NCBI RefSeq assembly: GCF_055900595.2
Contig: NZ_CM148325.1
Direction: 5' to 3' (one strand)
DNA length: 64,000 nucleotides
Part shown: one piece after another, positions 1-64,000 of the stretch
How the letters are laid out: every line of letters begins with the position of its first letter
Position numbering within the stretch: the stretch's first letter is position 1
Notes under the pieces: model-generated
Told to the model about the DNA's origin: nothing
Database searches by the model: none
Seen by the model: only the letters and a program-made list of their open reading frames with translations
Program-made: the position numbers and the translations under genes

Positions 1-126
1 CAGATATCTTGTCGCACCTGTTTTCGCTTCCAGTTGTCGTAACGTCTCGCGCCCGCTCTGTCGCACGAGTTCGACAACCTGCCTCTTAATTTTTTCCCGC
101 TCTTCCTGTGTAAATACTTTTTTCAC
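1..126 (-). CDS. Hypothetical phage protein, partial (3-prime end cut by window edge)
   Basis: GTG at 126 preceded by AGGAGG (131-136, minus strand); open to window edge; translation VKKVFTQEEREKIKRQVVELVRQSG... Confidence 0.35.
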   Translation of the reverse strand, partial: MKKVFTQEEREKIKRQVVELVRQSGRETLRQLEAKTGATRYL

Positions 127-155
127 AAGTCCTCCTGAAAAATCTCCTTCACAAT

Positions 156-821
156 TCATACAAAACCAGCCGCTTTCCGGCGTTCATACTCCTGTTTCAG
201 CAACTCAATTGGCGTTGGTCCCGACGGGCGTTTGGGGGCAGCCAGTTGTCGCCGGACTGGCGGAACGCTGAGGCCCATACCAACATGCTTTGACCATTTC
301 GTCAGTTGCCGTTCTGCAAACCGTTTTAACTCCCCTTCGGTCATCTGGCGTTCAATCCCCTTTGAACGCATCTCGAGGCATATGTGATACAGCACAGGCT
401 GAGACCACGGGTATTTATCGCTTCCGTCGTATCGCCAGGACTCATTGCGCCAGCGTCGGTACTCCTCCATCACAGCCCCCACCGTCAGACCGAATGGATT
501 GGCCCCGCTTTCCGGAATCAGTGCCACAAACTCAGCCAGGTCAGGAGGCCATGTTTCACCCGCCCGGCAGCGGTCCATGCACTGGCGGCAGACCTGCCGG
601 ATTTGCTGCTCAGTCATCGCGCCAATCTGTGCAATCCAGAGCTTCGAAGGTGCGGCCCCGTTCTTCCGGGTCCAGCGGTCCGAATAAACCTCCCCCATGA
701 GTTCCCACAGCTTCCAGGCTGTTTCCGTCGCTGATAAATCCGTTTTCACGTTCCCACTGCTCACGTGCTGCCCGAATTTCCTGAACTGCCCGTGATGCGG
801 TGCCACCTGGTGCTGCTGCAT
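156..821 (-). CDS. Replication protein P-like (DnaB helicase loader family)
   Basis: 221-aa ORF; C-terminal half resembles lambda P (YPW...LY...M motif region); AAGGGGG RBS before ATG at 821; alternative in-frame starts at 698 and 617. Confidence 0.55.
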   Translation of the reverse strand: MQQHQVAPHHGQFRKFGQHVSSGNVKTDLSATETAWKLWELMGEVYSDRWTRKNGAAPSKLWIAQIGAMTEQQIRQVCRQCMDRCRAGETWPPDLAEFVALIPESGANPFGLTVGAVMEEYRRWRNESWRYDGSDKYPWSQPVLYHICLEMRSKGIERQMTEGELKRFAERQLTKWSKHVGMGLSVPPVRRQLAAPKRPSGPTPIELLKQEYERRKAAGFV

Positions 822-1650
822 GGTTCACCCCCTTGCTGACTGGTTTAACCTGCGCCCTGACGTGATTTACGTGACGGGCGAATTTCTGCTCCCACTGAAC
901 CTGTGTGAACACTTTCCCCTCCGCCATCCAGTAATCCCGGAAGGCGGCAAGTTCAGCAGGTGTAAATTCCGGTTCCGGCAAAGCCGCTCCCCACAACGCA
1001 GCCCGCCGTCGAAAATCCAGCGACGGATGCCAGCCATCGGTCATCGGAAATTTTCCGATGGGTTCGCTCAGGCCATCCAGGAATACAGGGGGGGCTGCCT
1101 GTAACGACAAAACTTCCTGCTCACTGATCGGAGCACTCTCGCGTGTGTTATGTGTGGGGTTTAGATCTTTGGGTTCCTTTGGGTTCCGTGATCCGTTTTT
1201 GGGTGTCTTTGATGGAAAATTTGGGTGTTTTTGGTTATTTTCCATGCAGCTAAGAGTTCCGTTTTTGGGTCTGTTTTGTGCTGAAACATAACCATTTTCG
1301 GTACTGTTTTTATTAACAGCACCAATTTTACCCTCCTTTAAAGACTCCCGTTTTTGGGTGTATTCAGGCTCTGCAACGCTTTCTTCTACACCGATAAGTC
1401 GGTACACCACGATTTGCTTTGTTCGGCCTTTTCTCTCACCGGTATCAACAATTAACCCAATCTCCATCAGGTGTCGTAAGCTGTCCTGCACAGTCTTTTT
1501 GTTCAGTTCCGTTACTTCTGCCAGTGCAGATACAGACGGGTATGCACACAAATCGGCACCGCACATATCAGCAAGCCAGGTCAATACTGACTTACTGGAT
1601 GAACTGCCGGTTTTCACCTTTTTAGCCCATCGTAGTGCATCGATGCTCAT
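610..1650 (-). CDS. Replication initiator, O-like: N-terminal HTH, Lys/Asn/Pro-rich linker, C-terminal DnaT-like domain
   Basis: ATG at 1650 with AGGAG RBS; N-terminus MSIDALRWAKKV... HTH-like; C-terminus FTPAELAAFRDYWMAEGK resembles DnaT C-terminal domain; iterons lie inside the linker coding region. Confidence 0.65.
   Translation of the reverse strand: MSIDALRWAKKVKTGSSSSKSVLTWLADMCGADLCAYPSVSALAEVTELNKKTVQDSLRHLMEIGLIVDTGERKGRTKQIVVYRLIGVEESVAEPEYTQKRESLKEGKIGAVNKNSTENGYVSAQNRPKNGTLSCMENNQKHPNFPSKTPKNGSRNPKEPKDLNPTHNTRESAPISEQEVLSLQAAPPVFLDGLSEPIGKFPMTDGWHPSLDFRRRAALWGAALPEPEFTPAELAAFRDYWMAEGKVFTQVQWEQKFARHVNHVRAQVKPVSKGVNHAAAPGGTASRAVQEIRAAREQWERENGFISDGNSLEAVGTHGGGLFGPLDPEERGRTFEALDCTDWRDD
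1160..1365. repeat. Putative phage replication origin iterons (TTTGGGT-core repeats) followed by AT-rich stretch
   Basis: TTTGGGTTCC at 1168-1177 and 1178-1187; CCGTTTTTGGGTGT at 1193-1206 and 1349-1362; CCGTTTTTGGGTCT at 1259-1272; TTTGGGTGTTTTTGG at 1220-1234; AT-rich 1290-1345. Confidence 0.45.
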
Positions 1651-2173
1651 ACGAACTCCTGGCAGACATTTGTTTATCTGCAAAGTAATATTGATATTGC
1701 TGACGATACGCATGCTTGAAAGCAATAGCTTTTTCTATAAGCTCGTCAGTCTCACGTTCCACAACAGATGGATCCGCAAAAAGCAGCCCGGACTCCACCA
1801 CATCGCCATATTCTTTGTTTAACCCGGCGATCATGTACGTAATGCTTTTTCCGTCAGTAATTTCACAATACAACCTGAAATCGCTGATCCGGATAGCCTC
1901 CATAATTGCCGGAATCAGCGCCGTGAATTTTTCCCGCTTATCCCTGGTGTCGATAGCTTTCCAGCGTTCGAATATCTTCACCCGGTTAACGCCCAGCGCC
2001 CGTTGATCAACCTCGCCATCATTAAACGTGACGCGTTGAACATCGATGTTCGGGCGTTCTTTCAGAGCCCAGAATGCTTCCGTGATTAATATCGTCGCCT
2101 GCTCCTGTGTCATTCCTGGTCGGCATACCCAGGCATCCAGAGCCTCACAAACCTGTTCAGGGGTGATTTTCAT
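1622..2173 (-). CDS. YdaT-like protein (Rac prophage ydaT family), downstream of cro-like gene
   Basis: 183-aa ORF; N-terminus MKITPEQVCEALDAW resembles Rac YdaT; overlaps the cro-like stop and the O-like start. Confidence 0.5.
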   Translation of the reverse strand: MKITPEQVCEALDAWVCRPGMTQEQATILITEAFWALKERPNIDVQRVTFNDGEVDQRALGVNRVKIFERWKAIDTRDKREKFTALIPAIMEAIRISDFRLYCEITDGKSITYMIAGLNKEYGDVVESGLLFADPSVVERETDELIEKAIAFKHAYRQQYQYYFADKQMSARSSYEHRCTTMG

Positions 2174-2384
2174 TGTTCAACCGCCCCGCCCGCTTCGTCT
2201 TACGATATTCGTCATAAACTTTGGGGTCGTACTGAAGTTCCCCGCCAGATGCCTCTTGCAGGCGCATCGCGCGACCTTCAGGAACCAGTTCTCCCCATTG
2301 AGAAACAGCAGATGGATCAACACCAGCAGCTTTCGCTACTTTGGCTTTCGTCCCATAAAAATTAATTACGTCTGATTTAAACAT
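2157..2384 (-). CDS. Cro/YdaS-like HTH DNA-binding protein
   Basis: ATG at 2384 with GGAGGGG RBS; small HTH protein (AKVAKAAGVDPSAVSQW) divergent from the repressor gene. Confidence 0.6.
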   Translation of the reverse strand: MFKSDVINFYGTKAKVAKAAGVDPSAVSQWGELVPEGRAMRLQEASGGELQYDPKVYDEYRKTKRAGRLNNENHP

Positions 2385-2461
2385 CACCCCTCCAAAGTTG
2401 AGTTTTCTCAATGGTAATCACTCAAGGAATCTCAAGCCAAGGGTTATTAAGATATCTAAAT
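2385..2461. promoter_or_regulatory. Divergent immunity promoter/operator region (OR-like)
   Basis: 77-bp gap between divergent cro-like and CI-like starts; palindrome TTGAGTTTTCTCAA at 2398-2411 plus repeated CTCAAG half-sites at 2421-2436. Confidence 0.4.
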
Positions 2462-2869
2462 ATGAACGAGAAAACTTTAGGTCAACGAATTAGAGAAAGA
2501 CGCAAACAGGTTGGTTTAAGTCAAAACGATTTAAGCAAAGCTGCTGGCGTATCTGGCTCATCAATTTCACTATGGGAAAGCGACCATACAGCCCCGCGCG
2601 GGCAAAATTTGCATCGCCTGGCTGAGGTATTGCAATGTTCACCAACTTGGATACTGTTTGGTGACGAGGATAAAACACCAGATCCACCAGTTGCACTCAA
2701 CAGCGCCTTAGACTTATCGGAAGATGAGTTGGAGATGTTGCGATTGTATCGCGCACTTCCAAAATCAGAGCAGCAAGCACAAATCAGCGAACTCCGTGCC
2801 CGCGTTGAGAATTTTAATCGCCTATTCACCGAGCTACTAGAAGCTCGCAAACGTAACAAACATCAATAA
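2462..2869 (+). CDS. CI-like phage repressor, XRE-family HTH, no S24 peptidase domain
   Basis: HTH motif GLSQNDLSKAAGVSGSSISLWE; 135 aa; C-terminal helical region only; divergent from cro-like gene. Confidence 0.65.
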   Translation: MNEKTLGQRIRERRKQVGLSQNDLSKAAGVSGSSISLWESDHTAPRGQNLHRLAEVLQCSPTWILFGDEDKTPDPPVALNSALDLSEDELEMLRLYRALPKSEQQAQISELRARVENFNRLFTELLEARKRNKHQ

Positions 2870-2931
2870 CCCCCCTTCACAAATTTTAAAGCCTTACATT
2901 TCAATGTATTGGCTTTATTTTGCATTAAATA

Positions 2932-2982
2932 TTGAGTTTTCTAATCAAAACACTTGACCAATTTTCATGAGAAAACTAAATT
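2932..2982 (+). promoter_or_regulatory. Candidate PL-like promoter with operator (OL-like)
   Basis: TTGAGTTTTCT at 2932-2942 repeats the OR motif; -35 TTGACC 2954-2959, 17-bp spacer, -10 TAAATT 2977-2982; inverted repeat AGTTTTCT (2935-2942) / AGAAAACT (2970-2977). Confidence 0.35.
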
Positions 2983-3063
2983 ACCATCCATCAAGACACC
3001 GCACGGTGTTCTCAGCAAACAGTTCCGCTACCCCGGCGTTAAGGGGAAACAGAGGATTTCTCA

Positions 3064-3420
3064 GTGGGCGAAGTCAAACATCAGAATGGAAGGCATCCCG
3101 GGATCGGCAAAGAAGCAGCAATGGCGCTTTATATTGACATCAGCGCCATTGCCGGACAGGTAAGAATTATCAGAGCGGTAACTAAGCGGTATGTGCCTTT
3201 ACTTCAGAAAGGCTCCGGTGATTACACCGAAGATATTGTCAACGATTTCCTCATCGAATTGCGAGGACTCATCTTCAGTTACAAGGTGACCACAATTTTT
3301 GCAGATGGCTCCCGCGAAACTGTCAGAGCCCTGCGGCTTAAAGGATGTGTCGAAGACTTCGCCACCACATTCTGGGCAAGAAAACTTGATTGTATTCATA
3401 ACCAATTTCCTCTCGGGTAA
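3064..3420 (+). CDS. Hypothetical protein, first ORF downstream of candidate PL (N-gene position); mutually exclusive with the antisense ORF 3199-3399
   Basis: GTG start with AGAGGA RBS 7 nt upstream; 118 aa; orientation fits the rightward early operon; no recognisable family. Confidence 0.35.
   Translation: MGEVKHQNGRHPGIGKEAAMALYIDISAIAGQVRIIRAVTKRYVPLLQKGSGDYTEDIVNDFLIELRGLIFSYKVTTIFADGSRETVRALRLKGCVEDFATTFWARKLDCIHNQFPLG
3199..3399 (-). CDS. Small zinc-ribbon protein (CPECGG...CKNCGH), candidate moron; mutually exclusive with 3064-3420
   Basis: ATG at 3399 with AGAGGA RBS 8 nt upstream; two CxxC pairs 17 residues apart; 66 aa. Confidence 0.4.
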   Translation of the reverse strand: MNTIKFSCPECGGEVFDTSFKPQGSDSFAGAICKNCGHLVTEDESSQFDEEIVDNIFGVITGAFLK

Positions 3421-4016
3421 CAGACCCCTCAGAGGATACCACCTCGCCTGACGTGGTTAAAAGCAGGCACACAACACGAAAGCGCACGGCGAGGTAGCTG
3501 GTTCATATATAGCCTGTCGTTAAATTTTCGTCGACCGTGCGCTTCCGGTTGTGGCACTCCGCGAAATGGCGCGGCGGTAAGCATGGCGGGGTTCCCTTCC
3601 CCTTGAGGACACCGGGTTGTCAGGTTGACCATGCGCCTGAGTGACAACCCCGCTGCAACGCCCTCTGTTATCAATTTTCTGGTGACGTTTGGCGGTATCA
3701 GTTTTACTCCGTGACTGCTCTGCCGCCCTTTTTAAAGTGAATTTTGTGATGTGGTGAATGCGGCTCAGCGCACGCGGAACAGTTAAAACCAAAAACAGAG
3801 TTATGGGTGGATTCTCTGTATCCGGCGTTAATTGTTAACTGGTTAACGTCACCTGGAGGCACCTGGCACCGCATCAACAAAGTTCACTTCGGTGATGAAA
3901 GGTAAGAGAAAATGTTGAATGTAGCTATTGAAAACCAGTACGGGTGGAATTATAGTGCACCTGCACCTCATAAAACGGGTGCCGGGCGTGGAAACCCGAA
4001 AGTTACTCGAGCGCAT

Positions 4017-4039
4017 AACCGCGCCGAAGCGGTTTTTTT
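4017..4039 (+). terminator. Candidate rho-independent terminator upstream of the Rha gene
   Basis: AACCGC-GCCGAA-GCGGTT hairpin followed by TTTTT. Confidence 0.4.
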
Positions 4040-4208
4040 ATGCGTAATGCACAGCCACATTCAGATAATGGTGGGGCGTGCAGGGCAGCTGCAAGGCTGG
4101 CCGGGTTCTCGAGTGACCGGTATTTCCACCCCTGTACGTCTCGCCACCCTTATGGTCGTGGAAAGCCTCGGTGGTGAGTTAATTAACTTAACACTTGAGG
4201 ATGCCATC

Positions 4209-4760
4209 ATGGCTACTACCCTTACCCTTTCTCACCCTGACGTAACCATTGAAAATGGTCGCGCTGTCACTACGTCTATTGCGATCGCAGAATTCTTCGG
4301 CAAGCAGCATCACCATGTTGTTCAAAAAATAGAGGCCCTCGAATGTTCTGAACGCTTTTTAACCAGCAACTTTTCGCGGGTTAAATTCGAGCACCGTGGC
4401 AATACCTACAATGCCTACCAAATCACCAAAAACGGCTTCGTTTTCCTGGTGATGGGCTTCACCGGCAAAAAGGCCGCTGCATTCAAGGAAGCCTACATTG
4501 CCGAGTTCGACCGCATGGAGGAAGAACTGCGCCGGAATAACACCACACCCGCTGACAAAATAATCCCGGGTGATGGCCGCACCCTGGTTATCCGCTTCGA
4601 CGAACACGGCTACATCAAATTCACCGAAACCGTTCCTGATGGCGCACTGGTCTGTACTCTGGATACTTTCCGTTTTTATCTGGAAAAGCAGGGATGGACT
4701 CTCATAAACCGGGGCGCAATTAAAAATATGACCGTCGAGCAGTTGCTGAGTATTAAATAG
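4209..4760 (+). CDS. Phage regulatory protein, Rha family (antirepressor-like)
   Basis: N-terminus TTSIAIAEFFGKQHHHVVQKI matches Rha-domain signature; GAGGA RBS before ATG 4209; in-frame ORF is open upstream to 3912, so the start is uncertain. Confidence 0.6.
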   Translation: MATTLTLSHPDVTIENGRAVTTSIAIAEFFGKQHHHVVQKIEALECSERFLTSNFSRVKFEHRGNTYNAYQITKNGFVFLVMGFTGKKAAAFKEAYIAEFDRMEEELRRNNTTPADKIIPGDGRTLVIRFDEHGYIKFTETVPDGALVCTLDTFRFYLEKQGWTLINRGAIKNMTVEQLLSIK

Positions 4761-4805
4761 TTTTCTGGAATTTCCTTCATATCACAAATTATTAAGGAGA
4801 TTATT

Positions 4806-5027
4806 ATGATTGCTCATCACTTCGGAACCGATGAAATACCACGCCAGTGCGTCACTCCCGGCGATTACGTTATTTACGAAGGCCGGACATATGTTGCATC
4901 GGCAAACAATATCGAAAAGCAAAAACTTTATATCCGTGATTTCACTACAAAAACATGCATTACTGACCGCATGATTAAAGTCTTCCTCGGTCGTGATGGT
5001 TTACCTGTAAAGGCGGAGGCATGGTGA
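4806..5027 (+). CDS. Hypothetical small phage protein
   Basis: ATG preceded by AAGGAG at 7-nt spacing; 73 aa; no recognisable family. Confidence 0.55.
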
Positions 5028-5146
5028 GCTGTAATAAATAACTGACCCAATACGACATTCAGCTTAATAAATACATAAGGGTCGATTCTTATATGCCAGC
5101 AATGGCAGGGATTCGCACAACCTTAAAACAGCAATGAGGTTTATCA

Positions 5147-7600
5147 ATGAGCACTGATAAAGAAACTTTTGCGCTATATTGCGAAGCTAAAAATGACAAA
5201 GTCAGAAAACGCCTTGGGATTAAAGGTGGTTTTTACTGGACTACAGCAAAAAAATTATCTGTTGCCATCTCCCGCTGCATTACCGCAATGGATGATAACG
5301 ATTATGATGAAGACGACTTTAAAAAACCTGTTCGCGTCCATTTGCCCGTTGTTGATGACCTTCCACCGGAAGGCGTGTTTGATACCGAATTCTGTAACCG
5401 GTATGAAAAAGGCGGCGAAGATGGCATCACAATGATATTTATCGCGCCTCCGCCATCCGCGCAGGACAAACCAGCCAGCACTGACAACACCAATGTTAAT
5501 GGCGAAGACATGACTGAGATTGAGGAGAATATGCTTCTGCCGGTTTCAGGTCAGATTCTGCCTGTTCGCTGGCTGGCGCAACACAGCGGCGAAAAACCAG
5601 TAACGCACGTTTCGCGGGATGAACTGCGCTCATTACATAACGCACAGGAAGAAAAACTTCCCGCCGTTACCGCGCTGGCCATCTCAAATAAAGCAGCGCA
5701 ACTCGAACCGCTGGAGATTCGGGATTTGTACAAACTGGTGCGGGACACTGACAAAGTTTTTCCCGCCCCCGTAAATTCAGACCTGGGACTGATGACCTCC
5801 TTCATCGAAGCATACCTGGACGCTGACTACACTGATCGTGGTCTGCTTACAAAAGAGTGGATGAAAGGAAATCGTGTTTCTCGCATCAGTCGCACACCAT
5901 CCGGCGCTAACGCTGGCGGCGGTATTCTTACCGATCGCGGCGAAGGTTTTGTGCATGATAATGCGTCAATGGCATTCGATGTTGCTACAGGAAAACTGGC
6001 TCGTTCGATGGATGTGGATATTTACAACATGCATCCTTCACATACCAGACGTGTTAACGAAATTATCGCAGAAAATGATCCCTGTTTCTCCGTCTTCCTT
6101 AAGGCTTTTCTGAACATGCCAGGCGGGATGGATTATTCCCGCGCCATCGTGGTTGCCTCCGTGAAAGAAGCACCGGTTGGTATAGAGGCTATGCCCCACC
6201 GCGTCACCGAATACCTGAATAAAGTGCTGACCGAAACCGATCATGCCAACCCTGATCCGGAAATCGTGGATATTGCCTGCGGTCGTTCCTCTGCCCCAAT
6301 GCCGCAGCGTGTAACAGAAGAAGGAAAACAGGATGATGAAGAAAAACCGCAACCGTCTGGCGCAATGGCAGATGAACAGCCAACGACTGAAACAGTGGAA
6401 CCGGATACAACTGAACATCATCCGGACACGCAGCCGCTGGATGCTCAGCCGCAGGTGAATTCTGTTGATGCGAAATATCAGAAACTGCGGGCAGAACTCC
6501 ATGAATCCCGGAAAAACATTCCGCCCCAAAATCCTGTCGACGAAGACAAATTGCTGGCAACCTCTGGCGGAGAATTTGCTGAAGGGATTAGCGACCCGAA
6601 TGATCCGAAATGGGTGAAGGGGATTGAAACCCGCGATTCTGTGAACCAGAACCAGCAAGAATCGGAACAGAACGACCAGAAAGCGGAAAAAAACAGCCAA
6701 AATGCGTTACAAAACGAGCCAGAAACGAAACAATCCGAACCAGTAGCGCAACAGGAACCGGAAAAAGTCTGCACCATCTGCGGTCAGAGCGGTGTCGGCA
6801 ACTGTCCTGATTGTGGCGTGGTGATGGGCGACGCAACATACCAGGAAATGTTCGATGAAGATAATCAGCCTGAAGTTCAGGAAAATGATCCAGAGGAAAT
6901 GGAAGGCTCTGCGCATCAGAACAAGGAGAACTCTGGCGGCAATCAGCATCATGCCAGCGATAGTGAAACTGGCGAGACGGCAAATCCCTTAATTAAGATA
7001 ACCAGTCATCACAAATATAAGTCCACAAGCAAAACGTGGTATCACCTGATGATCGACCTTGAAACAATGGGAACCAACACCAATGCACCCATAGTAGTTA
7101 TTGGTGCGGTTTTCTTCGACCCGGAAACAGGGGAAATCGGGCCGGTATTTTATATCGTTATCAGCCTGACTGACGCAATGAATACAGGGGCTGTTCCTGA
7201 TGGTGGCACCATCGAATGGTGGCTGAAGCAGTCCAGCGAAGCCAGAGCTGCCATTTTAACTGACCAGGTAAAAATGAAAGATGCCCTTTTGCGTTTTCGG
7301 GAATTCGTCAATGAACACTCTGATGAAAAATTCGTTCAGGTGTGGGGTAATGGCGCAACGTTCGATAACGCAATTTTGCGCACCTCATACGAACGTCTGG
7401 ACATCCCCTGTCCGTGGCATTACAGCAACGATCGTGATGTACGCACAATCGTTGAGATGGGGAAAATCACAGACTTCAATGCCAGAAGCGTAATTCCATT
7501 CGAAGGCGTGCGCCATAATGCTCTGGATGACGCTCTTCACCAGGCAAAATACGTAACAGCCGCTATACAAAAACTGATCCCGAATCAGGCTGATTTTTAA
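5147..7600 (+). CDS. Exonuclease: RecE (exonuclease VIII) N-terminal-region homolog fused to a C-terminal DnaQ-like DEDDh 3-prime-5-prime exonuclease domain
   Basis: 817 aa; middle region ([19 protein letters not shown]...[43 protein letters not shown]) matches the RecE N-terminal part as recalled; C-terminus has [15 protein letters not shown] and HNALDDA motifs; acidic linker with CTICG-x7-CPDCG zinc-ribbon-like motif. Confidence 0.75.
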
Positions 7601-7664
7601 TGTTCAACCCCGGTCGTCGCCCACCGGCTATAGTGGCGGCGACCATGATTAGCGAACGACGCTC

Positions 7665-7913
7665 ATGGCAAGACTTATTCTGCTCACTGAGTGGGCAAAA
7701 GAGGAATTCAGTGAACCGGTCCCTAGTCCGGGTACGTTAAGTAAATACGCTAAAGCCGGAATGATATTTCCTCTCCCCAAAAAAGTAGGAAGGCACTGGC
7801 GAGTGGATCCACGCGCTCGCTTTGTCGGAATGGTAAACAAGCCGGAGGTGATCGCCACAGATCACCCTGCTTTGAAGAGGATACTGGAAGATGGCGCGCC
7901 CGCGAAAATATAA
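7665..7913 (+). CDS. xis: Excisionase (lambda Xis-like)
   Basis: 82-aa ORF overlapping the int start; LTEW...IFPLPKKVGRHWRV resembles lambda Xis. Confidence 0.55.
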   Translation: MARLILLTEWAKEEFSEPVPSPGTLSKYAKAGMIFPLPKKVGRHWRVDPRARFVGMVNKPEVIATDHPALKRILEDGAPAKI

Positions 7914-9021
7914 AACCGATGTTCCGGGTTTATCTCCGTATTTTGACAAAAGAAATAACAAAGTTTACTGGCGTTACAGGCATCCCATCACAGGTAAAAA
8001 TCATGGACTCGGCAGTATTGACCAGAAACTGGCGGAAACCATTGCAGCAGAAGCGAACAGCCGTCTTGCCAGACAACAAATGGAGCAAATGCTCAGTCTG
8101 CAGGAGAAAATTATTAGTGATACCGGCGGCGCATCAACCGTTTCCATTTTTCTGAATAATTACAGAAAAATTCAACAGGAAAGATATGAGAACGGAGAGA
8201 TCAAACTCAGCACGCTGAAGCAAAAAGCGGCTCCTCTCAGGGTGTTTGATGAACGTTTTGGAGCCAGGCCGCTAGATGCCATAACCGTAAAAGATGTGGT
8301 ATCGGTGCTGGAAGAATACAAGGCAAAGGGACATAACAGAATGGGACAAATTTTCAGGAAGGTATTGATCGATGTTTTCCGGGAGGCTCAACAAACGGGT
8401 GATGTTCCGCCAGGCTTTAACCCGGCTGAATCGGCAAAAAAACCGCAAGTGCGGATATCAAGACAGCGACTGACTTTTGATGAGTGGATGATGATTTATA
8501 ACGCAGCGGAAAAGGATGGTTACTTTTTACAGCGCGGCATGCTGCTGGCACTGATGACGGGCCAGCGTCTTTCGGATATTTGCAAAATGCAGTTTTCGGA
8601 TATCCGGGATGGTTACCTTCATGTCGAACAGCAAAAAACAGGAGCCCGGATAGCCATTCCTCTGGCTCTGCGTTGCGACAAATTAAATCTTACCCTGGGT
8701 GACGTGGTGTCATCCTGTCGTGATTACATCCTTAGTCCGTGGTTATTGCACCATCATCACGCTAAGGGGATGGGTAAGCGCGGCGGGATGGTTAAACCAG
8801 CAACATTAACAGTCGCATTTAAAAAAGCCCGGGATTCTGTGGATTACAACTGGCGTGCTAATGGCACGCCACCCTCTTTCCATGAGCAAAGATCTTTATC
8901 AGAACGATTGTTCAGAGAACAGGGAATTGATACCAAAATTTTGCTGGGCCATTCGAATCAAAAAATGACCGATATTTACAACGACGCACGCGGTAAAGAG
9001 TGGAAAAAACTGGTTATTTGA
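7891..9021 (+). CDS. int: Tyrosine recombinase, lambda-family integrase
   Basis: 376 aa; conserved R...HxxR...Y catalytic region (GQRLSDICKMQFSDI, FHEQRSLSERLF, LLGHSNQKMTDIY) similar to lambda Int. Confidence 0.85.
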   Translation: MARPRKYKTDVPGLSPYFDKRNNKVYWRYRHPITGKNHGLGSIDQKLAETIAAEANSRLARQQMEQMLSLQEKIISDTGGASTVSIFLNNYRKIQQERYENGEIKLSTLKQKAAPLRVFDERFGARPLDAITVKDVVSVLEEYKAKGHNRMGQIFRKVLIDVFREAQQTGDVPPGFNPAESAKKPQVRISRQRLTFDEWMMIYNAAEKDGYFLQRGMLLALMTGQRLSDICKMQFSDIRDGYLHVEQQKTGARIAIPLALRCDKLNLTLGDVVSSCRDYILSPWLLHHHHAKGMGKRGGMVKPATLTVAFKKARDSVDYNWRANGTPPSFHEQRSLSERLFREQGIDTKILLGHSNQKMTDIYNDARGKEWKKLVI

Positions 9022-9061
9022 TAACCAGTTTTGCAGAAGAGTTTTGCAGAGGTTTTGCAGA
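9008..9061. repeat. Candidate attL arm: 10-bp perfect inverted repeat over the int stop plus three tandem GTTTTGCAGA direct repeats
   Basis: AACTGGTTAT-TTG-ATAACCAGTT at 9008-9030; GTTTTGCAGA at 9028-9037, 9041-9050, 9052-9061; lies between int stop (9021) and ompW stop (9067). Confidence 0.3.
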
Positions 9062-9066
9062 GAAAA

Positions 9067-9705
9067 TTAGAAGCGGTATCCGGCAGAGAACATAAACACC
9101 CACGGATCCAGTCGTACCGCGTCTTTCACGGGGGTTCCATTAAATTTATAGCTGGCGGTGGTGTCGATATCCATGTACCAGACTGACATGTTCACCAACC
9201 AGTCACGGTTAATCAGATAATCAACCCCCACCTGCCCGGCAGCTCCCCAGGAGTCTTTCAGACTGAGATCGGAAAGTCCCGCCTCTTTGCCATGATCGTT
9301 GAATCCATTATCAAAGAAGGTGGTGTAGTTAATACCTGCCCCAACGTAAGGACGGAATTTGCTGCTGGCATCACCAAAATACCACTGCGCCATCAGTGTT
9401 GGCGGCAGATGATGAACGGTTGCAATATCGCCGGTCGCCCGGGTGCCGATTTTATGGCGGAACGGCGTCGCTGCCAGCAATTCCACACCAATGTTATCGG
9501 TCGCCATATAAGTAAACGTCAGGCCCAGTTGCGTGTTATTGGTCACGCTGAATCCACCCAGACTTCCTAACGTACCACCAGCACCTTCTGTTGGACGTAC
9601 GGTTGCAGAACCTGCACGCATAAAAAATTCGCCTGCTTCATGCGCAAAGGCACTGCCAGAGAGAAGAGTTGTTACTGCCAAAGCCGCCACTGTTAACTTT
9701 TTCAT
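9067..9705 (-). CDS. ompW: Outer membrane protein W
   Basis: 212-aa product from MKKLTVAALAVTTLLSGSAFA signal peptide; GGAG RBS before ATG 9705. Confidence 0.9.
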   Translation of the reverse strand: MKKLTVAALAVTTLLSGSAFAHEAGEFFMRAGSATVRPTEGAGGTLGSLGGFSVTNNTQLGLTFTYMATDNIGVELLAATPFRHKIGTRATGDIATVHHLPPTLMAQWYFGDASSKFRPYVGAGINYTTFFDNGFNDHGKEAGLSDLSLKDSWGAAGQVGVDYLINRDWLVNMSVWYMDIDTTASYKFNGTPVKDAVRLDPWVFMFSAGYRF

Positions 9706-9808
9706 ATCCGCTCCGTCGTTATGGTTATAAAAACGTGACGAATATACCCACATTGGAGTAACAAATGATCCTACATAGATCACATTACATATGATAATTC
9801 ACCCTTTA

Positions 9809-9822
9809 TTGATCTGGATTAA
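9809..9822. promoter_or_regulatory. Candidate FNR-type site upstream of ompW
   Basis: TTGAT-CTGG-ATTAA, about 110 bp upstream of the ompW start. Confidence 0.3.
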
Positions 9823-10061
9823 TTTAGAAGTTGCACTGGAAATCCTGGTTAATGTGATTTAAATCAATTTTTAAATATTTTCGCTACGCAAATATTAACT
9901 CGCTCGCCACTTGCAGCGGTTTGCCCACGCCTGAAGGCCAGCAATTACCTCCGCTTTACAAAGATATGCTTTTCCATACAAGACCTGATGCTGCCACCCG
10001 AGGCTTAACCAGGGTACAATTGCCCGCTAATTAACACCTGCATAAAACTCAAGGAGAGTGC

Positions 10062-10805
10062 ATGTCTATCACGGCGCAGTCCGTATACCGTGACACCGGA
10101 AATTTCTTCCGTAATCAATTTATGACCATTCTGTTGGTATCGTTGCTATGTGCGTTTATCACAGTGGTGTTAGGGCATGTTTTCTCACCCAGTGATGCAC
10201 AGCTTGCACAGCTCAATGACGGCGTGCCCGTTAGCGGCAGTAGTGGGTTGTTCGACCTGGTGCAGAATATGTCACCGGAACAGCAACAAATTTTGCTGCA
10301 GGCTTCAGCGGCGTCCACTTTTTCAGGATTAATCGGTAACGCCATTCTCGCCGGAGGCGTAATATTAATTATCCAGCTGGTGTCTGCGGGTCAGAGAGTC
10401 AGTGCGCTTCGAGCTATTGGTGCCAGTGCGCCGATATTGCCAAAGTTATTTATTCTGATTTTTCTGACTACCCTTTTAGTACAGATTGGCATCATGCTGG
10501 TGGTCGTTCCGGGAATTATCATGGCCATTTTACTGGCTCTGGCACCGGTGATGTTGGTACAGGACAAAATGGGCATTTTTGCCTCGATGCGCAGCAGTAT
10601 GCGGCTGACATGGGCGAATATGCGTCTGGTGGCACCCGCGGTACTGAGCTTGTTGCTGGCAAAAACACTATTGCTACTTTTTGCCTCTTCTTTTGCCGCA
10701 TTAACCCCGGAAATTGGTGCCGTACTGGCGAACACCTTGAGCAATCTGATTTCAGCCGTACTGCTCATCTATCTGTTCCGCCTGTATATGTTGATTCGCC
10801 AATAA
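10062..10805 (+). CDS. yciC: Inner membrane protein YciC (UPF0259)
   Basis: 247-aa ORF, multi-pass membrane protein matching E. coli YciC. Confidence 0.9.
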
Positions 10806-10834
10806 CCTTAAGCATTTGATTACGGAATCGTAAA

Positions 10835-11374
10835 ATGAAGCAGTTTCTTGATTTTTTACCGCTGGTTGTTTTTTTCGCGTTTTACAAGATTTATGACATC
10901 TATGCGGCTACTGCGGCGCTGATCGTCGCCACGGCGATTGTGCTTATATATAGCTGGGTTCGCTTTCGTAAGGTTGAGAAGATGGCCCTGATCACTTTTG
11001 TTCTGGTGGTCGTCTTCGGTGGCTTGACGCTGTTCTTCCACAATGATGAGTTTATTAAATGGAAGGTTACTGTCATTTATGCCCTGTTTGCAGGTGCCCT
11101 GTTAGTCAGCCAATGGGTGATGAAAAAGCCGCTAATTCAGCGGATGCTGGGTAAAGAACTCACGCTGCCGCAACCGGTATGGTCGAAGCTGAATCTGGCC
11201 TGGGCTGTTTTCTTTATCCTTTGCGGTCTGGCAAACATCTACATCGCATTCTGGCTGCCGCAAAATATTTGGGTCAACTTTAAAGTGTTTGGCCTGACCG
11301 CTCTTACCTTAATCTTCACATTGTTAAGCGGTATCTATATCTACCGCCACATGCCGCAGGAAGATAAATCCTAA
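10835..11374 (+). CDS. yciB: Intracellular septation protein A (YciB)
   Basis: 179-aa membrane protein matching E. coli YciB. Confidence 0.9.
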
Positions 11375-11478
11375 CCAGACTGCCAGTCCTTCGGGGCTGG
11401 CACTGTATCTCCTCTGTTCTCCTCAGGAAAATCATAGTAGCATCGCGCCTGTGATTTTCCTTTTAAGTCGGTTTTACC

Positions 11479-11877
11479 ATGTCTACAACACATAACGTCC
11501 CTCAGGGCGATCTTGTTTTACGTACTTTAGCCATGCCCGCCGATACCAATGCCAATGGTGACATCTTTGGTGGTTGGTTAATGTCACAAATGGATATTGG
11601 CGGCGCTATTCTGGCGAAAGAAATTGCGCACGGTCGCGTAGTGACCGTGCGGGTTGAAGGAATGACTTTCTTACGACCGGTTGCGGTCGGCGATGTGGTG
11701 TGCTGCTATGCACGCTGTGTCCAGAAAGGGACGACATCGGTCAGCATTAATATTGAAGTGTGGGTGAAAAAAGTCGCGTCTGAACCCATCGGGCAACGCT
11801 ATAAAGCGACAGAAGCATTATTTAAGTATGTCGCGGTTGATCCTGAAGGAAAACCTCGCGCCTTACCTGTTGAGTAA
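11479..11877 (+). CDS. yciA: Acyl-CoA thioester hydrolase YciA
   Basis: 132-aa hotdog-fold thioesterase matching E. coli YciA. Confidence 0.9.
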   Translation: MSTTHNVPQGDLVLRTLAMPADTNANGDIFGGWLMSQMDIGGAILAKEIAHGRVVTVRVEGMTFLRPVAVGDVVCCYARCVQKGTTSVSINIEVWVKKVASEPIGQRYKATEALFKYVAVDPEGKPRALPVE

Positions 11878-11916
11878 TAGTCAAAAGCCTCCGGTCGGAG
11901 GCTTTTGACTTTCTGC

Positions 11917-12636
11917 TTACTGAATTTCGGTGGTGCCGTTAATTTTAAACAGGATATTCACCACAATCCCACTGCCTGGCTTACCCGGCTCATAACGCCA
12001 TCTGCGCATCGCATTTTTCACCTCACGCTCAAACATGTTCGCAGGCTTGGCTGAGAGGATTTGCACGTTATCCACGCGACCATCCGGCGTGACATCAAAT
12101 TTAACTTTAACCTGCCCTTCAATGCGCAATGCCTGTGCTCGTGCCGGATACTGCGGCTGATTGCGACTTAATGCGCGTGGTCCTGAAGCCACACTTGTAA
12201 CCGGCTTGCTGGTTGCAGCCGTCGCCGTACTTGATGTCGGGCGCGCGGGTGCCGTATTTTCAAACGGTGATGCCGGACGCGATTCTACGGGTTTGACATC
12301 GCGTTTTGGCTGCTCCTGTACCTTTTTCACCGGCTTCGGTTTTGGCTTAGGTTTCGGCTTAGGCTTTTCAATGACCACCGGTGCTTCTTTTGGCGGTTCA
12401 GGGATCGGCTCAGGTTCCGGTTCTGGCTCTACCACCGGCTCCGGTGGCGGCTGAACGGCTTGTGGCGGTTCGAGATCCGCAGGCGCAACCATCGTGACAG
12501 AAATTGGCTGCGCAGGCGCAGGTAGTTCAATAACCTGATGTACCGAGGTATAGAGCAGACCCGCCACAACAGCACCATGAATGCAGACCGAAAGTAACGT
12601 CGGCCAGGGGAAGCGGCGAGGTAAATCAAGGGTCAT
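11917..12636 (-). CDS. tonB: TonB energy transducer
   Basis: 239 aa from [17 protein letters not shown]; Pro-Glu/Pro-Lys repeat linker. Confidence 0.9.
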
Positions 12637-12859
12637 TGAAGTCATAATCATTTCAGTAGAAAAACCAGGCCTCGATTTTAAATGCAAATAGCAATCATAT
12701 TCAATAAGGCAAGACGATCAGGATCAGTGAAAATGTCATTTTTGGCGTAATTGACCTTACTTTATGCATGGTCTTAACAAAGACATCATCTTTCCGTTGC
12801 AGATCTTCGCCCTTTCAAATAACGTACTTTACAACTTTCCCGAACAAGGAGTTGTGCCC

Positions 12860-13156
12860 GTGTTGTATGTTATTTACGCTCAAGACAAAGCTGATAGCCT
12901 CGAAAAACGCCTTTCCGTTCGTCCGGCACATTTAGCACGTTTACAGTTACTGCATGATGAAGGTCGATTGTTGACCGCCGGTCCAATGCCAGCAGTAGAC
13001 AGTAACGATCCAGGGGCTGCGGGATTTACTGGCTCAACCGTTATTGCTGAATTTGAATCGCTGGAAGCAGCTCAGGCCTGGGCCGATGCTGACCCGTACG
13101 TAGCGGCAGGAGTCTATGAACACGTTTCAGTGAAACCATTTAAGAAAGTGTTCTGA
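12860..13156 (+). CDS. yciI: YciI-like protein
   Basis: 98-aa product from GTG 12860 with AAGGAG RBS. Confidence 0.8.
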
Positions 13157-13456
13157 ATAGAGATTCAATATTTAAGGGCACGGTTTTAGCAACCGTGTTC
13201 TAGTTTGGCCTTTCCTTATAGGTCGGTCAGTGCATTCACCCCCACAAGCAGATAATAACTTTATCTGTATTTCTTTATATGATGTGAGCATATTCAGGAA
13301 AAATGCCCTTTCCTGACGCAGAGTTGCTCACTCAAAACCTTTGATTACTTCAGATAAAGTCATCTACTATTGTTTAACACATTCACGCGCTGCATGTATG
13401 TTCAGAAAATGTGCACGTTGAGATAATTAAACAAAATTGTGGTTACAGAGGTATCA

Positions 13457-14710
13457 GTGAGTCACTGGACTACATTCAAACAAACAGCAACAAATTTATG
13501 GGTGACCCTACGGCACGACATTCTCGCGCTGGCCGTCTTTTTAAATGGATTGCTCATTTTTAAAACAATCTATGGTATGTCGGTCAATTTGCTTGATATT
13601 TTCCATATCAAAGCCTTTTCAGAGTTAGATCTCTCCTTGCTGGCAAATGCCCCACTCTTTATGCTCGGCGTCTTTCTTGTCCTCAACTCCATTGGCTTAC
13701 TGTTCCGGGCAAAGCTCGCATGGGCAATCAGTATCATTTTGTTGTTGATAGCGCTAATTTACACCCTGCATTTTTATCCCTGGCTGAAATTTAGTATTGG
13801 ATTTTGCATTTTTACGCTGGTGTTTTTGCTGATACTGCGCAAAGACTTCTCCCACAGTAGCGCCGCAGCCGGGACAATTTTCGCATTTATTAGTTTCACG
13901 ACGTTACTGTTTTACTCCACCTACGGTGCGCTTTATTTAAGCGAAGGTTTTAATCCGCGAATAGAAAGTTTGATGACCGCGTTCTATTTTTCGATAGAAA
14001 CCATGTCAACCGTCGGCTATGGCGATGTTGTCCCTGTTTCTGAATCAGCACGATTGTTCACTATTTCGGTCATTATTTCCGGCATTACCGTTTTTGCCAC
14101 CTCCATGACTTCAATTTTTGGTCCGCTTATCCGCGGGGGATTCAACAAACTTGTAAAAGGAAACAATCATACAATGCATCGTAAAGATCATTTTATTGTT
14201 TGCGGGCATTCGATTCTCGCCATCAATACGATTCTGCAACTGAATCAACGCGGACAAAATGTAACGGTTATCAGCAACTTGCCTGAAGATGATATTAAGC
14301 AACTTGAGCAACGCTTAGGTGATAACGCTGATGTTATCCCCGGTGACAGTAATGACAGTTCAGTATTAAAGAAAGCAGGAATCGATCGATGCCGGGCCAT
14401 TCTGGCGCTGAGTGATAACGATGCTGATAACGCGTTTGTTGTACTATCGGCAAAAGATATGAGCAGTGATGTCAAAACAGTTCTCGCCGTCAGTGATAGC
14501 AAAAACCTTAATAAGATTAAGATGGTACATCCGGATATTATTCTCTCGCCGCAACTGTTTGGCAGCGAAATTCTGGCGCGGGTCTTAAATGGTGAAGAGA
14601 TTAATAATGATATGCTCGTTTCAATGTTGTTGAACTCCGGTCATGGCATTTTCAGCGATAACGATGAACAAGAAACGAAAACTGACAGCAAAGAATCGGC
14701 GCAAAAATAG
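13457..14710 (+). CDS. kch: Voltage-gated potassium channel Kch
   Basis: 417 aa from GTG (VSHWTTFKQ); selectivity filter TVGYGD and RCK/TrkA-like C-terminus. Confidence 0.85.
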   Translation: MSHWTTFKQTATNLWVTLRHDILALAVFLNGLLIFKTIYGMSVNLLDIFHIKAFSELDLSLLANAPLFMLGVFLVLNSIGLLFRAKLAWAISIILLLIALIYTLHFYPWLKFSIGFCIFTLVFLLILRKDFSHSSAAAGTIFAFISFTTLLFYSTYGALYLSEGFNPRIESLMTAFYFSIETMSTVGYGDVVPVSESARLFTISVIISGITVFATSMTSIFGPLIRGGFNKLVKGNNHTMHRKDHFIVCGHSILAINTILQLNQRGQNVTVISNLPEDDIKQLEQRLGDNADVIPGDSNDSSVLKKAGIDRCRAILALSDNDADNAFVVLSAKDMSSDVKTVLAVSDSKNLNKIKMVHPDIILSPQLFGSEILARVLNGEEINNDMLVSMLLNSGHGIFSDNDEQETKTDSKESAQK

Positions 14711-15080
14711 AGTTTGAAGACGAAAGGGCAAACTTATTGGGCACCGCAATGGTGCCCAGAACATTTAGATATTGTAGATCGCAAACAATAACGAGTTACG
14801 CTGTTTGTTTAGAATGCACTTCCTGATGCTGTGGATACGCATATTTCGGCGCGACTGCCCCTCAAGCCAACGCGATTTACGTCGGCTAGCCTGACGCTGC
14901 ATGCGCCAGCGCCCCACTTCCGTTCTACTCCGCTTCATGTTAACTACTCTATGCAATAACAGAATGGTCATTATACCCCCGACCCCGACGCTGACCAGTG
15001 CTTTTCCCGCGTTTTTATTTGCCAGATGAATCCATATGCGTAAACTCATAACAATGCGCTTTCAAAAGGATTTCTAATCT

Positions 15081-16905
<1,825 letters not shown>

Positions 16906-16928
16906 ATAATCGCTTTCGGCGTGAAAAA

Positions 16929-16948
16929 GGGCTGACAATTGTCAGCCC
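16929..16948. terminator. Bidirectional rho-independent terminator between yciU and oppF
   Basis: Perfect palindrome GGGCTGAC-AATT-GTCAGCCC flanked by A-run and T-run. Confidence 0.6.
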
Positions 16949-16957
16949 TTATTTTGT

Positions 16958-17962
16958 TTAAAGCGGATCGACTTTCAGGCAAGACACGGCGTGTCTGAAA
17001 CTCCCCTCCAGCACAGGACGTGTTTTGGCACACTCTGGACCGGCAATCGGGCAACGGGTACGGAAAACACAACCGGAAGGCGGGTTGATCGGCGACGGTA
17101 ATTCCCCTTCCAGTAACTGGATGGTTTTGTTCTTCTCCAGATCCGGATCAGGTATGGGGACTGCCGACATCAATGCCCTGGTGTAAGGATGTAGTGGATT
17201 GTGATAGACCTCATCATAGGTCCCCAGTTCTACCGCATGGCCGAGATACATCACCAGCACACGATCGGAAATGTGTTTTACCACGGCCAGGTCGTGAGCG
17301 ATAAAAATTAATGACAATCCCATCTCGCGTTGCAGCTGCTGGAGCAGGTTGACCACCTGCGCCTGAATTGACACGTCCAGCGCCGACACCGGCTCATCAC
17401 AGATAATCAGCTTCGGTTCAAGAATAAGAGCACGAGCAATCCCGATACGCTGGCACTGCCCACCAGAGAACTCATGCGGATAGCGGTTAATCAGGTTAGG
17501 CAATAACCCGACTTTCAGCATCATCGCCTTCACGCGCTCGCGAACTTCCTGGCGTGACATTTTCGGATGATAAGTACGCAGTGGTTCAGCGATGATCTCG
17601 CCGATGGTCATACGCGGGTTAAGCGATGCCAATGGATCCTGGAAAATCATCTGAATATCACTGCGAACGGCACGCCATTCATCGGGCTTCATGCCCAGCA
17701 ACTCTTTACCTAACCAGGCAACATGACCGTCGGTCGCTTTAACCAGGCCAATGATGGCGCGAGCAAAGGTGGACTTACCGCATCCCGACTCCCCTACCAC
17801 ACCTAATGTTTCCCCTTCATACAGGCGAAGAGTTACACCATCTACGGCTTTGAGCGTTTTCGGCGGTTGCCAGAACCACTGTTTGCCATCTTTGATTTCA
17901 AAGTGCACTTTCAAATCGGCGATTTCGAGGAGGACTTTTCTTCCTTCGGTTACAGCATTCAT
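16958..17962 (-). CDS. oppF: Oligopeptide ABC transporter ATP-binding protein OppF
   Basis: 334 aa, Walker A GESGCGKST, matches OppF. Confidence 0.95.
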   Translation of the reverse strand: MNAVTEGRKVLLEIADLKVHFEIKDGKQWFWQPPKTLKAVDGVTLRLYEGETLGVVGESGCGKSTFARAIIGLVKATDGHVAWLGKELLGMKPDEWRAVRSDIQMIFQDPLASLNPRMTIGEIIAEPLRTYHPKMSRQEVRERVKAMMLKVGLLPNLINRYPHEFSGGQCQRIGIARALILEPKLIICDEPVSALDVSIQAQVVNLLQQLQREMGLSLIFIAHDLAVVKHISDRVLVMYLGHAVELGTYDEVYHNPLHPYTRALMSAVPIPDPDLEKNKTIQLLEGELPSPINPPSGCVFRTRCPIAGPECAKTRPVLEGSFRHAVSCLKVDPL

Positions 17963-18972
17963 AACAGTTCCTCCACCGGTTTAAAGCAAGCACGCAGACG
18001 GCCAAGCGTAAACTCTTCCAGCGGCGGTGCGCTACTACAAATTTCCATCGCATGCGGACAACGTGGCTGGAACGGGCAACCTTTCGGTAATCGCAACAGG
18101 TTTGGCGGATTACCCGGGATGGTCAACATTGTTTCACCTTCAGCATCGAGACGCGGCACCGCGTTGAGTAAACCGATAGAATAAGGATGAACGGGTTGAT
18201 AAAAGACATCGCGCGCGTTGCCATATTCCATCGTGCGCCCGGCGTACATTACCAGCACTTTGTCGCAGATCCCTGCCACCACGCCAAGATCGTGGGTGAT
18301 CATAATGATGGCGGTATTAAATTCCCGCTTCAGTTCATTCAATAGCGTCATGATCTGCGCCTGTACGGTGACGTCCAGCGCAGTAGTGGGTTCATCAGCA
18401 ATCAGCAGCTTAGGTCGACATAGCAATGCCATCGCAATCATGACTCTTTGACGCATGCCGCCAGAAAATTCATGCGGAAACATCTTCATGCGTTTACGCG
18501 CTTCCGGCATTTTTACCGCATCGAGCATCCGCACCGACTCTTCAAACGCCTCAGATTTGCTCATGTTCTTATGCAACATCAGCACTTCCATCAACTGCTC
18601 ACCGACGCGCATATAGGGATTCAACGAAGTCATCGGATCCTGAAAAATCATTGAGATTTGTTCAGCACGCAGTTTATTGAGTTCACGCTCTGGCAAATTG
18701 AGGATTTCACGCCCATTGAAGGTTGCCGAGCCGCCAATACGCCCATTGGCAGCCAGCAGGCCCATCAACGCAAATGCAGTTTGCGATTTACCCGAACCAG
18801 ACTCACCGACAATGCCCAGCGTTTCCCCGGCACGTAGAGAAAAATTCAAATCATTGACCGCCGTGACGTCGCCGTCCGGGGTACTAAAGGTGACACGCAA
18901 ATCTTTCACGTTCAGCAGTGCGTCAGCCTGTTGTTGTGCGAGCGGCACAGTTGCAGTTTCAATTACGCTCAT
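17959..18972 (-). CDS. oppD: Oligopeptide ABC transporter ATP-binding protein OppD
   Basis: 337 aa, Walker A GESGSGKSQ, matches OppD. Confidence 0.95.
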   Translation of the reverse strand: MSVIETATVPLAQQQADALLNVKDLRVTFSTPDGDVTAVNDLNFSLRAGETLGIVGESGSGKSQTAFALMGLLAANGRIGGSATFNGREILNLPERELNKLRAEQISMIFQDPMTSLNPYMRVGEQLMEVLMLHKNMSKSEAFEESVRMLDAVKMPEARKRMKMFPHEFSGGMRQRVMIAMALLCRPKLLIADEPTTALDVTVQAQIMTLLNELKREFNTAIIMITHDLGVVAGICDKVLVMYAGRTMEYGNARDVFYQPVHPYSIGLLNAVPRLDAEGETMLTIPGNPPNLLRLPKGCPFQPRCPHAMEICSSAPPLEEFTLGRLRACFKPVEELL

Positions 18973-18983
18973 GGCTGCACTCC

Positions 18984-19892
18984 TTAACGATCTTTCGGGT
19001 CGAGGGCATCACGCAAGCCATCGCCGATAAAGTTGAAACAAAATAGCGTCACCACGAGGAATCCCGCTGGGAACAACAGTAACCATGGAGAGACTTCCAT
19101 CGAGTTCGCGCCATCACTCAGCAATGCGCCCCAGCTGCTTAACGGCTCTTGCGTCCCCAACCCCAGGAAGCTAAGGAAAGATTCAAAGAGGATCATGCTG
19201 GGCACCAGTAGCGATGCGTAGACCACCACCACACCGAGTACGTTCGGTACAATGTGGCGAATAACAATGCCCGGCGTCGATACACCGCCAACTTGTGCCG
19301 CCTCAATAAACTCTTTACGCTTCAGACTCAGGGTTTGCCCACGCACAATACGAGCCATATCCAGCCAGGAAACCATGCCAATCGCCACGAAAATCAGCAG
19401 GATGTTTTGACCGAAAAAGGTCACCAGCAAAATGACGAAGAACATGAATGGGAAGGAGTTGAGGATTTCCAGCAGACGCATCATTACCGAATCCACTTTA
19501 CCGCCCAGATAACCGGAAAGCGAACCATAAAGTGTCCCCACGACCACTGCCACCAGTGCCGCAGCAACACCGACCATGAGTGAGATACGCCCGCCAATCG
19601 CAACACGCACAAGCAGGTCGCGACCGGATGAGTCAGTACCAAAGTAGTGACCGGACTCCATATCTGGGGCGCTGGACATCATCGCCCAGTCAGTATCGTC
19701 ATAGGCAAACTGCGAAAGCATCGGTGCCAGGATTACAAATAACGCGATTAGCACCAGCACTATCAGACTGGCAACCGCCGCACGGTTATGCATAAAACGT
19801 CGACGTGCGTCCTGCCACAAGCTGCGCCCTTCGACCTCCAGCTTTTCACTGAAATTTTCCAGCGTCTCGCTGTTTTTCTTACTTAACATCAT
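18984..19892 (-). CDS. oppC: Oligopeptide ABC transporter permease OppC
   Basis: 302-aa permease matching OppC. Confidence 0.95.
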   Translation of the reverse strand: MMLSKKNSETLENFSEKLEVEGRSLWQDARRRFMHNRAAVASLIVLVLIALFVILAPMLSQFAYDDTDWAMMSSAPDMESGHYFGTDSSGRDLLVRVAIGGRISLMVGVAAALVAVVVGTLYGSLSGYLGGKVDSVMMRLLEILNSFPFMFFVILLVTFFGQNILLIFVAIGMVSWLDMARIVRGQTLSLKRKEFIEAAQVGGVSTPGIVIRHIVPNVLGVVVVYASLLVPSMILFESFLSFLGLGTQEPLSSWGALLSDGANSMEVSPWLLLFPAGFLVVTLFCFNFIGDGLRDALDPKDR

Positions 19893-19906
19893 CGCGAGCT
19901 CCAGTA

Positions 19907-20827
19907 TCAGTAACGGATTTTCGGGTCGATAACCGCATATAGCACATCGACAATGGCATTAAACAAAATGGTTAACGCGCCAACCAGAATGGTCAGACTT
20001 AACACTAAGGAATAGTCACGATTCAATGCGCCATTAACGAACAATTGCCCAATCCCCGGTAAACCATAAATGGTTTCGATGACCATAGAACCGGTAATAA
20101 TGCCGACAAATGCAGGGCCCATATAGGAGAGCACGGGTAACAGAGCAGGTTTTAATGCGTGGCGTAAAATGATCCGCCGCATAGGTAACCCTTTCGCCCG
20201 GGCAGTACGAATAAAGTTGGAGTGTAATACTTCAATCATAGAGCCACGGGTAATACGCGCAATACTGGCGATATAGGCGAGTGACAACGCCACCATTGGC
20301 AGTATCATGAATTTAAGCGCACCACCATTCCAGCCACCGCCCGGCAGCCAATGCAAAATGATCGCAAATATCATGACTAATAATGGCGCAACCACAAAAC
20401 TGGGGATAACAACCCCGGTCATTGCCAGCCCCATCACGGTATAGTCCCATTTGGTGTTTTGTTTTAATGCGGCAATAACGCCAGCACTAACACCCAGTAT
20501 TACCGCAAGGAAAAATGCTGCGGCTCCCAGTTTGGCAGAAACGGGAAAACTGGATGCAACCAGGTCGTTGACCGAATAATCTTTATATTTAAACGATGGA
20601 CCGAAATCGCCATGCGCCAGTTGTTTCAGGTAGCTGAAATACTGTGTCATGATCGGATCATTAAGATGATATTTCGCTTCGATATTGGCCATCACTTCTG
20701 GCGGTAAAGTACGTTCGCCGGTAAAAGGGCTTCCCGGCGCGAGGCGCATCATGAAGAACGAAATAGTAATAAGAATAAATAGCGTCGGAATCGCTTCCAG
20801 ACAGCGACGTAGAATAAATTTTAACAT
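19907..20827 (-). CDS. oppB: Oligopeptide ABC transporter permease OppB
   Basis: 306-aa permease matching OppB. Confidence 0.95.
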   Translation of the reverse strand: MLKFILRRCLEAIPTLFILITISFFMMRLAPGSPFTGERTLPPEVMANIEAKYHLNDPIMTQYFSYLKQLAHGDFGPSFKYKDYSVNDLVASSFPVSAKLGAAAFFLAVILGVSAGVIAALKQNTKWDYTVMGLAMTGVVIPSFVVAPLLVMIFAIILHWLPGGGWNGGALKFMILPMVALSLAYIASIARITRGSMIEVLHSNFIRTARAKGLPMRRIILRHALKPALLPVLSYMGPAFVGIITGSMVIETIYGLPGIGQLFVNGALNRDYSLVLSLTILVGALTILFNAIVDVLYAVIDPKIRY

Positions 20828-20912
20828 TGCCCTACCTTCTGGCCTGTGCCTTCTGTAATGCGATAAAAATCAGACACCGTGGAGCAGGACACTCCTGCCC
20901 CACGTATTGCCA

Positions 20913-22544
20913 TTAGTGCTTCACAATGTACATATTCCGGGTGTAGGTATTATCCAGCGGATCTTTGCCGGTATAGCCACCAACCCACGGTTTCACCAGA
21001 CGCGCATTCACGTAGTAATAAACAGGAACAATGGCCGAATCCTTATCCAGCTGTTGTTCTGCTTTAGTGTACAGAGCTGTGCGCTGCGCCTCGTCAGTCG
21101 CTTTCAGCGTTTCCGCCATAATGCTGTCAAAGGCCGGGCTCTTATAATGCGCGGTATTCATCGAGCTGTTCGACAGCATGGTGTTCAGGAAGGAAGTTGG
21201 TTCGTTGTAGTCTGCGCACCAGCCTGCACGGGCCACATCAAAAGTGCCCTGGTGACGGGTGTCGAGGAACGTTTTCCACTCCTGGTTAACCAGTTTGACG
21301 TTTACACCAATGTTTTTCTTCCACAATGAAGAGGCAGCAATCGCCAGCTTTTTATGCAGATCGGAGGTGTTATACAACAGGTTGATGGTCAACGGTTTGT
21401 CTGCGGTATAACCCGCTTCAGCCAGCAGTTTTTTCGCTTCTTCGTTACGTTTTTCCTGGCTCCAGCCAAACCATTCCGGCTGAGTCAATTTTGCGCCATC
21501 AGTATACGGTGGAGTGTAACCATAGGCGGGCATGTCGCCCTGCGCTTTCACTTTATTAACAATGATATCGCGGTCCATACCCAGTTTCAGTGCGGTACGC
21601 ACACGTACATCGTTGAATGGCGGTTTCTGGTTGTTAATTTCGTAATAATAAGTGCACAGGTATGGATCAACGTGAACTTCGTCCGGGATCTCTTTTTTCA
21701 GCTTCTGGAACAATTCGATCGGCATGTTGTTATAAGTCATGTCGATTTCACCACTACGGTAGCGGTTGACATCGGTAACTTCAGAAGCAATAGGCAAATA
21801 GGTTACCTGGTTAATAACGGTTTTCGCGTTGTTCCAGTAGGTTGGGCTGCGTTCAAGAACGATTCGTTCGTTTACGACCCAATCTTTTAAGGTATAGGCA
21901 CCGTTGGTGATGATATTACCAGGCTGGGTCCATTTTTCGCCGAATTTCTCGATAGCGGCTTTTGGCACCGGTGAAGTTGATGGGTGAACAAGTAATTTAT
22001 AGAAGTACGGAACAGGTTCACTTAAGGTGACTTCTAATGTGTGATCATCAATAGCTTTCACGCCGAGATCGGTAATCGGTTTTTTCCCTTCAAGAATTTC
22101 ATCAATACCGGCGATATGCCCATATTGCAGATAACTGGCATACGGAGAAGCGGTGTTTGGATCAACAGAACGTTGCCAGCTATACACAAAGTCTTGTGCT
22201 GTGACTGGCGTGCCATCAGACCATTTCGCATCTTTACGCAAATGGAAGGTCCAGACTTTCGCGTCTTTATTATCCCAGGATTCAGCGACGCCAGGTGCCG
22301 GATGACCGTCAAGATCGCTGACCAGTAAGCCTTCAAACAGGTCTCGGCTGATATTAGACTCCGGAACACCTTCAATTTTATGCGGATCCAATGACTGAAC
22401 TTCTGAACCATTGTTACGTACCAGCGTTTGTTTTTCCGCCAGTGTGACGCCTGCGGGTACATCAGCTGCCAGCGCGACATTCCCTGCCATAAGCGCAGCC
22501 AGAACGCCAGCTGCTACTAAACTTCTCTTGGTGATGTTGGTCAT
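20913..22544 (-). CDS. oppA: Periplasmic oligopeptide-binding protein OppA
   Basis: 543 aa from MTNITKRSLVAAGVLAALMAGNVALA signal peptide. Confidence 0.95.
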   Translation of the reverse strand: MTNITKRSLVAAGVLAALMAGNVALAADVPAGVTLAEKQTLVRNNGSEVQSLDPHKIEGVPESNISRDLFEGLLVSDLDGHPAPGVAESWDNKDAKVWTFHLRKDAKWSDGTPVTAQDFVYSWQRSVDPNTASPYASYLQYGHIAGIDEILEGKKPITDLGVKAIDDHTLEVTLSEPVPYFYKLLVHPSTSPVPKAAIEKFGEKWTQPGNIITNGAYTLKDWVVNERIVLERSPTYWNNAKTVINQVTYLPIASEVTDVNRYRSGEIDMTYNNMPIELFQKLKKEIPDEVHVDPYLCTYYYEINNQKPPFNDVRVRTALKLGMDRDIIVNKVKAQGDMPAYGYTPPYTDGAKLTQPEWFGWSQEKRNEEAKKLLAEAGYTADKPLTINLLYNTSDLHKKLAIAASSLWKKNIGVNVKLVNQEWKTFLDTRHQGTFDVARAGWCADYNEPTSFLNTMLSNSSMNTAHYKSPAFDSIMAETLKATDEAQRTALYTKAEQQLDKDSAIVPVYYYVNARLVKPWVGGYTGKDPLDNTYTRNMYIVKH

Positions 22545-23279
22545 TGTTTTTTGGACTCCCTCATTATAATTACTGGTATTAACCAGCATGTGTAATCCCG
22601 GATTGGGACCCTGCACAGGCTCGGAGACTTTCTGCTGTCAGGTTACTTTATCGTTACGGATTGCTATCACCGACTTTATTTATTCTGGTGATTCAGACGA
22701 TCACCTTATGTCGATTCGTACTGTGTCTCCCCTGTCGAGACACATTATTCTTTTGCGACGCTCTTTAATTGTTAATTATTCTCATTACCAATAAAAATCG
22801 CCTGGCGGTTGGTCGGAAAGTACCAAATGCGCTTCTTACTCGCCAATACATTTTGCAAAATTGTTAAGCAATTCTCTTTTATTGACCGTATCAGAATCTA
22901 TAGCTTGTATCCATGTCTTAACAAACATCTTTCAATTCAATCAAATAGAGATTGGTTAAGCATGTCTATCTTTTCTGATTACAGTTCCAGTAGTGAAATG
23001 CACAATAATTTAACAATTGATTGTTATTTAGCACTTTCCTCTACCAAAGGCAGTGGAATTACTAATATCATTTCAATTATTCTTCAGCAAGCCCAGGATT
23101 ATGATGTGGCGAAAATAACATGATGGTGAGGCGAAGCAGTTAAGGAAATCCTTATAAATAACTGTAATTTCAGAGGAATATTCTGACCTATTCCTTTTGC
23201 TTTTGATAACTGCGCGGGAACAAAGTAAAAATAATGACGATAAAACGGAGCATGTCAGCTCCGTTTCATTTGAAAGGAA

Positions 23280-23927
23280 TTAATTAAGCAGGCCGGGGAA
23301 AATCCCCTTAATACCAGTAACGATAAATTCAATCCCCAACGCCATCAGCAATAGCCCCATAATACGCGTAATCACGTTGATGCCGGTCTGGCGTAAAACC
23401 CGTACCAGCCACGGTGCCATGCGGAACAATCCCCAGCAGCATAAAGCAAACAATGCAATAGCCACAAAGAAACCAAACAGATAGCTAATACTGTGATAAC
23501 GCGTACCCCAGACGATGGTGGAACTAATCGCCCCTGGCCCCGCCATCAACGGCAACGCCAATGGCACTACACCAATGCTTTCACGTACCGCGGTTTCTGA
23601 TTTTTCTTGCTTGTTCTGTTTATCCTCGCCGAGCTTGCCGCTGATCATCGACATCGCAATCGTCACCACCAGGATGCCACCGGCGATACGGAACGAATCA
23701 ATTGATATACCAAAAAGCTGTAGAATCGTGTCGCCGAGAAAAAGCGAGATCCACAAGATAATGGCCACAGACAGGTTGGCTGTAAGGTTCGTTTTGTTTC
23801 GCGCTGCCGCTGTCTGATAACTGGTCATGCTGATAAAGACGGGAATAATCCCAACCGGGTTGACCAGCGCAAATAACCCGATGAAAAATTTGAAGTAAAC
23901 GGGAAAATCAAAAAGGGTCTGAATCAC
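23280..23927 (-). CDS. ychE: MarC-family inner membrane protein YchE
   Basis: 215-aa membrane protein matching YchE. Confidence 0.85.
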   Translation of the reverse strand: MIQTLFDFPVYFKFFIGLFALVNPVGIIPVFISMTSYQTAAARNKTNLTANLSVAIILWISLFLGDTILQLFGISIDSFRIAGGILVVTIAMSMISGKLGEDKQNKQEKSETAVRESIGVVPLALPLMAGPGAISSTIVWGTRYHSISYLFGFFVAIALFALCCWGLFRMAPWLVRVLRQTGINVITRIMGLLLMALGIEFIVTGIKGIFPGLLN

Positions 23928-24403
23928 GGTTAGCTCCGAAGCAAAAGCCGGATAATGTTAGCCATAAAAAGGTTAAAAAGACGCGCTGACAATACGCCTT
24001 TTAACCGCATTTTTCACCTCCTAACTACTTAAAATTGCTATCATTCGTTATTGTTATCTAGTTGTACAAAACATGCTAATGTAACCAACAAACCATACTA
24101 CAATTTATTAACTGTTAGCTATAATGGCGAAAAGCGATGCTGAAAGGTGTCAGCTTCGCAAAAATTTGATTTGGATCACGTAATCAGTACCCAGAAGTGA
24201 GTAATCTTGCTTACGCCACCTGGAAGTGACGCATTAGAGATAAATAGCTCTAATGTTTAAACTCTTTTAGTAAATCACAGTGAGTGTGAGCGCGAGTAAG
24301 CTTTTGATTTTCATCGGTTAAGCAAATCATCACCGCACTGACTATACTCTCGTATTCGAGCAGATGATTTACTAAAAAAGTTTAACATTATCAGGAGAGC
24401 ATT

Positions 24404-27079
24404 ATGGCTGTTACTAATGTCGCTGAACTTAACGCACTCGTAGAGCGTGTAAAAAAAGCCCAGCGTGAATATGCCAGTTTCACTCAAGAGCAAGTAGACA
24501 AAATCTTCCGCGCCGCCGCCCTGGCAGCTGCAGATGCTCGAATCCCACTCGCGAAAATGGCCGTTGCCGAATCCGGCATGGGTATCGTCGAAGATAAAGT
24601 AATCAAAAACCACTTTGCTTCTGAATATATCTACAACGCCTATAAAGATGAAAAAACCTGTGGTGTTCTGTCTGAAGACGACACTTTTGGTACCATCACT
24701 ATCGCTGAACCAATCGGTATTATTTGCGGTATCGTTCCGACTACTAACCCGACTTCAACGGCTATCTTCAAATCGCTGATCAGCCTGAAGACCCGTAACG
24801 CCATTATCTTCTCCCCGCACCCGCGTGCAAAAGATGCAACCAACAAAGCTGCAGATATTGTTCTGCAGGCTGCTATCGCTGCTGGTGCGCCGAAAGACCT
24901 GATTGGCTGGATCGATCAACCTTCTGTTGAACTGTCTAACGCGCTGATGCACCACCCAGACATCAACCTGATCCTCGCGACCGGTGGTCCGGGTATGGTT
25001 AAAGCCGCATACAGCTCCGGTAAACCAGCTATCGGCGTAGGCGCGGGTAACACTCCAGTCGTTATCGATGAAACTGCTGATATCAAACGTGCAGTTGCAT
25101 CTGTACTGATGTCTAAAACCTTCGACAACGGCGTAATCTGTGCTTCTGAACAATCTGTTGTTGTAGTTGACTCTGTTTATGACGCGGTACGTGAGCGTTT
25201 CGCTACCCACGGCGGTTACATACTGCAGGGCAAAGAGCTGAAAGCAGTTCAGGACGTTATCCTGAAAAACGGCGCACTGAACGCAGCTATCGTTGGTCAG
25301 CCAGCCTATAAAATTGCTGAACTGGCAGGCTTCTCTGTACCAGAAAATACCAAGATTCTGATCGGTGAAGTGACCGTTGTTGATGAAAGCGAACCGTTCG
25401 CACATGAAAAACTGTCCCCGACTCTGGCAATGTACCGTGCTAAAGATTTCGAAGACGCGGTAGAAAAAGCAGAGAAACTGGTTGCTATGGGCGGCATCGG
25501 TCATACCTCTTGCCTGTACACTGACCAGGATAACCAACCGGCTCGCGTTGCCTACTTCGGTCAGAAAATGAAAACGGCCCGTATTCTGATCAACACCCCG
25601 GCGTCTCAGGGTGGTATCGGTGACCTGTATAACTTCAAACTCGCACCTTCCCTGACTCTGGGTTGTGGTTCCTGGGGTGGTAACTCCATCTCTGAAAACG
25701 TTGGTCCGAAACACCTGATCAACAAGAAAACCGTTGCTAAGCGAGCTGAAAACATGTTGTGGCACAAACTTCCGAAATCTATCTACTTCCGCCGTGGCTC
25801 TCTGCCAATCGCGCTGGATGAAGTGATTACTGATGGCCACAAACGTGCGCTCATCGTGACTGACCGCTTCCTGTTCAACAATGGTTATGCTGATCAGATC
25901 ACTTCCGTACTGAAAGCAGCAGGCGTTGAAACTGAAGTCTTCTTCGAAGTAGAAGCTGACCCGACCCTGAGCATCGTTCGTAAAGGTGCAGAACTGGCAA
26001 ACTCCTTCAAACCAGACGTGATTATCGCGCTGGGTGGTGGTTCCCCGATGGATGCCGCGAAGATCATGTGGGTCATGTACGAGCATCCAGAAACTCACTT
26101 CGAAGAACTGGCGCTGCGCTTTATGGATATCCGTAAACGTATCTACAAGTTCCCGAAAATGGGCGTGAAAGCGAAAATGATCGCTGTCACCACCACTTCT
26201 GGTACAGGTTCTGAAGTCACTCCGTTTGCGGTTGTAACTGACGACGCTACTGGTCAGAAATATCCGCTGGCAGACTATGCGCTGACCCCGGATATGGCGA
26301 TTGTCGATGCCAACCTGGTTATGGACATGCCGAAGTCCCTGTGTGCTTTCGGTGGTCTGGACGCAGTAACTCACGCCATGGAAGCTTATGTTTCTGTACT
26401 GGCATCTGAGTTCTCTGATGGTCAGGCACTGCAGGCACTGAAACTGCTGAAAGAATATCTGCCAGCGTCCTACCACGAAGGATCTAAAAATCCGGTAGCG
26501 CGTGAACGTGTTCACAGTGCAGCAACTATCGCTGGTATCGCGTTTGCGAACGCCTTCCTGGGTGTATGTCACTCAATGGCGCACAAACTGGGTTCCCAGT
26601 TCCATATTCCGCACGGTCTGGCAAACGCCCTGCTGATTTGTAACGTTATTCGCTACAACGCGAATGACAACCCGACCAAGCAGACTGCATTCAGCCAGTA
26701 TGACCGTCCGCAGGCTCGCCGTCGTTATGCTGAAATTGCTGACCACCTGGGTCTGAGCGCACCGGGCGACCGTACTGCTGCTAAGATCGAGAAACTGCTG
26801 GCATGGCTGGAAACGCTGAAAGCTGAACTGGGTATTCCGAAATCTATCCGTGAAGCTGGCGTTCAGGAAGCAGACTTCCTGGCGAATGTGGATAAACTGT
26901 CTGAAGATGCATTCGATGACCAGTGCACCGGCGCTAACCCGCGTTACCCACTGATCTCCGAGCTGAAACAGATTCTGCTGGATACCTACTACGGTCGTGA
27001 TTATGTAGAAGGTGAAACTGTAGCGAAAAAAGAAGCCGCTCCGGCTAAAGCTGAGAAAAAAGCGAAGAAATCCGCTTAA
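24404..27079 (+). CDS. adhE: Bifunctional aldehyde/alcohol dehydrogenase AdhE
   Basis: 891 aa; N-terminal aldehyde dehydrogenase and C-terminal iron-type alcohol dehydrogenase domains. Confidence 0.97.
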
Positions 27080-27104
27080 TAAGTAGCACTGTCTGGCAAC
27101 ATAA

Positions 27105-27130
27105 ACGGTCCCTTCTGGGGCCGTTTTTTT
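27105..27130 (+). terminator. adhE rho-independent terminator
   Basis: GC-rich hairpin (GGTCCCTTCTGGGGCC) followed by TTTTTTT. Confidence 0.6.
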
Positions 27131-27381
27131 GTTTTACCCAAAGCAACTTTCCCATAAACCGACAGCATTTGCCTTCATCATATTTACGGCGATGTATAAC
27201 GCCTACACACAGCGATATTGTACTTTACGGGTCACAAGTCAACGTCACTGTAAAAGCGATCTGTGAGGGGTATAGTGGCGTTAAAGAACTGTCGAGAAGG
27301 GTATATACACCGGATGAAGTGCGTAAAATGAACTGACAGGATAAAAGCGCTCTGCTCACCCTGTCAGTAAAGAAATTCTTA

Positions 27382-27999
27382 TTAATCGTGGCGATGCCTT
27401 TCCTGAATAGCCGTTAATGAGCCGACTTCTAACGCCTCTTTATAGTGTTTGCGGCATACAGAAACGTAGCGTTCATTACCACCAATAACCACCTGCTCAC
27501 CTTCGTTATAAGGTCTGCCTGCTTGATCAAGACGCAGCACCATGCTTGCTTTACGGCCACAAAAACAGATGGTTTTTAATTCAACCAGTTTGTCGGACCA
27601 TGCCAGTAAGTATTGGCTGCCAACAAATAATTCACCTCGAAAATCGGTACGTAAACCATAACAAAGTACGGGTATATCGAGTTGATCTACAACCTCCGAT
27701 AATTCATATACTTGTTGTCTGGTTAAAAACTGGCATTCATCAACCAGTACGCAATGAATTGCCTGCTGTTCATGTTCCGCACGAATCTCATCAAATAATG
27801 ATGAATTTTGGTTAAATAATTTTGCAGGCGATGACAAACCTATACGCGAGCTGACTTTCCCGGCACCAAAGCGATCATCAATTTCTGCCGTATATACGAC
27901 AGTGCGCATGCCGCGTTCCTGGTAATTGTATGAAGATTGCAACAATGCTGTAGACTTACCCGCATTCATTGCGGAATAGTAGAAATATAGCTGTGCCAT
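27382..27999 (-). CDS. tdk: Thymidine kinase
   Basis: 205 aa, P-loop MNAGKST, matches Tdk. Confidence 0.95.
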
Positions 28000-28602
28000 C
28001 AGCCACAGGCCCTCAATGATATGAATTAAAGTTGGCTGGAGTTTATCATAATTCGTCAGTTTTTCAGCTCAACAGTATGCATAGAAGTGGTATATGCGTT
28101 CTCCCTTACGAAGCCTTCCATAATCCTTCTGAGCTATCATTACAACTGCCTCGCTTGTTATAAGCGGGTAAATGACTGCTGGTAACTATTCACAATCTTT
28201 AACCTGTTGCGCAAGTAATAGCCCTCTGTTGACCTCCTGGAGATAGTGCAATACTAAGTCCCTGCTCTTATTGCGACTGTTCTACTTTTCATCATTCGCT
28301 TAATAGGGAATTCTCGTAAACACGACTAATACAGAAGACTGAAAGGTCGTCAGCCTACGATAATCTCCCCATAAAATGTGACATGAATCAGGAAGTTTTA
28401 ACCTCACGTGCTGCGAAATCATCGGCGCAAATAGGGCTATATGCCGCGTCTTTTCTGGCTAATTTTATGAAAAGATATTTATTGGCGGCACAAAATAAAG
28501 AACAATTTTGAATTCCTTACATTCCTGGCTATTGCACAACTGAATTTAAGGCTCTATTATTACCTCAACAAACCACCCCAATATAAGTTTGAGATTACTA
28601 CA

Positions 28603-29016
28603 ATGAGCGAAGCACTTAAAATTCTGAACAACATCCGTACTCTTCGTGCGCAGGCAAGAGAATGTACACTTGAAACGCTGGAAGAAATGCTGGAAAAATT
28701 AGAAGTTGTTGTTAACGAACGTCGCGAAGAAGAAAGCGCGGCTGCTGCTGAAGTTGAAGAGCGCACTCGTAAACTGCAGCAATATCGCGAAATGCTGATC
28801 GCTGACGGTATTGACCCGAACGAACTGCTGAATAGCCTTGCTGCCGTTAAATCTGGCACCAAAGCTAAACGCGCTCAGCGTCCGGCAAAATACAGCTACG
28901 TTGACGAAAACGGCGAAACTAAAACCTGGACTGGCCAGGGTCGTACTCCAGCTGTAATCAAAAAAGCAATGGATGAGCAAGGTAAATCCCTCGACGATTT
29001 CCTGATCAAGCAATAA
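28603..29016 (+). CDS. hns: Nucleoid-associated protein H-NS
   Basis: 137 aa, [20 protein letters not shown]... matches H-NS. Confidence 0.97.
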
Positions 29017-29042
29017 TCTTTTGTAGATGACACTTGCTTAAA

Positions 29043-29066
29043 ATCCCGCCATTGGCGGGATTTTTT
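29043..29066 (+). terminator. hns rho-independent terminator
   Basis: ATCCCGCC-ATT-GGCGGGAT hairpin followed by TTTTTT. Confidence 0.7.
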
Positions 29067-29159
29067 ATTGTCCGGTTTAAGACAATTTAATAAGAATAAG
29101 CTATAAAAAAACGGCGTCGATTGCTCAACGCCGTTTCGTGGATAACACCGATACGGAAG

Positions 29160-30068
29160 TTACTTCTTAATGCCCATCTCTTCTTCAAGCCAGGCTTTAA
29201 ATTCCGTGCCAAGGGTGTTATGACGAATACCGTATTCAACGAAGGCCTGCATGTAACCTAATTTATTACCGCAGTCATGGCTCTTCCCTTTCATATGATA
29301 GGCTTCCACCGTTTCTTTTTCGATCAGCATATCAATTGCGTCGGTGAGCTGAATTTCATCACCAGCACCCGGAGGGGTTTTTGCCAGCAACGGCCAAATA
29401 TCCGCGCTAAGAACGTAACGACCCACAATAGCGAGATTAGACGGCGCAACATCCGCTTTTGGTTTTTCAACCACGCCAACCATCGGTACGCTTTCACCCG
29501 GCGCTAATTCAACGCCTTTGCAATCCACAACGCCATATGCGGTCACATCAGCAACCGGTTCAACCATGATCTGGCTATGACCCGTTTCATCAAAGCGGCG
29601 GATCATCTCTGCCAGGTTATCCTGTGACAAATCGGATTCATATTCATCCAGAATAACGTCAGGCAAAATAACAGCCACAGGTTCATCACCCACTACCGGG
29701 TGAGCACACAATACCGCGTGTCCCAGGCCTTTCGCCAGCCCCTGACGAACTTGCATAATAGTCACGTGCGGCGGACAAATAGACTGCACTTCATCAAGCA
29801 GTTGACGTTTTACACGTTTTTCCAGCATTGCTTCCAGTTCAAAACTGGTATCAAAGTGGTTTTCAATAGAGTTTTTAGATGAGTGAGTAACCAGCACAAT
29901 TTCAGTAATGCCAGCCGCAATACATTCATTCACGACGTATTGAATTAATGGCTTATCGACAAGTGGCAGCATCTCTTTCGGGATGGCTTTCGTCGCCGGC
30001 AACATCCTGGTTCCTAATCCCGCAACGGGGATAACGGCTTTTTTGACTTTCGTATTAATGGCAGCCAT
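29160..30068 (-). CDS. galU: UTP-glucose-1-phosphate uridylyltransferase
   Basis: 302 aa matching GalU. Confidence 0.97.
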
Positions 30069-30269
30069 TTAAATTCTCCTGGACTGTTCGTGTTTTGAAC
30101 GTGTTCATATTTCTGTATCGCATCCCAGTATATCAGCACCCCGAAGGGGCTAAGTTATGAAAAGGAGGCGAGTTAGCATAATTAAGACAATTACTTATAC
30201 GAATGGCGACGATAGTACCACCAGCCGACATTAGCAGGTAATGCAAATTTAGCCCGCGTTATCGTTTGC

Positions 30270-31283
30270 TCATTCTGCAGACAACATCAAGCGAAGCCGA
30301 CCACCGGTTCCCCATATTTGGCATTGCCAGGCATCGCATCGCTGGCTCAATTGATTCAAATAAGCGTTACCTAAAGTGCCTAACGGAACACCATTACTGA
30401 TTTGCACCTGGTGTTCGCCAGTATTTAACGTCGCATTCAGACCCGCAGAAACCAGAATGAGATTTTTCAGTTCGCGATGATAATAGCCAACTAATAGCGG
30501 AAACTGCCCCGGCAGATTGGCCTGACGGAGTAAATGGTTTACCTGCTTCAATAACGCGCCCAACTCTGGCAACCGTTGATTTTGATGTGCAAGCTGTTCC
30601 TGTAATAATCCGTTAAACAATGCGCGTAATAACAAGGCAGCAAGTACGCCATTATGTCCAGCTCTGGTGACATCAAGGCAATAAAATGCAAGATCGTTTT
30701 CCGAAAGTGCGGCAATATCAAGCACCAGGCCGGGTTTGTCCGCGGCAACCAATTGACGATAATTAACCCGGCAATGGGAAATCACCTGCTGAACCGGCGG
30801 TTGCAATTCCTGTAATAATTTCGCCGCTGCGGCAGGGTTATCAACCATTGCATCCCAGTCGCGAAAAAGCCTCTCCTCTTCCTCAACGCGGGAATTAAAC
30901 ATGCTGGGATAGAGACAGGCAAAAACCATCTCGCGCAAGCGATTCAGATCTTTAACTGGTTTCAGCAAAACATCTTCAACGCCCAGACGTAACGCTTTGG
31001 CAATATCTGCCATATTTTCAGTGGCAGATATCACCAGAACCGGTGTCTGGTCACCTCTGTTGCGTATATGTTCCAGCAGTTTAAGCCCGTTCATTCGTGG
31101 CATCGCGATATCACATATCATCAGGTCTGGAGTGAAACCTCCCAGCAACTCAAGGGCATCCACCCCATCAGCCGCCAGTACCGTTGTCGCTCCCAATGAG
31201 GAAAACCACGAATCCAGAAGCGAGCGAAATACCTGCTCATCTTCAACAATGAGAATCTGTTTTCCGACCAATGGCTGCGTCAT
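30270..31283 (-). CDS. rssB: Response regulator RssB (RpoS proteolysis adaptor)
   Basis: 337 aa, receiver domain, matches RssB. Confidence 0.95.
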   Translation of the reverse strand: MTQPLVGKQILIVEDEQVFRSLLDSWFSSLGATTVLAADGVDALELLGGFTPDLMICDIAMPRMNGLKLLEHIRNRGDQTPVLVISATENMADIAKALRLGVEDVLLKPVKDLNRLREMVFACLYPSMFNSRVEEEERLFRDWDAMVDNPAAAAKLLQELQPPVQQVISHCRVNYRQLVAADKPGLVLDIAALSENDLAFYCLDVTRAGHNGVLAALLLRALFNGLLQEQLAHQNQRLPELGALLKQVNHLLRQANLPGQFPLLVGYYHRELKNLILVSAGLNATLNTGEHQVQISNGVPLGTLGNAYLNQLSQRCDAWQCQIWGTGGRLRLMLSAE

Positions 31284-31374
31284 GTTCTCTCCCCTGACTG
31301 GCTTTACTCAATAGTGGCATGCTATTGCCACCTGCGCCTGTCAGAATTAACTTAAGTGTAGATAAAAATTCTGG

Positions 31375-32280
31375 TCAAATGTTGGTGCGTACCAACGGCA
31401 AAAGTTCGTCCATTTTCTTTTCCACTGCCAGCTGCCCAGCCGCAATGGCAGCGTGCGCGCGATGGAAATCAAGCGTAGATATTTGCGGGCAAACAGGTTG
31501 AATCAGAATATCGGGCGGATCACCTGCCATGCGGTTCCTTTTAAGGCGGTTCTCCAGCACCTGGATAGAAGTGGTCATAATCTCTGTTGCCGTTGGCGCT
31601 GTCACCGCCCGACGTGTCGTTATGCTGCCCAACCTTTCTTTCAGACGCGCATGCCACGGCAGAGAATCACCATTCTCGCTATTTTCTTCACTGACATTAA
31701 AGGAGAGCAGATCTTGTTGCATCAAATGAGCATCGTGCTGCAGGTCGACCGCTATCACAATATCAGCACCCAATGCACGCGTGAGCGAAATAGGAATTGG
31801 GTTAACTACTGCCCCATCAACCAGCCAGTAGCCGTTATGCGCAACGGGTGCCATTAGTCCTGGAATACTGCATGATGCACGAATAGCAAGATGGAGATCG
31901 CCTTCAGTAAACCATAATTCGCGCCCAGTACTTAAATTGGTGGCAACAGCCGCGAAGCGACGGGAACAATTTTCGATCTCTGTTTCCGGCATTATTTCGC
32001 GATATTGATTGAAGACACGCTCGCCGCGCAGTAACCCACCGCGCTGCCAGGAGAGATCCATCAGGCGTAAAACATCCCAATAACTGAAAGAGGTTACCCA
32101 ATCTTCCAGCGCAGATAATCGATCGCATGCATAGGCCGCGCCCACCAGCGAACCAATTGAGCATCCTGCAACGATATCAATTTCAATACCCACTTTTTTT
32201 AGCGCATTAATAACGCCAATATGCGACCAACCTCTCGCCGCGCCAGATCCCAGCGCCAGCCCTATTTTTATCTTTCTCAT
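31375..32280 (-). CDS. rssA: Patatin-like phospholipase RssA
   Basis: 301 aa, GxSxG motif (GCSIGS). Confidence 0.9.
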   Translation of the reverse strand: MRKIKIGLALGSGAARGWSHIGVINALKKVGIEIDIVAGCSIGSLVGAAYACDRLSALEDWVTSFSYWDVLRLMDLSWQRGGLLRGERVFNQYREIMPETEIENCSRRFAAVATNLSTGRELWFTEGDLHLAIRASCSIPGLMAPVAHNGYWLVDGAVVNPIPISLTRALGADIVIAVDLQHDAHLMQQDLLSFNVSEENSENGDSLPWHARLKERLGSITTRRAVTAPTATEIMTTSIQVLENRLKRNRMAGDPPDILIQPVCPQISTLDFHRAHAAIAAGQLAVEKKMDELLPLVRTNI

Positions 32281-32392
32281 TATTCCCGCAAGATTCCCCT
32301 GGAATGCAATCGTAGCAACATCGCTACTGCTCGGTTAACATAGTGCTACTCAGGCGGTTAATACGCCGTTATTGTTTCCAGGGAGATTATTT

Positions 32393-32851
32393 GTGTCTCA
32401 GCTTTGTCCCTGTGGTAGTGCTGTCGAGTATAGCCTATGTTGCCACCCTTATGTGTCTGGTGAAAAGGTTGCACCTGATCCAGAACATCTCATGCGTTCG
32501 CGTTACTGCGCTTTTGTGATGCAAGACGCAGATTATTTAATAAAGACTTGGCATCCGTCTTGTGGTGCGGCGGCGTTACGTGCCGAATTGATTGCCGGGT
32601 TTGCGCATACTGAATGGTTGGGATTGACCGTATTTGAACATTGTTGGCAGGACGGCGACAATATCGGATTTGTCAGTTTTGTTGCTCGATTTACCGAAGG
32701 TGGCAAAACAGGTGCAATAATTGAACGTTCGCGATTTTTGAAAGAAAACGGTCAATGGTACTATATTGACGGTACACGTCCGCAGTTTGGCCGCAACGAT
32801 CCCTGCCCTTGTGGTTCAGGTAAAAAATTTAAAAAGTGCTGCGGCCAATAA
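32393..32851 (+). CDS. ychJ: YchJ (UPF0225, SEC-C motif protein)
   Basis: 152 aa from GTG with GGGAGA RBS; CPCGSG motifs at both termini. Confidence 0.85.
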
Positions 32852-32900
32852 TGGTTGACGGTACGGTTTAGCAAACACTCTCAACAAGGTTTTTCCAGCA

Positions 32901-33743
32901 ATGCATTCACTCCAACGTAAAGTTCTGCGTACTATTTGTCCGGACCAAAAAGGTCTGATCGCCCGTATTACCAATATTTGCTACAAGCACGAGTTAAATA
33001 TCGTGCAGAACAATGAATTTGTTGATCACCGTACCGGGCGCTTTTTTATGCGCACGGAACTGGAAGGCATTTTTAATGATTCCACCCTGCTGGCGGATCT
33101 CGACAGCGCATTGCCAGAAGGCTCCGTACGTGAGCTGAATCCTGCCGGTCGTCGCCGGATAGTGATTCTGGTCACTAAAGAGGCGCATTGCCTTGGCGAT
33201 TTGTTGATGAAAGCCAATTACGGCGGCCTGGATGTCGAAATCGCGGCAGTTATTGGTAACCACGATACTTTACGTTCTCTGGTTGAGCGTTTTGATATTC
33301 CGTTTGAGCTGGTAAGTCATGAAGGATTAAGTCGCAACGAGCACGATCAAAAAATGGCGGATGCCATTGACGCTTATCAGACTGACTACGTGGTGCTGGC
33401 GAAGTATATGCGCGTATTAACGCCAGAGTTCGTAGCACGCTTCCCGAATAAAATTATCAATATTCACCATTCATTCCTGCCAGCGTTTATCGGTGCACGT
33501 CCCTATCACCAGGCCTATGAGCGTGGCGTGAAGATTATTGGTGCAACCGCTCACTATGTGAATGACAATCTGGATGAAGGCCCAATCATCATGCAGGACG
33601 TTATTCATGTCGATCATACATACACGGCTGAAGATATGATGCGTGCAGGTCGTGATGTCGAGAAAAACGTCTTAAGCCGCGCGCTTTACAAAGTGCTGGC
33701 GCAGCGTGTATTTGTTTACGGTAACCGGACGATTATTCTTTAA
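32901..33743 (+). CDS. purU: Formyltetrahydrofolate deformylase
   Basis: 280 aa matching PurU. Confidence 0.95.
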   Translation: MHSLQRKVLRTICPDQKGLIARITNICYKHELNIVQNNEFVDHRTGRFFMRTELEGIFNDSTLLADLDSALPEGSVRELNPAGRRRIVILVTKEAHCLGDLLMKANYGGLDVEIAAVIGNHDTLRSLVERFDIPFELVSHEGLSRNEHDQKMADAIDAYQTDYVVLAKYMRVLTPEFVARFPNKIINIHHSFLPAFIGARPYHQAYERGVKIIGATAHYVNDNLDEGPIIMQDVIHVDHTYTAEDMMRAGRDVEKNVLSRALYKVLAQRVFVYGNRTIIL

Positions 33744-33825
33744 TCGCCAGCAAAATAGAACTGGTTGCCTTTAATCCGTTACGGATGAAAATTACGCAAC
33801 CAGTTCATTTTTCTCAACGTAACCC

Positions 33826-33853
33826 TTTACAGCGGCGTGTCATTTGATATGAT
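33826..33853 (+). promoter_or_regulatory. tRNA-Tyr operon promoter
   Basis: -35 TTTACA (33826-33831), 16-bp spacer, -10 TATGAT (33848-33853), GC-rich discriminator, about 50 bp upstream of the first tRNA. Confidence 0.6.
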
Positions 33854-33903
33854 GCGCCCCGCTTCCCCACAAGGGAGCAGGCCAGTAAAAAGCATTACCC
33901 CGT

Positions 33904-33988
<85 letters not shown>

Positions 33989-34022
33989 TCTCAAGCATTA
34001 CATCAAAATTTGAATTATCCCT

Positions 34023-34107
<85 letters not shown>

Positions 34108-34463
34108 TCACTTTCAAAAGTTCCTGAAATCCCCAACAAATCCACAATTAAATATTCTGCCCATGCGGGGAAGGATGAGAAGCTTCGACTAAGGTTCGAC
34201 TCGAGCGCCAGCGAGAGAGCGTTGCCGCAGGCAACGACCCGTAGGGCGAAGCGCGCAGCGCTGAGTAATCCTTCCCCCACCACCATCACTTTCAAAAACC
34301 CCTGTATTCTCCAACGAATCCGTAACTGAATATTCTGCCCATGCGGGGAAGGATGAGAAGCTTCGACTAAGGTTCGACTCGAGCGCCAGCGAGAGAGCAT
34401 TGCCGCAGGCAACGACCCGTAGGGCGAAGCGCGCAGCGCTGAGTAATCCTTCCCCACCACCAT
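34108..34463 (+). repeat. Two tandem 178-bp repeat units downstream of the tRNA-Tyr genes (rtT / tpr region)
   Basis: Near-identical units at 34108-34285 and 34286-34463, each ending in the tRNA 3-prime-end-like AATCCTTCCCCCACCACCA. Confidence 0.7.
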
Positions 34464-34630
34464 CACACCCTTAAATACTCAAAACCTGTTACTTCAAGCT
34501 AATTTGCCCCGTGGCACCGCGTTTACCGGACCTACAATATCCTCCCCTGTAGGTCAGATAAGCGAATCACTCCGCACCGTGCCCATAAAAAAACCCCGCC
34601 GAAGCAGGGTCTATGTGAACTAAAATTCGC

Positions 34631-35308
34631 TTAGTGACGAGCGCGCACCAGCTGGTACTTACGTGTCAGATACTCCACCGGTACGCTCCAGATGTGCACC
34701 AGACGCGAGAACGGGAACAGCAGGAATAACGTCATCCCCAGCACCAGGTGCAGACGGAAGATAAACGCCACACCATCAAGATGTTGAGAAGCGCCACCAT
34801 GGAAGGTCACCACCGACTGCGCCCAGCCAACCAGTTTCATCATCTCGCTACCGTCCATATGCTGGGCGGAGAACGGAATGGTCAGTAGGCCCAGTGCGCA
34901 CTGGATAACGAGTAGCGACAGGATCAGGATGTCCGCCCCAGTAGTCGTTGCTCGTACGCGTGGGCTGGTCAAACGACGCTTCAGCAACAGCACGCCGCCA
35001 ATCAGACACAGCACGCCGCTGGCACCACCAGCAATCATCGCCATTTTCTGTTTCACTTCAATTGGCAACCACGCTTCATACATCCAGTGCGGCGTCAGCA
35101 TACCGAAGAAGTGGCCGACAAAAATCCCCAAAATTCCGATATGGAACAGGTTCGACGCCAGGTTCATCCCTTTGCGATCCAGCATCTGGCTGGATGCCGC
35201 GCGCCAGGTGTACTGCCCGTAGTCATAGCGCAGCCAGCTACCAATCAGGAAGACGGCCCCGGCTATGTACGGGTAGATATCAAAGAAGAACATATTCAGG
35301 AATTGCAT
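34631..35308 (-). CDS. narI: Respiratory nitrate reductase 1 gamma subunit
   Basis: 225 aa matching NarI. Confidence 0.95.
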
Positions 35309-36018
35309 TAGTGCTGTCCTCCGGTGGTGATATTCAGATATTGCGGCGCGACGGCACCGGCAAAGCGACGCTGATGAGCAGTGATTGCTGAATCACCGCA
35401 GCCTTTGTCAGCAAAGAATTTAACCTGCTCTTCTTCCCAGACGGCATCCAGCGCCTGTGGCGTATCGTCGCGCGCTTCATCAGCAATTTTTTCCGCCACT
35501 TTGTCGCTGTCGATAGCGGTATTCGCCAGTTTCAGCAGCAGATCAAACAGCACGGCATAACGGCTTTCACGTTGTTGCAGACGCGCGCTCAGCAACGCCA
35601 GGATCGGCGCGATATCTTTCAAACCTTCCACGGCTTCGCTTTGCGGCAGCTGCGCCAGATACTCCAGATACAGCGGCAGATGATCCGGTAATTCACGACT
35701 GTTCAATTGCAAACCGTGCTGCTCATACTGTGCCAACAAGTCAACCATTGCCTGGCCGCGATCGCGGGATTCACCGTGAACATGCTCAAACAGCAGCAAC
35801 GACGTGGCGCGACCACGGTCGAACAGTTCGCTGTACTGGGCCTGAGCATCCAGCGGATCCAGCGCTGTTAAATCGCGCAGGAAAATGCCCAGCGCATGGG
35901 CATCCTCTTTCGACAGATTTTCCGACGCAGCAATCGCCTCAAACATCTCTTGTTGATGCTGCCATAAGGCAGCATCCGGATATTCCAGGAGACGCGATAC
36001 AATCACGAGTTCGATCAT
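35308..36018 (-). CDS. narJ: Nitrate reductase molybdenum cofactor assembly chaperone
   Basis: 236 aa matching NarJ. Confidence 0.95.
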
Positions 36019-37553
36019 GGGTGCGGCTCCGTTTTACTGGTCACGTCGATGGCATCGATACGGCGGCTGTTGAACAGATTAAATTTGGTATCTGAACCGT
36101 GGCAGCCGTCACCAAAGGTAAAGCCGCAGCCATTTTTCTCCGGGAAGGCTTCCCGCGCCAGTTCACGATGACTGCTCGGCACTACAAAGCGATCTTCATA
36201 GTTGGCAATCGCCAGATAACGGTACATCTCCTGTGCCTGAGCTTCGGTCAGACCGACCTCTTCCAGCGCACGGGTATCAACTTTACCGTCAACGGTTTCA
36301 GCACGTTTGTAATGACGCATCGCCAGCATACGTTTCAGCGCGCGCAGTACCGGTTTGGTATCACCGGCGGTCAGCAGATTCGCCAGATACTGTACCGGGA
36401 TACGCAGGCTTTCGACGTCTGGCAAAATACCGTTGCTGCCCAGCTCGCCCGCATCTGCCGCAGACTGAATCGGCGACAGAGGTGGCACATACCAGACCAT
36501 CGGCAACGTGCGATATTCCGGATGCAGCGGCAGCGCCAGTTTCCATTCCATCGCCATTTTATAAACCGGCGACTGCTGTGCGGCTTCAATAACGCTCAGC
36601 GGAATACCGTCTTTAATCGCCTGCTCGATGACTTTCGGATCATTCGGATCGAGGAACACGTCCAGCTGACGCTGGTAGAGATCTTTCTCGTTCTCGGTGC
36701 TGGCTGCACGTTCAATCGCGTCGGCATCGTACAGCAGCACGCCAAGATAACGGATACGACCGACACAGGTTTCTGAACATACTGTCGGCTGACCGGCTTC
36801 GATACGCGGATAGCAGAAGATGCACTTCTCAGACTTACCGCTCTTCCAGTTGAAGTAGATTTTTTTGTACGGGCATCCGGTGATGCACATACGCCAGCCA
36901 CGGCATTTGTCCTGGTCGATCAGGACGATGCCATCTTCTTCACGCTTGTAAATCGCACCGCTCGGGCAGGTCGCCACACATGCCGGGTTCAGGCAGTGTT
37001 CGCACAGGCGTGGCAAATACATCATGAAGGTGTTTTCGAACTGGCTATACATCGCCTTCTGGATGTTGTCGAAGTTCTTGTCTTTCGCCAGTTTGTCAAA
37101 CTCGCCGCCCAGGTCATCTTCCCAGTTTGGCCCTTTTTCGATTTTCGCCATCCGTTCGCCGGTAATTAGCGAACGTGGACGGGCAATCGGCTGCGATTTG
37201 CTGCCTTCCGGCGCGGTATGCAGGTTCTGATAGTCAAAATCGAACGGCTCGTAATAATCGTCGATCCCCGGCAGATGCGGGTTAGCGAAGATTTTACCCA
37301 GCAGCATGGCGCGGTTACCCATGCGCGGTTGCAGTTTGCCGTTGATTTTACGGATCCAGCCGCCTTTGTATTTCTCCTGGTTTTCCCAGTCTGTCGGGAA
37401 GCCCTGGCCCGGCTTGGTTTCCACGTTGTTGAACCACGCGTATTCCACGCCTTCACGGCTGGTCCAGACGTTTTTACAGGTCACTGAACAGGTGTGGCAA
37501 CCGATGCACTTATCCAGATTCAGCACCATGCCGACTTGTGAACGAATTTTCAT
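36015..37553 (-). CDS. narH: Respiratory nitrate reductase 1 beta subunit
   Basis: 512 aa with Fe-S cysteine clusters, matches NarH. Confidence 0.95.
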   Translation of the reverse strand: MKIRSQVGMVLNLDKCIGCHTCSVTCKNVWTSREGVEYAWFNNVETKPGQGFPTDWENQEKYKGGWIRKINGKLQPRMGNRAMLLGKIFANPHLPGIDDYYEPFDFDYQNLHTAPEGSKSQPIARPRSLITGERMAKIEKGPNWEDDLGGEFDKLAKDKNFDNIQKAMYSQFENTFMMYLPRLCEHCLNPACVATCPSGAIYKREEDGIVLIDQDKCRGWRMCITGCPYKKIYFNWKSGKSEKCIFCYPRIEAGQPTVCSETCVGRIRYLGVLLYDADAIERAASTENEKDLYQRQLDVFLDPNDPKVIEQAIKDGIPLSVIEAAQQSPVYKMAMEWKLALPLHPEYRTLPMVWYVPPLSPIQSAADAGELGSNGILPDVESLRIPVQYLANLLTAGDTKPVLRALKRMLAMRHYKRAETVDGKVDTRALEEVGLTEAQAQEMYRYLAIANYEDRFVVPSSHRELAREAFPEKNGCGFTFGDGCHGSDTKFNLFNSRRIDAIDVTSKTEPHP

Positions 37554-40500
37554 TTTACGCTCTCCTGTACCTGGTCATTGCCTTCGCCATCTAACCAGTC
37601 AATGTTCTTCATCTTACGCACTACAACAAATTCATCGCGGTTAGAACCTACAGTGCCGTAGTAGTTAAAGCCGTATGCCAGATGGGCATAGCCGCCGATC
37701 ATATGCGTCGGTTTCGGCGTGATACGGGTGACCGAGTTATGAATACCGCCGCGCTGACTGGTGATTTCTGAACCAGGCAGGTTAACGATACGTTCCTGCG
37801 CGTGGTACATCATGGTCATCCCTGCCGGAACACGCTGGCTGACAACCGCACGGGCAGTCAGTGCACCGTTGCTGTTGAAGACTTCAATCCAGTCGTTATC
37901 GGCGATACCCAGCTCTTTGGCATCGGCTTCACTCAACCAGACTACCGGACCACCGCGACCTAAAGTCAGCATCAGCAGGTTGTCGCTATAGGTGGAGTGG
38001 ATACCCCATTTCTGGTGCGGTGTCAGGAAGTTGAGCGCTTTTTCCGGATTACCGTTAGATTTCTGACCCATCACTTCTTTCACCGAACGGGTGTCGATCG
38101 GCGGACGATAAACCAGCAGGCTTTCACCGAAATCACGCATCCACTGATGATCCTGATACAGCTGCTGACGGCCAGAGAGCGTACGCCACGGGATCAGCTC
38201 GTGAACGTTGGTGTAACCGGCGTTGTAAGAAACATGTTCATCTTCAAGGCCAGACCAGGTCGGGCTGGAGATGATTTTGCGCGGCTGCGCCTGAATGTCA
38301 CGAAAGCGGATCTTCTCGTCTTCTTTATTCAGCGCCAGATGCGTATGGTCACGACCGGTAAACTCGCTCAATGCCGCCCAGGCTTTCACGGCCACCTGGC
38401 CGTTGGTTTCTGGTGCCAGCGTCAGGATCATCTCTGCTGCATCAATTGCGGTGTTGAGCATCGGCTGGCCTTTCGCCGGACCTTCCGCTTTGGTGTAGTT
38501 GAGCTTACGCAGCAGATCCATCTCGCTCTGGGTGTTCCAGGCAATCCCTTTACCGCCGTTACCGATTTTCTCCATCAGCGGGCCGATAGAGGTAAAGCGT
38601 TCGTAAGTTGCCGGATAATCGCGCTCTACGACCATAATGTGCGGTGCAGTTTTACCTGGGATCAGGTCGCATTCGCCTTTTTTCCAGTCTTTCACATCCA
38701 GCGGCTGCGCCAGTTCAGCGACAGAGTCGTGCTGGATCGGCAGCGTAACGATGTCGGTTTCTTTGCCCAGATGACCAACGCACACTTCGGAGAATTTCTT
38801 CGCGATGGCTTTGTAGATTTCCCAGTCGCTTTTCGCTTCCCAGGCCGGATCGACCGCAGCAGACAGCGGGTGAATAAACGGATGCATATCCGAAGTATTC
38901 ATGTCGTCTTTTTCGTACCAGGTCGCCGTCGGCAAAATGATGTCGGAATAGAGACAGGTGCTCGACAGACGGAAGTCCAGCGTCACCACCAGATCCAGCT
39001 TGCCTTCCAGACCGTTGTCCTGCCAGTCCACTTCTTCCGGCTTCACGCCGCCCTGCTGACCCAGGTCTTTACCCTGGATACCGTGCTCCGTCCCCAGCAG
39101 GTACTTGAGCATAAACTCATGACCTTTACCGGAAGAACCGAGCAGGTTAGAACGCCAGATGAACAGGTTACGCGGGTGGTTTTTACCGTTTTCTGGTTGT
39201 TCTGCCGCAAAACGGATAGAACCCTCTTTCAGGGATTTCACCGTATAGTCCACCGGATTCATCCCGGCTTTTTCTGCTTCGCGAGCGATAGTCAGCGGGT
39301 TAGTGCCTAACTGCGGCGCAGACGGCAGCCAGCCCATGCGTTCCGCACGGACGTTAAAGTCGATCAGATGTCCGGTATAGCGGGATTTATCCGCCATCGG
39401 CGACAGCAACTCTTCCGCAGTCACGGTTTCATAACGCCACTGGCTGGAGTGGTTATAGAAATAAGAGGTGCTGTTCATGTGACGAGCCGGACGCTGCCAG
39501 TCAAGGGCAAACGCCAGCGGCTGCCAGCCGGTTTGCGGACGCAGTTTTTCCTGACCTACATAGTGCGCCCAGCCACCACCGCTCTGACCGACGCAGCCGC
39601 AGAAAATCAGCATGTTGATCAGACCGCGATAGTTCATATCAAGGTGATACCAGTGGTTCAGACCTGCACCAACGATGATCATTGAACGACCGTGGGTCTT
39701 ATCAGCGTTGTCAGCAAATTCACGGGCAATGCGGATAATCTGGCTGCGAGAAACGCCAGTGATCTGCTCGGCCCATGCAGGGGTGTAGGCTTTCACGTCG
39801 TCATAGCTGGTTGCGCAGTTAACGTCGTTCAGACCACGTTCCAGACCGTAGTTTGCCAACGTCAGATCATAAACGGTCGTCACCAGTGCAGTGCTGCCAT
39901 CAGCCAGTTGCAGGCGTTTCACCGGCAGCTTGTGCAGCAGCACGTTTTCCAGTTCCACTTTGTTGAAGTGTTCCGTGCCGTCGCCACCAAAGTATGGGAA
40001 GCCCACTTCAGCGATCTCATCCTGGCTACCCAGCAGGCTCAGTTGCAGCTCGGTTTCTTCGCCAGTTTTGCCGTCGCGCTGCTCAAGATTCCATTTGCCC
40101 TTCTCGCCCCAGCGGAAGCCAATAGAACCGTTCGGCGCAACCATTTCTCCATTGGTATTAAAGGCGACAGTTTTCCATTCCGGATTGTTTTCCTGGCCCA
40201 GCGCATCAACCAGATCAGCAGCGCGCAGCATACGACCTGCGGCGTAGTAACCGTCGCGTTCTTCCAGCATCACCAGCATCGGCATGTCGGTGTAGCGACG
40301 CACATAGTCGGTGAAATACTGGCTTGGGTTGTCGAGGTGGAATTCACGCAGCATCACGTGGCCCATCGCCAGCGCCATTGCTGCGTCGGTGCCCTGCTTC
40401 GGTGCCAGCCACAGATCGCACAGTTTGGCGATTTCAGCGTAGTCCGGCGTGACGGCAACGGTTTTGGTGCCTTTGTAGCGCACTTCAGTAAAGAAGTGAG

Positions 40501-41293
40501 CATCCGGGGTACGCGTCTGCGGCACGTTTGACCCCCAGGCGATGATGTAGCTGGAGTTGTACCAGTCAGCAGATTCCGGTACGTCAGTTTGCTCGCCCCA
40601 GGTTTGTGGAGACGCAGGAGGCAGATCGCAGTACCAGTCGTAGAAGCTTAAGCAAGTACCGCCAAGCAGCGAGAGATAACGCGCACCCGACGCGTAAGAA
40701 ACCATCGACATTGCCGGAATTGGCGAGAAGCCAGCGACACGGTCCGGGCCGTAGTTTTTGATGGTGTAAACGTTAGATGCGGCGATCAGTTCGTTCACTT
40801 CCTGCCAGGAAGAACGAACAAAACCACCGCGTCCACGCGCCTGCTTAAAGCTTTTCGCTTTATCGGCGTCTTCAATGATAGAAGCCCATGCCTCAACCGG
40901 ATCGCTATGCAGCGCCTTCGCTTCACGCCACATTTTCATCAGGCGTTTGCGCATCATCGGGTATTTCAGACGGTTGGCGCTGTAAAGATACCAGGAGTAG
41001 CTGGCACCGCGCGGGCAGCCGCGAGGTTCATGGTTTGGCAGGTCCGGGCGAGTACGCGGATAGTCAGTCTGCTGGGTTTCCCAGGTGACCAGACCGTTTT
41101 TAACGTAGATTTTCCAGCTGCAGGAGCCGGTGCAGTTTACCCCATGGGTAGAGCGGACGATTTTGTCATGCTGCCAACGCTGGCGATATCCATCCTCCCA
41201 GTCACGGTTGGTATTGAGAAGCTGGCCATGCCCATCGGCAAAGGTTTCGCCCTTCTGTTTGAAGTAGCGAAACCGGTCCAGGAATTTACTCAT
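37550..41293 (-). CDS. narG: Respiratory nitrate reductase 1 alpha subunit
   Basis: 1247 aa matching NarG. Confidence 0.97.
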   Translation of the reverse strand: MSKFLDRFRYFKQKGETFADGHGQLLNTNRDWEDGYRQRWQHDKIVRSTHGVNCTGSCSWKIYVKNGLVTWETQQTDYPRTRPDLPNHEPRGCPRGASYSWYLYSANRLKYPMMRKRLMKMWREAKALHSDPVEAWASIIEDADKAKSFKQARGRGGFVRSSWQEVNELIAASNVYTIKNYGPDRVAGFSPIPAMSMVSYASGARYLSLLGGTCLSFYDWYCDLPPASPQTWGEQTDVPESADWYNSSYIIAWGSNVPQTRTPDAHFFTEVRYKGTKTVAVTPDYAEIAKLCDLWLAPKQGTDAAMALAMGHVMLREFHLDNPSQYFTDYVRRYTDMPMLVMLEERDGYYAAGRMLRAADLVDALGQENNPEWKTVAFNTNGEMVAPNGSIGFRWGEKGKWNLEQRDGKTGEETELQLSLLGSQDEIAEVGFPYFGGDGTEHFNKVELENVLLHKLPVKRLQLADGSTALVTTVYDLTLANYGLERGLNDVNCATSYDDVKAYTPAWAEQITGVSRSQIIRIAREFADNADKTHGRSMIIVGAGLNHWYHLDMNYRGLINMLIFCGCVGQSGGGWAHYVGQEKLRPQTGWQPLAFALDWQRPARHMNSTSYFYNHSSQWRYETVTAEELLSPMADKSRYTGHLIDFNVRAERMGWLPSAPQLGTNPLTIAREAEKAGMNPVDYTVKSLKEGSIRFAAEQPENGKNHPRNLFIWRSNLLGSSGKGHEFMLKYLLGTEHGIQGKDLGQQGGVKPEEVDWQDNGLEGKLDLVVTLDFRLSSTCLYSDIILPTATWYEKDDMNTSDMHPFIHPLSAAVDPAWEAKSDWEIYKAIAKKFSEVCVGHLGKETDIVTLPIQHDSVAELAQPLDVKDWKKGECDLIPGKTAPHIMVVERDYPATYERFTSIGPLMEKIGNGGKGIAWNTQSEMDLLRKLNYTKAEGPAKGQPMLNTAIDAAEMILTLAPETNGQVAVKAWAALSEFTGRDHTHLALNKEDEKIRFRDIQAQPRKIISSPTWSGLEDEHVSYNAGYTNVHELIPWRTLSGRQQLYQDHQWMRDFGESLLVYRPPIDTRSVKEVMGQKSNGNPEKALNFLTPHQKWGIHSTYSDNLLMLTLGRGGPVVWLSEADAKELGIADNDWIEVFNSNGALTARAVVSQRVPAGMTMMYHAQERIVNLPGSEITSQRGGIHNSVTRITPKPTHMIGGYAHLAYGFNYYGTVGSNRDEFVVVRKMKNIDWLDGEGNDQVQESVK

Positions 41294-41384
41294 CGGTTTT
41301 CTCCTGTGGGAGCCTGTCGGCCCTCTGATAAATCGACATTGCTAATGTTTAAGGGCAAGGTAACGCTCTGAAACAGCGTGGGAA

Positions 41385-41398
41385 TTGATAACGATCAA
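41385..41398. promoter_or_regulatory. FNR box in narG promoter region
   Basis: TTGAT-AACG-ATCAA, perfect FNR consensus symmetry upstream of narG. Confidence 0.5.
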
Positions 41399-41685
41399 GT
41401 GTGATGGGGATGAAAAATAAAGTAAATTCCTAAGATACCCCTTTAGGATAATTAACAGTTACAGCATAAAAGACTGTAAATTAAGGCATTTTATACCTGT
41501 AGTTATTTAAACTATTAAGAATTTTATGCAGATGGGTATTAAGGAGTATTCCCCATGGGTAACATATTAATGGCTCTTAATGAAATCCGGCGAAATAAGC
41601 CATATAACATTAGTATGTTGTAACTAAATGATGCATAAAAAAAGCGCGACATCATGCCGCGCAAAGGATAATCAAATATTAAGAT

Positions 41686-43077
41686 TTATTTTTTAGAATG
41701 CCGACCATATACCGCCCAGGTAATCACTACGCAGGCGATATAGAAAATCAAAAATACTTTCATTGCGCCGACTGGCGAACCCGTTAATGCCAGCGAGCTA
41801 CCGAACGCTTTCGGGATAAAGAAGCCACCAATCGCGCCAATCGCAGAGATGAAACCCAGCGCAGCCGCCGTGTCGGTTGCCGCTTCACGCATCGCACGTT
41901 CGTCAGAACCCCCTTCTGCTTTCACGCGATCCATTGTCAGTTTACGGAAGATCACGGAAATCATCTGGAAAGTGGAACCACTACCCAGCCCAGCTGTCAG
42001 GAACAGCGCCAGGAAGACTGCGAAGAACGCCATGAAGCTTCCGCCCTGTCCGTCAGTCGGTAAGGTCAGGAACAGCAGGCCGCTGAAAATCGCCATCAGG
42101 ATAAAGTTCACCAGTGTGACACGAGTTCCGCCCAGACGGTCAGATAATGCACCACCTGCAGAACGCGCCAGCGCACCAATAAACGGCCCGAAGAAAGCGT
42201 ATTGCAGAATCTGAACATCCGGGAACTGCGTTTTTGACAGCATCGCAAAGCCCGCGGAGAAGCCGATGAAGGAGCCGAAGGTTGCCAGATACAGCAGGCT
42301 CATAATCCACAGATGACCCCGTTTGAGTACCAGCAACTGCTCCTTGATGGAGGCTTTCGAGGTAGCAAGATCGTTCATGCCAAACCACGCCGCAATGGTG
42401 AAGATGGCAAGGAACGGCACCCATACCCAGGACGCATTCGCCAGATACAGCTCAGTCCCATCCGGCTGTTTGACACCCTGGCTACCAAATACTGCGAAAA
42501 TCGACAGTGATACCACCAGCGGAGCAACCAACTGCATGACGCTGACGCCCATGTTGCCCAGACCACCATTCAGACCCAGCGCGCCACCCTGCTTCTGTTT
42601 CGGAAAGAAGAAGCTGATGTTTGCCATACTGGATGCGAAGTTCGCGCCAGCAAAGCCACACAGCAGAGAGATGATGATGAAGACGCTATAAGGCGTGGAG
42701 GTATCCTGCACGGCAAAACCCAGCCAGACGCAAGGAATAATCAGAATACCGGTGCTGAACGCCGTCCAGCGACGACCACCGAAGATAGGAACCATAAAGG
42801 AGTATGGAACACGTAACAACGCGCCAGAAACCGAAGGCAGCGCCGTCAACATAAATAGCTGATCGGTCGTAAAATTAAAACCGACTTTCGGTAAGTTCAC
42901 CGCAACAGCACTGAATAACATCCATACGCAAAACGCCAGCAGCAGACAGGGAACGGAAATCCACAGGTTGCGGCTGGCAATACGTTGACCGCGTTGTTGC
43001 CAGAACGCAGGATCTTCCGGTCGCCAATCTGTAATGACAGCTCCAGTAGCCCTTTCGGGGGCGGATGAGTGACTCAT
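41686..43077 (-). CDS. narK: Nitrate/nitrite antiporter NarK
   Basis: 463 aa from MSHSSAPERATG, MFS transporter. Confidence 0.95.
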   Translation of the reverse strand: MSHSSAPERATGAVITDWRPEDPAFWQQRGQRIASRNLWISVPCLLLAFCVWMLFSAVAVNLPKVGFNFTTDQLFMLTALPSVSGALLRVPYSFMVPIFGGRRWTAFSTGILIIPCVWLGFAVQDTSTPYSVFIIISLLCGFAGANFASSMANISFFFPKQKQGGALGLNGGLGNMGVSVMQLVAPLVVSLSIFAVFGSQGVKQPDGTELYLANASWVWVPFLAIFTIAAWFGMNDLATSKASIKEQLLVLKRGHLWIMSLLYLATFGSFIGFSAGFAMLSKTQFPDVQILQYAFFGPFIGALARSAGGALSDRLGGTRVTLVNFILMAIFSGLLFLTLPTDGQGGSFMAFFAVFLALFLTAGLGSGSTFQMISVIFRKLTMDRVKAEGGSDERAMREAATDTAAALGFISAIGAIGGFFIPKAFGSSLALTGSPVGAMKVFLIFYIACVVITWAVYGRHSKK

Positions 43078-43136
43078 AGACACCTCTGATACTCGTTTCG
43101 ATGTCTGCCACCTTAGTGTCTGTAGCTAAAGGCAAT

Positions 43137-43150
43137 TTGATGTAAATCAA
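43137..43150. promoter_or_regulatory. FNR box in narK promoter region; second FNR-like site at 43175-43188
   Basis: TTGAT-GTAA-ATCAA at 43137-43150; TTGAT-ATTT-ATCAT at 43175-43188. Confidence 0.5.
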
Positions 43151-43415
43151 ACGATAAGATAACTTTATCTATCATTGATATTTATCATTACCCATAGTGA
43201 GTACAGTGATTTCATAAAAATTATGAGATTTTTCACGGTGCTGTAAAATCCCTACCCTTACCGATGTAAAGCGACTTACCACGCGGCAAATAAGGAGTAA
43301 CTCTTTCCGGGTATGGGTATACTTCAGCCAATAGCCGAGAATACTGCCATTCCAGAATGTATCGTCACATTCATTAAGGTTATTGCTCATTTAAAGCCTG
43401 AAGGAAGAGGTTTGC

Positions 43416-45212
43416 ATGCTTAAACGTTGTCTCTCTCCGCTCACCCTGGTTAATCAGGTTGCGCTTATTGTGTTGCTTTCTACTGCTATTGGACTGGCGG
43501 GGATGGCGGTTTCTGGCTGGCTGGTACAAGGCGTTCAGGGCAGCGCCCATGCGATCAACAAAGCGGGATCGCTGCGCATGCAAAGTTACCGTCTGTTGGC
43601 AGCAGTGCCATTAAGCGAGAAAGACAAGCCCTTAATTAAAGAGATGGAACAAACAGCATTTAGCGCCGAGTTAACCCGAGCAGCAGAACGAGACGGACAA
43701 CTGGCGCAATTACAGGGTTTACAAGATTACTGGCGTAATGAACTGATCCCTGCGCTAATGCGTGCACAAAACCGCGAAACGGTGTCAGCGGATGTCAGCC
43801 AGTTTGTTGCCGGGCTTGATCAACTGGTATCTGGTTTTGACCGCACCACGGAAATGCGCATTGAGACAGTGGTGCTGGTCCATCGGGTAATGGCGGTATT
43901 TATGGCACTTTTACTGGTGTTCACTATTATCTGGTTGCGGGCGCGACTGCTACAACCGTGGCGGCAGTTGTTGGCAATGGCGAGTGCCGTCAGCCATCGC
44001 GATTTTACCCAACGCGCGAACATCAGCGGACGCAACGAAATGGCTATGCTTGGAACTGCGTTGAACAATATGTCTGCAGAACTGGCGGAAAGTTACGCCG
44101 TACTTGAGCAGCGGGTTCAGGAGAAAACCGCCGGGCTGGAACATAAAAATCAGATCCTCTCTTTTTTATGGCAGGCCAACCGCCGTTTGCATTCCCGCGC
44201 CCCGCTGTGTGAACGCCTGTCACCTGTACTCAACGGCTTACAGAATTTAACCCTGCTACGTGATATCGAACTGCGGGTGTATGACACTGATGATGAAGAG
44301 AATCATCAGGAGTTTACCTGCCAGCCAGATATGACCTGCGATGATAAAGGCTGTCAGCTCTGCCCGCGCGGTGTACTCCCCGTTGGCGATCGCGGCACAA
44401 CCCTGAAGTGGCGGCTGGCTGACTCTCATACGCAGTACGGTATTTTGCTGGCAACCCTGCCGCAGGGGCGTCATCTTAGTCATGATCAACAACAACTGGT
44501 GGATACCCTGGTTGAACAACTCACCGCCACGCTTGCGCTGGATCGCCATCAGGAACGTCAGCAACAGTTGATCGTGATGGAAGAGCGTGCCACCATTGCG
44601 CGCGAACTGCATGATTCTATTGCCCAATCTCTCTCTTGCATGAAGATGCAGGTGAGTTGTTTACAGATGCAGGGCGATGCGCTGCCAGAAAGCAGCCGCG
44701 AACTGTTAAGTCAGATCCGTAACGAACTGAATGCATCCTGGGCGCAGTTGCGTGAATTGCTCACCACATTCCGCTTGCAGCTCACCGAGCCTGGATTACG
44801 TCCGGCACTGGAAGCGAGTTGCGAAGAGTACAGCGCCAAATTTGGCTTCCCGGTGAAGCTGGATTATCAATTGCCGCCTCGTCTGGTGCCTTCGCATCAG
44901 GCAATCCATCTGTTGCAAATTGCCCGTGAGGCATTAAGTAACGCCCTCAAACATTCGCAAGCGAGTGAGGTCGTGGTGACAGTGGCGCAAAACGATAATC
45001 AGGTCAAACTGACCGTCCAGGATAACGGCTGCGGCGTGCCTGAAAATGCCATCCGCAGCAATCACTACGGCATGATAATAATGCGCGACCGTGCGCAAAG
45101 TTTACGAGGCGATTGCCGCGTCCGCCGTCGTGAATCAGGTGGCACCGAAGTGGTGGTCACCTTTATTCCCGAAAAAACTTTCACAGACGTCCAAGGAGAT
45201 ACCCATGAGTAA
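43416..45212 (+). CDS. narX: Nitrate/nitrite sensor histidine kinase NarX
   Basis: 598 aa matching NarX. Confidence 0.95.
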
Positions 45213-45855
45213 TCAGGAACCGGCTACTATCCTGCTGATCGACGATCACCCGATGCTGCGAACTGGCGTAAAACAGCTTATCAGTATGGCACCAGATATC
45301 ACCGTGGTTGGCGAAGCGAGTAATGGCGAACAGGGTATTGAACTGGCGGAGTCTCTTGATCCCGATTTGATCTTGTTAGATCTCAATATGCCCGGCATGA
45401 ACGGTCTGGAAACGCTGGATAAACTGCGCGAAAAGTCCCTCTCCGGGCGCATTGTGGTATTCAGCGTCTCTAACCATGAAGAAGATGTGGTCACCGCACT
45501 GAAACGCGGCGCGGATGGCTATCTGTTAAAAGATATGGAACCGGAAGATCTGCTGAAAGCATTGCATCAGGCTGCTGCTGGCGAAATGGTATTAAGCGAA
45601 GCATTAACGCCTGTTCTGGCCGCCAGCTTGCGCGCTAACCGTGCCACTACTGAACGCGATGTTAACCAGTTAACCCCACGCGAGCGCGATATTCTCAAGC
45701 TGATTGCCCAGGGTTTGCCGAACAAGATGATTGCCCGCCGCCTGGACATCACCGAAAGCACAGTAAAAGTGCACGTCAAGCACATGCTGAAGAAAATGAA
45801 GCTCAAGTCTCGCGTGGAAGCAGCAGTATGGGTGCATCAGGAGCGCATTTTCTGA
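45205..45855 (+). CDS. narL: Nitrate/nitrite response regulator NarL
   Basis: 216 aa from [19 protein letters not shown]; start overlaps narX stop (ATGAGTAA). Confidence 0.95.
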
Positions 45856-47313
<1,458 letters not shown>

Positions 47314-47314
47314 A

Positions 47315-47402
<88 letters not shown>

Positions 47403-47435
47403 AAGTGTCTAATTCCCTGAATACAGGAGTAAATA

Positions 47436-47789
47436 ATGCAAAAAATCGTGATCGTTGCCAATGGCGCACCTTACGGGAGCGAATCCTTGTTTAACAGCTT
47501 GCGGCTGGCCATTGCGTTACGAGAGCAGGAGAACAATCTGGATCTGCGTCTGTTCCTGATGTCTGATGCGGTCACAGCCGGGTTGCGCGGGCAAAAACCA
47601 GGGGAAGGATACAACATTCAACAAATGCTGGAGATCCTTACCGCTCAGAATGTACTGGTGAAATTGTGCAAAACCTGTACCGACGGGCGCGGGATTAGTA
47701 CACTTCCTCTGATTGATGGGGTGGAAATCGGTACTCTTGTGGAACTGGCGCAATGGACGCTGTCAGCCGATAAAGTGCTCACATTTTAA
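47436..47789 (+). CDS. ychN: DsrE/DsrF-like family protein YchN
   Basis: 117 aa matching YchN. Confidence 0.9.
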   Translation: MQKIVIVANGAPYGSESLFNSLRLAIALREQENNLDLRLFLMSDAVTAGLRGQKPGEGYNIQQMLEILTAQNVLVKLCKTCTDGRGISTLPLIDGVEIGTLVELAQWTLSADKVLTF

Positions 47790-47833
47790 TGTTTGAGGGG
47801 GGCGTCTGACGCCCCACTATGAGGGAAGTTTAC

Positions 47834-48529
47834 TCAGGCGAATCCCGGCCGTAACACACCATCCGGATAATTCTCCGCCAGCAGTTTTTTTACCGATACC
47901 AGCAAATCATTCAGCCCATCGTCCTGCATTCCCAGTTTGATAAGCTCCTGTTCCAGTGAAAACAGGTATTGTGCGTTGGTTCCCAGTGGACCGCTCGCCG
48001 CCGCAATCAACGGCGCGATGACCTGAGCGCGAGTGTCAGATTCATATTCTGGATGTCGCGGGTCCATAATAAACACAATGGCGTTTACTGTGCGTCCATC
48101 ATCAAGATCAAGCTGACACCAGGTTGGCAGATAACAGCCGGTAATCATCTCGCGCTTCCACAACAGGGTTAGTTCCTGCTCCAGCGTCTCTTCTGGCAGT
48201 CGATAGGCGACGCCTGTGGTGCGTCCGCCCTCTTTCAGTGCAAGCATCCGTCCCGGCTGGTGCGCAGTCCCGCGCCCGGCGGTCAGGCGCAGGCAAAACG
48301 CGCGATGCCATCCAACCAGTGTACCAGTGCACGACTCGGTAAACTCCAGTGCCGGATTCCACATCAACGATCCATAACCGAAGATCCACACCGGTCCCTC
48401 ATCAGGTCGACAAGCCAGCGTCGCCGCCAGCTAAGCCGCCCGTTGCTCTGCTGACCATAAGAGTGATTCTTCAATGGCACCAAATGCCGTTTTACAATCG
48501 GCATTCATCAAGAAATCACGCGTTATCAC
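47834..48529 (-). pseudogene. chaC: chaC (glutathione-specific gamma-glutamylcyclotransferase) interrupted by an in-frame amber stop at codon 33
   Basis: Minus-strand reading frame from GTG 48529 (MITRDFLMNADCKTAFGAIEESLLWSAEQRAA) hits TAG at 48433-48431, then continues in frame (LAATLACRPDEGPVWIFGYGSL...) to the stop at 47834; plus strand reads CTAAGC at 48431-48436. Confidence 0.75.
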
Positions 48530-48685
48530 CTTACACCTCCGCCACTGCATACTTCCCTGCGACAACTTTTTGGTGTCTTCCGGACATTTTACTGCTCATT
48601 TTGAAACCATTAACGGGACAATATGCAATCCACGGACCACTTGCAAGGCAACACCGCACGAATAGCTTTAACTAAGCTACCGGTT

Positions 48686-48916
48686 TTACGATTTTTTATG
48701 CCATTTATCATCATCCCCTTTGGCATATTCATGCTTCACAGCAGCCCAGGCCACTTTATGCGCGGTTTCTTCGCGACTGGCGTCATCACGCCGATCTTCT
48801 TTATCTTTATATTGATCCCATGCGCTGTTGAACGCTTCTTTATAGATATCCTGAGCATGAGACGGTAGCACGTGCTTTACGCTTTCCGGCAGATCGCTTT
48901 TCGTTTTATACGGCAT
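48686..48916 (-). CDS. chaB: Cation transport regulator ChaB
   Basis: 76 aa from MPYKTKSDLPESVKHV. Confidence 0.9.
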   Translation of the reverse strand: MPYKTKSDLPESVKHVLPSHAQDIYKEAFNSAWDQYKDKEDRRDDASREETAHKVAWAAVKHEYAKGDDDKWHKKS

Positions 48917-49184
48917 CGTTGACTCCTTTACAAAGTTGAACATTAAGTGTGGTCAACAATATCCACTCTTGCCAAAACATAAGAATTTTCATGTCAGACT
49001 CTTCTTAAGAAACGCTAAAACAAACATTGTCTAAACGCATTGCTTATTTTTATGGCCCGATGAGTAAAAAATCGACAGTGGGGTAAAAATTCGTAAAATG
49101 TTACCGATATCCAGACACTTTCTGTTATTTTTCCTACCTATTTTTTACATTTTCGATAAATTCATCTGCAAAGGGATAACCATA

Positions 49185-50285
49185 ATGTCAAATGCTCAAG
49201 AGGCGGTAAAAACCCGCCACAAGGAGACTTCGCTTATTTTCCCGGTTCTGGCGCTGGTAGTGCTGTTCCTGTGGGGAAGCAGCCAGACACTACCAGTGGT
49301 CATTGCCATCAATCTTCTTGCTCTTATTGGTATTTTAAGTAGCGCCTTTAGTGTTGTCCGTCATGCGGACGTATTAGCCCATCGCATGGGAGAACCTTAC
49401 GGTTCGCTTATTCTTAGCCTTTCAGTGGTTATTCTTGAAGTCAGTTTGATTTCAGCTTTAATGGCAACCGGCGACGCCGCGCCAACGCTAATGCGTGATA
49501 CGCTCTATTCAATCATTATGATTGTTACCGGTGGGCTGGTTGGCTTTTCATTATTGTTGGGCGGACGCAAGTTTGCCACACAATATATGAATCTGTTTGG
49601 TATCAAGCAGTATTTAATTGCGCTGTTCCCCCTGGCGATAATCGTACTGGTATTTCCAATGGCTCTGCCTGTGGCAAATTTTTCAACCGGTCAGGCGTTA
49701 CTGGTAGCATTAATTTCTGCGGCAATGTATGGCGTATTTTTGCTGATCCAGACCAAAACGCATCAAAGTTTATTTGTTTACGAGCACGAAGATGACAGTG
49801 ATGATGACGACCCGCACCACGGTAAACCGTCTGCCCATAGCAGCCTGTGGCATGCTATCTGGTTGATTGTCCATCTGATTGCCGTTATTGCAGTCACCAA
49901 AATGAACGCCAGCCCGCTGGAGACATTGCTCGACAGCATGAATGCCCCTGTCGCCTTTACTGGCTTCCTGGTGGCTCTGTTGATTCTGTCGCCGGAAGGT
50001 TTAGGTGCGTTAAAAGCAGTGTTGAACAACCAGGTCCAGCGCGCGATGAATCTGTTCTTTGGTTCAGTGTTAGCAACCATTTCGCTTACCGTACCTGTCG
50101 TCACGCTAATTGCCTTTATGACGGGTAACGAATTGCAGTTTGCACTTGGTGCGCCAGAAATGGTGGTGATGGTGGCCTCTTTAGTGCTGTGCCATATCTC
50201 CTTCTCCACCGGACGTACTAACGTGCTCAATGGCGCAGCGCATCTGGCACTGTTTGCCGCCTATTTGATGACGATATTTGCCTGA
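49185..50285 (+). CDS. chaA: Na+/K+ : H+ (Ca2+/H+) antiporter ChaA
   Basis: 366 aa from MSNAQEAVKTRHKETSLIFPVLAL. Confidence 0.9.
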   Translation: MSNAQEAVKTRHKETSLIFPVLALVVLFLWGSSQTLPVVIAINLLALIGILSSAFSVVRHADVLAHRMGEPYGSLILSLSVVILEVSLISALMATGDAAPTLMRDTLYSIIMIVTGGLVGFSLLLGGRKFATQYMNLFGIKQYLIALFPLAIIVLVFPMALPVANFSTGQALLVALISAAMYGVFLLIQTKTHQSLFVYEHEDDSDDDDPHHGKPSAHSSLWHAIWLIVHLIAVIAVTKMNASPLETLLDSMNAPVAFTGFLVALLILSPEGLGALKAVLNNQVQRAMNLFFGSVLATISLTVPVVTLIAFMTGNELQFALGAPEMVVMVASLVLCHISFSTGRTNVLNGAAHLALFAAYLMTIFA

Positions 50286-50577
50286 CAGTTATATCTCCTC
50301 CGATGACAGAAATCGGGGGAGATAATATAAATTCCTGCTTATTGTATTTCTTCATACTACCTGAACAGGTCGTTAATCAGAATTGCGAGCCTGTACCACA
50401 ACCTGCACGAAACCACTGCAACAGCTGTTGAAAAGCCGGAATGTACTCTTTATTGCAAACATTTCAGGGATGAAGTGAAGATGAATTGAGACGTAATATC
50501 CACACCAAGCCGGCGTTATCCGGTGAGGCGCAATGTTGCGGGGGCTTTATCCCTGGTGGCATTGGTTGCTGGAAAGA

Positions 50578-50644
50578 GAAAACCCCCCGCACGTTGAGAG
50601 GTAAAACCTGACAACAGAACGGGGGCTAATCTTGAACCATCAAC
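50578..50644 (-). ncRNA. rdl: Rdl antisense RNA, copy 1 (position inferred)
   Basis: Placed 48-114 bp upstream of the ldr ATG on the opposite strand, from recalled K-12 ldr/rdl geometry; minus-strand sequence ends in GC-rich stem (GCCCCCG...CGGGGGG) plus UUUUC. Confidence 0.45.
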
Positions 50645-50691
50645 AATTCAAGAATAGCTGCAAAATGTTGTCATTACAACAAGGCGGCTAT

Positions 50692-50799
50692 ATGACGCTC
50701 GCGCAGTTTGCCATGATTTTCTGGCACGACCTGGCGGCACCGATCCTGGCGGGGATTATTACCGCAGTGATTGTCAGCTGGTGGCGTAACCGGAAGTAA
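50692..50799 (+). CDS. ldr: Ldr type I toxin peptide, 35 aa
   Basis: MTLAQFAMIFWHDLAAPILAGIITAVIVSWWRNRK; terminator hairpin GCCGCAGG-GGTAACAG-CCTGCGGC plus T-run at about 50850-50883. Confidence 0.85.
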   Translation: MTLAQFAMIFWHDLAAPILAGIITAVIVSWWRNRK

Positions 50800-51112
50800 G
50801 GTGAAAACGGGCGTCAGGCTGCCGTGATGGCAATATGCGCCCGAAACCAGCCGCAGGGGTAACAGCCTGCGGCCTTTTTTGTCTTTATCTCTTCTGCAAG
50901 TAAATATTGGCAACCCGAGCTGGAAGCATCATCCAGAGCACTCATGAAACGACTGTAACAACTGTTGAAAAACCGGAATGCACTCTTCATTGCAAACATT
51001 TCAGGGATGAAGTGAAGATGAATTGAGACGTAGTATCCACACCAAGCCGGAGTTATCCGGTGAGGCGCAATGTTGCGGGGGCTCTATCCCTGGTGGCATT
51101 GGTTGCTGGAAA

Positions 51113-51179
51113 GAGAAAACCCCCGCACGTTGAGAGGTACAACCTGACAACAGAACGGGGGCTAATCTTGAAACCAGAC
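51113..51179 (-). ncRNA. rdl: Rdl antisense RNA, copy 2 (position inferred)
   Basis: Same relative position and near-identical sequence to copy 1. Confidence 0.45.
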
Positions 51180-51226
51180 ACTTCAAGAATAGCCGCAAAA
51201 TGTTGTCATTACAACAAGGCGGCTAT

Positions 51227-51334
51227 ATGACGCTCGCGCAGTTTGCCATGACTTTCTGGCACGACCTGGCAGCACCGATCCTGGCGGGAATTATTACCGC
51301 AGCGATTGTCAGCTGGTGGCGTAACCGGAAGTAA
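51227..51334 (+). CDS. ldr: Ldr type I toxin peptide, 35 aa
   Basis: MTLAQFAMTFWHDLAAPILAGIITAAIVSWWRNRK; followed by terminator hairpin plus T-run. Confidence 0.85.
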   Translation: MTLAQFAMTFWHDLAAPILAGIITAAIVSWWRNRK

Positions 51335-51497
51335 GGTGAAAACGGGCGTCAGGCTGCCGTGATGGCAATATGCGCCCGAAACCGGCCGCAGGGGTAACAG
51401 CCTGCGGCCTTTTTTGTATCCGGCCCCATGAAAAAAGCCTTAACGCAGAATGGACTGACCCATAACGCTAAGGCTTTTGTTTTCAAACAAAAAAAGA

Positions 51498-52361
<864 letters not shown>

Positions 52362-52387
52362 TTAATCTTGAGTAAAATGTCGATTAA

Positions 52388-53197
52388 TTAATGCAGCACA
52401 ATATGTTTATGCGCGATGTTATTTATTTGCGCACGGATCATTTCGCTGATCGGGTCTTCCGGACACTGTTCAACGAAATAACTTAAATCGTTCAACGCAA
52501 CGTGTTCGCAATCCAGTTGCGCATAAATCAACCCGCGATCGCGAATTTCATAGGGATCTTCCGGGTTAAATTGTAATAAAGCTTCGCTGGTGCGTAATGC
52601 CAGCTCCATCTGATTTTCTTCCATCAACGAGGCTTTGAGTGTGTCCAGCAATTTGCGGATTACCTCAATGTTATCAGCTTCATCAAGATCTTCATAAAAC
52701 AGTTCCGCTGACGGGCTGATATTTCCCTTTAACCAAACGTCCAGCATATGTTCGCTTAACGATTCACCGTTAAAAGGATTAATCAGCCAAATTTCGCCAT
52801 CCGGACATTCAATGCGCAATATCAGCTGCGTCGGGAAAATCACCGGCAGCAGCGGCAAATCAAGACGATTAGCGACCCACAATAAAACGGCGCCTAATGA
52901 TACCGCACTGCCCTGCCGATTCTTTAACACCTGGTCCAGCCATAATGCATCGGAAAGACGATAAACGCCGCGTGAGGCTTTAAATCCCCAGTCGCCGTAA
53001 AACAGCGCGATCAGTTTTTCCAGCTGCTCTTCTAAAGGCAGAAGCTGGCTGATTTCTTCCTTCGCCAGAGTAACGAGACGCTCCAGTTCGTCGTAAACAT
53101 CTTGCGAGGGAAAATCGCGGCGGATTGCTTCGCAAGCCAAGATCATGCCTTCGCACAATGGCGCTTTATTAAATTCGAAATCAGCTAACGATCTCAT
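52388..53197 (-). CDS. ychA: Transglutaminase-like/TPR protein YchA (SirB1)
   Basis: 269 aa matching YchA. Confidence 0.9.
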   Translation of the reverse strand: MRSLADFEFNKAPLCEGMILACEAIRRDFPSQDVYDELERLVTLAKEEISQLLPLEEQLEKLIALFYGDWGFKASRGVYRLSDALWLDQVLKNRQGSAVSLGAVLLWVANRLDLPLLPVIFPTQLILRIECPDGEIWLINPFNGESLSEHMLDVWLKGNISPSAELFYEDLDEADNIEVIRKLLDTLKASLMEENQMELALRTSEALLQFNPEDPYEIRDRGLIYAQLDCEHVALNDLSYFVEQCPEDPISEMIRAQINNIAHKHIVLH

Positions 53198-53200
53198 GAC

Positions 53201-53593
53201 TTACCCCAGTAACGGTACTTTTGTGGTGGCGAGTTTAATGATGATGTACAGCACCACCAACGCCAGCGGGAAGGCAATAATGCGCGCCTGCTGACTGTGC
53301 ATACGACGATAATCGAGTGCAATAAAACCCAAAACGATATAAATGATAACTCCAAACAGCTTTTCAGTCAGCCACTGTGCCTGCCCGGAAAATGGCAGGA
53401 TGTGCGCTTTAGCCATCAACGCAATGCCGCTTAACAATAACACCGTATCGACAACCGGCGGCACAATGCGCGTCCAACGAGCAAATGCCTGTGGATGCTT
53501 CTGATAACGTAGCCAGAAACGTAAGGTTAATAGCCCTACAGAAAGCGCAATGCTAATGAGATGAACGCTAAGCAGTGTAGAAAAACTTGTCAT
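53201..53593 (-). CDS. ychQ: Inner membrane protein YchQ (SirB2)
   Basis: 130-aa membrane protein matching YchQ. Confidence 0.85.
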   Translation of the reverse strand: MTSFSTLLSVHLISIALSVGLLTLRFWLRYQKHPQAFARWTRIVPPVVDTVLLLSGIALMAKAHILPFSGQAQWLTEKLFGVIIYIVLGFIALDYRRMHSQQARIIAFPLALVVLYIIIKLATTKVPLLG

Positions 53594-54423
53594 TGATAAT
53601 AGCGGCCGAGCGTTACGCGCTCGTTATCACCATAGTCCCGACAGGTTTCGACGTCATGATATCCCGCGTGGATAAATGCCTGTCGCACCGCTTCGCCCTG
53701 CTGCCAGCCATGTTCCAGAAGCAGAAAGCCGCCGGATACCAGCGCGTTACGCGACTGTTCGATGATATGCACGATGTCTGCCATTCCACTGTCTGCCGCA
53801 ACCAGCGCAGTGAGCGGCTCAAAGCGGACATCGCCTTGTTGAAGATGTGGATCCTGCTCGTCAATATACGGCGGATTGCTGACAATCATCGCAAACTGCT
53901 GCCCGGCTAGCGCGCTAAACCAGTCGCTTTGCAGAATATGGATATTTTTGATCGCCAGATGCTGGGCATTACGTTGTGCCAGAGAGACAGCATCTGGCAT
54001 ACGATCTACAGCGGTAATTTCACAGTCCGGGCGCTCGCTAGCCAGCGCCAGCGCAATCGCCCCGGTACCCGTCCCGAGATCGAGAATACGGCAAGGCTGT
54101 TCAGGCAACCGCGCCAGTGCCTGCTCCACCAGACACTCCGTATCCGGGCGCGGAATTAAGGTCGCTGGCGAAACAAATAACGGCAGCGACCAGAATTCTC
54201 GCACCCCGGTTAAATGAGCAATAGGTTCACCATCGCGACGACGCGTCAGTAGCGCATCAAGTTGCTGACATTGTTCGTCAGTCAGCTGCGTTTCACCAAA
54301 GGCGAGAATAAAAGTACGCCCTTTGCCGGTAACATGCTCCAGCAGGATTTCAGCATCACGCCGCGGGCTTTCGCTCGCCTGAAGTTGGCTTATTGCTTCA
54401 CGTAACCAGTGTTGATATTCCAT
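53590..54423 (-). CDS. prmC: Release factor glutamine methyltransferase PrmC (HemK)
   Basis: 277 aa with NPPY motif (IVSNPPYI). Confidence 0.95.
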   Translation of the reverse strand: MEYQHWLREAISQLQASESPRRDAEILLEHVTGKGRTFILAFGETQLTDEQCQQLDALLTRRRDGEPIAHLTGVREFWSLPLFVSPATLIPRPDTECLVEQALARLPEQPCRILDLGTGTGAIALALASERPDCEITAVDRMPDAVSLAQRNAQHLAIKNIHILQSDWFSALAGQQFAMIVSNPPYIDEQDPHLQQGDVRFEPLTALVAADSGMADIVHIIEQSRNALVSGGFLLLEHGWQQGEAVRQAFIHAGYHDVETCRDYGDNERVTLGRYYQ

Positions 54424-55505
54424 TATTCCTGCTCGGACAACGCCGCCAGTTGATCGGCCTGATGTTCCTGGATAATCGGTTCAATCAGCATATCCAGCTT
54501 ACCTTCCATCACTTCATCCAGACGGTAGAGCGTCAGGTTGATGCGGTGATCGGTAACGCGCCCCTGCGGGAAATTGTAAGTACGGTTACGGTCGCTGCGA
54601 TCGCCACTCCCCAGCAGGTTACGACGGGTAGACGCTTCGGCCTGTTGCCGTTTTGCCATTTCTGCAGCGTGGATGCGAGCACCAAGTACAGAAAGTGCTT
54701 TAGCTTTGTTTTTATGTTGTGAACGTTCGTCCTGACATTCAACAACAATCCCGGTCGGCAAGTGGGTAATACGGATTGCCGAATCGGTGGTGTTAACGTG
54801 CTGACCACCAGCTCCTGAAGAGCGGAAAGTATCAATGCGCAAATCTGCTGGGTTGATGTCCGGCAGTTCTGCGTCAGGCAGTTCTGGCATTACCGCAACG
54901 GTACAAGCAGAAGTATGAATTCGACCCTGCGATTCCGTAGCAGGCACACGCTGCACGCGATGACCGCCAGATTCGAATTTCAAACGACCATATACACCAT
55001 CACCGCTAATTTTGGCGATGATCTCTTTATAGCCACCATGTTCACCCTCGCTGGCGCTCATGATTTCTACACGCCAGCGGCGGGCTTCGGCGTAACGGCT
55101 GTACATACGGAACAGATCGCCAGCGAAGAGCGCCGCTTCGTCGCCGCCGGTTCCGGCACGGACTTCGAGGAAGGCGTTACGTTCGTCATCAGGATCTTTT
55201 GGTAGTAACAGAACCTGTAATTGCTGTTCCAGTTGCTCGCTTTTTTCTTTAGCTTCGCGCAGTTCATCCTGCGCCATCTCACGCATTTCAGGATCGTCGA
55301 GCATCATCTGTGCGGTTTCGATATCTTCCTGAACCTGTTGCCAGTCGGTAAAACAGCGCGAAACATCACTTAACTGCGCATATTCGCGTGATAATGCGCG
55401 AAAACGTTCCTGGTCGGCGATAGTTTGCGCGTCACCTAGCAACGCCTGAACTTCTTCATGGCGTTCATGCAGGGCTTCCAGTTTGGCAACGATAGAAGGC
55501 TTCAT
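54423..55505 (-). CDS. prfA: Peptide chain release factor 1
   Basis: 360 aa with GGQ motif ([14 protein letters not shown]). Confidence 0.97.
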
Positions 55506-55545
55506 AGGCGTAAATGCACCCTGTAAAAAAGAAAATGATGTACTG

Positions 55546-56802
55546 CTACTCCAGCCCGAGGCTGTCGCGCAGAATATTCAGGCGTTCGTTATCCCCGTCA
55601 CGGGCGGCCTGTTGAAGTGATTTCGTTGGCGCATGGATCAAGCGGTTAGTCAGTTTCCATGCCAGATCCTGCATAATGGCTTGCGCGTCGCCGCCCTGCT
55701 CAAGGGCCGCTAACGCTTTGGCGGTTAACTCATCGCGAACTTGCTCTGCCTGGCTGCGATACTCGCGAATGGTTTCGCTGGCGCTTTGTGCACGCAGCCA
55801 CGCCATAAATTCGCTGGTTTCCTGGGCGACAATAGTTTCCGCCTCAACTGCTGCGGCTTTACGCTGCGCCAGGTTGTGCGAAATAATGCTTTGTAGATCG
55901 TCAACACTATAAAGGTAAGCATTCGCCAGTTTGCCAACTTCCGGCTCAACATCGCGCGGAACGGCAATATCTACCAACAGCATCGGTTGGTTGCGACGGC
56001 TTTTTAATGCGCGCTCCACCATGCCTTTACCGATAATCGGCAACGGACTGGCGGTAGAACTAATAATGATATCGGCTTCGCGCAGACGTTCGTCAATATC
56101 GCTCAAGGCAATCACTTCTGCGCCGACTTCATCTGCCAGAATTTGGGCGCGTTCGCGAGTACGGTTGGCGATAATCATCTTCTGTACTTTGTGTTCACGT
56201 AGATGACGCGCCACCAGCTCGATAGTCTCACCCGCGCCAACTAGCAGTACCGTCACCGTAGAGAGCGATTCAAAGATCTGACGCGCCAGCGTACAAGCCG
56301 CAAAAGCGACAGACACAGCGCTGGCACCGATATCGGTTTCAGTACGAACGCGTTTTGCGACAGAGAAAGATTTCTGGAACATGCGCTCCAGTTCGCTGGC
56401 CTTCATATGGCCTTTTTGCGAATCGGCAAACGCCTTTTTAACCTGACCGAGGATCTGCGGTTCCCCCAGAACCAGTGAATCCAGGCCGCTGGCAACACGC
56501 ATTAAATGGCTAACTGCATCGTTATCCTGATGCCAGTAGAGGCTTTTACGCAGATCGTCTTCATTGAGATTATGGTAATCGCAAAGCCAGCGGATTAACG
56601 CCTCTTGCAGGTTATCCTGCTCTTCAACGCTAAGATAAAGTTCTGTGCGGTTACACGTCGACAGTACCACGCCGCCCTGCACCATCGGCTGCGCAAGCAG
56701 GCTGTCAAGCGCCTGATCGAGCTTATCCGGCGAAAACGATACACGTTCTCGCAGCGATACAGGAGCCGTTTTATGGTTGATACCGAGTGCTAAAAGGGTC
56801 AT
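55546..56802 (-). CDS. hemA: Glutamyl-tRNA reductase
   Basis: 418 aa from [21 protein letters not shown]. Confidence 0.95.
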
Positions 56803-56946
56803 GTCTGCGGGAAATAATACCAACGTTGATAGGGTTAGTCTGCTCGCATCATACAGGATGCGCGAGATCAATAAAAGAGAGTGCCCCCTTTTGGAGTAAT
56901 TGCCGAAAGCCGTTAGATTCTGGCAATTAAGACAACTTGAACATAG

Positions 56947-57638
<692 letters not shown>

Positions 57639-57639
<1 letters not shown>

Positions 57640-58490
57640 TGCGGACACAGTGGCCCTCTCCGGCAAAACTTAATCTGTTTTTATACATTACCGGTCAGCG
57701 TTCGGACGGTTACCACACGCTGCAAACGCTGTTTCAGTTCCTGGATTACGGCGACACCATCAGCATTGAGCTTCGTGACGATGGGGATATTCGTCTGTTA
57801 ACCCCCGTTGAAGGCGTGGAACATGAAGATAACCTGATCGTTCGCGCAGCACGGTTGCTGATGAAAACAGCAGCCGCCAGCGGGCGTCTTCCTACGGGAA
57901 GCGGTGCAGAAATCAGTATTGACAAGCGTTTGCCGATGGGCGGCGGTCTGGGTGGTGGTTCATCCAATGCCGCGACGGTGCTGGTGGCATTAAACCATCT
58001 CTGGCAATGCGGGCTAAGCATTGATGAACTGGCGGAAATGGGGCTGACGCTGGGCGCAGATGTTCCTGTCTTTGTTCGGGGGCATGCCGCGTTTGCCGAA
58101 GGCGTTGGTGAAATACTAACGCCGGTGGATCCGCCAGAGAAGTGGTACTTGGTGGCGCACCCTGGTGTAAGTATTCCGACACCGGTGATTTTTAAAGATC
58201 CTGAACTCCCGCGCAATACGCCAAAAAGGTCAATAGAAACGTTGCTAAAATGTGAATTCAGCAATGATTGCGAGGTTATCGCAAGAAAACGTTTTCGCGA
58301 GGTTGATGCGGTGCTTTCCTGGCTGTTAGAATACGCCCCGTCGCGCCTGACTGGGACAGGGGCCTGTGTCTTTGCTGAATTTGATACAGAGTCTGAAGCC
58401 CGCCAGGTGCTAGAGCAAGCCCCGGAATGGCTCAATGGCTTTGTGGCGAAAGGCGTTAATCTTTCCCCATTGCACAGAGCCATGCTTTAA
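57639..58490 (+). CDS. ispE: 4-diphosphocytidyl-2-C-methyl-D-erythritol kinase
   Basis: 283 aa, GHMP kinase motif [14 protein letters not shown]. Confidence 0.95.
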
Positions 58491-58514
58491 GCCGGGCAAG
58501 CTGAGTTTCGGTGA

Positions 58515-59588
<1,074 letters not shown>

Positions 59589-59606
59589 TCGAACCCGGCT
59601 CAAAGA

Positions 59607-59627
59607 CCCGCTGCGGCGGGTTTTTTT
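59607..59627 (+). terminator. prs rho-independent terminator
   Basis: CCCGC-TGCG-GCGGG hairpin followed by TTTTTTT. Confidence 0.65.
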
Positions 59628-59712
59628 GTCTGTAATATCCATTTGTATGACCTATGCCTCCTTCACCTGCCATTTAGTTGACAGATGATGCGCTCACGGA
59701 TGAAACATTATT

Positions 59713-61392
59713 GTGAACAAAATATTTTCCTCACATGTGATGCCTTTCCGCGCTCTGATCGACGCTTGCTGGAAAGAAAAATATACTGCCGCACGGTTTA
59801 CCCGTGACCTGATTGCCGGGATAACCGTCGGGATTATTGCTATCCCGCTGGCGATGGCGTTGGCTATTGGTAGTGGTGTGGCACCCCAGTACGGTTTATA
59901 TACCGCAGCTGTTGCGGGGATTGTCATTGCTCTGACGGGTGGGTCACGCTTTAGCGTTTCCGGTCCGACTGCGGCATTTGTGGTAATTCTCTATCCCGTT
60001 TCGCAACAGTTTGGACTGGCAGGACTGCTGGTCGCGACACTCATGTCAGGTGTCTTTTTGATCCTGATGGGGCTGGCACGTTTTGGACGCTTGATTGAAT
60101 ATATTCCGGTTTCCGTGACCTTAGGTTTCACCTCGGGTATCGGGATCACCATCGGTACCATGCAGATTAAAGATTTTCTCGGTCTGCAAATGGCCCATGT
60201 CCCGGAGCATTATCTACAAAAAGTCGGCGCATTATTTATGGCGTTGCCGACCATTAATGTGGGTGATGCTGCCATTGGCATTGTGACGCTTGGCATTCTG
60301 GTTTTCTGGCCGCGTCTGGGCATTCGTTTGCCTGGTCACCTTCCGGCCTTGCTGGCTGGTTGCGCGGTGATGGGAATTGTTAACCTGCTCGGCGGACATG
60401 TTGCTACCATCGGTTCGCAATTCCACTACGTCCTGGCCGATGGTACTCAGGGTAACGGTATTCCGCAACTGCTGCCACAGCTGGTACTGCCGTGGGACCT
60501 GCCTAATTCAGAATTCACGCTAACCTGGGATTCTATTCGCACACTGCTGCCTGCGGCATTCTCAATGGCAATGCTCGGCGCAATCGAATCTCTGCTCTGT
60601 GCCGTGGTACTGGATGGTATGACCGGAACGAAACACAAAGCGAACAGTGAACTGGTTGGACAGGGGCTGGGGAATATTATCGCTCCGTTCTTTGGTGGTA
60701 TTACCGCTACAGCTGCCATCGCGCGTTCTGCCGCTAACGTCCGTGCCGGGGCTACTTCCCCTATCTCGGCGGTGATCCACTCTATTCTGGTTATTCTTGC
60801 CCTGCTGGTACTGGCACCGCTGCTCTCCTGGCTGCCGCTTTCCGCCATGGCGGCCCTGCTGTTGATGGTGGCGTGGAACATGAGTGAAGCGCACAAAGTG
60901 GTCGACTTGCTGCGTCATGCGCCGAAAGATGACATCATCGTCATGCTACTGTGTATGTCATTGACCGTGCTGTTTGATATGGTTATTGCCATCAGCGTGG
61001 GGATCGTGCTGGCATCGCTACTGTTTATGCGTCGTATCGCACGTATGACTCGCCTGGCACCGGTAGTCGTAGACGTTCCAGACGATGTTCTGGTTCTGCG
61101 CGTTATTGGCCCGCTGTTCTTTGCTGCCGCTGAAGGCTTGTTCACGGACCTGGAGTCACGTCTTGAAGGCAAACGGATTGTGATTCTGAAGTGGGATGCC
61201 GTTCCGGTGCTTGATGCTGGTGGCCTTGATGCGTTCCAGCGTTTTGTGAAGCGTCTGCCCGAAGGATGTGAACTGCGCGTGTGTAACGTGGAATTCCAGC
61301 CGCTGCGCACTATGGCTCGCGCAGGGATTCAACCGATCCCGGGACGCCTGGCGTTCTTCCCGAATCGTCGCGCGGCGATGGCGGATTTATAA
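59713..61392 (+). CDS. dauA: C4-dicarboxylate transporter DauA (SulP family, STAS domain)
   Basis: 559 aa matching DauA/YchM. Confidence 0.9.
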
Positions 61393-61446
61393 GTACGAAA
61401 TTGACCAGTCAGCGCAAACTGACTGGTCAGCAAACTGCATTATTTG

Positions 61447-61725
61447 TTAGCTATGACGGCGATTATCGCTACGGCGGCAACGTTTGTCATAGTGGCGAAC
61501 CCACCAGTAACGGTCGCACACCTGTTCATGCCCGCCAACACGGGCACCCGCCAGCCAGAGAATGGCACCGACGAAAATACTTAGCACTGCACCATGTGCG
61601 AAATACTGGGGCATATTAAACTGTGGTAACTGGTTGAGGATTGAATACCCCACACCAACTACCATCACCACCAGACCCAACCCCATGAGCACGTTACCGA
61701 GTAACGAAGCGTTTTTGCGTTTCAT
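61447..61725 (-). CDS. ychH: Inner membrane protein YchH
   Basis: 92 aa matching YchH. Confidence 0.85.
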   Translation of the reverse strand: MKRKNASLLGNVLMGLGLVVMVVGVGYSILNQLPQFNMPQYFAHGAVLSIFVGAILWLAGARVGGHEQVCDRYWWVRHYDKRCRRSDNRRHS

Positions 61726-62002
61726 ATGTCACCTCCGGAACTTTCTGGGTTGTAACAGGGAATACCCCTCTTCCTTATGTGTAAAGTATAGACAACACCC
61801 TGTGGGTTATGTGCGGGCGTGATCACAATTACAACCCTTATTTCAACAAAACTTTACAAATAAACGCCTGAACACCTTGATTTTCTAATAGTCCACTTAG
61901 GCAATTATTGCGTTATCTGCATTTGATACGCAGTTTTTTGTCAAGCGGGGCCGCAACCAGTAAACTACGCGCCAGTTATGTACACACTCAGGACAAAAAA
62001 AC

Positions 62003-62587
62003 GTGACGATTAAATTGATTGTCGGCCTGGCGAACCCCGGCGCTGAATACGCCGCAACGCGACATAATGCTGGTGCCTGGTTCGTTGACTTACTGGCAGA
62101 GCGATTGCGCGCTCCGCTGCGCGAAGAGGCTAAATTCTTTGGTTATACTTCGCGAGTCACCCTTGGAGGCGAAGATGTCCGCCTGTTAGTCCCGACTACA
62201 TTTATGAATCTCAGCGGCAAAGCCGTTGCGGCGATGGCCAGTTTTTTCCGCATTAATCCGGACGAGATTCTGGTGGCCCACGACGAACTGGATCTGCCTC
62301 CTGGCGTCGCCAAATTTAAGTTGGGCGGTGGCCATGGTGGTCACAATGGACTGAAAGACATCATCAGTAAATTGGGTAATAACCCTAACTTTCACCGTTT
62401 ACGCATCGGAATCGGTCATCCGGGCGATAAAAATAAAGTTGTCGGTTTTGTGTTAGGCAAACCGCCTGTTAGTGAACAGAAGTTAATTGATGAAGCCATC
62501 GACGAAGCGGCACGTTGTACTGAAATGTGGTTTACAGAGGGCTTGACCAAAGCAACGAACCGATTGCACGCCTTTAAAGCGCAATAA
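62003..62587 (+). CDS. pth: Peptidyl-tRNA hydrolase
   Basis: 194 aa matching Pth. Confidence 0.95.
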
Positions 62588-62703
62588 GTCGTTGTCTGCG
62601 GCATTTTTGCCGAGTGCCGTGTATAATAGGCAAAGTTATTTCCATTTCTGCAATCTGTTAGCAATAACAGGTTGATTATTAAGATATTAAGGTGATTTAA
62701 ATC

Positions 62704-63795
62704 ATGGGATTCAAATGCGGTATCGTCGGTTTGCCCAACGTCGGGAAATCTACCCTGTTCAACGCGCTGACCAAAGCCGGTATTGAAGCGGCCAACTTTC
62801 CATTCTGCACCATCGAGCCGAACACAGGCGTCGTACCAATGCCTGACCCTCGCCTGGATCAACTGGCTGAAATCGTAAAACCGCAGCGTACGCTTCCCAC
62901 GACCATGGAATTTGTCGATATCGCCGGTCTGGTAAAAGGCGCATCGAAAGGCGAAGGTCTGGGTAACCAGTTCCTGACCAACATCCGTGAAACCGAAGCG
63001 ATCGGTCACGTTGTTCGCTGCTTTGAAAACGACAACATCATTCACGTTTCCGGCAAAGTTAACCCGGCGGATGATATTGAAGTTATCAACACAGAACTGG
63101 CGCTGGCAGACCTCGACACCTGCGAACGTGCGATTCATCGCGTACAGAAGAAAGCCAAAGGCGGCGATAAAGACGCGAAAGCCGAGCTGGCGGTACTGGA
63201 AAAATGCCTGCCACAGCTGGAAAACGCAGGTATGCTGCGCGCGCTGGATTTAAGCGCTGAAGAGAAAGCGGCTATTCGTTACCTGAGCTTCCTGACGCTG
63301 AAACCAACAATGTACATCGCCAACGTCAACGAAGACGGTTTTGAAAACAACCCGTATCTTGACCAGGTGCGTGAAATCGCGGCGAAAGAAGGTTCTGTTG
63401 TGGTTCCGGTTTGTGCTGCTGTTGAAGCAGACATTGCCGAACTGGACGACGAAGAACGTGACGAGTTTATGCAGGAGCTTGGGCTGGAAGAGCCGGGCCT
63501 GAACCGCGTGATCCGTGCCGGTTATAAGCTGCTGAACCTGCAAACTTACTTCACTGCTGGGGTGAAAGAAGTGCGTGCATGGACCATTCCGGTTGGTGCA
63601 ACCGCGCCGCAGGCCGCTGGCAAAATCCATACTGATTTTGAAAAAGGCTTTATCCGCGCACAAACTATTTCGTTCGAAGATTTCATCACTTACAAAGGTG
63701 AACAAGGCGCGAAAGAAGCAGGCAAAATGCGTGCAGAAGGTAAAGATTACATCGTTAAAGATGGCGATGTAATGAACTTCCTGTTCAACGTCTAA
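62704..63795 (+). CDS. ychF: Ribosome-binding ATPase YchF (Obg-like)
   Basis: 363 aa, G1 motif GLPNVGKST. Confidence 0.95.
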
Positions 63796-63854
63796 TTAAT
63801 TTGTTGTCTCATGAGGTTTCGCTAAATCTCATGAAGAGCGCAAAAGTATATAAA

Positions 63855-63878
63855 ATCCACGCAATTGCGTGGATTTTT
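63855..63878 (+). terminator. ychF rho-independent terminator
   Basis: ATCCACGC-AATT-GCGTGGAT hairpin followed by TTTT. Confidence 0.65.
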
Positions 63879-64000
63879 CATTTCACCGAGTCCTAACCAT
63901 TCTTATAACATCCTACACTTTTGTGCTTATTGCCTATAGTGAACCACGAGAATAATTAAAGACATAAGTGTTCAGATGAGGGATATCTCATTAGCAATGA

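Follow-up and report, generated by a model that had tools for sequence, protein, structure and literature searches.

Positions 3421-4208 of the window (the whole 64,000-nucleotide stretch of DNA analysed here) raise the question of what an early-left operon encodes in about 0.8 kb that holds no confident gene. The sequence-only reading had described this interval as free of a supported protein gene, with which our analysis agrees, and had suggested a structured RNA, a phage sRNA or an antitermination element instead. An Rfam covariance-model scan found three curated RNA families, DicF (RF00039), IsrK (RF01394) and C4 (RF01695), all on the + strand and all above their gathering scores. The idea of a structured RNA or phage sRNA was therefore right in general; the single element that it implied gave way to a mosaic of DicF, IsrK, C4 and an STnc100-like spacer. 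We consider it very probable that 3421-4208 belongs to the early-left operon (dicBF-type) of a lambdoid prophage in E. coli as its RNA-encoding, non-coding part, and equally probable that it is composed of three modules, a Qin-type dicF locus, a structured spacer and an IsrK-C4 module. The mosaic model is based on family membership, structure, covariation and pairing found in this DNA, and three of the features flagged earlier were parts of Rfam families with E values of 1e-13 to 1e-16, beyond chance.

The prophage was 99.8% identical to one in E. coli Ch1 and its gene order was cro / DicA-like repressor / ... / Rha / kil / exonuclease / xis / int. A DicA/CI-like repressor gene (2411-2869) was found upstream of a promoter that would, by its inferred function, drive the whole leftward operon. 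This promoter and the kil gene bound the part of the operon considered here:

2954 to 2982, + strand: PL/dicBp-like sigma-70 promoter TTGACC-17-TAAATT, 9/12 consensus matches, same layout as dicA-dicBp in K-12 Qin
4806 to 5027, + strand: kil, Rac-type FtsZ inhibitor (NCBIfam NF008465, E 5.8e-45)

No tRNA or tmRNA was found in the region. The two minus-strand ORFs of 81 and 90 aa reported earlier exist, but the accompanying statement that no plus-strand ORF of at least 60 aa starts here did not stand, as a 282-aa ORF, named separately in that reading, begins at 3912. The minus-strand ORFs matched no NCBIfam family and their sole PHROG match was marginal (E 0.003), and they were rejected as genes.

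The first module, 3459-3733, is a Qin-type dicF locus and takes in the RNase III stem of DicF's 190-nt precursor, and 3459-3886 aligned with the ydfC-dicF-dicB untranslated region of K-12 Qin. Its features are as follows:

3463 to 3562, + strand: extended irregular stem, about 28 bp, within the DicF precursor; in the fold 3463-3494 pairs with 3529-3562, and the block is conserved with K-12 Qin
3677 to 3733, + strand: DicF sRNA, 53-nt form; RF00039 match 3677-3728, terminator hairpin 3691-3728, U-run 3729-3733

With a gathering score of 48, the DicF match reached 76.7 bits (E 1.2e-16) and covered model positions 1-52 of 52. K-12 DicF gave the same 76.7 bits and showed zero differences from the window DicF in alignment A1, and therefore the same behaviour may be expected of both. 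The 3' terminator hairpin and U-run were present, and DicF lies in an untranslated, dicBF-type part downstream of a DicA/DicC-like switch. The terminator was read by eye and from the Rfam alignment; a simple terminator scan did not list it because its stem is bulged. The hairpin with a T-run that had been placed at about 3700-3745 is real and is this terminator, with the stem within 3691-3728 and the T-run at 3729-3733. Two inverted repeats reported earlier were also recovered, GGGTTGTCA (3614-3622) with TGACAACCC (3642-3650) and ACCTCGCC (3441-3448) with GGCGAGGT (3488-3495). The second pair lacks conservation in K-12 and was set aside as probably not the relevant helix; the conserved helix is that of 3463-3494 with 3529-3562.

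For the processing sites, for Hfq binding and for the sign of regulation we rely on K-12, Gifsy-1, P1 and P4; the enzymes that process the RNAs, the direction in which they regulate and the physiological output of the model would likewise be those of the homologues. Transcripts from the PL/dicBp-like promoter would form the stem 3463-3562, which is the likely RNase III substrate giving the 5' end of a DicF of about 190 nt, expected by our mapping of coordinates at about 3540-3544. RNase E would then trim this species to the 53-nt DicF (3677-3733), which would end at its own terminator. An RNase III-dependent 190-nt and an RNase E-dependent 53-nt DicF have been published (PMC10448788), as has a 72-nt DicF with an RNase III-made 3' end (PMC5069750). 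The 3' end of the 72-nt form maps to about 3748, in the 5' arm of the independently predicted closing helix of the spacer. Two E. coli RNase III papers cite DicF, in their main text, as earlier work only. The mature RNA would be a trans-acting, Hfq-dependent sRNA repressing ftsZ and metabolic mRNAs.

The closest known arrangement is the dicBF operon of K-12 Qin (ydfABC-dicF-dicB). Both have a DicA/DicC-like switch followed by a promoter, a long untranslated region with an identical DicF sequence, precursor stem and terminator, and the same spacer of about 150 nt after DicF. In contrast to Qin, ydfA, ydfB and ydfC are missing here and are replaced by an ECs_2282/ORF118 segment, and after the spacer come isrK-C4-rha and then kil, whereas in Qin it leads directly to dicB.

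The spacer between DicF and IsrK is the second module, with these features:

3734 to 3889, + strand: STnc100-like structured spacer of about 156 nt (sub-threshold Rfam match, covariation, fold)
3734 to 3756 with 3867 to 3889, + strand: closing helix of 22-28 bp, from the predicted fold
3760 to 3764 with 3770 to 3775, + strand: small hairpin that never varies
3780 to 3786, + strand: invariant CAGUUAA
about 3787 to 3823, + strand: variable insert
3824 to 3831 with 3843 to 3850, + strand: hairpin with the invariant loop UUGUUAACUGG (3832-3842)
3852 to 3856 with 3862 to 3866, + strand: hairpin with the loop AGGCA

The STnc100 model (RF02076) matched the spacer at 32.5 bits, below the gathering score of 47, with an E value of 9.5e-5 over model positions 22-154 of 206, and its homologues at 32.9-43 bits. 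The spacer is therefore treated as a putative distant relative of STnc100 and not as a member. It shares with STnc100/PasD the UGGUGAAU motif, a hairpin with a GUUAAC-like loop, a CC(N)GG-AGGCA-CC(N)GG hairpin, CACC closing, a place within long phage operons and weak matches that were consistent in every homologue tested. It differs in its scores (32.5-43 against 47) and in its surroundings: DicF or tRNAs precede it and dicB, kil or tciA follow, whereas STnc100/PasD is found downstream of stx2 or in the vicinity of esterase and Fels-1 genes. It also differs in its long RNase III-type closing helix, which employs the DicF terminator tail.

The structure of the spacer was well supported. Among the aligned homologues 98.4% of cells were paired and nine pairs had changed on both sides; at most 1 in 500 shuffles reached any observed measure, and slid controls were 26-44% paired. 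The closing helix was 19-28 bp long in lambdoid and Klebsiella-type variants with differing sequences, and the fold had a z-score of -3.7. The tandem repeats GTTAAC-TG-GTTAAC (3834-3847) and CACCTGG-AGG-CACCTGG (3850-3866) pointed out earlier were present as placed and, together, the "tandem repeats" of 3830-3870 are the paired arms of covarying RNA hairpins. The window's own hairpin at 3852-3866 contains a U.U mismatch, at a place where 25 of 26 homologues are paired. Covariation says nothing on the small hairpin 3760-3775, since it never varies. Nor does it favour the presence or the absence of a proposed CAGUUAA/UUAACUG pseudoknot, since all seven pairs (one of them U-G) are invariant, the loop being fixed by the search pattern. 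A text search of the literature for the invariant motifs gave chance matches only.

A small protein encoded by the spacer would be a different explanation of its conservation. A 32-aa ORF at 3807-3905, whose K-12 counterpart extends dicB in frame at the N-terminus, is listed among the ORFs of the window, matches phrog_24763 (E 5.5e-13), is labelled partial DicB by PGAP and has an in-frame 6-nt deletion in one relative. The homologues point the other way: in 8 of 26 diverse sequences the open stretch lacks a start codon, the N-terminal part is unconserved and the amino-acid changes are paired such that the RNA stems are preserved. Moreover, conservation reaches some 70 nt upstream of this ORF; all codon positions are equally invariant. 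We regard this protein as extremely improbable and continue with the spacer as an RNA.

A context survey placed 113 of 127 spacer instances after a DicF-type terminator tail, and the ORF next downstream (n=127) was DicB-like in 53 cases as classified plus about 10 divergent ones, and Kil-like in 40. In most other phages a division-inhibitor gene of this kind lies directly 3' of the structured spacer; here IsrK-C4-rha intervenes. Read-through transcripts would fold the spacer into a multi-hairpin domain closed by the 22-28 bp helix, and an RNase III cut in this helix would give the 72-nt DicF its 3' end and split DicF from the downstream message. That message begins 5-25 nt later in most phages and codes for a toxic division inhibitor (dicB, kil, tciA). 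Going further, the spacer may represent a distinct, very widespread and unnamed RNA family, a sister of STnc100/PasD, with a role as a released RNA or in gating; we put this whole reading forward as a tentative one, possible rather than probable. If it is true, the RNase III cut would also free a stable RNA of about 125 nt with the invariant loops UUGUUAACUGG and AGGCA, and either this RNA or the structure left uncut would then gate dicB, kil or tciA, one of which is almost always next, or act in trans.

The sequence-only reading had named an RNA antiterminator, put-like or other, among its plausible options. Acting in cis, either the region or the spacer 3734-3889 would then modify RNA polymerase such that it passes the IsrK terminator and later early-left terminators. 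The ORF list of the window shows no evident N-like gene following the PL-like promoter, and the spacer is a conserved structured RNA in a long phage operon with at least one intrinsic terminator downstream; true STnc100, at 75 nt downstream of stx2, is likewise part of a long phage operon (PMC12370729). As with putL and putR of HK022, a cis-encoded structured RNA lies in the early operon of a lambdoid phage without an obvious N gene. The put RNAs, about 70 nt long with two stem-loops, lie immediately downstream of PL or some 270 nt past the PR start (PMC9378689), whereas the spacer has about 156 nt and a 22-28 bp closing helix and starts only past the DicF terminator, at a distance of about 750 nt from the PL-like promoter. 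The published RNase III cut in the closing helix suits a processing site and not a polymerase-bound RNA, another difference from put, and the terminators flagged by the sequence-only reading belong to DicF and IsrK. No antiterminator RNA family was among the Rfam matches of the region, which had no sequence- or model-based link to putL or putR. In size, architecture and position the spacer thus falls outside the put RNAs as published; the comparison was made by description because the HK022 record carries no put annotation, and hence no direct alignment was available. The antiterminator is accordingly unsupported and, in our estimate, very improbable.

The third module, 3928-4208, is an IsrK-C4 module of the P1/P4/Gifsy-1 type, which appears as an insertion between the spacer and kil. 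The upstream half consists of IsrK and its promoter:

3928 to 3956, + strand: IsrK promoter TTGAAA-17-TATAGT, 10/12 consensus, best site in the region
3963 to 4039, + strand: IsrK sRNA (RF01394)
3988 to 3994, + strand: IsrK b1 site GUGGAAA
4005 to 4011, + strand: IsrK a1 site ACUCGAG
4017 to 4034, + strand: IsrK intrinsic terminator with U-run, from the terminator scan

IsrK scored 67.2 bits against a gathering score of 50 (E 1.1e-13, model positions 1-77 of 77). The -10 hexamer of its promoter ends 7 nt ahead of the first base of the match, and in the alignment ST64B-type loci carry a promoter-like pair of different sequence (TTGATT/TACACT) at the same position. PisrK has been demonstrated experimentally in Gifsy-1 (PMC4825925). 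The terminator previously noted at 4017-4039 was found (4017-4034 plus the T-run) and is IsrK's own. The full IsrK layout was present, that is, the promoter, the terminator (with putative leakiness), C4 at 4064-4151 and then Rha at 4209. The c4-a1b1 model (RF03163) reached only 24.9 bits against 46.7 at 3950-4002, a stretch that overlaps the IsrK model; the a1 and b1 pairings are present despite this sub-threshold score.

The downstream half carries the antisense RNA, its target sites and the antirepressor gene:

4064 to 4151, + strand: C4-type antisense RNA (RF01695), equivalent to Gifsy-1 STnc1160/"orf45" and P4 CI RNA
4108 to 4116, + strand: C4 a' site CUCGAGUGA, loop of hairpin 2
4123 to 4129, + strand: C4 b' site UUUCCAC, single strand after hairpin 2
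4158 to 4164, + strand: rha leader b2 site GUGGAAA, target of b'
4192 to 4201, + strand: rha leader a2 site CACUUGAGGA, target of a'
4209 to 4760, + strand: Rha-family antirepressor gene, short form, 183 aa (NCBIfam TIGR02681, Pfam Phage_pRha, codon-position signal)

C4 RNAs are excised from a precursor transcript (by RNase P in P1) and repress antirepressor expression; the C4-type antisense system, with a' and b' sites matching target sites, was reportedly described by Citron and Schuster in 1990. Here C4 scored 73.8 bits against a gathering score of 45 (E 5.4e-14, model positions 1-87 of 87) and folded at -44.3 kcal/mol into the architecture of the family. Site a' pairs with a2 and a1, and b' with b2 and b1. 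The a'/a2 duplex had -16.5 kcal/mol for cognate against -8.2 kcal/mol for non-cognate partners, and the b'/b2 duplex -9.4 against -3.6 kcal/mol. Across 10 phage loci a1/a'/a2 and b1/b'/b2 showed three-way covariation, with cognate duplexes about twice as stable as non-cognate ones. The a2 site includes the Shine-Dalgarno sequence GAGGA (4197-4201), 7 nt ahead of ATG 4209.

By analogy with these systems, the promoter at 3928-3956 would make IsrK, mostly stopping at the terminator 4017-4039, and read-through would give C4 RNA (4064-4151), whose a' and b' sites would pair with a2 and b2 on its own transcript. Since a2 covers the rha Shine-Dalgarno sequence, the antirepressor is proposed to stay untranslated when C4 is paired; the decoy sites a1 and b1 of IsrK would titrate or refold C4 and turn rha translation on, which would make Rha the regulated output of the module.

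This model takes Rha to start at ATG 4209. The Rha frame is indeed open from ATG 3912 to ATG 4209, and a 282-aa ORF from 3912 could be a real gene for Rha with an N-terminal "Ash" domain, in which case the IsrK and C4 matches would lie inside a CDS. In this prophage and in relatives the form annotated by PGAP is the 849-nt one, and Pfam Phage_ASH (PF10554) matches residues 14-108 (E 2.6e-13) and occurs also in ST64B sb41. PHROG profiles take in the extension as well. The 3912 frame is open through IsrK and C4 in 12 of 12 aligned loci, the two group-distinguishing indels upstream of ATG 4209 are of 3 nt and 12 nt, and a weak Shine-Dalgarno-like AAGAGA precedes 3912. In Gifsy-1 the equivalent region, orf45, is translated and coupled to anrP (PMC4825925).

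The pattern of substitution argues against the long form. By codon position the counts were 73/77/77 in 3963-4208 compared with 71/60/135 in rha proper, so that Phage_ASH has the profile match of a protein domain but not the third-position excess of a coding sequence; this excess begins at 4209. Changes in the variable segments follow the pattern of three-way complementary RNA sites and are not synonymous, and a promoter and an intrinsic terminator would lie inside the supposed CDS. The Rha domains of NCBIfam and Pfam begin just 3' of ATG 4209: TIGR02681 at residue 10 of the short form and Phage_pRha at residue 120 of the long form. The strong Shine-Dalgarno sequence and ATG 4209 were kept in 11 of the 12 aligned loci, with GGGG in L137. 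In addition, the annotated 385-aa ORF of ST64B type is out of frame with the upstream frame of third-position variation, and the Gifsy-1 authors found orf45 to be conserved in its nucleotide sequence and not in its amino-acid sequence (PMC4825925). The earlier doubt about the 3912 start was well placed. We consider the 282-aa gene unlikely; most likely Rha starts at ATG 4209 under antisense-RNA control and the 99-codon upstream extension is RNA, not protein. The open frame in 12 loci and the Phage_ASH match make some translation across the RNA region possible.

The arrangement resembles the isrK-orf45(STnc1160)-anrP locus of Gifsy-1 (Hershko-Shalev et al. 2016, PMC4825925), which also has its own promoter, an IsrK with a terminator (leaky in Gifsy-1) and complementary to the downstream RNA, a processed RNA of about 80 nt (STnc1160 in Gifsy-1, PMC4825925; predicted here) and then an antirepressor gene. 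ATG 4068 of the window (nt 106 from 3963) is the counterpart of the first AUG in orf45 (nt 107). In Gifsy-1 the frame closes with an overlapping AUGA. Here the equivalent of orf45 runs on into rha with no stop codon between them, as was noted for S. dysenteriae (PMC4825925). The module here also lies in the early-left operon beside DicF, whereas that of Gifsy-1 is downstream of antQ, and the a-site specificity differs.

IsrK and C4 are homologues of P4 seqA and CI RNA, and occur in lambdoid prophages too (PMC3632133). As in P1/P7 immI (c4-icd-ant) and P4 seqA-CI-seqC, the antisense RNA comes from the same transcript as its targets, and a' and b' match upstream (a1/b1, seqA) and downstream (a2/b2, seqC) sites, the downstream site covering a ribosome-binding site ahead of the antirepressor. 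Specificity types vary between phages through covarying sites. In contrast to P1, no icd-like ORF lies between C4 and the antirepressor, a2 masks the antirepressor's own Shine-Dalgarno sequence, and the antirepressor is of Rha type, not P1 Ant. The host phage here, unlike P1, P7 and P4, is lambdoid with a protein repressor of CI/DicA type, and the sub-threshold c4-a1b1 score (24.9 against 46.7 bits) is a further difference from P1/P7.

What appeared as a gap, or as an annotated 282-aa protein and a "partial DicB" pseudogene, is thus four RNA elements. The same correction of annotation probably holds for many Stx, ST64B, mEp460 and cdtI-type phage records and for Pfam Phage_ASH; if so, Phage_ASH and the long "antirepressor" ORFs of many phages would be translations of an IsrK-C4 RNA locus. 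The region is largely ordinary because it is a row of known regulatory RNA genes for division inhibitors and antirepressor control. Its main parts, DicF, IsrK and C4, were already known, and the spacer alone is possibly under-described: it is present in most E. coli genomes with a well supported structure, its assigned role goes no further than an RNase III cut mapped in 1990, and it is likely the only piece to yield something new. Since DicF, an RNase III-processed spacer and an RNA-only antirepressor switch adjoin one another, the locus may serve as a compact model of the control of prophage toxicity and induction at the RNA level.

The window corresponds to the left arm of a lambdoid prophage of E. 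coli and is 99.8% identical to a prophage of strain Ch1. The genes follow the order replication genes, YdaT-like, Cro-like (minus strand), DicA/CI-like repressor (plus strand, 2411-2869), a PL/dicBp-like promoter (2954-2982), the region 3421-4208, Rha, Kil, exonuclease, excisionase and integrase. The region had been read from the sequence alone as structured RNA or an antitermination candidate. A permissive Rfam scan over 2800-5000 found three full-length plus-strand families above their thresholds, and a scan of the whole window at gathering thresholds repeated the same three matches. Two sub-threshold matches occupy part of the interval outside these families, and no tRNA or tmRNA was found in the region. 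The finding is, for the most part, a further example of familiar RNA families in an operon of a known type.

Elements of the region (window positions)
3677-3728, plus strand: DicF, full length, 76.7 bits (threshold 48)
3740-3881: STnc100, sub-threshold, 32.5 bits (threshold 47), E 9.5e-5
3928-3956: IsrK promoter, TTGAAA-17-TATAGT, best promoter match in the region, ending 7 nt 5' of IsrK
3950-4002: c4-a1b1, sub-threshold, 24.9 bits (threshold 46.7)
3963-4039, plus strand: IsrK, full length, 67.2 bits (threshold 50)
3988-3994: site b1, within IsrK
4005-4011: site a1, within IsrK
4064-4151, plus strand: C4 antisense RNA, full length, 73.8 bits (threshold 45)
4108-4116: site a', loop of C4 hairpin 2, complementary to a1 and a2
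4123-4129: site b', C4 single strand after hairpin 2, complementary to b1 and b2
4158-4164: site b2, rha leader
4192-4201: site a2, rha leader, including the Shine-Dalgarno GAGGA, 7 nt before ATG 4209

All sequence features listed in the sequence-only reading were located, each no more than a few bases from its stated position. The GC-rich inverted repeats lie at 3614-3622/3642-3650 and 3441-3448/3488-3495. The hairpin with a T-run is the DicF terminator (stem within 3691-3728, T-run 3729-3733), and the second terminator (4017-4034 plus T-run) is the 3' end of IsrK. The minus-strand ORFs of 81 and 90 aa exist, with a single marginal match in the family libraries. Since both terminators are parts of sRNA genes, and since HK022 put RNAs (about 70 nt, two stem-loops, just 3' of early promoters; PMC9378689), compared by their published description, have no counterpart here in size, shape or position, the proposed put-like antiterminator was not borne out, and it is very improbable that the RNA following DicF acts as an antiterminator.

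In the DicF module (3459-3733), the DicF sequence showed no differences from K-12 in the alignment with the K-12 Qin dicF region. A long irregular helix 5' of DicF (3463-3494 with 3529-3562) is also conserved with K-12. DicF is excised from a polycistronic transcript by RNase III, giving a 190-nt species, and by RNase E, giving a 53-nt form (PMC10448788). A count of 190 nt back from the terminator would place the 5' end of the longer species at about 3540-3544, in the 3' strand of the helix 3463-3562. The GGGTTGTCA/TGACAACCC repeat is located in the DicF precursor, 3' of the RNase III stem and 5' of DicF itself. Just 5' of the region, two overlapping ORFs on opposite strands each have family support: a 118-aa plus-strand ORF (3064-3420; phrog_21318, E 2e-61), the strand assumed by the earlier reading, and a 68-aa CxxC minus-strand ORF (3199-3405; NCBIfam ECs_2282_CxxC, 57 bits, cutoff 37) annotated by PGAP.

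The DicF terminator is followed by a spacer of about 156 nt (3734-3889), which folds into a conserved structure. In 26 de-replicated sequences, 98.4% of cells were paired and changes on both sides occurred at 9 pairs; any given observed measure was reached in no more than 1 of 500 column shuffles, and when the partners were slid by 1-3 columns only 26-44% of cells were paired. The tandem repeats noted earlier (GTTAAC-TG-GTTAAC at 3834-3847 and CACCTGG-AGG-CACCTGG at 3850-3866) are arms of the spacer hairpins. The arms GGCGUUAA and UUAACGUC flank an invariant loop, UUGUUAACUGG, and a second hairpin has CCUGG and CCAGG around AGGCA. The window's own 3852-3866 hairpin (CCTGG…CCTGG) contains a U.U mismatch at a pair that is U-A or G-C in 25 of 26 diverse homologues. 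The closing helix (19-28 bp) is kept in lambdoid and Klebsiella-type variants despite quite different sequences, and it persists with either of two 3' flanks, dicB-type or kil/rha-type. Its energy in the window is -30.2 kcal/mol, compared with -9.8 ± 2.7 when the arms were shuffled. The published RNase III-made 3' end of a 72-nt DicF (PMC5069750) supports the helix independently, as 72 nt counted from 3677 end at about 3748, within its 5' arm. RNase III cleavage in the helix would separate DicF from the downstream message and would determine where the mRNA of the division inhibitor begins.

The STnc100 model matched every spacer homologue tested weakly (33-43 bits), so the spacer is regarded as a distant relative of the STnc100/PasD prophage sRNAs and not as a member. 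A 32-aa ORF (3807-3905) was rejected as a small protein: 8 of the 26 homologues have no start codon, and its amino-acid changes are paired, keeping the RNA stems. The "partial DicB" pseudogene annotated by PGAP in the near-identical E. coli Ch1 record (window about 3808-3882) is the 3' half of the spacer; this stretch is upstream of the K-12 dicB start, and in K-12 its frame by chance stays open as far as dicB.

The roughly 150 nt 3' of the DicF terminator are nearly invariant, even where the DicF region of relatives is much diverged. BLAST detected the spacer in E. coli/Shigella lambdoid and Stx phages, Rac-type phages, a Klebsiella phage (70% identity) and the P1-like P7 and D6. It stands immediately 5' of kil in Rac and Stx phages, immediately 5' of dicB in K-12, and after tRNA genes, upstream of tciA/terB, in P7 and D6. 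An exact-pattern scan of IMG/VR gave at least 120 loci. Among 127 sampled instances, 113 were preceded by a DicF-type terminator tail; the following ORF was classified as DicB-like in 53 (about 10 more being divergent DicB-like) and Kil-like in 40, while the IsrK-C4-Rha module followed in 8, TciA-like ORFs in 5 and other small ORFs in the remainder. Rac-type and O157-type relatives (L005 2500-2560; L012 1445-1500) carry a diverged DicF-like RNA (39.1 bits, threshold 48) directly 5' of the same conserved spacer, indicating that DicF is far more variable than the spacer after it. In the ban operon of phage P7 (L006 2304-2388), the stretch separating the annotated tRNA genes from the spacer holds a tRNA-Sec-like match (46.6 bits, threshold 47); at the equivalent place in D6, a tRNA-Ser with UGA anticodon is annotated.

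Parts of a 1.9-kb query are contained in 4,671 of 5,426 complete E. coli genomes. The recurrent short match among the sampled hits, window 3459-3886, is mostly without an annotated feature and corresponds in the K-12 Qin alignment to the long ydfC-dicB untranslated region carrying dicF. Qin homology stops at about 3886, where the IsrK-C4-Rha module starts, which makes the interval a mosaic. This combination as a whole is uncommon: coverage of the query reaches 80% or more in only 11 complete E. coli genomes, and the IsrK-C4-Rha module follows the spacer in only 8 of the 127 sampled instances. Elsewhere in the window, 33904-34462 and 50577-51179 hold a pair of tRNAs with two RtT repeats and a pair of rdlD antitoxin RNAs, which indicates passage from the prophage (int 7891-9021) into the E. 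coli chromosome.

Within the IsrK-C4-Rha module (3928-4760), C4 begins 25 nt beyond IsrK, and its predicted fold has the family architecture. The C4 sites were aligned for the window, five E. coli prophage or IMG/VR loci, ST64B, mEp460, Stx2a_1447, an Stx2c phage, an Stx1a phage and cdtI, and the three copies of each site covary phage by phage. Cognate duplexes were about twice as stable as non-cognate ones (a' with a2, -16.5 vs -8.2 kcal/mol; b' with b2, -9.4 vs -3.6; a' with a1, -13.5 vs -5.3; b' with b1, -9.4 vs -4.5). The pairing follows the same logic as the P1/P7 c4 and P4 CI immunity RNAs; the homology of IsrK and C4 to P4 seqA and CI RNA, and their presence in lambdoid prophages, had been noted previously (PMC3632133). 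The same arrangement was studied experimentally in Gifsy-1, where IsrK has a leaky terminator, read-through gives a translationally silent RNA, the "orf45" stretch is processed to an RNA of about 80 nt, STnc1160, and IsrK in trans turns on translation of the antirepressor AnrP (PMC4825925). The orf45/STnc1160 stretch is the counterpart of C4 in the window. By homology, C4 would repress rha translation, IsrK would lift the repression and Rha would act as an antirepressor; processing by RNase III and by RNase E and dependence on Hfq would likewise be expected.

PGAP annotates Rha as a 282-aa form from 3912; this plus-strand ORF starts inside the interval, contrary to the earlier claim that none of 60 aa or more does. 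From ATG 3912 the frame runs uninterrupted into the gene, as had been noted. It is open in 12 of 12 loci, and the two indels that separate groups of aligned loci upstream of ATG 4209 are of 3 and 12 nt, both points in favour of some translation. Pfam Phage_ASH (PF10554) matches residues 14-108, which are translated IsrK and C4. However, a real N-terminal domain is unlikely. Substitutions by codon position in 3963-4208 are flat (73/77/77, 12 loci), whereas rha proper has the usual third-position excess (71/60/135). The segments that vary upstream of 4209 are those of the covarying RNA sites, the supposed coding sequence contains both a promoter and a terminator, and the Rha domain models begin just 3' of 4209, whose ATG has a strong, conserved Shine-Dalgarno. 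The 385-aa ORF annotated in ST64B-type phages does not share the frame in which coding-type variation is seen upstream. We conclude that ATG 4209 is the regulated rha start and that a start at 3912 is unlikely. Ribosomes may also enter at ATG 4068. It is the counterpart of the AUG that comes first in orf45 of Gifsy-1, where orf45 is translated, with coupling to anrP; from 4068 the frame continues into rha with no intervening stop, a situation that the authors of the Gifsy-1 study described for S. dysenteriae.

Phage_ASH matched the conceptual translation of 3951-4235 (E 2.6e-13) and ST64B sb41 (L134 547-1704; E 1.5e-10). No coding signal was found in the matching IsrK-C4 region, so the family may have been built on an RNA locus. 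ORFs of 383-385 aa called antirepressor or transcriptional regulator span IsrK and C4 in ST64B (sb41), mEp460 (gp41, L135), Stx2a_1447 (Stx2a_1447_13, L136) and cdtI (gp44, L139), at about 541-1700 of each locus. In L134 682-860 it is the second codon position of the annotated frame that varies, a sign of a distinct small gene that is read in a different frame (…QELNRWFRDGRGLYVHVIRWEPE…) and stops at the IsrK -35 region.

Two points of interest go beyond the known families. The spacer is a near-ubiquitous, well-structured RNA whose only assigned role is to be cut by RNase III, and many phage "antirepressor" ORFs, together with Pfam Phage_ASH, are likely translations of an RNA locus.

Follow-up and report, generated by a model that had tools for sequence, protein, structure and literature searches.

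A C4-type RNA module precedes rha and kil in the early-left operon of an Escherichia coli lambdoid prophage

Layout of the Operon

The window analyzed here comprises 64,000 nucleotides of one contig (NZ_CM148325.1, RefSeq assembly GCF_055900595.2), and all of the features described below lie on its plus strand. As a whole, the locus represents the early-left operon of a lambdoid prophage of E. coli that lies integrated beside ompW, and this operon, of the pL/dicB type, holds rha and kil between the repressor and exo-xis-int. It begins with the DicA-like repressor, the early promoter, and DicF, continues through the dicB/kilR-type leader, IsrK, and the C4-type RNA to rha and kil, and closes with exonuclease, xis, and int. 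The CI-type repressor gene (2411..2869; RefSeq start 2461) matches NCBIfam NF007257 ‘transcriptional repressor DicA’ (2.7e-71) and Pfam HTH_3, and is followed by a probable early promoter region of the dicB-operon type (2954..3049), in which a promoter-like site at 2954-2982 precedes a segment (2989-3049) sharing 96.7% identity with the intergenic region between dicA and ydfA of Qin. Three-way alignment delimits a leader common to Qin dicF-dicB and Rac kilS-kilR (3729..3905; 94.7% identical to Qin and 79.5% to Rac by blastn); the Qin homology stops at about 3886, some 25 bases 5' of an ATG at 3912 that occupies the dicB/kilR start position of Qin and Rac.

The preliminary description had set two open reading frames between a noncoding stretch and the exonuclease gene, and both are found where it put them, rha at 4209-4760 and a 73-aa ORF at 4806-5027. 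Beyond them lies the gene for an 817-aa exonuclease (5147..7600; Pfam PF06630 and PF16473) with a RecE-like N-terminal region and an Rv2179c-like DEDDh 3'-5' exonuclease domain at its C-terminus; the DNA of this gene is 78.6% identical to part of Rac recE. The excisionase (7665-7913) and integrase (7891-9021) genes complete the operon (7665..9021; RefSeq annotation of an identical locus), and ompW, after the integrase gene, marks the prophage end. Exonuclease, xis, and int are intact as annotated by RefSeq, which also records a frameshifted replication gene nearby.

The 73-aa Protein and the KilR Family

The 73-aa gene is identified by sequence comparison as kil, the orthologue of Rac kilR, which encodes an FtsZ/MreB inhibitor. 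It runs from an ATG at 4806 to a stop at 5025-5027 (4794..5027 with its Shine-Dalgarno sequence), and the AAGGAG at 4794-4799, six bases 5' of the ATG, bears out the near-ideal ribosome-binding site noted in the preliminary description. The accompanying statement that the protein has no recognizable family does not hold: NCBIfam NF008465 ‘FtsZ inhibitor protein’ covers it over positions 1-73 of 73 (5.8e-45; 151.2 bits against a curated cutoff of 92 bits), there is a further match to PHROG 294 ‘Kil protein for bacterial septation inhibition’ (6e-34), and the protein is 88% identical and 97% similar to KilR of E. coli K-12 Rac (b1352). A clear match to a known phage family had been named as an outcome that would refute the preliminary reading, and the KilR/Kil match provides one. 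RefSeq names the gene kil in a 100%-identical genome, and close homologues of the protein are named ‘killing protein KilR’ and carry Pfam PF27398; a local Pfam copy older than PF27398 returned noise matches only. Searches of the PDB by sequence and of the PADLOC defense-system models gave no match to Kil. All 14 distinct homologues or alleles are intact at 73 aa, and their variable alignment columns are distributed 17/13/53 over the three codon positions, a bias from which it follows that kil evolves as coding sequence. The gene is also present in functional phages.

Rac KilR has been characterized experimentally as an inhibitor of FtsZ and MreB, and it needs its C-terminal 12 residues for toxicity (PMC12482147); this 12-residue tail is kept in the protein described here. 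By analogy with the published work on that 88%-identical protein, Kil would be expected to have the same activity, such that expression of the operon would stop Z-ring formation and, at a higher dose, also MreB-dependent elongation, with Kil-mediated division arrest occurring in early lytic development or under stress.

The RNA Module Upstream of rha

The supposedly noncoding stretch upstream of rha holds DicF, IsrK, and C4, each of which scores above its Rfam gathering threshold (48 for RF00039, 50 for RF01394, and 45 for RF01695). DicF, the antisense inhibitor of ftsZ mRNA (3677..3728; RF00039, 76.7 bits, E 9e-17, full length), is nearly identical to dicF of K-12 Qin. An internal promoter of the PisrK or P4 PLE type, TTGAAA-17-TATAGT (3928..3956), agrees with the consensus at 10 of 12 positions; both hexamers are conserved in the alignment of related sequences (A4), L019 alone reading TATAAT, and the predicted start at about 3963 is the IsrK 5' end. 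This promoter occupies the position of the Gifsy-1 isrK promoter (PMC4825925). The IsrK or seqA-type RNA that follows (3963..4039; RF01394, 67.2 bits) has its intrinsic terminator at 4017-4039 and includes the sites b1 (3988-3994) and a1 (approximately 4003-4011), and Rfam c4-a1b1 matches weakly at 3950-4002. The C4 or CI-type antisense RNA (4064..4151; RF01695, 73.8 bits, E 4e-14, model positions 1-87 of 87) presents two recognition loops, a' (4105-4116) and b' (4123-4129), and is overlapped by a predicted 45-codon ORF (4040..4177), a positional homologue of Gifsy-1 orf45 whose ATG and GGTGGTGA stop align with those of Gifsy-1 and whose variable columns (18/20/21) are without codon periodicity. 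No Rfam match to isrJ was obtained at the locus after rha.

Each C4 loop complements one upstream site, within IsrK, and one downstream site near rha. The downstream targets, b2 (4158-4164) and a2 (4192-4199), lie within 4158..4201 and were recognized by covariation across related prophages; a2 extends into GAGGA (4197-4201), the Shine-Dalgarno sequence of rha. Among these prophages the sets a1/a'/a2 and b1/b'/b2 co-vary three ways, forming 10 a-classes and 5 b-classes, and cognate duplexes are calculated at -23.3 (a) and -16.7 (b) kcal/mol, as against -9.8 (a) and -4.4 (b) kcal/mol for non-cognate ones. Pairing of the C4 loops with their targets is thus supported by covariation. IsrK and C4 stand directly upstream of a Rha homologue in 78 of 80 related loci. 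Because the C4 loops co-vary with sites upstream of rha, one of them overlapping its Shine-Dalgarno sequence, rha is judged to occupy the regulated-gene position of a module of the P1 c4-ant, P4 CI-kil, or Gifsy-1 IsrK-AnrP type. The earlier suggestion of a role in host takeover is right for the 73-aa protein. The rha gene does not fit as free-standing cargo, since it would be directly controlled by the IsrK/C4 module.

A Long Frame Through the RNA Genes

RefSeq calls a CDS of 282 aa, an ‘Ash-Rha’ frame (3912..4760) that is in frame with rha, begins upstream of the internal promoter (its ATG lies 16 bases 5' of the -35 hexamer at 3928), and crosses both IsrK and C4; Pfam Phage_ASH (PF10554) matches its residues 14-108. 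Stop-triplet sites number 33 in the other two frames and 0 in this one (P of about 1e-6 if the sites are independent and equally likely per frame, which is only partly so; about 1e-5 for the 28 polymorphic sites), and the length differences in alignment A4 that keep the frame are 3-base indels. The variable columns of the extension are nevertheless spread 39/39/36 over the codon positions, with no periodicity. Selection keeps the 282-aa frame open, yet the protein sequence is unconstrained. In 3 of 30 leader variants 1-base indels break the frame, and these may be sequencing errors or may indicate that the frame is dispensable.

An ordinary protein domain in the 99-codon N-terminal extension is ruled out by the codon-position statistics, and a chance shadow ORF is ruled out by the stop-site distribution; the rejection of both leads to the analogy with eta of P4, whose homologous frame matches the one described here and for which a model has been summarized (PMC10111431). 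In Gifsy-1, the frame upstream of anrP closes after 9 codons, which means that not every member of this RNA family is translated through.

Rha and the Genes That Follow It

The rha gene (4209..4760) encodes 183 aa between an ATG at 4209 and a TAG stop at 4758-4760. That it carries a Rha domain, as had been proposed, is confirmed by Pfam Phage_pRha (PF09669; residues 21-105, 2.4e-26, 92.6 bits against a gathering score of 29.9) and by TIGR02681 (2.5e-25, 88.7 bits against a cutoff of 45.95). The domain, at approximately residues 12-111, is followed by a 70-residue C-terminal domain (PHROG 25059) without assigned function. An AlphaFold2 model reached a mean pLDDT of 89, and neither structural comparison of this model (no significant match) nor a PDB sequence search with Rha (no match) yielded a relative; the PADLOC defense models likewise matched neither Rha nor its 282-aa form. 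The variable columns of rha fall 74/50/132 by codon position, and this third-position bias indicates that rha evolves as coding sequence.

The gene after rha is kil in about 30 of the 80 loci, and some others (e.g., L046) have dicB and a ydfD-like ORF there, so that the cassette stands before a division inhibitor in the loci inspected. The first 10 codons of rha share homology with the beginning of P4 kil, and Rha is unrelated to the 65-aa body of P4 Kil. The idea that AnrP of Gifsy-1 has its E. coli homologue in Rha was also considered and rejected: BLASTP between the two gave an E value of 5.9, a Rha domain stands against an ORF6N domain, and only the RNA leader is homologous. As Rha is unrelated both to AnrP and to the P4 Kil body, no function can be transferred to it by homology. 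The P22-Ant-type protein Ant of Phi24B says nothing on Rha (PMC3064807).

The same Rha occurs with different upstream repressors, and a cognate repressor-antirepressor pair therefore gains no support; no co-variation with repressor type was seen among the distinct locus types listed, each with 3 kb of upstream flank, of which only three hold the DicA-like repressor. Judging from where the gene lies and from how related families are annotated (several PHROG families with a Rha domain carry the label anti-repressor), Rha is most likely a pro-lytic protein, either a regulator or an antirepressor, whose N-domain would be winged-helix-like and bind DNA. Its role is the weakest step of the explanation developed below.

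Comparison With Known Systems

The closest relative of kil is in Rac, where KilR also has 73 aa and likewise lies upstream of a recE-like exonuclease gene in the early-left operon, the DNA being homologous from about 10 bases 5' of the kil ATG through the gene. In Rac, however, the dicF-like leader (kilS region) abuts kilR, whereas the IsrK-C4-rha cassette stands between them here, and Rac continues with ydaE, racC, a full recE, and recT, while the present locus has no ydaE or racC and an exonuclease with a different C-terminal domain. Qin shares, at 95-97% identity, the DicA-type repressor, the early promoter region, DicF, and about 180 bases of leader, and a division inhibitor follows there too; its dicB is replaced here by IsrK-C4-rha-kil, although related loci retain dicB and the ydfD-like ORF after rha. 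No Qin-like DNA for ydfA, ydfB, or ydfC was found at the locus.

The RNA cassette itself recalls three immunity systems. P4 immunity has the same succession of internal promoter, seqA/IsrK, CI/C4, and Shine-Dalgarno target ahead of the first translated gene, where the DNA of the Shine-Dalgarno region and of the first 10 codons (MATTLT.SHP) is 88.6% identical, and it likewise has a long frame that opens upstream of the promoter, crosses the RNAs, and stays in register with the gene downstream. P4 nonetheless differs in being a satellite rather than a lambdoid prophage, in regulating a 65-aa Kil rather than a 183-aa Rha, in coupling its long frame to an alpA/vis gene rather than placing it behind a dicB-type leader, and in having replication genes downstream in place of kil-exo-xis-int. 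The immI region of P1 and P7 offers a C4-family RNA with two loops, sites a1/b1 upstream, and a2/b2 at the ribosome-binding site of the downstream gene, and multiple specificity types occur here as in P1/P7 heteroimmunity; the present a2 covers the Shine-Dalgarno sequence of rha itself instead of that of an icd gene, the regulated protein carries a Rha domain, and the module is in an early-left operon.

In Gifsy-1 the promoter, IsrK, the 45-codon ORF over the C4-like RNA (STnc1160) with its stop at the same place, the Shine-Dalgarno sequence, and the ATG are all homologous, and control of the downstream gene by IsrK has been demonstrated experimentally (PMC4825925). Gifsy-1 differs in that AnrP, an ORF6N protein, is unrelated to Rha, in lacking a long in-frame ORF, and in that its locus follows a Q antiterminator gene rather than lying in the early-left operon. 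The Rha family (PF09669/TIGR02681), which includes rha of phage phi80 and of P22-like phages, matches over the full length of the domain, although the function of this family is defined only loosely.

A Proposed Switch and Its Alternatives

From the sequence of the locus, we consider it quite probable that kil, a C4-gated rha, and an eta-like frame jointly explain it. In the lysogen, the constitutive-looking internal promoter at 3928-3956 would make IsrK, which carries the decoy sites a1 and b1, and the C4-like RNA would be carried on read-through transcripts. Its loops a' and b' could then pair with a2 and b2, and, as a2 covers the rha Shine-Dalgarno sequence, this pairing should block rha translation; Rho-dependent polarity should also damp kil-exo-xis-int. 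Both outcomes, rha turned off and polarity, are what P1 and P4 would lead one to expect. Rac kilR is silenced by Rho/NusG without such a module. On derepressed early transcripts, ribosomes starting at 3912 may read through the RNA module, which would prevent both termination and C4 control, and so turn on rha, kil, and the recombination genes.

A competing account, that rha is a two-domain ‘Ash-Rha’ protein of 282 aa with incidental Rfam matches and no RNA switch, has the databases on its side, in that RefSeq and most others list 280-284-aa proteins with PF10554 and PF09669, and it agrees with the frame being kept open. It is nonetheless very improbable: the extension lacks the codon periodicity of the Rha body, its variable residues coincide exactly with the co-varying RNA sites, and it holds a conserved promoter and an intrinsic terminator. 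Moreover, conservation of the Shine-Dalgarno sequence and of the ATG at 4209 extends to P4 kil and Gifsy-1 anrP, the annotated length of some Salmonella homologues is 183-185 aa, and PF10554 in P4 maps onto the CI RNA gene, the P4 immunity factor being an RNA (PMC10111431). Decay can be dismissed with still greater assurance; inert remnants might be suspected from the frameshifted replication gene that RefSeq reports near the locus, but rha and kil are intact, with good ribosome-binding sites and purifying selection across many loci, and the exonuclease, xis, and int genes are undamaged as well.

A more serious contender, which we regard as possible but still the less favored option, holds that Rha is a sequence-specific DNA-binding transcription factor acting on phage or host promoters rather than an antirepressor that binds a repressor. 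The structural matches obtained are not significant, and several of the PHROG families with a Rha domain are annotated otherwise. At the corresponding position in P1, ant is of the antirepressor type. Gifsy-1 anrP, also at this position, is annotated as anti-repressor-like (PMC4825925). Somewhat less plausible, and on balance unlikely, is the notion that Kil, and perhaps Rha, serves the lysogen mainly in anti-phage defense or stress tolerance, as accessory cargo, rather than phage development. DicB, the positional alternative to Kil, protects against some phages, but neither Rha nor Kil matches any PADLOC model, and kil lies in a repressor-controlled lytic operon and occurs in functional phages too. 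In published work, cells have been found to owe survival of oxidative stress and nalidixic acid to Rac KilR (PMC12482147; see also PMC5793797 and PMC3105296); a role in the lysogen and one in phage development may, however, coexist.

Significance

The preliminary finding in itself matters little, as the small protein is already annotated as a division inhibitor and Rha proteins are ubiquitous; with kil a known gene and rha a member of a known regulatory type, the locus is real but largely ordinary. Of greater consequence is its arrangement, wherein one operon stacks three routes to division arrest (DicF on ftsZ mRNA, Kil on FtsZ and MreB, and DicB in sister loci) and the later genes would be placed behind a P1/P4-type antisense-RNA lock, one that has evolved many specificities. 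This bears on the silencing of toxic prophage genes in lysogens and, for strains rich in prophages (EHEC, for example), on the regulatory cross-talk between them. A broader proposal, for which we see the case as evenly balanced, is that many lambdoid prophages of E. coli and Salmonella carry, within their early-left operons and immediately before kil or dicB, an RNA immunity cassette of the P4 type. Its parts would be the internal promoter, IsrK/seqA as a decoy, the C4/CI antisense RNA, a target at the Shine-Dalgarno sequence, and an eta-like ORF that has to be translated through although its protein sequence is unconstrained, and the cassette would lock rha, kil, and exo-xis-int a second time, by means of RNA. 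Its many a/b classes would insulate co-resident prophages or permit cross-talk, and PF10554 in these proteins would be largely a translated RNA gene instead of a folded domain.

There is likely an annotation problem as well, in that ‘Ash-Rha’ and the Ash domain are treated in phage genomics as ordinary protein features, while the region here contains two RNA genes together with a promoter and a terminator.

Organization of the early-left operon

According to the RefSeq annotation of an identical locus and scans of our own, the region is arranged on the plus strand as a DicA-like repressor (2411 or 2461 to 2869), the DicF sRNA (3677-3728; 76.7 bits), the IsrK RNA (3963-4039; 67.2 bits) and a C4-type antisense RNA (4064-4151; 73.8 bits), followed by rha, kil, an 817-aa exonuclease gene, excisionase, integrase and ompW in that order, with Cro-like, YdaT and replication genes diverging from the repressor on the opposite strand. 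Positions 3459-3886, through dicF and its leader, are 94.7% identical to K-12 Qin almost to the start of dicB, and the same leader is found 5' of kilR in Rac. Because ATG 3912 occupies the position of the dicB and kilR starts, the IsrK-C4-rha cassette is placed between a dicF-type leader and a division-inhibitor gene. From the DicF 3' end on, the leader (3723-3889) is also homologous to Rac sequence lying between the annotated K-12 kilS sRNA (L002 7406-7503) and kilR; Rac and Qin therefore have a common leader before their division inhibitors. The 'DicB, missing C-terminus' pseudogene that RefSeq marks at 3807-3881 (6408-6482 of the RefSeq locus, L001) may be a spurious call, since this interval lies in the conserved leader 5' of the Qin dicB start.

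The 73-residue protein is KilR

The preliminary description had placed two open reading frames within 4209-5027 and a Rha domain in the first product, all of which is borne out (the frames lie at 4209-4760 and 4806-5027); its further statement that the 73-aa second product had no recognisable family was wrong, given a full-length match to the NCBIfam model NF008465 'FtsZ inhibitor protein' (5.8e-45; 151 bits against a cutoff of 92), a match to PHROG 294 'Kil protein for bacterial septation inhibition' (6e-34), and 88% identity (97% similarity) to K-12 Rac KilR (b1352). These are clear family hits of the kind which that description had itself named as counting against its account, and by sequence the protein is KilR. 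The gene is already known and annotated: E. coli strain Ch1 carries the window at 100% identity, RefSeq names the gene kil there with a note on Rac Kil, and close homologues are named 'killing protein KilR' by their sources and carry Pfam PF27398. The local Pfam copy returned no family for the protein because it is older than PF27398. In RefSeq and many NCBI records the product (4806-5027; L001 7407-7628) is named 'cell division protein FtsZ', a name that is wrong for a protein inhibiting FtsZ.

The gene (plus strand, ATG 4806) is preceded by the Shine-Dalgarno sequence AAGGAG (4794-4799), six bases 5' of the ATG; variable alignment columns among related loci show a third-position excess (17/13/53 by codon position), and all 14 distinct alleles are intact. 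Low doses of KilR disrupt the Z ring and high doses disrupt MreB, the toxicity is suppressed by extra FtsZ, and the protein requires a 12-residue C-terminal tail (PMC12482147), which is kept here except for one Ser-to-Ala change. Full-length DicF (3677-3728) shares the operon with kil, and a single transcript can thus act against FtsZ twice, through the mRNA and through the protein.

A probable RNA switch before rha

A promoter-like site on the plus strand (TTGAAA-17-TATAGT, 3928-3956; 10/12 consensus positions), from which transcription would begin at the IsrK 5' end, and the intrinsic terminator of IsrK (4017-4039, plus strand) are both conserved in an alignment of 30 distinct leaders. There, changes in the C4 loop a' (4105-4116) go together with changes in a1 in IsrK (about 4003-4011) and in a2 (4192-4199), and segment b' (4123-4129) co-varies with b1, the IsrK hairpin loop (3988-3994), and b2 (4158-4164). 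At least 10 a-classes and 5 b-classes of recognition specificity occur among loci L005-L084, both targets changing to match, and they are mixed in 17 combinations; summed duplex energies average -23.3 kcal/mol for cognate versus -9.8 for non-cognate a pairs, and -16.7 versus -4.4 for b pairs. Within the Shine-Dalgarno sequence of rha (GAGGA, 4197-4201, plus strand), the GAG falls inside a2. The P1/P7 c4 system is built as a1 b1, c4, and a2 b2 at a ribosome-binding site, an architecture shared by P4 seqA-CI-seqC and by the rha leader. The many specificities recall P1/P7 heteroimmunity and might keep prophages in one host insulated from each other.

The leader is also homologous to that of Gifsy-1 isrK-orf45, in which control of the downstream gene by IsrK has been demonstrated (PMC4825925). 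As the Gifsy-1 protein AnrP, with an ORF6N domain, has no similarity to Rha despite this homologous leader, the RNA module is conserved while its protein cargo is swapped at the start codon or about 10 codons later. A 45-codon ORF (4040-4177) overlapping C4 has the start/stop context of Gifsy-1 orf45, whose translation is coupled to the downstream gene; the ORF at 4040-4177 has no codon periodicity.

IsrK and C4 lie immediately 5' of a Rha homologue in 78 of 80 related viral loci; kil is the next gene in about 30, and dicB with a ydfD-like ORF follows rha in others (e.g., L046). Parts of the 1.8-kb stretch are present in 4,675 of 5,426 complete E. coli genomes, and the full combination in 46. 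Each element has described counterparts (the DicF/dicB operon, Rac kilR, P1 c4, P4 CI/eta/kil, and Gifsy-1 IsrK modules), and no description was found of the IsrK-C4-rha-kil assembly in lambdoid early-left operons, of the diversity of specificity classes in the module, or of an Ash region that is an RNA-gene frame, open but unconstrained as protein.

The 282-residue frame and the Ash domain

RefSeq and most databases start the Rha protein at ATG 3912, yielding 282 residues with Pfam Phage_ASH and Phage_pRha, and Pfam's 'Ash protein family' PF10554 matches the translated IsrK/C4 region (3912-4208). The 99-codon extension spans IsrK with its promoter and terminator, as well as C4; its variable columns lack periodicity (39/39/36), and the residues that vary are those at the RNA pairing sites. 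The long frame (3912-4760) is clearly protected: 27 leaders contain 33 distinct stop-triplet sites, none of them in frame (P ~1e-6 if sites are independent and equally likely per frame, an assumption only partly true), and frame-preserving indels are of 3 bases. Three leaders carry 1-base indels and the Gifsy-1 frame is closed upstream; the long frame is thus not universal. Because in-frame stops are absent yet codon periodicity is lacking, the 'Ash domain' seems to be an RNA gene that ribosomes read through, not a folded domain. In one study of Stx phages (PMC8951638), Rha and Ash were taken to be protein domains whose function is unknown.

In P4 (L085), PF10554 maps to the old 'cI' ORF (8330-8521), exactly over the CI RNA. 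The P4 open frame is eta, the last 65 codons of which are kil; P4 kil begins MATTLTPSHPE and Rha MATTLTLSHPD, and the DNA at the two starts is 88.6% identical over 44 bases. In the P4 mechanism as summarised by PMC10111431 after Forti et al. 1999, transcripts from the internal constitutive promoter are terminated via CI/seqA interactions, Kil is translated on read-through only, and Eta is translated only from an upstream promoter, its translation blocking termination. From this precedent and the frame statistics, 4209-4760 is read as a C4-controlled short gene, and 3912-4760 as a putative eta-like frame that would be translated through the RNA genes when transcripts come from the early promoter after derepression.

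The Rha protein

The short gene (ATG 4209 to TAG 4758-4760, plus strand) encodes 183 residues matching PF09669 (2.4e-26) and TIGR02681 (2.5e-25), with a third-position excess of variable columns among related loci (74/50/132). Its AlphaFold2 model (mean pLDDT 89) has an N-domain (residues 13-111: strand-strand, three helices, strand-strand, helix, long helix) and a small C-domain (118-183). The Rha domain is very common (8,561 cluster representatives) and has many partners, including tandem Ash-Rha-Ash-Rha frames; the single open frames of database ORFs P0121 (474 aa) and P0123 (821 aa), with such arrays or longer ones, imply tandem C4-rha cassettes with stop-free read-through.

The role of Rha is the weakest point of the analysis. 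Its gene position, held by ant in P1 and anrP in Gifsy-1, and the PHROG annotations of related families argue for a putative pro-lytic regulator or antirepressor, while hints from the fold, together with the fact that Rha is not linked to one repressor type, make a DNA-binding transcription factor a serious rival to the antirepressor-type role.

Neighboring genes

The N-terminal region of the 817-aa 'exonuclease' (5147-7600) is RecE-like, its DNA matching part of Rac recE at 78.6% identity; at the C-terminus an Rv2179c-like DEDDh 3'-5' exonuclease domain replaces the RecE nuclease domain, and recT is absent after the gene. On the strand opposite the early operon, in the interval that separates its promoter region from DicF, positions 3199-3405 (minus strand) encode a 68-aa CxxC...CxxC protein, annotated by RefSeq as an 'ECs_2282 family putative zinc-binding protein'.

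Follow-up and report, generated by a model that had tools for sequence, protein, structure and literature searches.

Gene and domain organization of the locus

A gene encoding a fused exonuclease of 817 aa was located at positions 5147..7600 (plus strand, stop codon included) of the window, the whole stretch of 64,000 nucleotides analysed here (contig NZ_CM148325.1, assembly GCF_055900595.2). According to the ORF list and the translation, this reading frame started with ATG and had no internal stops. Upstream, in the same operon, was kil, encoding an FtsZ inhibitor (4806..5027, plus strand; phrog_294, E=6e-34, and PGAP) and showing 89% DNA identity to kilR of the Rac prophage. Downstream were xis (7665..7913, plus strand; phrog_629, E=2e-34, "excisionase" in PGAP) and the integrase gene (7891..9021, plus strand; PHROGs integrase families and PGAP), the latter at the end of the prophage adjoining ompW (9067-9783, minus strand). 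The host element belongs to the Rac/Qin-like lambdoid prophages and occupies the ompW site. E. coli GF4 carried the fused gene with 100% identical DNA, annotated as "exonuclease" (WP_225103324.1), in a 28-kb, defective copy of the prophage.

The protein began with a small alpha/beta subdomain (aa 1-100; 5147..5446, plus strand), followed by a helical N-terminal domain of the RecE family (aa 121-390; 5507..6316, plus strand), defined by identity to K-12 RecE, Pfam and pLDDT. The RecE-like N-terminal region proposed in the initial annotation was confirmed by several searches: residues 50-591 of K-12 RecE aligned to aa 58-616 with 69% identity (BLASTP; 69-72% for aa 121-390) and the RecE nuclease domain stayed unaligned, Pfam Exonuc_VIII matched aa 57-189 (E=1.7e-25), and positions 1-620 of the 877 in the NCBIfam RecE equivalog NF007259 were matched, with 621-877 unmatched. 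The NF007259 score (1016.4 bits) was under the curated cut-off (1269 bits), so that the protein as a whole failed this test for RecE. The DNA homology to Rac recE stopped at window position 6993, corresponding to aa 616 (blastn against K-12), and the module junction was placed by blastn and BLASTP at aa 616/617 (6992..6996, plus strand). There was no Pfam match to DUF3799, the PD-(D/E)XK nuclease of RecE, and such a nuclease was not seen at the C-terminus by Pfam, BLASTP or NF007259. The helical domain exceeded a pLDDT of 90 when the full-length protein was modelled, and no fold relative of aa 121-390 was found among solved structures.

The region between the two folded parts (aa 391-632; 6317..7042, plus strand) was acidic, with D+E far above K+R, and mostly disordered, with pLDDT below 50 at aa 394-437, 491-538 and 561-625 of the full-length model and two short helices at aa 439-473. 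It was common to K-12 RecE as far as aa 616. The cysteine motif reported previously was present at 6770..6817 (plus strand; aa 542-557), but its spacer had 6 residues (CTICG-x6-CPDCG) instead of the 7 first given; this zinc-knuckle-like motif, a putative metal-binding site, had a moderate pLDDT (about 70). This motif was considered as a mark of the hybrid and rejected: K-12 RecE has the same CxxC...CxxC arrangement (CNACGQTGGDNCPDCG, RecE 515-530), and most of the 87 diverged family representatives lacked it (6 carried it, one of them of the PD-(D/E)XK type).

The C-terminal domain (aa 633-817; 7043..7597, plus strand) was a DEDDh exonuclease domain of the DnaQ-like, Rv2179c/DexA family, with an RNase H-like DEDD fold. 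Pfam PF16473 (Rv2179c-like) matched aa 633-805 with E=1.5e-67 over positions 2-175 of the 177 in the model, and the motifs DLETMG (aa 637-642), WGNGATFDN (aa 733-741) and HNALDDA (aa 790-796) were in place, in agreement with the DnaQ-like identification made initially. The five catalytic residues (D637, E639, D740, H790 and D795) all aligned with those of T4 DexA; in a set of 15 diverged fused members, overall only 20-40% identical, each of them was conserved in 13-15. The domain is most likely an active 3'-5' DNA exonuclease.

Operon context and proposed function

Searches for an annealing protein (SSAP) were negative at every level covered, as had been anticipated for the immediate neighbourhood. 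From the cI repressor gene (2411-2869, the left limit of the region checked) to the fused gene and xis, the sole other ORF of at least 150 aa encoded a Rha-family regulator; among the neighbours, PHROGs recognized kil, xis and int and nothing of the RecT, Bet, Erf or Rad52 kind; PGAP listed no SSAP in any part of the 28-kb GF4 prophage; and no annealing-protein gene was found in about 14 related loci. Anti-RecBCD genes (Gam, GamL, Abc2, MuGam) were likewise not found among the scanned early-left ORFs, which covered small unannotated ORFs in part, or in the GF4 annotation. In every context examined, the fused gene was the last before xis-int and came after kil or dicB-ydfD, despite differing repressors, replication modules, integrases and attachment sites. 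Members from other enterobacteria, only 34-38% identical, had the same gene position and were also devoid of an SSAP.

These absences bear directly on the reading that the protein is a true recombination exonuclease whose SSAP partner comes from elsewhere in the prophage or from another prophage. The protein occupies the slot of RecE, the RecE region that it has in common improves linear-linear recombination (PMC11611040), several prophages are often present per E. coli genome (median of 2 copies of the DEDDh domain), and in 3 of 87 members of the RecE-N family a RecT domain is part of the protein itself. Nevertheless, a 3'-5' nuclease would leave 5' overhangs, the wrong substrate for annealing of the RecT/Beta type, and no SSAP was annotated in the 28-kb prophage or the other loci. 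Moreover, the part of RecE which binds RecT lies within the C-terminal nuclease domain, missing here. This reading was considered highly improbable.

No promoter-like sites above chance were detected between kil and the fused gene, the promoter/terminator scan gave counts at chance level, and a hairpin between the stop codon and xis was not significant with respect to shuffled sequences. Having no promoter of its own above chance, the fused gene is best interpreted as belonging to the repressed early-left operon, and the protein would be made only after prophage induction. Chi sites were biased towards the late-gene strand of the GF4 prophage copy (7, against 1 for the opposite strand). A class of Chi-rich lambdoid phages lacking the Rec module, with DnaQ-type nuclease genes near int, has been described (PMC12315714), and the bias of the GF4 prophage fits this class.

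The function that we favour, with about an even chance of being correct, is that of a 3'-5' DNA-end exonuclease expressed from an early-left (pL-type) operon after induction, acting independently of an SSAP in a phage lineage which relies on host RecBCD and Chi. The DEDDh domain would use two-metal hydrolysis through D637, E639, D740, H790 and D795 for trimming free 3' ends of DNA, and the RecE-type N-terminal module may have the same targeting or assembly function as in RecE. As no phage annealing protein would be used, the protein would not be a recombinase of the RecET/Red type; recombination in this phage lineage is probably left to host RecA/RecBCD-Chi, and the enzyme would process DNA ends (3' tails).

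The fold of the DEDDh domain was equally near to RNase T, REXO2/Orn, the CBASS-associated Cap18 and DexA. The protein could be a counter-defence or RNA/oligonucleotide exonuclease which, early after induction, destroys nucleic acids of host immunity (for example oligonucleotide signals, retron msDNA or reverse-transcriptase cDNA), or processes RNA 3' ends. Expression from the early operon, as proposed above, would suit this function, and the exchange of a recombination nuclease with no partner retained suggests a use of the N-terminal module beyond RecT-coupled resection. The founder of PF16473, M. tuberculosis Rv2179c, is also an exoribonuclease, although it differs from the fused protein in being small, stand-alone and outside any phage context, and was not detected by phmmer using the 817-aa protein. 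By contrast, the closest relative of known structure by sequence was a DNA exonuclease, T4 DexA, and the fusion to a region found also in a dsDNA exonuclease points to a DNA context. An RNA-directed or counter-defence function was therefore regarded as quite unlikely.

Conservation, frequency and annotation of the fused gene

Both folded parts of the protein are under purifying selection: against an 84%-identical homologue (dS 0.7-1.7), aa 58-390 had a dN/dS of 0.15 and aa 633-817 one of 0.16, compared with 0.44-0.52 in the linker. Of 5426 complete E. coli genomes, 4042 (74%) contained an unbroken match to a probe for the fusion junction, as against only about 1800 (about 33%) with the DNA of the RecE nuclease and recT. 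The arrangement had initially been called unusual, an assessment contradicted by this frequency and by the constant gene position; the fused gene is ordinary as a sequence feature, already known and annotated, and among the commonest prophage genes of E. coli. Thousands of database entries have the architecture PF06630+PF16473, a RefSeq entry exists for exactly this protein, and NCBI names the fused protein "exonuclease" or "3'-5' exonuclease". DnaQ/DexA-type nucleases in E. coli and in lambdoid phages were noted in two papers from 2025 (PMC12153337, PMC12315714). The literature search retrieved no paper pairing RecE with an Rv2179c-like domain, none on ydfE of Qin as an exonuclease, and none joining prophage exonuclease, RecE, DicB and excisionase.

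The same data weigh on the reading that the gene is a functionless relic, formed by the accidental in-frame fusion of a Rac-like recE and a DnaQ-type gene by xis and persisting passively as the prophages decay. In its favour, GF4 has a defective prophage, related copies are interrupted or frameshifted, similarity to Rac recE breaks off sharply after aa 616, and stand-alone DnaQ-type genes lie directly upstream of xis in mEp460 and STEC309. Such an origin would not account for a dN/dS of about 0.15 in both folded parts, for the catalytic residues kept at 20-40% identity and the 15 clusters (at 50% identity) with the same architecture, or for the junction intact in most genomes and the full-length gene also present in isolated phages. 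The relic reading is thus largely refuted already and was rated as very improbable. Two apparent stand-alone copies of the domain, candidates for recent domain exchange, were rejected: one (P0270, 183 aa, 91% identical) was a fragment of a twice-frameshifted fused gene of the type found in phage Evi, and the second, near-identical (L006), borders an assembly gap.

The RecE N-terminal domain was present in 147 diverged clusters. Among the 87 clusters of the RecE-N family (50% identity), 18 had DUF3799/PD-(D/E)XK and 15 the Rv2179c-like domain; that is, the N-terminal region was joined to a 5'-3' or a 3'-5' nuclease about equally often, with RecT only accompanying the 5'-3' type. Being paired with either polarity, the N-terminal region would have a role not specific to RecT-coupled 5' resection. 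It is possible, though doubtful, that the RecE N-terminal domain, whichever nuclease polarity it is joined to, acts as a portable module that directs the nuclease to a particular site, for example a host complex, a replication intermediate or a DNA end. If so, the DEDDh version would serve an undescribed early phage function, for instance making 3' tails blunt so that RecBCD can load on Chi-rich phage DNA, or degrading 3'-ended DNA that belongs to competitors or to the immune systems of the host. The constraint on the N-terminal region offers a convenient entry point for experimental work with full-length RecE. Phage records often label fused proteins "exodeoxyribonuclease VIII", implying the wrong polarity and a recombineering function which is almost certainly absent. 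The gene itself, found in about three quarters of the complete E. coli genomes and kept by purifying selection, likewise deserves note.

Comparison with known nuclease systems

T4 DexA (PDB 8KEL/8KEN) and EcD, a homologue from E. coli (HAK9828821.1), both stand alone, with lengths of about 180-230 aa; the homologous domain formed here the C-terminus of an 817-aa protein, with an identity to T4 DexA of only about 30%. EcD digests T4 DNA, spares unmodified dsDNA and protects against T4 (PMC12153337). The primers published for EcD define its two ends (start MIDTET, end TIPETYD); on this basis, EcD appears to belong to a different subfamily from the fused protein. Matches of EcD 20-mers, one in viral and one in genome contigs, were discarded as chance (contig L020 had no exonuclease ORF and L023 was an Acetatifactor MAG).

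Considering this homology, the fused protein might be a defence or superinfection-exclusion nuclease of the HREX/EcD type, which digests foreign phage DNA (for example DNA with modified cytosines) and spares that of the host. The DexA homology and the catalytic residues were those of this type, and the gene is kept in defective prophages. DicB and DicF, from the same type of operon, have already been linked to phage resistance. The residues characteristic of the HREX/EcD type were, however, different (PMC12153337): of the two DexA residues that recognize 5hmC, W152 had Ser760 as its equivalent, within the well-aligned xxNDRD motif, and D169 aligned to Phe777, although the assignment of this second residue is uncertain, with Asp776 one position off in a loop; and the tetramer residue D90, replaced in EcD (Ala78), was retained as D712, with S87 corresponding to K709. 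Over the 15 fused members the W152 position was variable (W in 6, Y in 2, C in 2, and others), and the D90 position was D or E in 14. PADLOC-DB v2 gave no system-level match and only a weak, generic "DEDDh, Cas-associated" one (E=4.5e-5, 22 bits). Location in a repressed early operon, with no recognisable promoter of its own, also argues against defence. The role in defence or in interference with host nucleases suggested in the initial annotation was accordingly not supported, and is best regarded as unlikely; processing of DNA ends after induction remains our preferred reading.

Closer relatives of the DEDDh domain were found in lambdoid phages. Gp26 of mEp460 was 60% identical to it, but genes of this type encode about 190 aa with no RecE-like part and are often accompanied by early-left genes of the YfdQ/YfdR type. 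Phage Evi encodes an exonuclease of 826 aa that matched the fused protein over aa about 440-817, from the central region through the zinc motif and the linker to the DEDDh domain, where the identity was 88.6%. It also had a similar context, from kil/dicB to xis, whereas its N-terminal ~400 residues were another, distant variant (about 20% identity). Phage vB_EcoS-689R5 is a further carrier of the fused gene. The K-12 gene ydfE (Qin, pseudogene b1577) corresponded to the first 255 aa of the Evi protein (97% identity), cut by IS2; YdfE was thus discarded as the direct counterpart of the 817-aa protein, having similarity to the Evi-type N-terminus and none to this protein.

Compared with the Rec module of lambdoid phages (nuclease and SSAP, with or without SSB, and anti-RecBCD; PMC12315714), the locus showed neither an SSAP nor an anti-RecBCD component among the ORFs scanned and the genes annotated in GF4. 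The nearest classical counterpart is RecE of Rac (exodeoxyribonuclease VIII, 866 aa), in the same operon slot, after kil and before xis-int. Rac has recT, and the present locus had no recT, ralR or rcbA, the next genes being xis and int. In place of the 5'-3' nuclease of RecE (PD-(D/E)XK, DUF3799; about residues 600-866), the 817-aa protein had the DEDDh domain, whose sequence predicts a polarity opposite to that of RecE.

Architecture of the fused protein

The open reading frame at 5147-7600 (plus strand) comprised 817 codons from an ATG start without interruption, and its product combined two Pfam domains: Exonuc_VIII (PF06630, aa 57-189) and a Rv2179c-like 3'-5' exonuclease domain (PF16473, aa 633-805, E=1.5e-67, whole model covered). 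The initial annotation had described a RecE-like N-terminal region followed by DnaQ-like motifs at the place of the RecE PD-(D/E)XK nuclease, and both halves of this description were borne out. Residues 58-616 were 69% identical to residues 50-591 of K-12 RecE (BLASTP; reference sequence taken from the Rac prophage) with no alignment further on, DNA homology to Rac recE stopped at position 6993 (aa 616), and the curated NCBIfam RecE model NF007259 was matched at positions 1-620 only of 877 (1016 bits, below the 1269-bit cut-off). These limits indicate that the RecE nuclease is missing and that a DEDDh domain occupies its place; Pfam assigned the C-terminus to PF16473 and not to a PD-(D/E)XK nuclease.

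The DnaQ-like motifs were located at aa 637-642, 733-741 and 790-796, and the five DEDDh residues (D637, E639, D740, H790 and D795) were all present in an alignment with T4 DexA, the stand-alone exonuclease mEp460 gp26 and the phage Evi homologue. DexA (8KEL/8KEN, E=1.6e-8) was the sole PDB sequence match. The catalytic residues were retained in 13-15 of 15 fused proteins, at an overall identity of only 20-40%. The fold alone does not decide between DNA and RNA as substrate; sequence closeness to DexA and fusion to the scaffold of a DNA enzyme favour DNA.

The region between the folded parts (aa 391-632) was acidic and predicted to be mostly disordered. The zinc-ribbon-like motif reported there was present (aa 542-557, DNA 6770-6817) but was not specific to the hybrid: CxxC-x6-CxxC was also carried by K-12 RecE and by just 6 of 87 diverged family members, one of them with a PD-(D/E)XK nuclease, so the motif is a lineage trait of the linker.

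Compared with an 84%-identical homologue, dN/dS was 0.15 for aa 58-390 (dS 0.68), 0.16 for the exonuclease domain (dS 1.66) and 0.44-0.52 for the disordered parts. The low values show that selection preserves both folded parts within the fusion, and speak against a dead gene; single copies in cryptic prophages were broken, such as ydfE and a frameshifted copy in locus L024 (both described below).

Abundance and family variants

The initial annotation considered the arrangement unusual, a view overturned by the genome counts. Of 5426 complete E. coli genomes, 4213 contained exonuclease-domain DNA (8982 places; median 2, maximum 8 per genome), and a 424-nt junction probe, running from linker to exonuclease in the common 814-aa form, was contiguously covered in 4042; RecE-nuclease plus recT DNA occurred in 1818. 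Among the RecE-like genes of E. coli prophages, the RecE-N plus DEDDh form predominates. It was already known as a feature: annotations call it a 3'-5' exonuclease, and recent papers mention it in part. More than 8000 relatives were retrieved from a protein database; the 120 best all had PF06630 plus PF16473, all came from E. coli or Shigella, and bore the names “exonuclease”, “3'-5' exoribonuclease” or “RecE family exodeoxyribonuclease”.

Residues 58-390, searched against 1.8 billion cluster representatives, retrieved 147 clusters. Among 87 long RecE-N members, Pfam identified DUF3799/PD-(D/E)XK nucleases in 18, Rv2179c-like domains in 15 and a RecT domain in the same polypeptide in 3; about 50 had no recognised nuclease domain and are probably the “RecE-2” proteins noted in PMC12315714. 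Both the RecT fusions and the missing nuclease domains may be genuine or may stem from faulty gene calls. The main reason for interest is that these alternative nuclease pairings inform on the unexplained RecE N-terminal domain.

Isolated phages (vB_EcoM-606R7, vB_EcoS-689R5, phage Evi and others) and EHEC PPompW prophages carried the fused gene at full length. In the Qin prophage of K-12, the pseudogene ydfE (b1577, L021 6079-6999) corresponded at 97% identity to the first 255 aa of the 826-aa Evi-type exonuclease, cut by IS2. It did not resemble the N-terminus of the window protein, so two or more N-terminal variants are joined to one shared central region and DEDDh domain. Apparent stand-alone near-copies of the exonuclease domain (180-183 aa) were rejected as fragments: one (L024 737-3127) was a fused gene carrying two frameshifts, and the other (L006 8803-9979) adjoined an assembly gap and a truncated integrase, a locus that suggests tandem or nested prophages. 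In many deposited phage records (H103-H121, L003) these proteins carried labels such as “exodeoxyribonuclease VIII”, “exonuclease VII” or “encoded by cryptic prophage CP-933P”; these labels are annotation errors implying the wrong polarity, since the RecE nuclease domain is absent from the proteins.

Prophage context

The window is E. coli chromosome with a lambdoid prophage adjoining ompW. A plus-strand series ran from a cI-like repressor (2411-2869) through a 118-aa ORF (3064-3420; phrog_21318, E=2e-61; annotated by PGAP), a Rha-family regulator (3912-4760, 282 aa, PGAP) and kil (4806-5027), directly before the exonuclease gene, to xis (7665-7913) and int (7891-9021). This series, to which cro and the replication genes lie in the opposite orientation, constitutes a Rac/Qin-like early-left phage operon. 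Just past the repressor gene, an unannotated 68-aa ORF with CxxC...CxxC (3199-3405, minus strand; phrog_4852, E=1e-9) overlapped the 118-aa ORF. Rfam placed DicF (3677-3728), isrK (3963-4039) and C4 (4064-4151) RNAs in a row downstream of the 118-aa ORF. The annotated Rha CDS is probably over-extended, because it encloses isrK and C4 and has an internal ATG at 4209, 7 nt after a GAGGA, giving a 183-aa protein; the arrangement resembles an antirepressor switch of the P1 c4/ant or Gifsy-1 isrK/anrP type. A GC-rich hairpin (7612-7644, -24 kcal/mol) between the exonuclease stop and the xis start was no better than shuffled sequence (z=-1.6), had no T-run, and was overlapped by a 46-aa ORF (7600-7740) unannotated in strain GF4. 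Further Rfam matches lay in ordinary chromosome: a tyrT-type locus with two tRNA genes and, after them, two RtT repeats (33904-34462), and a pair of rdlD antitoxin RNAs belonging to ldr/rdl toxin-antitoxin loci (50577-51179).

The absence of an adjoining annealing protein was confirmed. PHROGs scans of all neighbours found no RecT, Beta, Erf or Rad52-type protein, the repressor-to-exonuclease interval had no ORF of at least 150 aa besides Rha, and PGAP annotated none in the same prophage of GF4. An identical 814-aa protein (P0017) occurred in eight contexts differing in repressors, replication modules, integrases and attachment sites, in 8 of 8 after dicB-ydfD, before xis-int and without annealing protein; CFT073 had this arrangement at potC. 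Members of 34-38% identity from other enterobacterial genomes and metagenomes were likewise the last gene ahead of xis-int, without annealing protein, and in mEp460 and STEC309 stand-alone exonucleases of about 190 aa took the same slot immediately ahead of xis.

Proposed function and comparison with known systems

A defence role had been raised initially. EcD, an E. coli DexA homologue, selectively degrades T4 DNA and gives cells protection (PMC12153337). A defensive role of the window protein seems unlikely and drew no support here. PADLOC matched the protein to no defence-system model; by the residues distinguished in PMC12153337, DexA W152 corresponds to Ser760 (a position variable among fused members) and D169 to Phe777, with Asp776 next to it, whereas the DexA tetramer Asp D90 is kept as D712, so by these criteria the domain is not EcD-type. 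EcD is also stand-alone and, read from its primers, of a different subfamily.

The protein is probably an active metal-dependent 3'-5' exonuclease that would act on DNA. Its expression would follow induction and start at the early-left promoter, since the sequence ahead of the gene contained no promoter-like site beyond chance level. In RecE, the interaction with RecT resides in the nuclease domain. RecET/Red-type resection would be impossible for the window protein, because 3'-5' polarity would yield 5' overhangs and the RecT-interacting domain is missing. The preferred reading, for which the chances seem about evenly balanced, is a DNA-end-processing 3'-5' exonuclease in a host RecBCD/RecA-dependent setting, in which the N-terminal module shared with RecE would supply targeting or assembly; its specific role there is more tentative.

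Unlike the window prophage, Rac has the order recE-recT-ralR-rcbA-xisR-intR. The corresponding GF4 prophage (L022, NZ_CP172217.1 921782-950168), which differs from the window in base sequence outside the exonuclease gene, is defective: it is limited to about 28.4 kb, its portal gene is truncated, its head and tail genes are mostly missing, and a partial ompW copy lies at its flank. Chi (GCTGGTGG) occurred there (L022 20783-49169) seven times on the late-gene strand against once on the other, and the early-left operon had none. According to PMC12315714, correctly oriented Chi is enriched in lambdoid phages that have no Rec module and use host RecBCD, and DnaQ-type nuclease genes occur near int, where they are not treated as part of a Rec module; the GF4 pattern is consistent, not strongly, with this class.

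Follow-up and report, generated by a model that had tools for sequence, protein, structure and literature searches.

At the right-hand border of a lambdoid prophage in the stretch of DNA analysed here (64,000 nucleotides of contig NZ_CM148325.1, hereafter the window), a perfect palindrome and three short tandem repeats occupy the narrow interval between the phage integrase gene int and the host gene ompW. This raises the question of what these elements are and where the phage DNA ends. An earlier note on the same sequence had read them as a candidate attL resembling that of phage lambda. Comparison with related prophages, with unoccupied chromosomes and with phage 21 indicates that the three GTTTTGCAGA repeats are very probably integrase arm-type binding sites in an att site of the textbook type. 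The region 9006-9185 can, with considerable confidence, be regarded as the attL (B-O-P') of a prophage of the PPompW group, in which the repeats represent the P' arm-type sites and the palindrome is likely to be a terminator.

The prophage locus and its integrase

The int gene codes for a heterobivalent tyrosine integrase (Int), in which a Pfam search identified the lambda Arm-DNA-binding domain (PF09003, residues 2-71, E 1.6e-21), a central domain (PF22022) and the catalytic domain (PF00589, E 9e-16). The R/K/H-x-x-R/H/Y catalytic positions are kept when the protein is aligned with the integrases of phage 21, its closest characterised relative (49.5% identity), and lambda (36% identity). The start of int is overlapped by xis (Table 1); a search of the NCBIfam models returned no match for Xis and was uninformative for Int. 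To the left of these genes lambdoid prophage DNA extends beyond the window edge, and ompW, yciC, yciB, yciA and tonB follow to the right of int.

The prophage belongs to the published PPompW group, which is common in E. coli and inserted at the 3' end of ompW. Between positions 7600 and 9200 the window shares 92.8% DNA identity with the PPompW prophages, and the Int proteins are 96.8% identical. int and ompW are contiguous in 1714 of the 5426 complete E. coli genomes, and a spread sample of the remaining records, taken as prophage-free, matches the window from 9065 onward only. Strain record NZ_CP033635 is a closer relative, with 97.9% identity to the window over positions 3562-13172. A yciI-kch prophage remnant is present in NZ_CP033635 and absent from the window.

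Table 1. Features of the int-ompW region, with positions in the window
Feature	Position	Strand	Basis
xis (excisionase), 82 aa, overlaps the int start	7665..7913	+	ORF; orthologue annotated as excisionase in NZ_CP033635 and LC567822
int, heterobivalent tyrosine integrase, 376 aa	7891..9021	+	ORF, Pfam
Perfect palindrome over the int stop, 12-nt arms, 3-nt loop	9006..9032	.	Arms at 9006-9017 and 9021-9032
Candidate arm-type Int site P'3 (most core-distal), GTTTTGCAGA	9028..9037	+	Exact-match search, attL alignment, IMG/VR comparison
Candidate arm-type Int site P'2, GTTTTGCAGA	9041..9050	+	Exact-match search, attL alignment, IMG/VR comparison
Candidate arm-type Int site P'1 (most core-proximal), GTTTTGCAGA	9052..9061	+	Exact-match search, attL alignment, IMG/VR comparison
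121-bp imperfect att duplication of PPompW prophages (ompW 3' end), attL copy	9065..9185	.	LC567822 repeat_region mapped to the window
Phage-borne replacement ompW 3' end, last ~32 codons, frame kept	9067..9163	-	Alignments, translations
ompW, hybrid gene (host 5' part, phage 3' end)	9067..9705	-	ORF, orthologue annotation
Common core (crossover region), TCGATATCCATGTACCA(C/G)ACTG	9164..9185	.	attL/attR/attB alignment

Sequence anatomy of the int-ompW interval

The sequence at 9006-9066 reads AAAACTGGTTAT-TTG-ATAACCAGTTTTGCAGAAGAGTTTTGCAGAGGTTTTGCAGAGAAAA. It contains three exact copies of GTTTTGCAGA with start-to-start distances of 13 and then 11, no further copy of which occurs in the window, and a search of both window strands with the 9-mer GTTTTGCAG recovers the same three sites only. 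In some lineages the P'1 copy instead takes the form ATTTTGCAGA. The tandem triple described in the earlier note is thus exact and unique in the window, and the ORF coordinates likewise bear out the 45 bp it had given for the interval from the int stop (9021) to the minus-strand ompW stop (9067-9069). The inverted repeat with its 3-bp spacer is perfect, as had been claimed, but its arms comprise 12 rather than 10 nt; it overlaps the TGA stop codon of int (9019-9021). Both the palindrome and the repeat triple are far beyond chance expectation: four perfect hairpins with a stem of at least 12 bp, corresponding to two distinct palindromes, are listed for the 64 kb, whereas 30 block shuffles gave 0.0.

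Position of the integration point

The core was mapped in NZ_CP033635, since the window ends without its own attR. At the far junction of this relative the prophage abuts a 126-bp K-12-type ompW 3' fragment beside yciE, and a 22-bp block, TCGATATCCATGTACCACACTG, is identical in its attL, its attR and the attB of K-12. The edges of this core are marked by a phage-specific base at the left in attL and at the right in attR. None of the attR and attB copies examined deviates from GGTATCGATATCCATGTACCA, and neither do five of the seven attL copies; its left edge is GGTG in the attL of both the window and NZ_CP033635. Inverted hexamers (GTGGTA-N12-TACCAC) flank the core and may serve as core-type half-sites for Int.

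The window carries ordinary ompW sequence from ~9164 onward, and between 9065 and ~9163 shares ~75-80% identity with the 3' end of native ompW, with approximately one base in four differing. At attL this diverged, phage-borne ompW end preserves the reading frame, and the native end that it displaces is kept at attR. The comparison of attL, attR and attB therefore indicates that the phage integrates within ompW and supplies a replacement for its last ~40 codons, with the 45-bp gap between int and ompW consisting of phage DNA rather than forming the phage/host boundary. The crossover point, as judged from these alignments, lies ~100 bp beyond the repeats and within ompW, so that the site appears to be an ordinary att site. 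A 121-bp attL/R within ompW, and PCR products of attP on PPompW excision, have been reported by Nakamura et al. 2021 (PMC8112680).

The empty ompW-yciE site of K-12 contains neither the palindrome nor the repeats, and only a G+C-rich hairpin is found between the two genes. An origin of the repeats as host sequence, which the earlier note had named as the observation that would count against it, can be ruled out, as they are lacking at this site and the sampled prophage-free records match the window only from 9065 onward. The assignment of the region as the int-proximal prophage junction (attL in lambda nomenclature) is upheld by both the attB comparison and the far-junction alignment, but the placement of the junction in the 45-bp gap is not, the shared core being located inside ompW. 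When the far junction is inspected for the elements of the near one, as had been proposed, a fourth copy of the repeat and the shared core are found, but not the palindrome.

The P arm and the reconstructed attP

On the P arm, at attR, the fourth exact copy of GTTTTGCAGA is situated at +141..+150 in the same orientation, and is the sole copy within 2 kb. In the reconstructed attP the three copies accordingly occupy -136..-103 from the core start, with the fourth 277 bp from this P' cluster at a conserved position on the opposite arm, and the arm motif is absent from both the core itself and the K-12 attB. The whole arrangement is also present in nature, where two tandem prophages meet in a contiguous attP-like junction (L019). 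In an alignment of three P-arm lineages the homology extends from the core outward and ends exactly at GTTTTGCAG, which places the outer edge of the functional attP at this motif. A strict IHF consensus, AATCAGGCAGTTA (AATCAATCAGTTA in another lineage), occurs 18 bp core-proximal of the P-arm copy. Between the repeats and the core, the P' arm yielded no match to the strict IHF consensus, and a conserved, inverted P2-like site was likewise not found on the P arm. Two near-matches to the latter, GTTTTTCAGC and ATTTTGAGAT, are weak and non-conserved, and a second P-arm site is therefore not claimed. The P' sites are ~114-147 bp from the core centre, and a 15-bp indel between them and the core in two lineages alters the helical phasing.

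Conservation of the repeats and their linkage to Int

Among seven aligned attL lineages all three 10-mers are invariant, while the spacers between them vary (AGA/GGG) and the adjoining ompW' codons are represented by at least three alleles, one of which includes a 15-nt indel. A GTTTTGCAG(A/G) triple is also located directly 3' of int in IMG/VR loci coding for Ints of 52-68% identity. Three of the four such lineages examined adjoin different host-gene ends, and the motif thus travels with the integrase and not with the target. The lineages with the GTTTTGCAG motif share the N-domain signature (I/V)PGLS in Int, aside from one (L072) with VQGLF, and the signature IPNLY occurs in lineages with GTTTTGGGGAA (GGGGAA) or TTTTGATAA (GATAA) repeats, the repeat motifs differing in the phage 21 and Klebsiella integrase lineages. 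At one locus with a PGLS-signature Int (L060), no repeats are present within 170 nt downstream. Approximately 15 of the 80 IMG/VR loci were usable for these comparisons, as most are cut at the int stop.

Comparison with known att sites

The same order of elements is observed in phage 21, where xis and int are followed by three copies of GTTTTGGGGAA directly after the int stop, a replacement 3' end of the target gene and the core. According to the GenBank annotation of OL657228, from which the phage 21 subsites were taken, attP subsites 'P1P2P3, consensus YYTTCCCCAAAA' are found right after int, followed by a terminator, the icd 3' pseudo-end and the core. On the P arm of phage 21 one arm-type copy is likewise present, 18 bp outward of an IHF consensus, the same spacing as here. 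Its P' repeats, spaced by 13 and 12, have the GTTTTG prefix in common with those of the window, but the motif core is GGG in phage 21 and CAG here. The systems further differ in their target, which is icd for phage 21 and e14 and ompW for the present prophage, and in the length of the P' arm (225-260 bp in phage 21, ~100-135 bp here). A separate G+C-rich terminator is located between the repeats and the icd end in phage 21, whereas the sole hairpin here is on the int side of the repeats, over the int stop.

The likeness to lambda attL proposed in the earlier note holds for the three P' sites beside int, although phage 21, with its icd 3' end, provides a closer model. Lambda also has a heterobivalent Int with the PF09003 domain, xis upstream of int and three tandem P' sites adjoining int, and its P1 site has the same orientation as the P' sites, ~130-140 bp from the core with the H1 IHF site just inside. 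By contrast, the arm motif of lambda, C/AAGTCACTAT, is unrelated to GTTTTGCAGA, its P' sites are ~50-85 bp from the core and its attB is intergenic, and no counterpart of the inverted P2 site or of the H' IHF site of lambda was found here. Judged by sequence, the site falls within the lambda/phage 21 class of heterobivalent-integrase att sites, with the domain architecture of Int, the arm motif on both arms of attP, the shared core and the linkage of the motif to the integrase lineage all seen at that level; of the accessory elements, xis and a single strict IHF consensus, on the P arm, are observed.

The PPompW prophages of STEC/EPEC (LC567818-LC567841) have the same integration site and the same 121-bp att duplication, and their records contain the palindrome and the three repeats; the phage-borne ompW allele differs from that of the window. 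The PPompW group and its 121-bp att have thus already been published. The paper describing them (PMC8112680) defines the att duplication and shows excision, and the term 'arm-type' is absent from it. Among the papers listed in a literature search with the motif string, all on unrelated subjects, no description of the GTTTTGCAG arm motif was found. The motif can be derived directly from the homology with phage 21.

Function of the repeats

In the proposed mechanism, the N-terminal arm-binding domain of Int would bind the three GTTTTGCAGA repeats of the P' arm, while its C-terminal domains would act ~100-150 bp away on the core. The P arm would provide the same motif once, ~130-140 bp from the core and beside the IHF consensus site, which would allow Int bound at the arms to reach the core within a bent intasome, in the manner of lambda and phage 21. 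As the crossover occurs inside the gene, the phage carries its own ompW end; the last ~40 codons, in the phage version, would be borne between the core and the arm sites, and ompW would remain intact in the lysogen. The palindrome would have no part in the recombination chemistry and would instead end transcription of both int and ompW, which converge there. The repeats are as expected for P' arm-type sites in their position and number, in their conservation and in their linkage to Int.

It is improbable that the repeats are instead bound by a protein other than Int, such as Xis, a host nucleoid protein or a regulator of int or ompW, or that they act as RNA elements. They do fall within the ompW 3' UTR, right after the ompW stop codon, and repeats 2 and 3 are capable of forming a weak RNA hairpin, but an Rfam scan of 8800-9400 gave no match beyond a chance snoRNA hit far below the threshold. 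The Xis sites of lambda are likewise tandem direct repeats. Sites of that type are, however, restricted to the P arm, whereas the copies here are clustered beside int, on the P' arm, and only one is found on the P arm; this distribution is that of Int arm sites and therefore argues against Xis. The motif also stays with Int where the neighbouring host gene is not ompW, co-varies with the Int N-domain signature and is homologous to phage 21 repeats that are annotated as attP subsites. Short tandem repeats can also arise by slippage, and the arm-site function is a prediction from sequence; a functionless tandem duplication carried along with the phage end is nevertheless very improbable, given that the 10-mers are invariant while their spacers and flanks vary, that the motif is retained beside Ints of as little as 52% identity and that a separate fourth copy occupies a conserved position on the other arm.

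The palindrome, striking in itself, located at the end of int and abutting the repeats, might also be taken for the att core, with the 45-bp gap as the phage/host boundary and ompW wholly of host origin. The cores of tyrosine recombinases are indeed imperfect inverted repeats. Both palindrome arms are, however, missing from attB and from the 2 kb around the far junction, and the divergence of 9065-9163 from native ompW, together with the presence of the native version of this stretch at attR, is at odds with an ompW of host sequence only. The published att is, moreover, a 121-bp ompW duplication (LC567822; PMC8112680). This reading has next to no probability and is refuted by the attL/attR/attB comparison.

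With the repeats read as P' arm-type sites, the analysis provides an att map for the PPompW group that comprises the core, the candidate P' and P arm-type sites, the IHF consensus and a probable terminator. Prophages of this type are found at ompW in ~30% of complete E. coli genomes and carry T3SS effectors in STEC/EPEC. With this map prophage boundaries can be placed correctly, many IMG/VR contigs stopping at the int stop and so missing the ~165 bp up to the outer end of the core, and it may aid the design of ompW-site integration vectors and the prediction, from the N-domain of Int, of which arm motif is recognised (GTTTTG-CAG, -GGG and -ATA variants). No concept is changed, as the mechanism would be the textbook one of lambda and phage 21.

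The palindrome over the int stop codon

The folded RNA of the palindrome has a predicted energy of -12.6 kcal/mol (z -3.0) on the plus strand, where U4 follows, and of -12.1 kcal/mol (z -5.3) on the minus strand, where it is succeeded by U6. One compensatory double change, GTTAT/ATAAC versus GTCAT/ATGAC, is observed across the attL lineages; the left arm is limited by the last Int codons and the right arm follows the left. The form of the element, an A-run, a stem and a T-run, is shared with a second palindrome in the window (11879-11910) that fills the 39-bp gap between the convergent yciA and tonB genes and is known as a bidirectional intrinsic terminator. The putative int/ompW terminator differs from the latter in its A+T-rich stem over a coding stop. 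The native downstream hairpin of ompW is left at attR upon integration.

These features are taken, with moderate confidence, to mark a bidirectional intrinsic terminator shared by int and ompW, which are convergent. The alternative of an operator bound by a dimeric protein, which might for example control read-through of int or assembly of the intasome, is unlikely. Such an operator would be consistent with a perfect DNA palindrome, the symmetry-preserving compensatory change fitting protein dimers as well as RNA stems, and with a stem that includes only 3 G-C pairs among its 12 and was not called by a simple consensus terminator scan. The format shared with the yciA-tonB palindrome and the position between convergent genes nonetheless argue against an operator, for which there is no evident candidate binding protein. 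Further evidence against it comes from IMG/VR lineages without the stop-codon palindrome, which have a separate hairpin after the repeats, with a T8 run that faces the host gene in L071/L072 and is in the opposite direction in L058/L059. In phage 21 and two Klebsiella relatives a hairpin is likewise located after the repeats, between them and the gene end, with its T-run toward the replaced host gene.

The OmpW segment replaced by the phage

Translation of the hybrid genes shows that the replacement changes the OmpW segment between the invariant ...WYMDIDT and RLDPWVFMFSAGYRF, for which at least six alleles are found. The segment reads TANYKLGGAQQHDSV in native K-12 OmpW, TASYKFNGTPVKDAV in the window and TAKYKSGVTTVKDSV in PPompW (O26/O145), is 5 residues longer in 88-3493 and A27, and is represented by two further alleles in the IMG/VR loci. 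Following the topology of the 8-stranded outer-membrane barrel, the variable segment presumably corresponds to the last extracellular loop, and the hypervariability is thus probably that of the last surface loop. OmpW is the receptor for colicin S4 in E. coli. An OmpW-dependent phage of Serratia has also been reported (PMC10132071). It is conceivable, if doubtful, that the att arrangement is, beyond keeping ompW intact, a lysogenic-conversion device by which each PPompW-type phage gives OmpW a loop sequence of its own. If so, the loop alleles could change how OmpW-dependent phages or colicin S4 recognise the protein, and the unusually long P' arm, with its arm sites beyond the gene end, and the terminator hairpin at the stop codon could represent adaptations to the presence of an expressed gene segment inside attP.

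Prophage-borne variation at the 3' end of ompW

Integration of the PPompW-type lambdoid prophage replaces the last ~40 codons of ompW (window 9067-9190, minus strand). The variable segment of OmpW is bounded by the invariant blocks WYMDIDT and RLDPWVFMFSAGYRF, is predicted to form the last extracellular loop and, with the window and the retrieved loci L004, L011-L014, L020 and L049 considered, occurs as at least six alleles, one of which is longer by five residues. OmpW is a known receptor for phage and colicin, and the exchange of the ompW 3' end may represent lysogenic conversion of an OmpW surface loop.

Within the phage-borne ompW codons, the attL sites of strains 88-3493 and A27 (L011 and L012) carry a 15-nt insertion, which places the P' arm sites about 1.4 helical turns farther from the crossover core. 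This reflects either relaxed phasing in the PPompW att family or prophages that are defective in excision.

Integrase and junction variants in other loci

The integrase encoded on IMG/VR contig 3300026487_000250 (L060) shares 58% identity with that of the window and has the PGLS N-domain signature. No GTTTTGCAG repeats, the predicted P' arm-type sites, occur at 2329-2500, within 170 nt of its int stop codon, where another long palindrome, TCTGCATTCAG...CTGAATGCAGA, is found in their place. L060 is an exception among the integrases with the PGLS signature.

The int gene of the window is present twice on IMG/VR contig 2908567220_000002 (97.9 kb; L019 and L021), which also includes an internal attP-like junction comprising the P' arm, core and P arm; together, these sequence features indicate tandem prophages of the PPompW type. 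In strain KE54 (NZ_CP141079), a junction of the attR type, which shares this P arm, adjoins a different, more diverged ompW-like fragment located directly beside trpA, and yciE, yciF and yciG are absent from that position. This arrangement could be a secondary site or the result of a deletion.

Other features of the region

In the close relative NZ_CP033635 (L002, 24605-28985), a prophage remnant is located between yciI and kch. It comprises fragments of an SOS peptidase, a tail fibre and an Arm-binding int, together with an LTA synthase, DinI and IS3. This remnant is missing from the window, where the corresponding joint is at 13139-13172. Three further palindromes in the window share the format of that between int and ompW, and the middle of the large ORF upstream of xis encodes a long acidic stretch rich in Gln and Glu (see table).

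Additional palindromes and large ORF in the window
Feature	Position	Context	Annotation
817-aa ORF	5147-7600	upstream of xis	orthologue annotated 'exonuclease'
Perfect A-run/stem/T-run palindrome	11879-11910	between the convergent genes yciA and tonB, which are 39 bp apart	
Perfect A-run/stem/T-run palindrome	29040-29064		
Perfect A-run/stem/T-run palindrome	63852-63877

Follow-up and report, generated by a model that had tools for sequence, protein, structure and literature searches.

An inherited amber codon in chaC of a small Escherichia lineage probably marks a young pseudogene or severe hypomorph

The chaC gene in the stretch of DNA analysed here (64,000 nucleotides of contig NZ_CM148325.1, referred to as the window) is interrupted at codon 33 by an in-frame amber codon. 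We consider it likely that a recent, inherited nonsense mutation has left the gene a young pseudogene or, at most, a severe hypomorph. One C>A transversion changed the invariant Ser33 codon TCG to amber in the ancestor of what is now a small Escherichia lineage, whose members have inherited it. Any ribosome that starts at the native GTG would be released by RF1 after 32 codons, so that no full-length ChaC, the glutathione-specific gamma-glutamylcyclotransferase, would be produced; from the sequence, we infer a loss of chaC function in the carriers. Amber chaC is an ordinary lineage-specific nonsense allele, an instance of a well-known kind.

The whole chaC reading frame lies on the minus strand (47834..48529) and, as established by translation and tblastn, comprises 231 codons and TGA, broken at codon 33. 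Translation from the GTG at 48529 gave 32 sense codons (VITRDFLMNADCKTAFGAIEESLLWSAEQRAA), then TAG, and then continued in frame with LAATLACRPDEGPVWIFGYGSL... to the normal chaC stop, TGA at 47836-47834. The amber codon (48431..48433, minus strand) was identified by this translation and by comparison with relatives carrying TCG: the lesion is C>A on the coding strand at chaC nucleotide 98 (C98A, window position 48432), which turns TCG (Ser) into TAG, and the base after the amber codon is C (UAG-C). An earlier note, made from the letters of the window, had reported the in-frame amber at 48433-48431, and all of its coordinates proved right; the serine that it gave for this position in the reference was also borne out by TCG in the complete E. 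coli genomes most similar to the window. The native initiation region (48527..48540, minus strand) consists of a GGAGG Shine-Dalgarno (SD) sequence at 48540-48536 and the GTG start at 48529-48527, and the 32 codons read from this start (MITRDFLMNADCKTAFGAIEESLLWSAEQRAA; 48434..48529, minus strand) encode a portion of a conserved N-terminal extension. The window gene occupies the same locus in the same synteny as E. coli chaC, and tblastn with the reference ChaC aligned residues 1-230 at 99.6% protein identity with one stop; PGAP gives chaC over the same span in relatives. Enterobacterales ChaC homologues with the N-terminal extension are 223-235 amino acids long, but the window chaC lacks a full-length frame of this size (about 225-235 aa): with TAG at codon 33, normal decoding cannot give the 231-aa protein.

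The part of the gene after the stop encodes the complete catalytic domain. The Ser33 form of the protein matches the Pfam ChaC family (PF04752) with residues 47-215 corresponding to model positions 1-175 of 176 (E = 4.8e-57). This span lies entirely after the stop and is encoded uninterrupted in the window, within a post-stop ORF of 185 codons (47834..48391, minus strand) delimited by the ORF list, the Pfam match and the alignment to PDB 6K95; the intact catalytic ORF claimed from the GTG at 48391 is therefore real. Residue 1 of human ChaC2 (PDB 6K95, 184 aa; MWVFGYGSL) aligns to residue 47 of E. coli ChaC (VWIFGYGSL). Since both the ChaC2 and the Pfam alignments begin at residue 47, the amber codon falls within a 46-residue N-terminal extension that is absent from the eukaryotic minimal enzyme. 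Human ChaC2 is natively 184 aa long, is active and has been crystallised, and its single Met is at the N-terminus (PMC7022552). Tyr6, Gly7 and Ser8, the equivalents of the YGS motif, are strictly conserved in GGCT enzymes, and Glu83 is the conserved catalytic residue of human ChaC2 (PMC7022552). The codons for Tyr52-Gly53-Ser54 of the YGSL motif (48368..48376, minus strand) and for Glu127, which aligns with Glu83 (48149..48151, minus strand), are intact in the window and invariant in 18 genera. The window sequence thus has Y52-G53-S54-L55 and E127, the residues that characterise the ChaC family, and like the ChaC-family gamma-glutamylcyclotransferases (PF04752; human ChaC2, 6K95; yeast Gcg1, PDB 5HWI) it encodes the domain together with its YGS motif and catalytic Glu.

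The N-terminal extension matches the catalytic core in conservation. Across 18 aligned Enterobacterales genera, which range from Escherichia to Erwinia, Pantoea and Cronobacter, the 46 N-terminal positions included 21 invariant ones, among them Ser33, and the conservation opened at residues 2-7 (M[LI]TRDFL). Ser33 and the 20 other invariant residues among the first 46 indicate that the regions on both sides of the stop are normally translated and under selection. A misannotated start, with the true start 3' of the stop, is ruled out by the same conservation; the possibility raised in the earlier note, that reference ChaC proteins start downstream of the stop, did not hold either, the reference being annotated from the upstream GTG. 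An AlphaFold2 model of full-length ChaC, used for secondary structure only (pLDDT 69.5, moderate), has helices at residues 4-9, 12-16 and 27-39 and the first core strand at 48-51; at this moderate confidence, Ser33 is within the best-predicted helix. We found no characterisation of the 46-residue extension in PMC7022552 or in the preprint 10.64898/2026.05.15.725350.

To determine the ancestral codon, we compared the locus with complete E. coli genomes. A 1,001-bp query around chaC matched 5,419 of 5,426 genomes, all of them annotated chaA / chaB / chaC / ychN / ychO. The closest, R32_14_1F, differed from the window over the 1,001 bp at two positions only: TCG>TAG at codon 33 and the synonymous change ACC>ACT at Thr68 (C204T, window position 48326, minus-strand gene), which accompanies the amber allele in every carrier. 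In R32_14_1F and in strain 042, PGAP gives a chaC of 696 nt and 231 aa with the same GTG start. The codon itself was counted with a 55-mer carrying the SNP at position 28, so that each 28-base megablast seed spans the SNP. This search gave the Ser codon TCG in 5,414 and TAG in none of the 5,426 complete E. coli genomes. The zero count is not a technical artefact, because the same design recovered the sole complete genome with another chaC nonsense allele. The amber allele was also not found among 100,044 species-representative genomes or in JGI metagenome contigs. The stop therefore stands where the orthologues and the inferred ancestor have a sense codon, TCG being ancestral and Ser33 invariant, as is expected of a nonsense pseudogene.

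The two-SNP allele (C98A and C204T) was nevertheless present, in identical form, in at least five assemblies besides the window: AP025754.1 (Escherichia sp. KS167_9B), GCA_958310195.1 (with 12 further similar places), GCA_974490495.1, GCA_965255895.1 and GCA_965264245.1. These five carriers had at least 99.9% identity to the window over 3.5-6.5 kb and were 1-3 SNPs or an indel apart from it; judged by these differences, they and the window's genome represent separate strains within one lineage. A protein identical to the 185-aa product of GTG47 is deposited as BDI50646.1 (Escherichia sp. KS167_9B), and hundreds of contigs have records of the exact ATG56 product of 176 aa. Four short metagenome scaffolds have the same 185-aa ORF without the TAG, and their 5' ends are unrelated or N-gapped. 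A search of a literature library for strain KS167_9B found no paper. Over 24 kb (window 38000-62000), the best identity to any of the 5,426 complete E. coli genomes was 98.7%, and one carrier, KS167_9B, is deposited as an unclassified Escherichia sp.; the amber lineage may be peripheral to the main E. coli phylogroups or fall outside them.

No carrier had a further lesion in the post-stop ORF. The lesion-free ORF in all carriers would count against a pseudogene, but the allele is too young for this to have weight: the carriers' chaC sequences are all identical, differing from the nearest wild type at 2 positions, and therefore have no power to detect relaxed constraint.

Two features would make a nonsense allele of chaC tolerable: ChaC is dispensable, no phenotype being reported for a chaC deletion, and chaC comes last in the chaB-chaC unit, with no downstream polarity. 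The locus has the same synteny as the reference (chaA / chaB-chaC / ychN), and chaC is followed by the convergent ychN, so that no downstream gene is open to polarity. Salt stress induces chaBC. The genes chaB and chaC are at least partly co-transcribed, deletion of chaC in E. coli leaves glutathione content and salt tolerance unchanged, and glutathione in E. coli is lowered only when ChaC is overexpressed (preprint 10.64898/2026.05.15.725350). The neighbours chaA and chaB, described as intact in the earlier note, are indeed both full length (99.2% and 100% identical to the reference, respectively). Between the convergent chaC and ychN there is a G+C-rich inverted repeat, GGGGCGT-CAG-ACGCCCC (47797-47815), which is probably a terminator hairpin shared by the two genes; it was not flagged by a consensus terminator scan because it has no T tract. 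On the other side of the locus, two tandem Ldr-family type I toxin genes (50692-50796 and 51227-51331) separate chaA from kdsA, an arrangement shared with the reference.

The alternative that survives best is termination followed by reinitiation: after release at UAG33, the ribosome or the 30S subunit would restart at GTG47 (48391) and make a predicted 185-residue active enzyme, fMet-WIFGYGSL..., with the N-terminal peptide fMet/Met-WIFGYGSLMWNPALEFTESCTGTLVGWHR, so that the gene would be shortened but not dead. Such a restart is plausible mechanistically and would give a complete catalytic domain, yet we regard it as an unlikely account of the allele. The in-frame starts after the stop are GTG47 (39 nt on), TTG55 (63 nt), ATG56 (66 nt) and ATG95, and the candidate restart site just downstream of the stop (48389..48400, minus strand; from the sequence and the SD duplex energy) combines an SD-like GAGGG at 48400-48396 with the GTG of codon 47 at 48391-48389. 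GTG47 is the first of these starts and is preceded, at a 5-nt spacing, by GAGG (predicted SD:anti-SD duplex, -6.1 kcal/mol). The first residue of the product predicted from it would coincide with position 1 of the Pfam ChaC model and residue 1 of ChaC2, and the product would have the YGS motif and Glu127 intact. Several annotations instead choose the ATG of codon 56 (48362..48364, minus strand; SD duplex -3.1 kcal/mol), whose 176-aa product would be without the substrate-binding motif Tyr52-Gly53-Ser54.

Translational restarts after early amber mutations are established in lacI and T4 rIIB. Like chaC, these systems have an early amber codon and an in-frame GUG with an SD-like sequence within tens of nucleotides; they are, however, laboratory mutants with restart proteins, whereas amber chaC is a natural allele with a candidate restart site. 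Moreover, the SD at GTG47 is much weaker than at the native start (GGAGG, -13.3 kcal/mol), and the mRNA around GTG47 folds more strongly (predicted -20.6 kcal/mol, against -14.0 kcal/mol at the native start). The SD-like GAGGG is found in wild-type alleles too, which means that the restart SD did not evolve for restart. Finally, the 46 residues that would be lost are conserved like the catalytic core in Enterobacterales, which suggests that they have a role in folding, stability or regulation in the Enterobacterales ChaC subfamily. The usable GTG47 with its SD-like element, from which a product with the complete ChaC domain could be made, is nevertheless the reason why some activity may remain in what we consider a young pseudogene or severe hypomorph.

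A more far-reaching form of the restart, in which the amber codon turns chaC through reinitiation at GTG47 into a minimal ChaC2-like enzyme without the Enterobacterales-specific N-terminal module, appears very doubtful. A separate 32-residue N-terminal peptide might then be made alongside. Such a conversion would be a natural experiment on the role of the conserved N-terminal extension and, if the module is regulatory, the control of glutathione turnover would be altered in the amber lineage.

Even less probable is that useful amounts of full-length ChaC are restored by decoding of UAG, either by a suppressor tRNA encoded elsewhere or by near-cognate read-through; we regard this as highly unlikely. 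In E. coli, UAG-C terminates comparatively weakly, so that read-through at the per-cent level or lower is expected; basal read-through would supply no more than traces of the protein. The termination machinery encoded in the window also speaks against this explanation: prfA (RF1) is 100% identical to the reference, which rules out a defective RF1. The prmC product is 99.3% identical (2 substitutions) and that of pth 97.9%, a divergence exceeded in the set only by OmpW (96.2%). The three genes prfA, prmC and pth share the window with the amber allele (53593-55505 and 62003-62584). The sole tRNA genes in the window are the two tRNA-Tyr genes of the supF locus, tyrT and tyrV. Each has the wild-type anticodon GTA, which rules out a supF suppressor in the window; no tRNA with a CUA anticodon was found in the window, its prophage end included. 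The check for suppressor tRNAs covered the window; a suppressor may be encoded in the rest of the genome, where glnV lies. Efficient amber suppressors are rare among natural isolates. A pyrrolysine-type recoding of UAG was set aside, having no known precedent in Enterobacteriaceae and no hint in the window. The two tRNA-Tyr (GTA) genes are 34 nt apart and are followed by 2.1 copies of a 178-nt rtT repeat (window 33904-34466); in RMDEC465, the closest complete genome, four RtT copies are annotated.

The idea that the amber codon is a sequencing or assembly error over a true TCG, for which there is the absence of the allele from the 5,426 complete E. coli genomes and otherwise only the general possibility of error, has practically no probability left, being effectively refuted by the occurrence of the same allele with its linked synonymous SNP in at least five assemblies that are not identical to the window (and, to judge by their differing SNP counts relative to it, probably not to one another), and running against about 50 other window genes without a frameshift or stop. 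For the latter comparison, we translated the CDSs annotated for the syntenic region in E. coli RMDEC465 and searched them against the window with tblastn: about 50 genes from ompW to ychF were full length, with no gaps or stops, and chaC was the sole exception, by its stop. No IS elements were detected in the window between 9 and 64 kb; together with the full-length genes, this rules out Shigella-like gene decay as well as a poor assembly. The IS4 located between adhE and tdk in RMDEC465 is missing from the window (27076-27385).

Early lesions of chaC have also arisen independently in other E. coli backgrounds. The look-up that had revealed the S33* carriers favoured lesions before codon 56 (compare window 48364-48529) and therefore gives no rate; it also found the nonsense alleles S22* (C65A, in two backgrounds), W25* (G75A), R41* (C121T) and S54* (C161A) and a +1 frameshift after nt 54. 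Of the five nonsense changes, S33* included, three replace C by A in a Ser codon. S54* was present in 1 and S22* in none of the 5,426 complete E. coli genomes. Scattered, individually rare lesions of this kind are to be expected when a non-essential gene is sampled from many genomes. S54*, as found in E. coli 2012C-4221 (NZ_CP027437.1), resembles S33* in being a single-base early nonsense change in an otherwise intact locus, but it destroys the YGS motif, whereas S33* is upstream of the catalytic domain and leaves the full domain ORF and a start codon.

The annotation of these alleles is not uniform. Early-stop chaC is annotated in three ways: as a 185-aa CDS from GTG47 (BDI50646.1), as a 176-aa CDS from ATG56, and as a pseudogene. 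The S33* allele itself appears as the 185-aa and the 176-aa CDS, and the pseudogene label comes from the comparable S54* allele of NZ_CP027437.1, which PGAP marks as pseudo with 'internal stop'. The six loci that represent the S22*, W25*, R41*, S54* and frameshift alleles were all annotated with the 176-aa CDS from ATG56. As a consequence, comparative gene-content studies will score chaC inconsistently. S33* is thus already in public records under inconsistent annotation and, in a dispensable gene, is of small importance by itself; its carrier strains are a ready-made test of the conserved N-terminal module and of the catalytic domain alone.

At its other end, the window begins with the end of a lambdoid prophage (1-9021) that adjoins ompW (9070-9705); in the reference strain, this place is taken by yciE, yciF, yciG and the trp operon. 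PHROG matches identified the prophage integrase (7891-9021), a RecE-like exonuclease (5147-7600) and a CI-like repressor (2411-2869), as well as a Rha/anti-repressor-like regulator, a CII-like activator and O-like and P-like replication proteins.
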